IMG/VR virus record: IMGVR_UViG_2740892229_000012
Origin: a virus
Taxonomy: Duplodnaviria; Heunggongvirae; Uroviricota; Caudoviricetes
Length of the DNA: 8,918 nucleotides
Direction: 5' to 3' (one strand)
Of this stretch, positions 1-8,918 are shown piece after piece. The notes beneath the pieces are model-generated. The model made no database searches and was not told the origin of the DNA. It saw nothing but the letters and a program-made list of their open reading frames with translations. How positions within the stretch are numbered: the first letter of the stretch is position 1; the number at the start of each line of letters is the position of its first letter. A program made the translations under genes and the position numbers.

Positions 1-1
1 C

Positions 2-592
2 GGCAAAAGTATCACCCCCGATGATGTGCGTCCGATGCTTGAGCAGATGGTGAAAGAGGCCGTAAGCCATATCCCTGCTCCGCGTGATGGTCGTGATTAC
101 GATCCGGAAGTACTGAAGCAGGCGGTTCTGGAGGCGGTGAATGCCCTTCCGGCTCCGCAGGACGGGCGTGATGCCACGGCACTGGAAGTGCTCCCCGCTA
201 TTGACGATCAAAAATCCTTTCCCCGGGGCACGTATGCCACACACCTGGGTGGACTCTGGCGGGCGTATGAAAAAACGCACGGGATGCGGGGATGGGAATG
301 CCTGGTTGACGGGGTGGCGGATATCGACGTCAGCATGACGGATGAGCGGTTGTTCTCTGTGGTGATCCGGCAGAGCAGTGGCCAGTGTACGGAAAAAACA
401 TTTTCCCTGCCGGTGATGCTCTACCGCGGTGTGTTCAGAGCCGGTGAAACCTACCACCCCGGCGATACGGTGACGTGGGGGGGCTCGCTGTGGCACTGCA
501 ACAGTATGACCGGTGATAAACCCGGAGAAGCTCATTCATCAGGCTGGACCCTGGCTGCAAAACGTGGACGGGATGCAGGAGGCGGAAAATGA
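2..592 (+). CDS. Phage head-module protein of unknown function, 5'-truncated at window edge (196 aa visible)
   Basis: Reading frame is open from position 2 to the TGA at 590-592 (ORF track lists the 26..592 part from a GTG). Its stop overlaps the next start as ATGA, so it is co-transcribed with the head-tail joining genes. No family recognised from the translation; contains a tandem 25-aa repeat with motif EAV..(I/L)PAP(R/Q)DGRD. Confidence 0.55.
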   Translation, partial: GKSITPDDVRPMLEQMVKEAVSHIPAPRDGRDYDPEVLKQAVLEAVNALPAPQDGRDATALEVLPAIDDQKSFPRGTYATHLGGLWRAYEKTHGMRGWECLVDGVADIDVSMTDERLFSVVIRQSSGQCTEKTFSLPVMLYRGVFRAGETYHPGDTVTWGGSLWHCNSMTGDKPGEAHSSGWTLAAKRGRDAGGGK

Positions 593-915
593 CGGCATTA
601 CTGACACTGGAAGAGATCAAGGCACATCTGCGTGTTGACCATGACGCGGATGATGACATGCTGATGGACAAGGTTCGTCAGGCTACCGCCGTGCTGCTGG
701 CCTACATTCAGGGCAGCCGGGATAAAGTGATTCGTGAGGACGGTGAGCTGATCCCGGGCGAGGCATTAACCCGGATGAAGGGGGCTGCCATGCGACTGAC
801 CGGGATGCTGTACCGGAATCCGGATCTTGCTGAGCGGGAAGACCTCGTGCAGGGGGAACTGCCGTTTTCTGTTTCCGTGCTGATTTACGATTTGCGTTGT
901 CCGACGGTGTTATGA
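589..915 (+). CDS. gp6-like head-tail connector (adaptor) protein, 108 aa
   Basis: ATG 589 overlaps the upstream stop (ATGA). The N-terminus 'LTLEEIKAHLRVDHDADDDMLMDKV' and the ~108 aa size fit the phage gp6-like head-tail connector family (HK97 gp6 / SPP1 gp15 type). Family assignment is from recall, not a search. Confidence 0.8.
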   Translation: MTALLTLEEIKAHLRVDHDADDDMLMDKVRQATAVLLAYIQGSRDKVIREDGELIPGEALTRMKGAAMRLTGMLYRNPDLAEREDLVQGELPFSVSVLIYDLRCPTVL

Positions 916-1204
916 GGAGGGGGGGATGGCAATATCTGCAGGTCGTCTGACACAGATGATCAGTGTTCTGAACCCGGTGTTAACCCGTAATGCTGCCGGA
1001 GAAATGACGGAAGAATGGGTGTCATGCGGGAAANNNNNNNNNNGTCCGTGCTGATTTACGATTTGCGTTGTCCGACGGTGTTATGAGGAGGGAGGAATGG
1101 CAATATCTGCAGGTCGTCTGACACAGATGATAAGTGTTCTGAAGCCGGTGTTAACCCGTAATGCTGCCGGAGAAATGACGGAAGAATGGGTGTCATGCGG
1201 GAAA
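874..1204. repeat. Scaffold-overlap duplicate: 874..1033 and 1045..1204 flank N10 gap 1034..1043
   Basis: Direct duplicate of 160 bp at offset 171 with about 5 mismatches, covering the 3' end of the connector gene, its RBS and the 5' end of the head-tail joining gene. The copies abut the N run on both sides, the signature of overlapping contig ends that were not merged. Confidence 0.85.
926..1033 (+). CDS. Head-tail joining protein, allele A, 5' fragment (36 codons) cut by scaffold gap
   Basis: ATG 926 preceded by GAGGAGG; translation MAISAGRLTQMISVLNPV... matches the start of the complete copy at 1097 apart from N->K. Runs into the N10 gap at 1034..1043. Confidence 0.6.
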
Positions 1205-1447
1205 ATTCATGCGGATATCCGTGGCAGGAGCAGCCGGGAGCGGATGCAGTCCGGTGCGGAAATGGCGCAGGCGGAAATCCGCATCTGGGTGCGCGGTCAG
1301 TCCGGCCGGGAAATCACGGCAGCGTCACGACTTCATGTGCTGAGTGGTCCATGGCGTGACCGGATCCTGAACGTTGTCGGGCTGCCCGTGCCGGATGCGA
1401 CCGGCGGGCGTCTGGAAATTCTCTGTCGGCTGGGAGGGGAAAAATGA
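1097..1447 (+). CDS. Head-tail joining (head closure) protein, 116 aa
   Basis: ATG 1097 preceded by GAGGAGGGAGGA; stop overlaps the next start (ATGA at 1444-1447). Size and position directly after the gp6-like gene fit the HK97 gp7 / SPP1 gp16 type head-tail joining family. Confidence 0.75.
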   Translation: MAISAGRLTQMISVLKPVLTRNAAGEMTEEWVSCGKIHADIRGRSSRERMQSGAEMAQAEIRIWVRGQSGREITAASRLHVLSGPWRDRILNVVGLPVPDATGGRLEILCRLGGEK

Positions 1448-1890
1448 TCGAAACCCTGCTGGATTTTTCGGGGCTGGAGGACATCAGCCGCGATTTGCAG
1501 CTTCTGAGTGGTGCGGAAAATAACCGGGTGCTGCGTGAGGCAACCCGTGCGGGTGCGAATGTGCTGAAAGAAGAAGTGGTGTCACGGGCACCGGTACGCA
1601 GGGGAAAACTGCGCCGCAATGTGGTGGTCCTTTCCCGGCGCTCCCGCGATGGCGGGATGGAATCCGGTGTCCATATCCGTGGTGTTAATCCGGACACCGG
1701 TAACAGCGATAACACCATGAAGGCGGATAACCCGCGCAATGCTTTCTACTGGCGGTTTGTGGAAATGGGGACCGTGAATATGCCACCGCACCCGTTTGTG
1801 CGCCCGGCGTTTGATGTGCGCAGTGAACAGGCAGCTCAGGTGGCGATTGCGCGGATGAACCGGGCCATTGATGAGGTACTGAGACGATGA
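1444..1890 (+). CDS. HK97 gp10-family tail completion (neck) protein, 148 aa
   Basis: ATGA overlaps at both ends. Size, position and the C-terminal 'PPHPFVRPAFD' region fit the HK97 gp10 family as I recall it. Confidence 0.75.
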   Translation: MIETLLDFSGLEDISRDLQLLSGAENNRVLREATRAGANVLKEEVVSRAPVRRGKLRRNVVVLSRRSRDGGMESGVHIRGVNPDTGNSDNTMKADNPRNAFYWRFVEMGTVNMPPHPFVRPAFDVRSEQAAQVAIARMNRAIDEVLRR

Positions 1891-2231
1891 CGGAGGCGGA
1901 TTTGTATCCTTATCTGGCGCATCTTGCCGGCGGGCAGGTGTACCCGTATGTGGTCCCCCTGCTGGATGGCAGGCCGTCGGTGGCGCTTCCGTGGGTGGTT
2001 TTCAGCCTGATTTCATCGGTGTCGGCGGACGTGATGGGCGGGCAGGCGGAGTCCTCAGTGTCGGTGCAGATAGACGTTTATGCCGGGACTGTGACGCAGG
2101 CGCGTCAGATACGTCAGGACGCCCGTGAAGCCATAATGCTGCTGGCCCCGGGATCCGTCAGTGAAATGCAGGACTATATTCCGGAAAACCGCTGTTACCG
2201 TGCAACCCTGGAGTTTCAGGTCACGGTGTGA
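1887..2231 (+). CDS. Tail terminator-like protein (DUF3168-type), 114 aa
   Basis: ATG 1887 overlaps the upstream stop. About 114 aa and located immediately upstream of the major tail gene, the canonical tail terminator position (functional analogue of lambda gpU). Family is inferred mainly from position and size. Confidence 0.65.
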   Translation: MTEADLYPYLAHLAGGQVYPYVVPLLDGRPSVALPWVVFSLISSVSADVMGGQAESSVSVQIDVYAGTVTQARQIRQDAREAIMLLAPGSVSEMQDYIPENRCYRATLEFQVTV

Positions 2232-2246
2232 CTTTTTCTTTTTTTT

Positions 2247-2364
2247 CTACAAAACCCATACCCCGCCGCGTGCGGGTTTTTTATTATCAGGAGGCAGAAT
2301 NNNNNNNNNNCTACAAAACCCATACCCCGCCGCGTGCGGGTTTTTTATTATCAGGAGGCAGAAT
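2247..2364. repeat. Scaffold-overlap duplicate: 2247..2300 and 2311..2364 flank N10 gap 2301..2310
   Basis: The 54 bp 'ctacaaaacccataccccgccgcgtgcgggttttttattatcaggaggcagaat' is repeated identically on both sides of the N run. It contains the hairpin, the RBS and the first two bases of the major tail start codon. Confidence 0.9.
2315..2346 (+). terminator. Intrinsic-terminator-like hairpin plus T6 tract upstream of the major tail gene
   Basis: Stem CCCGC (2326-2330) / GCGGG (2336-2340) with loop CGCGT, followed by TTTTTT 2341-2346 and preceded by AAAA 2315-2318. A duplicate copy lies at 2251..2282 (scaffold artefact). SD AGGAGG at 2353-2358 and ATG 2363 follow. Confidence 0.5.
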
Positions 2365-3079
2365 GTCTGCTTTGTATGAACGCTCACAGCTGACGCAGGT
2401 GATGATTTCATCTGCCCCGGCGACTGCTGAAACTATGGATAAGGCGGAATATCTGCGCCTGGACTGCACCATCAAGGAAGTCCAGTTCACCGCCGGTCAG
2501 AAACAGGATATTGATGTGACCACGCTCTGCTCCACAGAGCAGGAGAACATCAACGGTCTGGGGGCGTCGTCCGAGATTTCCATGTCGGGTAATTTTTATC
2601 TGAATCAGGCCCAGAACGCCCTGCGTGATGCCTATGACAATGACACGGTGTATGCGTTTAAGGTGCAGTTTCCGTCCGGTAAGGGCTTTAAGTTCCTGGC
2701 GGAAGTGCGTCAGCACACCTGGTCATCCGGTACCAACGGCGTGGTGGCTGCAACGTTTTCACTTCGCCTGAAGGGTAAACCGGTGTCCTATGTGGTACCG
2801 CTGGCGTTTGTGAAAAATCTGGAGAAGACACTTACCGTGAATACCGGTGCGCTGCTGACAATGTCAGTCAGTGTCAACGGGGGAACGCCGCCTTATAAAT
2901 ACGCCTGGAAGAAGGATGGTCAGCCGGTCGAGGGACAGACTACTGACACTTTCAGTAAAGCCAATGCGCAGTCAGGTGATAAGGGGGCTTATACCTGCAT
3001 GGTAATGGATTCTGCAGAACAGCCGCAGAGCATTACCTCTGATGCGTGTACGGTAACGGTTAATGGTGCGGGCGGATAA
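2363..3079 (+). CDS. Major tail (tail tube) protein with C-terminal Ig-like domain, 238 aa
   Basis: ATG 2363 with AGGAGG at 2353-2358; the ORF-track 283 aa version is an artefactual N-terminal extension across the N gap. Residues ~152-236 (nt ~2816..3070) carry an Ig-like signature: PPYKYAWKKDGQPVEG...GDKGAYTCMV...TVTV. Position between terminator protein and chaperone genes supports major tail identity. Confidence 0.85.
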   Translation: MSALYERSQLTQVMISSAPATAETMDKAEYLRLDCTIKEVQFTAGQKQDIDVTTLCSTEQENINGLGASSEISMSGNFYLNQAQNALRDAYDNDTVYAFKVQFPSGKGFKFLAEVRQHTWSSGTNGVVAATFSLRLKGKPVSYVVPLAFVKNLEKTLTVNTGALLTMSVSVNGGTPPYKYAWKKDGQPVEGQTTDTFSKANAQSGDKGAYTCMVMDSAEQPQSITSDACTVTVNGAGG

Positions 3080-3335
3080 GGCTTATGGCAAAAGATCTGA
3101 AAACACTGGCGCNNNNNNNNNNCACGCCTGGAAGAAGGATGGTCAGCCGGTAGAGGGACAGACTACTGACACTTTCAGTAAAGCCAATACGCAGTCAGGT
3201 GATAAGGGGGCTTATACCTGCGAGGTAACGGATTCTGCAGAACAGCCGCAGAGCATTACCTCTGATGCGTGTACAGTAACGGTTAATGGTGCGGGCGGAT
3301 AAGGCTTATGGCAAAAGATCTGAAAACACTGGCGC
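2901..3335. repeat. Scaffold-overlap duplicate: 2901..3112 and 3124..3335 flank N10 gap 3113..3122
   Basis: Direct duplicate of 212 bp at offset 223 with 6 nucleotide differences. Covers the 3' end of the major tail gene (Ig-like domain) and the start of the chaperone gene. Confidence 0.85.
3123..3302 (+). CDS. Major tail protein, allele B, 3' fragment (Ig-like domain C-terminus), partial
   Basis: In frame from the first base after the N gap to TAA 3300-3302; translation HAWKKDGQPVEGQTTDTFSKANTQSGDKGAYTCEVTDSAEQPQSITSDACTVTVNGAGG differs from 2363..3079 at A->T, M->E and M->T. Confidence 0.7.
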   Translation, partial: HAWKKDGQPVEGQTTDTFSKANTQSGDKGAYTCEVTDSAEQPQSITSDACTVTVNGAGG

Positions 3336-3682
3336 TGGCCAGACTGTCGGGGTTCCGTCATAAAACGGTGAAGGTGCCGGAATGGAGAAATGTCAGCGTG
3401 GTGCTGCGGGAGCCTTCGGCAGAGGCCTGGTATCTGTGGCAGGAAGTGCTCAATGGTGATGGAGAGGATGACGATACCCTGTCGGTGGTGGCGAAAACCC
3501 GCCGTAACCTGGAAGCGGATGTGACGCTGTTCTGCGATGTCCTGTGTGATACTGACCTGCAACGGGTGTTCACTCCGGACGACCGTGAGCAGGTGCTGGC
3601 CGTCTATGGTCCGGTACATGCCCGGTTGCTGCGTCAGGCACTGGAACTGATCGCTGATGCAGAGTCGGCCAGAAAAAAGTAG
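3308..3682 (+). CDS. Tail assembly chaperone (lambda gpG functional analogue), 124 aa
   Basis: ATG 3308 lies 5 nt after the major tail stop; acidic ~124 aa protein directly upstream of the tape measure gene and ending at the slippery heptamer, the conserved chaperone arrangement. A truncated allele-A start copy lies at 3085..3112. Confidence 0.75.
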   Translation: MAKDLKTLALARLSGFRHKTVKVPEWRNVSVVLREPSAEAWYLWQEVLNGDGEDDDTLSVVAKTRRNLEADVTLFCDVLCDTDLQRVFTPDDREQVLAVYGPVHARLLRQALELIADAESARKK

Positions 3683-3987
3683 CCCGCCCGGAAATTCGCT
3701 TTCTGATGCGACTTGCGCTCCGTCTGGGGCGCACCTTATCCGAACTGCGGCACAGCCTGAGTGCGAGCGAGGCGATGATGTGGATGGAGTTCGACAGGGT
3801 ATCCCCGCTGGGTGATGAGCGCGGGGATATCCGTAATGCACAGATCGTGAAAGCGGTTTTCGGGGCACAGGGGATGAATGTTGCACTGAAGGACGCCATG
3901 CTCTGCTGGGGCGAGGATGAGGATAAGCCGGAGGTGGATCCGTTTGCGGCGCTGGAAGACGCGCTGAGCTTCGCAGCACAGTCATGA
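3308..3987 (+). CDS. Tail assembly chaperone GT-like fusion produced by programmed -1 ribosomal frameshift (predicted)
   Basis: The 0-frame ends ...R K K stop at 3680-3682. The -1 frame opens at 3658 (stop at 3655-3657), just upstream of the slippery site, and runs to TGA 3985-3987. The ORF-track entry 3706..3987 has no convincing SD of its own. Confidence 0.65.
3673..3679 (+). promoter_or_regulatory. -1 frameshift slippery heptamer A_AAA_AAG
   Basis: A AAA AAG is read as codons AAA(3674-3676) AAG(3677-3679) in the chaperone frame, immediately before its TAG stop. This is the same heptamer type as the E. coli dnaX frameshift site. Confidence 0.65.
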
Positions 3988-3995
3988 ATGATGAG

Positions 3996-4016
3996 AACCG
4001 CTGAGGCGGTTTTTTT
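3996..4016 (+). terminator. Hairpin plus T7 tract between the GT chaperone and tape measure genes (putative partial intrinsic terminator)
   Basis: Stem AACCGC (3996-4001) / GCGGTT (4006-4011), tetraloop TGAG, T run 4010-4016. Lies 9 nt after the T-frame stop; the tape measure RBS GGAGAAAGG (4023-4031) and ATG 4035 follow. Confidence 0.4.
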
Positions 4017-4034
4017 ACGCCCGGAGAAAGGTGA

Positions 4035-7000
4035 ATGGCGACGTTACGTGAACTGATTATCAAAATTTCGGCAAATTCGCAGTCATTCCAGTCGGAGATC
4101 CAGCGGGCTTCCCGTATGGGCAGTGAATATTACCGGACCCTGCAGAATGGCGGGCGTCAGGCCGCTGCGGCAGCCCGGGAGCAGCGACGTGCCCTGGCAG
4201 AACTGAACAGCCAGTTGACGGAAATTCGCGGTTCTGCTGTCGGAATGGCTGGCGCATTTGCCGGTGCCTTTGCCACCGGACACCTGATTTCACTGGCGGA
4301 TGAGTGGAGTTCCGTGAATGCCCGTCTGAAACAGGCGTCGCAGTCATCTGATGAATTTTCGTCATCACAGAAAGTGCTGATGGATATCAGCCAGCGGACA
4401 GGCACCGCATTTTCGGATAATGCGGCCCTGTTTGCCCGCTCAGCCGCCTCAATGCGTGAATATGGTTACAGTGCTGATGATGTGCTTAAGGTGACGGAGG
4501 CCATTTCCACAGGGCTGAAAATCTCCGGTGCCAGTACGGCAGAGGCGGGCTCGGTGATCACCCAGTTCNNNNNNNNNNTTCGGCTGCCTCGATGCGTGAA
4601 TATGGTTACAGTGCTGATGATGTGCTGAAGGTGACGGAGGCCATTTCGACAGGGCTGAAAATCTCCGGTGCCAGTACGGCAGAGGCGGGCTCGGTGATCA
4701 CCCAGTTCAGTCAGGCGCTGGCGCAGGGTGTATTGCGTGGTGAGGAGTTTAATTCGGTCAATGAAAGTGGTGACCGGATCGTACGTGCACTGGCTGCGGG
4801 TATGGGCGTGGCCCGTAAAGATCTGAAGGCAATGGCGGATGACGGAAAACTGACAGCGGATAAAGTGGTCCCCGCGTTAATCAGCCAGCTGGGGATATTA
4901 CGTGATGAATATGCGGCCATGCCGGAAACGGTTTCCAGTAGTATCACGAAGGTGGAAAACGCCTTTATGGCCTGGGTGGGCGGTGCGAATGAGGCCAGCG
5001 GGGTGACGAAAACGCTCTCCGGCGTGCTGAACGGTGTTGCCGGACAGATTGATAATGTGGCAACAGCCGTGGGGGCACTGGTTGCCGTCGGGGTTGCCCG
5101 GTACTTTGGCAATATGGCCTCCGGAGCGATGTCTGCCACGGCAGGACTTGTGACTGCTGCACGTAATGAAGTTGCACTGGCGGAAGCACAGTTCAGGGGA
5201 ACGCAGATTGCCACGGCGCGGGCAAGAGCAGCCGTGTACTGTGCTCAGCAGGCCGTGGCGGCAGCCCGCGGGACGGAGATGCAGATTGCAGCAGAGGCCC
5301 GTCTGGCGGCCACACAGGAACGCCTGAACAGAAATATTGCTGCCAGAAGCGCCGCCCAGAATGCGCTGAACAGTACAACGGCGGTGGGCTCACGTCTGAT
5401 GAGCGGTGCGCTGGGGCTGGTTGGTGGCGTACCCGGACTGGTGATGCTGGGGGCTGCAGCATGGTACACGCTGTACCAGAATCAGGAGCAGGCCAGGGAG
5501 TCTGCGCGCCAGTATGCACTGACGATAGATGAAATCGCGCATAACACGCCGTCAATGTCTTTGCCTGAAGCCTCAGATAATGAAGGACGAACACGGGCGG
5601 CGCTGACAGAGCAGAAGCGGCTGATTGATGAGCAGTCCAGTCGGGTGAAATCCCTGCAGGAACAAATCGCCGGGTATCAGTATGTTCTGGCGAACCCTGG
5701 CTGGACGACCGGTGACGGATTCATGATAAACCATCTGACATCGGTGAAGACCGTAACGGAAGGGCTTGCTCAGGCAACAGAGCAGCTTGCCGTTGAGCAG
5801 TCCCGTCTGGCACAGATGCAGGAAAAAGCGCAGTCCATTCAGGATGTGCTTGCCGGGCTGGAAGACCGTCGTGTGGCGTTAATTCGTCAGCAGGCGGCAG
5901 AGCAGAATAAGGTGTACCAGTCCATGCTGGTTATGAACGGTCAGCATACGGAATTCAACCGTCTGCTGGGGCTGGGTAATGAACTGCTTCAGCAGCGGCA
6001 GGGACTGGTGAATGTGCCGTTACGGCTGCCACAGGCCACTCTGGATGATAAACAGCAGAGTGCCCTGACAAAAACAGAGCGTGAGCTGGCCCTGTCCAGA
6101 CTGAAAGGGGAAGAAAAAGAGCGCGTCCGACTGGGGTATGCGGCGGATGACCTCGGTTTTGTGGGTGATCCGTATCAGGAGGCGAGACAACGTTATATCA
6201 GTAATGCCCTGGAAGCCTGGCGCAATAACGAGGCGAATAAACCCAAATCCCGGGGTGGAAAATCAGAGACGGAAAAAGCGGAAGACAGTTTTTCCCGGCT
6301 GCTGAAGCAGCAGAAAGAGCAACTGGCACTGGCCGGTCAGAACACGGAGCTGGCGAAGCTGAAGTACCAGACAGCGCTGGGTGAACTGAAAACCCTGTCG
6401 GAGATACAGAAGCAGGAACTGCTGCGTAACGCGGCCCTGATTGACCAGCAAAAAATCCGGGAACAGTTGCGATCCCGGGAAGAGACCCTGAAGAATGATA
6501 ATGTGGCTGCGCGTGCATCAAATGAAGCCGAACTGCTGGGGTACGGGCAGGGAGAACGAGCCAGGGAACGCATGCGGGAGTTGCAGCAGATCCGCGACAG
6601 CTTCCGCCAGAAGGATGCGGACCTTCAGTCTCAGTATCAGACCGGGGATATCAGTGAGGATTTTTACAGACAGGCTCTGGCGCAGAATGCACAGTATCTG
6701 AGTGAACGTCTGAAAGAGCAGGAAGCCTTTTATGCCGAATCGGATGTGCAGCGTGCGGACTGGCAGAAAGGGCTGCAGGAGGGATTCAGTAACTGGGTGG
6801 ACAATGCATCCGATTACGCCTCTCAGGCAGCACAGCTGGCAACGGAGGGGATTTCAGGACTGGTGAATAACATCACGGAGATGCTGAACGGAAACAAAGT
6901 GGAATGGCGCAACTGGGCCTCATCCGTACTGCAGGAAATATCAAAAGTTCTTATGAATGCGGCCATTGTCAACGGAATTAAGACGGCGGCAAACGGTATG

Positions 7001-7417
7001 TCCGGTGCGGGAGGATTTCTCGGCAGCATTGGTGACTGGCTGGGCGGAGCGGTGGCCAATGCAAAAGGCGGCGTGTATACCTCGGCAAACCTGAGTGCGT
7101 ACAGCAACAGTATTGTGGATACGCCCACGTACTTTGCGTTTGCAAAAGGGGCCGGGCTGATGGGGGAAGCCGGACCTGAAGCCATTATGCCCCTGACCCG
7201 GGCGGCGGATGGCTCGCTGGGCGTACGCGCGGTGGGCAGTATGAACGGCAGTGCTGGTCTGGTGTATTCCCCGGTCTACCACATCGCCATTCAGAATGAC
7301 GGGGCTAACGGACAGATAGGGCCGGAAGCTGCGGGCAGCCTTGTGCAGCTGATTGACCAGCGGGTGCAGGCGGTGATGCTGTCCATGCGACGTGACGGAG
7401 GAATGCTGAGTGGCTGA
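4035..7417 (+). CDS. Tail tape measure protein (about 1080 aa once the duplicated overlap is collapsed)
   Basis: ATG 4035 with RBS GGAGAAAGG. The ORF is split in the track (4035..4628 and 4592..7417) only by the N10 gap and duplicate. Shows long Ala/Gln/Glu/Arg/Leu-rich stretches (likely coiled coil), two hydrophobic Gly/Ala/Val-rich segments (nt ~5054..5161 and ~5375..5476) and a conserved-looking C-terminal region ending ...GEAGPEAIMPLTRAADGSLGVRAVGS... Position between chaperones and M. Confidence 0.85.
4440..4708. repeat. Scaffold-overlap duplicate: 4440..4568 and 4580..4708 flank N10 gap 4569..4578
   Basis: Direct duplicate of 129 bp at offset 140 inside the tape measure gene with 5 nucleotide differences, all synonymous (both copies encode SAASMREYGYSADDVLKVTEAISTGLKISGASTAEAGSVITQF). 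Confidence 0.85.
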
Positions 7418-7751
7418 GATAAAAACGCTGCATCTGGTCCCGCGTGAAGGGATGCAGGTGAGTGAGAAGCCGTCGGTGGTGAGGGTGCGGTTTGGTGACG
7501 GTTATGAACAGCGCCGCCCCACAGGGCTGAATCCTCAACTGAAGACGTTTCAGGCGGTGTTCCGGGTGACGGATGAGTCAACCCGGCGCTGGCTGGAAGA
7601 GTTTTTATCGTGGCATGGTGGTTACCGTGCCTTTTTGTGGCGACCGCCGAAACATAACCGGACGGTGAGGGTTGTGTGCCGTGAGTGGAGTGTCACGGAT
7701 AATGCCCGGTACAGTGATTTCAGTTGCACGATAGAGCAGGTGGTGAACTGA
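7410..7751 (+). CDS. M: Minor tail protein M (lambda gpM homologue), 113 aa
   Basis: GTG start at 7410 overlaps the tape measure stop (TGA 7415-7417) by 8 nt. The translation (VVRVRFGDGYEQR..., FLWRPP..., C-terminal EQVVN) aligns along its length with lambda M as I recall it, including the N-terminus, which supports the GTG start. Confidence 0.85.
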   Translation: MAEIKTLHLVPREGMQVSEKPSVVRVRFGDGYEQRRPTGLNPQLKTFQAVFRVTDESTRRWLEEFLSWHGGYRAFLWRPPKHNRTVRVVCREWSVTDNARYSDFSCTIEQVVN

Positions 7752-8374
7752 TGCAGGATATTCACGAAGAAAGTCTGAACGAGTCGGTTAAGTCAGAGCA
7801 GTCACCGCGGGTGGTGCTCTGGGAAATCGACCTGACGGTGCAGGGCGGTGAGCGGTATTTTTTCTGCAATGAGCTGAATGAAAAAAGGGAGCCGGTGACC
7901 TGGCAGGGGCGGCAATATCAGGCGTACCCGATTGAGGGCAGTGGCTTTGAGATGAACGGAAAGGGCAGCAGTGCCCGCCCGTCGCTGACGGTGTCCAATC
8001 TGTTCGGTCTTGTCACCGGGATGGCGGAGGATTTGCAGAGCCTGGTGGGTGCCACGGTGGTCCGCCGCCGGGTGTATGCGCGTTTTCTGGATGCGGTGAA
8101 CTTTGTGGCAGGCAATCCGGAGGCCGACCCGGAGCAGGAGCTGACTGACCGGTGGGTGGTGGAGCAGATGTCATCGCTGACGGCCATGACGGCCTCGTTT
8201 GTGCTGGCCACACCGACCGAGACGGACGGGGCGCTGTTTCCCGGTCGCATCATGCTGGCGAACACCTGTATGTGGACCTACCGCTCTGATGAGTGTGGTT
8301 ACACGGGCGGGGCTGTGGCGGATGAGTTCGATAAACCCACCACCGATATCCGTAAGGACAGATGCAGCAAGTGC
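7751..8374 (+). CDS. L: Minor tail protein L (lambda gpL homologue), 3'-truncated by scaffold gap (208 codons present)
   Basis: ATG 7751 overlaps the M stop (TGATG). The translation from MQDIHEESLNE... (VVLWEIDLT, GERYFFCNE, VTWQGRQYQ, ANTC.WTYR, ECGY, KCSKC) is recognisably lambda L-like. The ORF-track start at 7724 is an upstream extension not supported by the homologue N-terminus. Gene runs into the N10 gap at 8375..8384. Confidence 0.9.
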
Positions 8375-8918
8375 NNNNNNNNNNAATATTCACGAAGAAA
8401 GCCTGAACGAGTCGGTTAAATCAGAGCAGTCACCGCGGGTGGTGCTCTGGGAAATTGACCTGACGGTGCAGGGCGGTGAGCGGTATTTTTTCTGTAATGA
8501 GCTGAATGAAAAAGGGGAGGCGGTCACCTGGCAGGGGCGGCAATATCAGGTATACCCGATTGACGGCAGCGGTTTTGAGATGAACGGGAAGGGCAGCAGT
8601 GCCAGACCGTCGCTGACGGTGTCCAATCTGTTTGGTCTGGTCACCGGGATGGCGGAGGACCTGCAGAGTCTGGTGGGGGCCACGGTGGTCCGCCGCCGGG
8701 TGTATGCCCGTTTTCTGGATGCGGTGAATTTTGTGGCGGGCAATCCGGAAGCGGACCCGGAGCAGGAGCTGAGCGACCGCTGGGTGGTGGAGCAGATGTC
8801 AGAGCTGACGGCCATGACAGCCTCGTTTGTGCTGGCAACACCGACGGAGACGGACGGAGCGCTGTTTCCCGGTCGCATCATGCTGGCGAACACCTGTATG
8901 TGGGATTACCGGGGAGAT
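7757..8918. repeat. Scaffold-overlap duplicate: 7757..8290 and 8385..8918 flank N10 gap 8375..8384
   Basis: 534 bp after the gap replays the L gene from codon 3 onward at offset 628, with roughly 5-7% nucleotide divergence and several amino-acid substitutions. Confidence 0.85.
8385..8918 (+). CDS. L: Minor tail protein L, allele B (divergent second copy), internal fragment truncated at both ends
   Basis: Open in frame from 8385 to the window end (178 codons); translation NIHEESLNESVKSEQSPRVVLWEIDLTVQGGERYFFCNELNEKGEAV... parallels 7751..8290 with substitutions such as R->G, P->A, A->V, E->D, T->S, S->E and WTYRSD->WDYRGD. Confidence 0.8.

Follow-up and report, generated by a model that had tools for sequence, protein, structure and literature searches.

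The five duplicated stretches that flank the gaps of the 8,918-nt scaffold analysed here (hereafter, the window) are not a real feature of the prophage from which they come, but an ordinary assembly artefact. Very probably, each pair represents the two arms of a bubble in a k=61 de Bruijn graph of near-identical Escherichia coli prophages, written in series on either side of a 10-N spacer. The window coincides with the whole public WGS record CCPP01000178.1 (GCA_000752895.1), and position 8918 is thus the end of the record.

The window covers the part of a lambdoid, Stx-phage-like E. coli prophage which extends from the head-tail connector to tail protein L, encoding, in this order, the connector, head closure, gp10, gp17 and major tail proteins, the G and T chaperones, the tape measure, M and L. 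Both the gene order and the protein families of the lambdoid tail module are conserved along this span, as judged from Pfam domains and RefSeq product names, and the nucleotide identity to Stx phages is 98%. All genes and duplicated arms lie on the plus strand. The first 592 nt (1-592) hold the 3' part of an ORF located between portal and connector, which RefSeq reports as part of a 'frameshifted portal protein', and a 162-nt tandem repeat holds the left end of the record. They are followed by the connector gene (589-915; 108 aa, Phage_connect_1), the head closure gene (1097-1447), an HK97-gp10-like gene (1444-1890), the gp17 tail completion gene (1887-2231) and a complete major tail protein gene (2363-3079; 238 aa) with a C-terminal Ig-like domain. 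Upstream of the latter, a terminator-like hairpin is found within 2247-2300. Next come the G-like (3308-3682) and T-like (3706-3987) tail assembly chaperone genes, the tape measure gene, present as a 5' part (4035-4568) and a remainder (4579-7417), the M-like minor tail protein gene (7410-7751) and two copies of the tail protein L gene, the first cut at the fifth spacer (7751-8374) and the second reaching the record end (8385-8918).

Exactly five N runs of 10 N each are present in the window, at 1034-1043, 2301-2310, 3113-3122, 4569-4578 and 8375-8384, and after each run the preceding sequence is replayed, in agreement with the coordinates reported in an earlier note made from the sequence alone. 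At gap 1, positions 873-1033 are paired with 1044-1204 (161 nt, offset 171), with five differences including the first base, so that the match proper opens at 874 and 1045. The gap 2 pair, 2247-2300 and 2311-2364, is 54 nt long with an offset of 64 and no differences. At gap 3, 2900-3112 is paired with 3123-3335 (213 nt, offset 223; 2901 and 3124 if the first base is left out), with seven differences, and at gap 4, 4439-4568 is paired with 4579-4708 (130 nt, offset 140), with six. The largest pair is found at gap 5, where 7757-8290 and 8385-8918 (offset 628) show 43 differences in 534 nt (8.1%); the left copy in full is 618 nt long (7757-8374), and 534 nt of the right copy are visible because the record ends at 8918. 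The replay lengths given previously (160, 54, 212, 129 and 534) were each right within one base, the mismatched first base having been left uncounted. A repeat search over the whole window recovered no direct repeats of at least 30 nt beyond these five; since all of them flank gaps, repeats and gaps are fully linked, which chance cannot explain. Chance repeats were rejected also in view of the matches themselves, which span 54-618 nt at 92-100% identity and are the only repeats in the window.

The differences between copies correspond to real prophage alleles. Three paralogous prophages of a single closed genome, that of strain 2013C-4991 (L003, L004 and L013), provided the haplotypes named P1, P2 and P3, P3 being that of L013, and jointly they match 8,867 of the 8,868 called bases of the window. 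All 61 differences between copies are alleles found in linked haplotypes of independent closed E. coli genomes. The stretch 1-872 has no mismatches to P3 and is followed by the left arm of gap 1 (873-1033), which is of P2 type and agrees with L004/L005 at 5/5 variant sites; the right arm (1044-1204), of P1/P3 type, starts at the first variant base and agrees with L003 at 5/5. From 1044 to 2300 the window is 100% identical to P3 and to two gapless contigs from other assemblies (L007 and L010). The left arm of gap 2, the last 54 nt of this stretch (2247-2300), belongs to a haplotype with T8 at 2239-2246, opposite which P1 and P2 carry T6; the right arm (2311-2364) is identical to it in sequence and constitutes a 54-nt node of the T6 haplotype. 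At gap 3, the left arm (2900-3112) includes the 3' end of the major tail gene and the start of the chaperone region and is of P3 type, matching L002 at 7/7 sites, and the right arm (3123-3335) is of P1/P2 type, matching L001, L003, L004 and L005 at 7/7. Both arms of gap 4 lie in the tape measure gene, forming the last 130 nt of its 5' part (P1/P2 type) and the beginning of its remainder (P3 type), and each is matched at 6/6 sites. At gap 5, the left arm is 100% identical to P1, agreeing with L003 at 43/43 sites, and the right copy is of P2/L005 type (99.6-99.8%), agreeing with L004/L005 at 42/43. In 2013C-4991 these two alleles of L reside in separate prophages, at 0.26 and 1.54 Mb, with 100% and 99.6% identity, and they are co-resident as separate prophages in four further closed genomes too; the co-resident versions in one closed genome are 1.27 Mb apart. 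The L gene occurs at six places in 2013C-4991, and among closed E. coli genomes with any match, the module is matched at a median of 2 places, the maximum being 17.

The coding effect of the differences points in the same direction. In the tape measure overlap every difference is a synonymous change of a third codon position; five are readable, and the sixth borders the N run. The major tail overlap contains four replaced codons (Y180H, A202T, M213E and M215T) and two synonymous changes, and the L overlap contains nine replaced codons against 26 synonymous ones. Such synonymous-rich differences have the pattern of real diverged genes and not that of sequencing errors. The earlier note had described the tape measure differences as synonymous, had reported replacements in the major tail and L overlaps and had ascribed the divergence to real, selected homologues, and these observations were borne out by both the codons and the linked haplotypes.

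The boundaries of the duplicated pieces are those expected of arms in a graph with k=61. The right piece begins exactly at a variant base in 4/4 substitution cases, and at gaps 1, 3 and 4 exactly 60 nt separate the last variant from the end of the left piece (973 to 1033, 3052 to 3112 and 4508 to 4568). Within arms, consecutive variants are spaced by at most 49 nt, and in the stand-in haplotypes the shared flanks extend for at least 72 nt upstream and at least 78 nt downstream. For gap 2, an arm of 54 nt (60-6) leads one to expect T6 opposite T8, and T6 is the allele carried by P1 and P2. A compacted de Bruijn graph was built from the three 2013C-4991 prophages with k from 21 to 127: at k=61, nodes were string-identical to 7/8 arms, including the gap 1 left arm as an exact node owned by P2 and the gap 2 right arm as an exact node owned by both P1 and P2, and at every other k the number of identical arms was 0. 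The gap 5 left arm (7757-8374) is not one node in this three-prophage graph. A variant is present at 8314, that is, 8374 minus 60, but the stand-ins L004/L005 also differ at 8332, 8335 and 8344; with these as partner the last difference is 8344 rather than 8314, so the source would need another L-gene paralogue. Two other closed genomes do carry the haplotype predicted for this partner, at 100% identity. Branching of the versions at 8375 was also considered as the cause of the end of the left piece and was rejected, as all seven reference loci remain identical for about 37 nt beyond that point.

Removal of one copy per gap results in a sequence of 7,776 bp, collinear with the prophage of a closed genome (7,775 bp in L002), and the collapsed gene lengths (327, 351, 447, 345, 717, 375, 282, 3243 and 342 nt) are identical to those of the RefSeq annotation. 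In the gapless contigs, both pieces of gap 2 are found at 100% identity and overlap by exactly 54 nt; the sequence is therefore single copy there.

These observations are best explained by a short-read scaffold of an E. coli genome, of the Shiga-toxin type, carrying several nearly identical lambdoid prophages. The tail modules of such prophages would collapse in a k=61 graph where at least 61 nt are shared and would open into bubbles where the differences sit closer together. At five places, the scaffolder would have included the two arms of a bubble consecutively in a single path and, the arms being unmergeable, would have separated them by its fixed minimum spacer of 10 N. The arm preceding this spacer would stop 60 nt past the last difference, where the versions converge, and the arm after the spacer would open at the first difference, its node being written without the first k-1 shared bases. 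Along its length, the scaffold path would also pass between prophage versions. In Velvet-type output the minimum scaffold gap is 10 N and nodes are printed without their first k-1 bases, and an assembler of this type may have produced the record; its name is uncertain because a 54-nt bubble with a 2-base indel would normally be merged by the default bubble removal of Velvet, and a search of the full-text literature returned no usable citable statement of the 10-N minimum. SPAdes also introduces an artificial 10-N gap, but output of that type is less likely, both because k=61 is not among its default values and because contigs that retain the first k shared bases would be expected to open upstream of the first difference.

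The same mechanism could in principle have acted on a mixed sample, in which at least two strains, or a subpopulation, brought in one prophage version each. Paralogues and strain variants are inseparable by sequence alone, the geometry of the bubbles being identical in either case, but all three haplotypes exist as separate prophages within single closed genomes, one of which explains all but one base of the window; moreover, genomes with matches commonly hold more than one place for the module, as reported above, and the record is filed under a genome assembly accession and not a metagenome. A mixed origin is thus improbable, and we infer that these paralogues are present in the source isolate itself. 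Where the earlier note had left co-resident prophages and strain heterogeneity side by side, co-residence appears much likelier. Its reading of the gaps as unmerged overlaps of assembly pieces holds in so far as the pieces are unmerged, but they are k=61 bubble arms placed in series and not ordinary overlaps of contig ends; similarly, the alleles are those of real, related prophages which are co-resident in one closed genome, but at least three of them are interleaved and not two.

The remaining explanations concern the copies themselves. Extension of both contig edges into a gap of zero length, with the differences due to sequencing or consensus errors, would agree with the identical copies at gap 2 and with the known tendency of gap closers to leave overlapping edges. 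This is nevertheless very improbable, given that every one of the differences coincides with a linked haplotype allele of independent closed genomes and that they are strongly skewed to synonymous changes; besides, read-based extension would not halt exactly 60 nt past the last variant each time. Genuine tandem duplications separated by a short unsequenced stretch are hardly credible, the appearance of the record itself being what speaks for them. No duplication at this locus was present in the closed-genome or gapless-contig matches examined, and the two copies are haplotypes of different prophages. Offsets of 64, 223, 140 and 628 nt are not multiples of 3, and duplications of this kind would leave both the tape measure gene and the L gene split. 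Nor would a duplication offer any reason for a start at a variant base and an end 60 nt past a variant at the four measurable junctions, or for string identity to k=61 nodes derived from another genome.

Judged by its matches to the stand-in prophages, the window interleaves at least three prophage haplotypes, and switches between them are probably hidden inside gap-free stretches as well, extending the patchwork beyond the gaps. One apparent gapless switch is located at about 760-872, and three are found in 4579-8374, from P3 to P1 (about 4649-4780), from P1 to P3 (about 5978-6003) and back from P3 to P1 (about 7340-7597). At the second of these three, the stand-in haplotypes share only 26 nt, which is too short for a path switch at k=61; slight differences between the source prophages and the stand-ins would have to be assumed. 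Among 5,426 closed E. coli genomes, the best match to 4579-8374 reaches 98.4%. It is conceivable, though unlikely, that this stretch is a genuine tape measure/M/L region that arose by recombination between prophages co-resident in the source isolate and not a chimeric path; the duplicates at the gaps would be artefacts regardless.

In heterotype false duplication, an assembly retains both haplotypes of one locus, often on a single scaffold, and the gap that separates such a false pair has been described as a hallmark (Ko et al. 2022, PMC9516828). The window resembles these cases in having two diverged versions of one locus in series across a gap, haplotype-specific sequence in each copy and false extra or split genes. 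Unlike them, it most likely draws its 'haplotypes' from paralogous prophages in a haploid bacterium and not from the alleles of a diploid; its pieces are short (54-618 nt), and 7/8 arms coincide exactly with one node of a de Bruijn graph. The likeness to unpopped bubble arms lies in the boundaries, as such arms, too, run from the first difference to a point k-1 nt past the last; in the usual handling of bubbles, however, one arm is discarded or the two are output as separate contigs, whereas here both are found in one scaffold. The failure of short reads on homologous prophages of Shiga toxin-producing E. coli (STEC) has been described (PMC10925052). The Stx-converting and related lambdoid prophages of STEC O157, O26, O103 and O111 share the gene order of the window and its lambda-like tail module, and the full length of the window matches Stx1a and Stx2a phages and prophages of O26:H11 11368 at 97-98% identity. 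Compared with these prophages it shows no biological difference, except that it is a patchwork of at least three modules and not one phage.

The consequences for gene content are direct. The ORF at 926-1054, which arises from the left arm of gap 1, is a second, truncated head closure start, and that at 3123-3302 is a 59-aa Ig-domain ORF originated by the right arm of gap 3. Both are among the public gene calls on the record, which also divide the tape measure gene into two pieces, the second called from 4579 and not from 4592, and list two partial L genes, consistent with the previous warning that extra or split ORFs near the gaps should not be read as biology. The truncated head closure start, the extra Ig ORF, the split tape measure and the two partial L genes are all absent in the organism. 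The significance of the finding is that of a data-quality warning only: the record is unfit for prophage typing, allele calls and the inference of recombination or gene gain. A simple rule allows the same artefact to be recognized elsewhere: the piece to the right of the spacer opens at a variant position, and the one to its left closes k-1 nt past such a position.

The window is interrupted at exactly five places by runs of 10 N (1034-1043, 2301-2310, 3113-3122, 4569-4578 and 8375-8384). Local alignment across each of them showed the preceding sequence to be replayed, ungapped, at offsets of 171, 64, 223, 140 and 628, respectively. The left and right copies are 873-1033 and 1044-1204 at gap 1 (5 differences), 2247-2300 and 2311-2364 at gap 2 (no difference), 2900-3112 and 3123-3335 at gap 3 (7 differences), 4439-4568 and 4579-4708 at gap 4 (6 differences), and 7757-8290 and 8385-8918 at gap 5 (43 differences in 534 nt). 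The full left copy of gap 5 is 7757-8374, since the record stops short of the end of the replay. An independent repeat search found no other direct repeat of at least 30 nt in the window. The replayed flanks described in the earlier note are thus borne out by both approaches, and the repeat lengths it reported were each right to within one base.

The window is identical, base for base, to an entire public WGS record (CCPP01000178.1, 8,918 bp; assembly GCA_000752895.1), and over its whole length it shares 97-98% identity with Stx1a- and Stx2a-converting phages and with prophages in closed genomes of STEC, strain 11368 (O26:H11) among them. The gene order, as annotated by RefSeq in the matching loci, comprises the head-tail connector, head closure, HK97-gp10-like, tail completion gp17 and major tail genes, followed by two tail assembly chaperones, the tape measure, a minor tail protein and tail protein L. 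A 162-nt (54-codon) tandem repeat takes in the left end of the record (window 1-126); in the 11368 prophage (L001 1256-1788) it is present in 3.3 copies of 98% identity inside an ORF between portal and connector. Its copy number varies among prophages, with L001 and L003 carrying one unit more than the reference locus L002. In RefSeq the region as a whole carries the label 'phage portal protein, frameshifted', and another gene call divides it into a portal of 454 aa and an ORF of 299 aa without a Pfam hit. After tail gene L, the 11368 prophage encodes two Arc-family genes and an antirepressor Ant gene (L001 9528-10936), an inserted module within the tail operon, in place of which the other loci have a K-like C40 peptidase gene.

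The gap-flanking duplications are not a real feature of the organism. When one copy per gap is removed, the resulting 7,776 bp are collinear with 7,775 bp of the closed-genome locus L002, and all nine complete genes, of 327, 351, 447, 345, 717, 375, 282, 3243 and 342 nt, take on their exact RefSeq lengths. Of the five offsets only one is divisible by three, and true duplications would therefore break up the tape measure and L genes. At gap 2, the two flanks are each 100% identical to gapless contigs from unrelated assemblies (L007 and L010) and overlap by exactly 54 nt. Between the tail completion and major tail genes, a terminator-like hairpin (CCCGCCGCGTGCGGG, then T6) occurs at 2262-2285 and 2326-2349, its duplication being a product of the gap 2 artefact; just 5' of it, at 2239-2246, lies a T run of variable length (T6, T7 or T8).

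The differences between copies follow a coding pattern typical of diverged functional genes: in the tape measure they are all synonymous changes at third codon positions, in the L overlap 26 codons are changed synonymously and 9 are replaced, and four codons are replaced in the Ig-like domain of the major tail protein. At every variable site, the alleles of the left copy belong to one linked haplotype and those of the right copy to a second, and closed genomes contain both. The left and right haplotypes match, respectively, L004/L005 and L003 at gap 1 (5/5 sites each), L002 and L001/L003/L004/L005 at gap 3 (7/7 each), L003/L004/L005 and L002/L006 at gap 4 (6/6 each), and L003 (43/43) and L004/L005 (42/43) at gap 5, where L003 and L004 are prophages P1 and P2 of the closed genome 2013C-4991, and L005 and L006 are further reference loci. 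In 2013C-4991 the two gap 5 alleles are co-resident, the left at 0.26 Mb (100%) and the right at 1.54 Mb (99.6%), an arrangement repeated in four further closed genomes. The earlier interpretation of the duplicates as overlaps of related prophage alleles is supported.

The geometry of the junctions is that of the two arms of a de Bruijn graph bubble with k=61, the first k-1 shared bases being left out of each node as written. The right piece starts exactly on a variant base in all four substitution cases (1044, 3123, 4579 and 8385), and in the three fully visible pairs the left piece stops exactly 60 nt past the last variant (973 to 1033, 3052 to 3112 and 4508 to 4568). Variants within arms are spaced by at most 49 nt, and beyond the arms the two haplotypes agree over 72 nt or more. 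As 60-6=54, the rule predicts T6 in the hidden partner of gap 2, opposite the T8 of the window; T6 was found in P1 and P2, and T8 in P3 (L013), the third 2013C-4991 prophage. Compacted graphs were built directly from P1, P2 and P3 at each k from 21 to 127: at k=61, nodes were string-identical to seven of the eight tested arms, and at no other k in this range did any node of the three-prophage graph match an arm. The scaffolder evidently placed both arms in one path with a fixed 10-N spacer between them. In Velvet, the minimum gap is written as 10 N and nodes are stored with the first k-1 bases omitted; Velvet-type output would presumably fit the spacers and node form of the window.

The left arm of gap 5 is the one that the three-prophage graph did not yield as a single node; with L004/L005 as stand-in for the partner, the last difference would fall at 8344, versus 8314 by the rule. 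2013C-4991 carries six L-gene paralogues, three of which were used in the graph. Two other closed genomes contain, at 100% identity, the haplotype demanded by the 60-nt rule, which the source would also need to carry. The record ends at 8918, exactly 60 nt past 8858, a site that distinguishes the two closest P2-like haplotypes (G in L004, A in L005); such an end is in keeping with the node-end rule at k=61, although L004 differs also at 8870.

Of the 8,868 called bases, P1, P2 and P3 together account for 8,867, position 4193 being the sole one that matches none of them. Minimum-switch painting assigned 1-872 to P3, 873-1033 to P2, 1044-3112 to P3 (1 mismatch), 3123-4568 to the P1/P2 type (nearest single haplotype L005, 99.7%), 4579-8374 to P3, P1, P3 and P1 in succession, and 8385-8918 to P2. 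The window thus interleaves at least three haplotypes, with changes also inside gap-free stretches. The earlier reading of unmerged contig overlaps from two related alleles is thereby made more precise: the overlaps are k=61 bubble arms, the haplotypes number at least three, and there are probable hidden switches where no gap marks them. The longest gap-free piece, 4579-8374, matches closed E. coli genomes at 98.4% at best when taken whole, and its middle reaches 99.8% with P3 at 1.82 Mb. This mosaic is probably a chimeric assembly path; that it represents a true recombinant prophage region is unlikely. At the internal switch at about 5978-6003, only 26 nt are common to the stand-in haplotypes: either the stand-ins are slightly unlike the source prophages, or this is a real recombination point.

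The failure of short reads on homologous STEC prophages is well documented (PMC10925052), and the artefact is a bacterial, paralogue-driven counterpart of heterotype false duplication, whose listed hallmarks include a gap separating the two duplicates on the same scaffold (PMC9516828). The window holds no new biological feature, and the caution of the earlier note against reading extra or split ORFs near the gaps as biology proved justified. The gap-made fragment ORFs (926-1054, 3123-3302, 4035-4628, 4579-7417, 7751-8419 and 8385-8918) stand among the public gene calls of the record, and the artefact has thus propagated into protein databases.

Follow-up and report, generated by a model that had tools for sequence, protein, structure and literature searches.

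Organization of the Tail Locus

The window, that is, the whole stretch of 8,918 nucleotides that was analyzed, contains tail-module genes only. These are arranged in the order tail completion, tube, chaperone G/T, tape measure, M, and L, and the same order is found in three annotated loci (L084, L085, and L086). The features in and around the tube gene are listed below by position in the window.

2326..2349, + strand: terminator-like hairpin (CCCGCCGCGTGCGGG) with a T run after it, immediately 5′ of the tail tube gene
2363..3079, + strand: gene for the major tail (tube) subunit, 238 codons and a stop codon, HK97 gp12/BP-4795 ORF64 family
2363..2782, + strand: tube-forming module, codons 1–140, last residues LKGKP; Pfam Phage_tail_2 and Phage_TTP_11
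2783–2797, + strand: linker, codons 141–145
2798..3076, + strand: C-terminal Ig-like (I-set/Ig_2/Ig_3) decoration domain, codons 146–238; Pfam matches and pLDDT >90
2929..3093, + strand: mosaic block of ~165 nt, codon 189 through the stop codon and the spacer into the first chaperone codons
3113..3122, no strand: 10-N scaffold gap between pieces 3 and 4
3123..3335, + strand: start of the next contig, repeating 2900–3112; second, BP-4795-type Ig copy (codons 180–238) and chaperone start
3308..3682, + strand: tail assembly chaperone G, complete copy, right of the gap
1034–1043, 2301–2310, 3113–3122, 4569–4578, and 8375–8384: all 10-N gaps of the window

The major tail gene begins with the ATG at 2363, stops at 3077–3079, and encodes 238 amino acids in one uninterrupted open reading frame. 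It is located between the gene for the tail completion protein and those for chaperones G/GT, 5′ of the tape measure gene. The hairpin at 2326–2349 is repeated at 2262–2285 because the contigs overlap at the second gap, and HK106 has an annotated rho-independent terminator in the corresponding position. The left-hand copy of the chaperone G gene starts at 3085 and is interrupted by the gap. At its 3′ end, the complete copy has the slippery run A AAA AAG (3673–3679), and the T-frame open reading frame (3706–3987) lies in the –1 frame.

The window protein is matched by the PHROG 158 "major tail protein" family with an E value of 1.7e-117, and its homologues are annotated as "major tail subunit" in E. 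coli genomes. The N-terminal part scores 25.4 bits against Pfam Phage_tail_2 (cut-off 23.8). The tube structures of lambda gpV and YDC107 were found as Foldseek matches of the tube module, whose model is strand–helix–strand in pattern, with low confidence over residues 45–62. The protein is identified from its sequence as a siphovirus tail tube protein of the HK97 gp12/BP-4795 ORF64 family.

Identity and Fold of the C-Terminal Domain

Residues 149–233 were matched by three Pfam immunoglobulin families above their cut-offs: Ig_2 (E 5.4e-9, 36.6 bits vs a cut-off of 27), Ig_3 (33.6 bits vs 30), and I-set (29.0 bits vs 23.7). Membership in Big_2, the family of T5 pb6 and of the C-terminal domain of lambda gpV (gpV-C), was rejected; Big_2 is absent from the 10 Pfam families with E ≤1 for this protein. 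PHROG Hoc-like decoration families also match the C-terminal part. The sequence matches of the Ig module in the PDB are 9ncf, 9c2d, 8zvi, and 5lxk, which are phage Ig-domain tail or decoration proteins, and the phmmer matches to phage Ig proteins have E values from 3.6e-15 to 3e-35.

An AlphaFold2 model of the tail protein was obtained using 45 homologues. The pLDDT is 91–96 over residues 150–230, and the pattern is all-beta; as a monomer, the model cannot give the orientation of the domain on the assembled tube. In Foldseek searches, phage decoration proteins (Moo19, N4, and T5 pb10) align with the Ig part at an rmsd of 1.2–1.6 Å, and eukaryotic I-set/C2 domains, including the Ig domains of titin, Dscam, and MALT1, match it as well. 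An earlier note on this DNA had placed an Ig-like domain at the C-terminus of the major tail protein and had proposed a profile search, with Big_2 and I-set as candidate families, and a structure prediction. The domain and its location in the protein are borne out by the Pfam scores above threshold and by a model with pLDDT >90. Of the two candidate families, I-set was recovered and Big_2 was not, and the predicted structure contains the Ig-like fold.

Residues W182, D206, G208, Y210, and C212 are nearly invariant among the 45 homologues and comprise the C-strand tryptophan and the D-x-G-x-Y-x-C motif, which leads into strand F and extends within it. Further near-invariant framework residues are P177, Y178, K184, D216, and S226. 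The canonical disulfide pair between strands B and F is absent from this domain; strand B (LLTMSVSV) is without cysteine, and the only cysteines are C212 (strand F) and C229 (strand G). The B–F disulfide is common yet not obligatory in the Ig superfamily, and many I-set domains, for example, those of titin, lack the pair.

The open reading frame of 2363–3079 is continuous, and a frameshift-appended Ig domain of the SPP1 gp17.1* type was rejected. Since there is a single continuous frame, the Ig-like domain is expected on every subunit. Relatives that consist of the tube part only are 83% identical over residues 1–140, end at 147 amino acids, the chaperone gene following after 9 nt, and share the same gene context; because they exist, the Ig module is dispensable in evolution. 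By sequence comparison, the Ig-like domain is a modular add-on fused in frame C-terminal to the tube part.

Contig Structure of the Window and the Second Copy

The window is composed of six discontinuous pieces joined at the 10-N runs. At all five gaps, the start of the right piece duplicates the end of the left piece, imperfectly overall. The overlaps at gaps 1–5 are 160, 54, 213, 129, and 526 bases long and contain 4, 0, 7, 5, and 38 mismatches, respectively. One complete O157:H7 prophage (L084, NZ_AP018488.1) was used as the reference for the identity of each piece. Pieces 2 and 3 are 99.8–99.9% identical to this prophage, and pieces 1, 4, 5, and 6 are only 95.8–97.6% identical. Among 5,426 complete E. 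coli genomes, 1,245 contain related tail modules; a single genome has up to 8 copies, and the copies number ~2,900 in all. Because the identities of the pieces to the reference differ and tail modules occur in multiple copies per genome, the window is evidently a scaffold whose contigs derive from two or more related lambdoid prophages. The best explanation for the type of source is an HK97-like or Stx-phage-like lambdoid prophage of an enterohemorrhagic-type E. coli.

The 213 nt at 2900–3112 and 3123–3335 differ by 7 bases in 6 codons. From the left to the right copy, the changes are Y180H, A202T, M213E (2 nt), and M215T, with V189 and T230 silent, so that four of the six codons change the amino acid. 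The second copy carries H180, T202, E213, and T215 and ends with the stop codon at 3300–3302. In the earlier note, three of five differing codons had been counted as nonsynonymous. A202T, M213E, and M215T are correct, whereas the count is not; Y180H, in the codon that opens the right-hand piece (CAC vs TAC), was overlooked.

The left copy has exact matches in three loci (L084, L001, and L002) and the right copy in 23 independent ones, phage BP-4795 among them. Five of the IMG/VR source genomes gave two loci each; four of these five pairs have different alleles, and three pairs combine both of the major allele classes described below. The nonidentical overlaps across the gaps, the differing affinities of the pieces, and the exact matches elsewhere are the reasons for which the second copy is assigned as the tail gene of a different, paralogous prophage with a BP-4795-type allele. 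The "second allele" of the earlier note is accordingly a contig overlap and not an allele of this locus. Apparent alleles past the N gaps of this window are to be read as overlaps between paralogous EHEC prophage contigs and not as polymorphism at one locus.

Amino Acid Variation in the Tube and Ig-like Domains

Within the window, all five codon differences in the tape measure overlap are silent, as the earlier note had reported. The contrast of the Ig overlap with the tape measure overlap is not significant (Fisher p = 0.06), and against all other overlaps pooled, where 8 of 38 differing codons are nonsynonymous, p = 0.04. A larger set, for which 80 of 318 matching viral contigs were analyzed, comprises 60 distinct alleles. 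In this set, the amino acid varies at 35 of 93 codons in the Ig domain (146–238) and at 14 of 145 in the tube part (1–145), with p = 4e-7, and the concentration of variation in the Ig domain that had been claimed from the window is confirmed. The ratio of nonsynonymous to synonymous-only variable codons is 35/23 in the Ig domain and 14/42 in the tube (p = 1.6e-4).

For the same 60 alleles, mean dN is 0.0088 in the tube and 0.070 in the Ig domain, and mean dS is 0.082 and 0.34, respectively. The resulting dN/dS of the Ig domain (0.21) is merely about twofold higher than that of the tube (0.11) because dS rises too. In the deeper family, represented by an alignment of 43 sequences, the identity to the window protein is 75% for the tube (residues 1–140) and 49% for the Ig domain. 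Entropy in this alignment alternates between inward and outward positions along strands B, C, and F, as in a beta-sandwich with a fixed core and a free surface. Positions 209, 211, and 213 of strand F have high entropy in the outward-facing pattern.

Two allele classes, A (this window) and B, are distinguished by a block at gene bases ~567–731. The nucleotide divergence between the classes is 25–30% in the block and 1–4% in both flanks in a scan of 3.7 kb, and the 14 amino acid differences extend from residue 200 to residue 237. Alleles that are recombinant between the classes were found in four loci (L044, L036, L045, and L052). For codons 189–238 of the block, the comparison of class A with class B gives a dS of ≈2.5 (saturated), a dN of 0.20, and an ω of ≈0.08; for tube codons 1–140, ω is 0.08. 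At this ω, the block and the tube are equally constrained, and it is the linker and the N-terminal half of the Ig domain that show relaxation. Codons 141–188 have an ω of 0.62 between the classes and 0.73 within class A, with few changes per pair. The dN/dS comparison across homologues that the earlier note had proposed yields a higher value for the Ig domain than for the tube, and most of the excess amino acid differences of the Ig domain fall inside the ω ≈0.08 block.

Extension of the block into a larger mosaic over the neighboring genes was rejected; the divergence is 1–4% from ~15 nt into the chaperone gene and before codon ~189. DGR hypermutation was likewise rejected, with a mixed spectrum between classes A and B (all four bases), only two discrete alleles, an ω of ≈0.08, and a window that contains nothing but tail-module genes. 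The best explanation of these sequence comparisons is an ancient, sharply bounded two-allele segment that would be swapped by recombination between prophages otherwise ~98–99% identical.

Within class A, codons 189–238 have an ω of 0.21 vs 0.07 for the tube. The segregating-site pN/pS in class A is 0.47 for the Ig domain vs 0.10 for the tube (Fisher p = 0.0015); in class B, the values are 0.19 and 0.10, and the difference is not significant (p = 0.40). Class A alleles show 11 combinations of states at sites 153, 180, 202, 213, and 215, and position 213 has three states (M, V, and E). The 11 combinations fit recombination among co-resident prophages. An ω of >1 was reached by no partition using NG86 and segregating-site counts; both methods take averages across sites and leave phylogeny and recombination out of account. 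Positive selection over the whole gene is unsupported, all partitions having ω <1.

Comparison with Known Tail Proteins

The closest characterized relative is ORF64 (Q6H9U0/CAD88865), the major tail subunit of BP-4795, a Stx1-converting phage of E. coli O84:H4. It is identical to the window protein at 233 of 238 residues (98%) and has the same order of tail genes. Its Ig domain is exactly that of the right-hand copy over residues 180–238 and the next 33 nt (H180, T202, E213, and T215), and ORF64 differs from the left-hand copy by D26E, Y180H, A202T, M213E, and M215T. The start of ORF64 in the database is 43 codons upstream and spans the terminator hairpin; this start is probably an annotation artifact. 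HK97 gp12 (NP_037706) and its HK106 homologue share the layout of a tube part with a C-terminal I-set Ig domain, an upstream terminator, and a downstream G/GT chaperone. The HK106 major tail subunit, annotated as gp12-like, is 67.9% identical over 98% of the protein; the ~32% of residues that differ are mostly in the Ig part, and its length is 234 vs 238 residues. HK97 gp12 and BP-4795 ORF64 have been tabulated as I-set major tail proteins (PMC9022992, Table 3, drawing on Fraser et al. 2006), and the fusion of tube protein and Ig domain is thus already known for this protein.

Over the full length, lambda gpV (PDB 7t4f, 8iyd, and 8iyk; a further gpV entry is 6P3E) is the best match in structure, with a Foldseek E value of 2e-8. 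Both proteins have a tube domain and an in-frame C-terminal Ig-like domain, which in gpV is exposed on the tube. The overall rmsd is 14 Å because the relative orientation of the domains in the model differs. The sequence identity is only 15–16%, and gpV-C is a Big_2 domain, whereas the window domain is I-set/Ig_2/Ig_3. The analogy to lambda gpV drawn in the earlier note therefore holds for the architecture and the probable role and fails for the family.

The Ig module itself is homologous to modules in T4 Hoc, the C-terminal domain of T5 pb10 (5lxk), Moo19 (9d7z), 9ncf, and 9c2d. The identity to the T5 pb10 domain is 39%, and the rmsd to Moo19 chain 9d7z_K is 1.2 Å. In the Hoc/pb10-type proteins, the module is found on capsid, neck, and other tail proteins, often in tandem, whereas the window has a single copy on the tube subunit. 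In SPP1 gp17.1*, an FN3 domain is appended to the C-terminus of the tube protein via a programmed frameshift and is not required for tube formation (PMC8718954); the window protein differs in having a continuous open reading frame and an I-set fold family instead of FN3. Ig-like domains are common on tail tubes (~70% of the tube proteins in the clusters of enterobacterial siphophages carry them; PMC9022992), and the window adds no new kind of element.

Proposed Function and Alternative Explanations

The observations are accounted for together, with a probability of roughly 0.85, by the following explanation. Residues 1–140 form the tube, and residues ~146–238 are an I-set-type Ig-like domain fused in frame, one per subunit. 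By analogy with lambda gpV, T5 pb6, and YSD1, this domain is predicted to project outside the tube, where it would serve in adhesion or decoration as a dispensable module that binds multivalently and with low affinity. The partial copy at 3123–3302 is the overlapping end of the next contig, derived from a different, paralogous prophage. The variation has two sources. One is the ~165-nt block, with two ancient alleles exchanged by recombination under strong purifying selection. The other is weaker constraint at codons 141–188 and at the solvent-facing sites 153, 180, 202, 213, and 215, whose states would be reshuffled among co-resident prophages. The ligands of the domain may be cell-surface or mucosal carbohydrates, to which it would adhere weakly and multivalently, in analogy to other tail-tube Ig domains. 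An adhesion role for such domains was proposed by Fraser et al. 2006, as summarized in two reviews that both call the function still unclear (PMC8718954 and PMC9022992).

The differences between the two copies could also be attributed to sequencing or assembly errors at contig ends that carry no biological information. The scaffold is of low quality, with five N gaps and redundant ends, and the whole of piece 3 has no exact match among the fetched loci, its best identity in complete genomes being 99.9%. However, both copies have exact matches elsewhere, three for the left and 23 for the right, and every varying position is a common polymorphism in the family; errors are an extremely improbable source of the differences and were rejected. 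If the differences are real, Y180H, A202T, M213E, and M215T could be adaptive, with positive selection diversifying the Ig domain so that it tracks, for instance, surface glycans of the host or mucosa or evades a defense. This proposal would accommodate the four of six nonsynonymous codons, the class A pN/pS excess, the ω of 0.62–0.73 at codons 141–188, the three states of site 213, the 11 combinations at five sites, and the variable outward-facing positions 209, 211, and 213. It is nevertheless improbable, since all partitions have ω <1 and the block with the most amino acid differences has an ω of ≈0.08 with saturated dS. Moreover, the class B excess and the in-window contrast with the tape measure are not significant, and recombination among co-resident prophages explains the combinations equally well. 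Because ω is never >1, the pattern in the Ig domain is assigned to weaker constraint together with mosaic exchange and not to demonstrated positive selection, although positive selection may act at a few sites such as 213. The suggestion in the earlier note that the exposed domain is under different selection from the tube core is upheld in the sense of weaker purifying selection and mosaicism; as positive selection, it is not. The Ig domain is indeed more variable, mostly through an ancient recombining block and relaxed constraint and not through demonstrated adaptive diversification.

Instead of being an adhesin, the Ig domain could be mainly structural, stabilizing or spacing the tube through contacts with neighboring subunits, with the variation representing neutral drift on noncontact surfaces. 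In lambda, gpV-C makes a small contact with a loop on the neighboring subunit, and removal of the Ig domain lowers the activity 100-fold (PMC8718954); because of this loss, some weight is retained for a structural role. The near-invariance of the 10 framework residues from P177 to S226 and the strong constraint on both ancient alleles (ω 0.08) are also compatible with it. On the other hand, relatives with an 83% identical tube module have no Ig domain, and the domains of T5, YSD1, and SPP1 are loosely protruding or dispensable (PMC8718954). The entropy profile has no conserved surface positions other than K184 and D216, which may be structural. A mainly structural domain is thus considered unlikely, with somewhat more weight than diversifying selection, and adhesion or decoration is the preferred role.

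The two-allele block could in addition be a balanced cassette, in which co-resident prophages would differ in binding specificity (e.g., for mucosal or bacterial glycans) or in which mixing of subunits would be limited when several prophages are induced in one cell. This idea is speculative and is given slightly less credence than diversifying selection. The grounds cited for it are the saturated dS, the 1–4% divergence of the flanks, the co-occurrence in single genomes, and the strong purifying selection on both alleles. The only mildly new detail of the locus is this sharply bounded, anciently diverged two-allele block in the Ig domain, and the two alleles would provide a convenient natural pair for asking if tail-tube Ig domains bind specifically.

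Contig gaps and scaffold structure

The contig ends flanking the 10-N gaps overlap at all five positions, and the overlapping copies are non-identical. The gaps and the lengths of the overlaps are as follows.

1034-1043, 10-N gap, overlap of 160 nt
2301-2310, 10-N gap, overlap of 54 nt
3113-3122, 10-N gap, overlap of 213 nt
4569-4578, 10-N gap, overlap of 129 nt
8375-8384, 10-N gap, overlap of 526 nt

Each piece was compared with one complete prophage, the O157:H7 locus L084, and the identities of adjoining pieces are unequal (99.8-99.9% versus 95.8-97.6%). The window is a chimeric scaffold built from paralogous prophages. Differences between "alleles" across a gap are therefore to be read as differences between one prophage and another. 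The last overlap (7758-8283 versus 8386-8911) is the most diverged of the five. Its two copies are 92.8% identical, differing at 38 of 526 nt, and these differences lead to seven amino acid changes in minor tail protein L. Despite this divergence, pieces 5 and 6 are 96.3% and 97.6% identical to L084, respectively.

Organization of the tail genes

The features surrounding the tail tube and chaperone genes are listed below.

2262-2285, duplicate of the hairpin at 2326-2349
2326-2349, GC-rich hairpin followed by a T run, between the tail completion and tail tube genes
3673-3679, slippery run A AAA AAG at the 3' end of chaperone gene G, directly before the stop codon
3706-3987, T-like open reading frame in the -1 frame

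A rho-independent terminator is annotated in phage HK106 at the position equivalent to the hairpin at 2326-2349. This hairpin is read across by the 283-codon GTG open reading frame (2228-3079) and by the 281-aa annotation of ORF64 from BP-4795. The starts of both reading frames are probably over-extended. The slippery run together with the T-like open reading frame has the layout expected of a canonical G/GT programmed -1 frameshift, as predicted from sequence.

Variation in the Ig-like domain

In the related loci L081, L082, and L083, the tube protein is 147 aa in length (gene at 3001-3444 in L081 and L082) and lacks the Ig domain, and the tail module otherwise matches. In L081 and L082, the T gene is separated from the tape measure gene by an additional 111-aa gene with a weak Zn-ribbon match; the window has no counterpart of this gene. 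Two homologues in the protein family alignment A1, P0097 and P0118 (242 aa; 55-56% identical), align normally from the tube part into the beginning of the Ig domain. The sequence that follows (columns ~207-265) is unrelated and Pro/Ala/Leu-rich and ends in ...NGAPGNRR, as if frameshifted inside the Ig domain. The altered region would reflect either a sequencing error or a tolerated loss of the domain.

Match to tandem repeats of L084 at the start of the window

26-592, + strand, open reading frame with a repeated PAPxDGRD-type motif

Positions 1-126 of the window match five tandem units of ~162 bp in L084 (4298-5050), where the repeat region is either unannotated or labelled "frameshifted portal". 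The product of the open reading frame may be a repeat-containing, head-associated protein of variable copy number.

Follow-up and report, generated by a model that had tools for sequence, protein, structure and literature searches.

A probable programmed −1 ribosomal frameshift of the lambda G/GT type in the tail module of an HK97-like Escherichia coli prophage

The DNA analysed here (the window) is a stretch of 8918 bases that belongs to an HK97-like, lambdoid E. coli prophage and carries its late-gene tail module. Two overlapping open reading frames (ORFs), G and T, lie between the major tail and tape measure genes, the canonical setting for a G/GT pair, in an order that matches that of complete relatives. 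The genes that surround them are as follows.

Connector, + strand, PF05135, first in the gene order
Head completion protein, + strand, PF05521, after the connector
HK97 gp10-like protein, + strand, after the head completion protein
Tail completion protein, + strand, between the gp10-like and major tail genes
Major tail tube protein with a C-terminal Ig domain, ending at 3302, + strand, just before G
Tape measure protein, from 4035, + strand, PF20155, PF06120 and PF09718, after T
M, + strand, PF05939, after the tape measure gene
L, + strand, PF05100, after M

The window is a scaffold rather than a continuous sequence and contains five 10-N spacers (1034–1043, 2301–2310, 3113–3122, 4569–4578 and 8375–8384). 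The contig ends that flank these spacers repeat each other over 54–300 nt at 93–100% identity, and the contigs probably derive from several similar prophages that were collapsed in a draft assembly. The overlap between G and T is not an artefact of joining because it lies wholly within one contig (3123–4568). The region 3200–4100 is 99–100% identical to Stx1a-, Stx2a- and Stx2c-converting phages, and the stretch 3300–3990 is present in 1,246 of 5,426 complete E. coli genomes. The G/T module also occurs in 92 phage records, many of them from Shiga-toxin converting phages.

Several ORFs in this part of the scaffold were considered and set aside. The ORF at 3063..3302 (79 aa), taken as a candidate second frameshift that would add the Ig domain to the tube protein, is an artefact of a scaffold join, as is the division of the tape measure gene (4035–4628 and 4592–7417), which does not represent two genes. 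Complete relatives carry a single 717-nt major tail gene and a single 3243-nt tape measure gene. In the window, the major tail tube gene extends from about 2353 to 3079 and is partly repeated at 3123–3302, with matches to Ig_2, Ig_3 and I-set at its C-terminus; a RefSeq relative names the tail tube protein 'immunoglobulin domain-containing protein'. Two antisense ORFs, 3212..4063 and 3570..3899, are without a family match and were taken as spurious. The first of these (− strand) would encode 283 aa across G and T with a composition rich in Pro, Ser and Arg, and we regard it as a side effect of the GC richness of the coding strand.

The features of the G/T overlap on which our analysis is based are listed below.

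3308–3682, + strand, gene G, tail assembly chaperone of the HK97 gp13 type, 124 aa plus TAG
3655–3657, + strand, −1 frame stop TGA, the 5′ limit of the interval where a shift gives a long product
3673–3679, + strand, slippery heptamer A_AAA_AAG, in the X_XXY_YYZ phase of G
3680–3682, + strand, 0-frame TAG directly 3′ of the heptamer, the 3′ limit of the shift interval
3679–3987, + strand, predicted −1 extension after the slip, 102 codons (V-A-R-P-E-I-R-F-L-M...) plus TGA
3679–3759, + strand, linker codons of the extension, followed by the T domain (PF06223) at about 3760–3972
3706–3708, + strand, ATG annotated as the start of 'tail assembly protein T', the first ATG/GTG/TTG of the −1 ORF
3714–3733, + strand, GC hairpin of 8 pairs with the loop GTCT, 34 nt past the heptamer

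G matches PF06222 (Phage_TAC_1) over its full length (E = 2.3e-61; 205.6 bits, with a cut-off of 25), and no Pfam match other than PF06222 was found for it. It is 63% identical to HK97 gp13 and matches PDB entry 2ob9 ('Tail assembly chaperone'), the solved HK97 chaperone, with E = 1.8e-46. The −1 peptide matches PF06223 (Phage_tail_T) at residues 30–100 (E = 6.4e-19; 68.6 bits, with a cut-off of 25.9), a match that marks the −1 ORF, as judged from its sequence, as a real coding region. G also matches PHROG 344 and the −1 peptide PHROG 337; NCBIfam yielded no model for either the G or the T part. A third profile, PHROG 14766, is matched by both proteins, with positions 1–122 covered by G and positions 123–224 by the −1 peptide. 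When the conceptual 226-aa fusion is compared with PHROG 14766, it aligns in a single stretch, residues 1–225 to positions 1–224 of 224 (E = 4.7e-86). The fusion is thus collinear with the profile, and the predicted junction falls where the two halves of the profile meet. The length of PHROG 14766 and its two-part match suggest that it was built from fused proteins that had already been annotated.

G ends in the codons GCC AGA AAA AAG TAG. The −1 frame stays open from 3658 through 3984 and closes with a TGA (3985–3987). A preliminary description of this DNA had placed A AAA AAG in the chaperone frame just before the TAG, and both the sequence and the ORF listing confirm this. It had also placed the opening of the −1 frame 15 nt before the heptamer, after the stop at 3655–3657, which a reading of the sequence bears out. 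Its −1 run of 103 codons does end at 3987, but contains 104 sense codons when counted from 3673 and 102 when counted after the slip. The fusion length of about 225 aa that it gave is slightly off, because 124 and 102 residues add up to 226. AAAAAAG is expected 0.76 times in the whole window (both strands), and a rough estimate of the probability that an in-phase heptamer would arise by chance within the six in-phase positions of the 25-nt overlap is ∼3e-4. The heptamer at 3673–3679 is the sole in-phase A_AAA_AAG among the 1888 codons of the + strand genes of the window; the other AAAAAAG on the + strand (7881) is out of phase.

We compared this arrangement across 133 related loci from genomes and viral contigs, which reduce to 95 non-redundant loci with 47–100% identity in G. 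The hosts include Escherichia, Enterobacter, Klebsiella, Pectobacterium, Serratia, Proteus, Morganella, Xenorhabdus, Yersinia and Pantoea. For some counts a thinned set of 37 loci at <92% DNA identity was used. Of the 95 loci, 92 have T in the −1 frame of G and carry an in-phase A_AAG where the C-terminal Lys of G aligns. T extends for 73–103 codons past the slip in these 92 loci, with the exception of one anomalous locus, L096, where it extends for 319. The heptamer is A_AAA_AAG in 71 loci, G_GAA_AAG (the HK97 form) in 8 and G_GGA_AAG (the lambda form) in 5; the remainder comprise A_GCA_AAG or G_GCA_AAG (7 loci) and A_GAA_AAG (1 locus). The core A_AAG is invariant in all 92. In at least 15 loci, the −1 stop abuts the heptamer on its 5′ side and the 0-frame stop follows directly or a few codons beyond. 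With stops so close, a shift in these loci is possible only at the heptamer or in its immediate 3′ neighbourhood.

The three exceptions all carry indels. L022 has an indel inside G, L052 has one extra A in the run, which gives an in-frame fusion in a degenerate symbiont genome, and L046 has one A fewer, which places T in the +1 frame. In the thinned set, the A-site codon is AAG in 37 of 37 loci, whereas 32% of the remaining Lys codons in G genes are AAG; the 37/37 count is partly circular because the site was located via its in-phase A_AAG, although this site coincides with the invariant C-terminal Lys.

The breadth of this conservation bears on whether a fusion is made at all. One could argue that the arrangement is fortuitous or that the module is a decaying prophage remnant in which no fusion is produced, given that the window stems from a fragmented assembly in which the prophages are multi-copy and that some relatives are pseudogenised (L022 and L052). 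However, G and T are intact with full-length family matches, the arrangement is conserved across the Enterobacterales, and near-identical copies are present in inducible Stx phage genomes. We therefore consider the absence of a fusion to be extremely improbable.

A second explanation places the slip in transcription rather than translation, with RNA polymerase adding one A such that G and T would be in frame with each other in some mRNAs. The site is a homopolymer, the run contains 7 or 8 A in 23 of the 37 thinned loci, and its length is changed in rare assemblies (L052, L046 and P0020, a fused protein entry discussed below). Efficient bacterial transcriptional slippage needs runs of about 8–9 A or more. 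The run in the window consists of only 6 A, and 12 of the 37 thinned lineages keep the arrangement with 3–4 A (GCA, GAA or GGA followed by AAG), so that a long conserved homopolymer of ∼8–9 A or more is not what is found in this family. The invariant feature is instead the A_AAG phase, which matters to ribosomes and not to the polymerase. Transcriptional slippage is accordingly a very improbable source of the fusion.

A search of 5.8 billion protein clusters for deposited G-T fusions found only three anomalous ones, from assemblies with indels (P0121, P0122 and P0020). In P0121, V-A-R-P and the stop have been lost through an in-frame deletion, P0122 carries a pair of indels that compensate each other, and in P0020, as in L052, the length of the A-run is changed. 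Together with L052 (∼1854) and L046 (∼1859), these are rare assemblies with a permanent fusion or an altered phase, and they may be either homopolymer sequencing errors or real mutants. Two other atypical sequences were noted. In L096, the 319-codon −1 ORF (from 1866) matches T over its first 32 residues only, and P0123 (390 aa) joins PF06222 to PF09718, the C-terminal domain of the tape measure protein. The two have the appearance of deletions in which chaperone sequence became fused to the tape measure gene.

The most direct alternative to a frameshift is that T is a separate 93-aa protein that starts at ATG 3706 following termination at TAG 3680 and reinitiation, with the heptamer being a by-product of a Lys-rich C-terminus. 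The ATG exists, the inspected records of close relatives annotate it as the start, and at only 23 nt past the G stop it would permit coupling. A Met is also kept at this position in 31 of 34 relatives. Three Xenorhabdus loci (L035, L024 and L029) have CTG at the aligned Met and peptides reading FLL, FLL and FML, respectively; L029 has an ATG one codon before the aligned position. In these three loci the CTG lies ∼30 nt past the heptamer, with the stop of G four codons beyond the heptamer.

The sequence between the slip site and this Met argues against a separate T. According to the ORF listing, the −1 frame has no start codon before 3706. The −1 peptides nevertheless align from the slip site itself as K-K-V-x-x-P-x-x-x-F-L-M-x-L-A-L-R-x-G-R-T, with conserved V, P, F and L upstream of the Met used as the T start. 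Between the slip site and the first start codon, entropy at the three −1 codon positions is 0.88, 0.87 and 1.47 bits, and at the conserved Pro codon of the linker it is 0, 0.19 and 1.97 bits. The conserved residues with a varying third position indicate that the linker is translated, in a frame that lacks an upstream start codon.

Ribosome-binding potential leads to the same view. Across the 37 thinned loci, mean anti-Shine–Dalgarno (anti-SD) pairing upstream of the T Met is −1.5 kcal/mol, the same as the background measured within G (−1.6), whereas the family means are −4.5 kcal/mol for G and −5.8 for the tape measure gene. The corresponding values in the window are −3.5 kcal/mol for the T ATG, −5.8 for G and −6.6 for the tape measure gene. 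The preliminary description had found no convincing ribosome-binding site for T, and pairing at background level across the family agrees with it; we reject an independent ribosome-binding site for T on these pairing energies. Independent initiation would also have no need of the −1 relation and the in-phase A_AAG that 92 of 95 loci keep, and the end-to-end fit of the fusion to PHROG 14766 likewise speaks against a separate T. On these sequence comparisons, independent initiation is unlikely to be the main route to T, and a separate 93-aa product arising by reinitiation is improbable as an account of the locus. ATG 3706 is probably an internal Met codon of the G-T fusion (GT).

Taken together, these results make it highly probable that this pair, a member of the HK97 gp13/gp14 family, undergoes programmed −1 ribosomal frameshifting as lambda G/GT does. 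The G/GT chaperone frameshift put forward in the preliminary description thus holds up, given its conservation in 92 of 95 loci, a linker that is coding, and a fusion that matches PHROG 14766 from end to end. Most ribosomes on G (3308–3682) would terminate at TAG 3680, yielding the 124-aa chaperone, and a minority would slip back by one base on A_AAA_AAG (3673–3679), after which both tRNA-Lys could re-pair with AAA AAA. The next codon would be GTA (3679–3681), and reading would continue in the −1 frame to 3984. The product would be a 226-aa G-T fusion with the predicted junction peptide …ESARKKVARPEIR…. By analogy with lambda, the G part would bind the tape measure protein, whose gene follows closely from 4035 onwards, the T domain would recruit the major tail protein, and the shift would set a fixed, low G:GT ratio.

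The closest described counterpart is HK97 itself. In the HK97 record (GenBank AF069529), gp14 is annotated as a CDS in two pieces that overlies gp13, and its note reads 'translated due to a -1 frameshift'. HK97 gp13/gp14 and the window share PF06222 and PF06223, the location between the major tail and tape measure genes, a shift at the homologous Lys codon, the linker K-V-x-x-P-x-x-x-F-L-M-x-L-A-L-R and the match to PHROG 14766. They differ in that HK97 has an imperfect G_GAA_AAG whereas the window has a perfect A_AAA_AAG, in that five more 0-frame codons precede the HK97 stop whereas the stop in the window directly follows the heptamer, and in that T and the tape measure gene are separated in HK97 by a moron gene (gp15), whereas the window has no moron.

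The lambda G/GT system (Levin, Hendrix and Casjens 1993; Xu, Hendrix and Duda 2004, 2013, 2014), as summarised in PMC5009743, has the same architecture and presumed role, and its T domain belongs to PF06223. Both systems combine a low-level −1 shift, a predicted one in the window, with a heptamer that ends in A_AAG near the end of G and does not require a downstream structure. Lambda gpG, however, belongs to a sequence family other than that of G in the window (PF06222), and the lambda heptamer is G_GGA_AAG rather than A_AAA_AAG, although five loci of the window's own family use G_GGA_AAG. G-T frameshifting is widely conserved (PMC5009743); what Xu et al. (2004) reported is taken here from PMC5009743 and PMC10274946. 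In lambda, gpG and gpGT are both absent from mature virions (PMC5009743), so a search for the fusion by virion mass spectrometry would probably fail.

The heptamer in the window is identical to that of E. coli dnaX and would be read by the same single E. coli tRNA-Lys. In dnaX gamma/tau, an upstream SD-like element and a nearby downstream stem-loop accompany the heptamer, and shifting occurs at about 50%. Neither of these stimulators is detectable in the window, where low efficiency is expected, and the two cases also differ in that the −1 product is the longer one in G/T. Upstream SD-like pairing in the window reaches −3.0 kcal/mol at best, and no dnaX-type SD element was found ∼10 nt upstream of the heptamer. 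The family mean for this pairing, −3.9 kcal/mol as compared with a background of −1.6, is a modest enrichment, but it is confounded by the Asp and Glu codons of the C-terminus and may reflect nothing more than these. Likewise, a dnaX-type stable stem-loop a few nucleotides downstream was not found, the nearest hairpin being 34 nt away. The earlier designation of the signal as dnaX-type therefore applies to the heptamer, but not to the SD and stem-loop stimulators of dnaX.

We examined this nearest hairpin as a possible downstream stimulator. The preliminary description had reported a GC hairpin at 3713–3738, and a hairpin is indeed present, with its actual coordinates being 3714–3733. The fold of 3673–3760 is no better than that of shuffled sequences (z = −1.0), and RNAalifold detected no consensus structure among 34 relatives. 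The helix shows no covariation, with 70% of cells paired as compared with 69% in shuffles; across the relatives there is one double change, and most substitutions break pairs. Its partial conservation can be attributed to its overlap with the conserved LALRxGR codons, and at 34 nt it lies too far away to meet the ribosome while the heptamer is being decoded. On the basis of the fold z-score, the RNAalifold result and the lack of covariation, we reject the GC hairpin as a stimulator. The doubt already raised about its distance was well placed.

We infer that slippage does occur at this site and that the bare heptamer probably shifts with an efficiency of a few percent. Heptamers containing A_AAG are highly shift-prone in E. 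coli (PMC5009743), and low shifting is expected from a bare A_AAA_AAG in this host (PMC5009743, along with the behaviour of dnaX mutants). Because the lambda G:GT ratio is ∼30:1 (PMC5009743), shifting of a few percent would be of the order that lambda needs.

It is possible that the adjacent TAG acts as a 'shifty stop', a pause that would help the shift. In 23 of the 37 thinned loci there is no codon between AAG and the 0-frame stop. These include all five with a non-slippery P-site codon (GCA or A_GAA), which cannot re-pair well. The comparison of the 37 loci suggests that A_AAG is the essential element and that a ribosomal pause at the neighbouring stop may assist it. A stronger form of this idea is that the signal is not the heptamer at all, but a minimal A_AAG with an abutting 0-frame stop, where much of the shifting would come from P-site slippage of tRNA-Lys as the ribosome awaits release factor. 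We regard this stronger form as doubtful. If the 'shifty stop' proved correct, the G:GT ratio would depend on the termination efficiency of the host rather than on RNA structure.

The G/GT frameshift in its HK97 gp13/gp14 form is already known, both as a kind and as a family, and the locus adds no new biology to the G/GT paradigm. A literature search for this frameshift in Shiga-toxin phages returned nothing relevant. The value of the finding lies mainly in annotation. The inspected Stx phage records and PGAP-annotated E. coli genomes present the chaperone and T as two separate CDSs, and the 226-aa GT product is consequently missing from those proteomes. Conversely, the annotated 93-aa 'T' protein is probably not a real product. 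When these prophages are engineered or scored for viability, the heptamer should be treated as essential.

Some minor features of the module were also recorded. The HK97 gp10-like gene contains an in-phase G_GGA_AAA heptamer at 1602–1608. A terminator-like hairpin with a U-run (3993–4016; GAGAACCGC/GCGGUUUUU; z = −2.7) occupies the gap between T and the tape measure gene; it is absent from the output of a simple terminator scanner run on the window. In many relatives the tape measure SD is immediately preceded by a T-run, and the HK97 record annotates a putative terminator at the place analogous to 3993–4016. A second terminator-like hairpin, CCCGC-CGCGT-GCGGG followed by T6, is found at 2262–2276 (repeated at 2326–2340), just upstream of the major tail SD, and matches the putative terminator annotated before HK97 gene 12.
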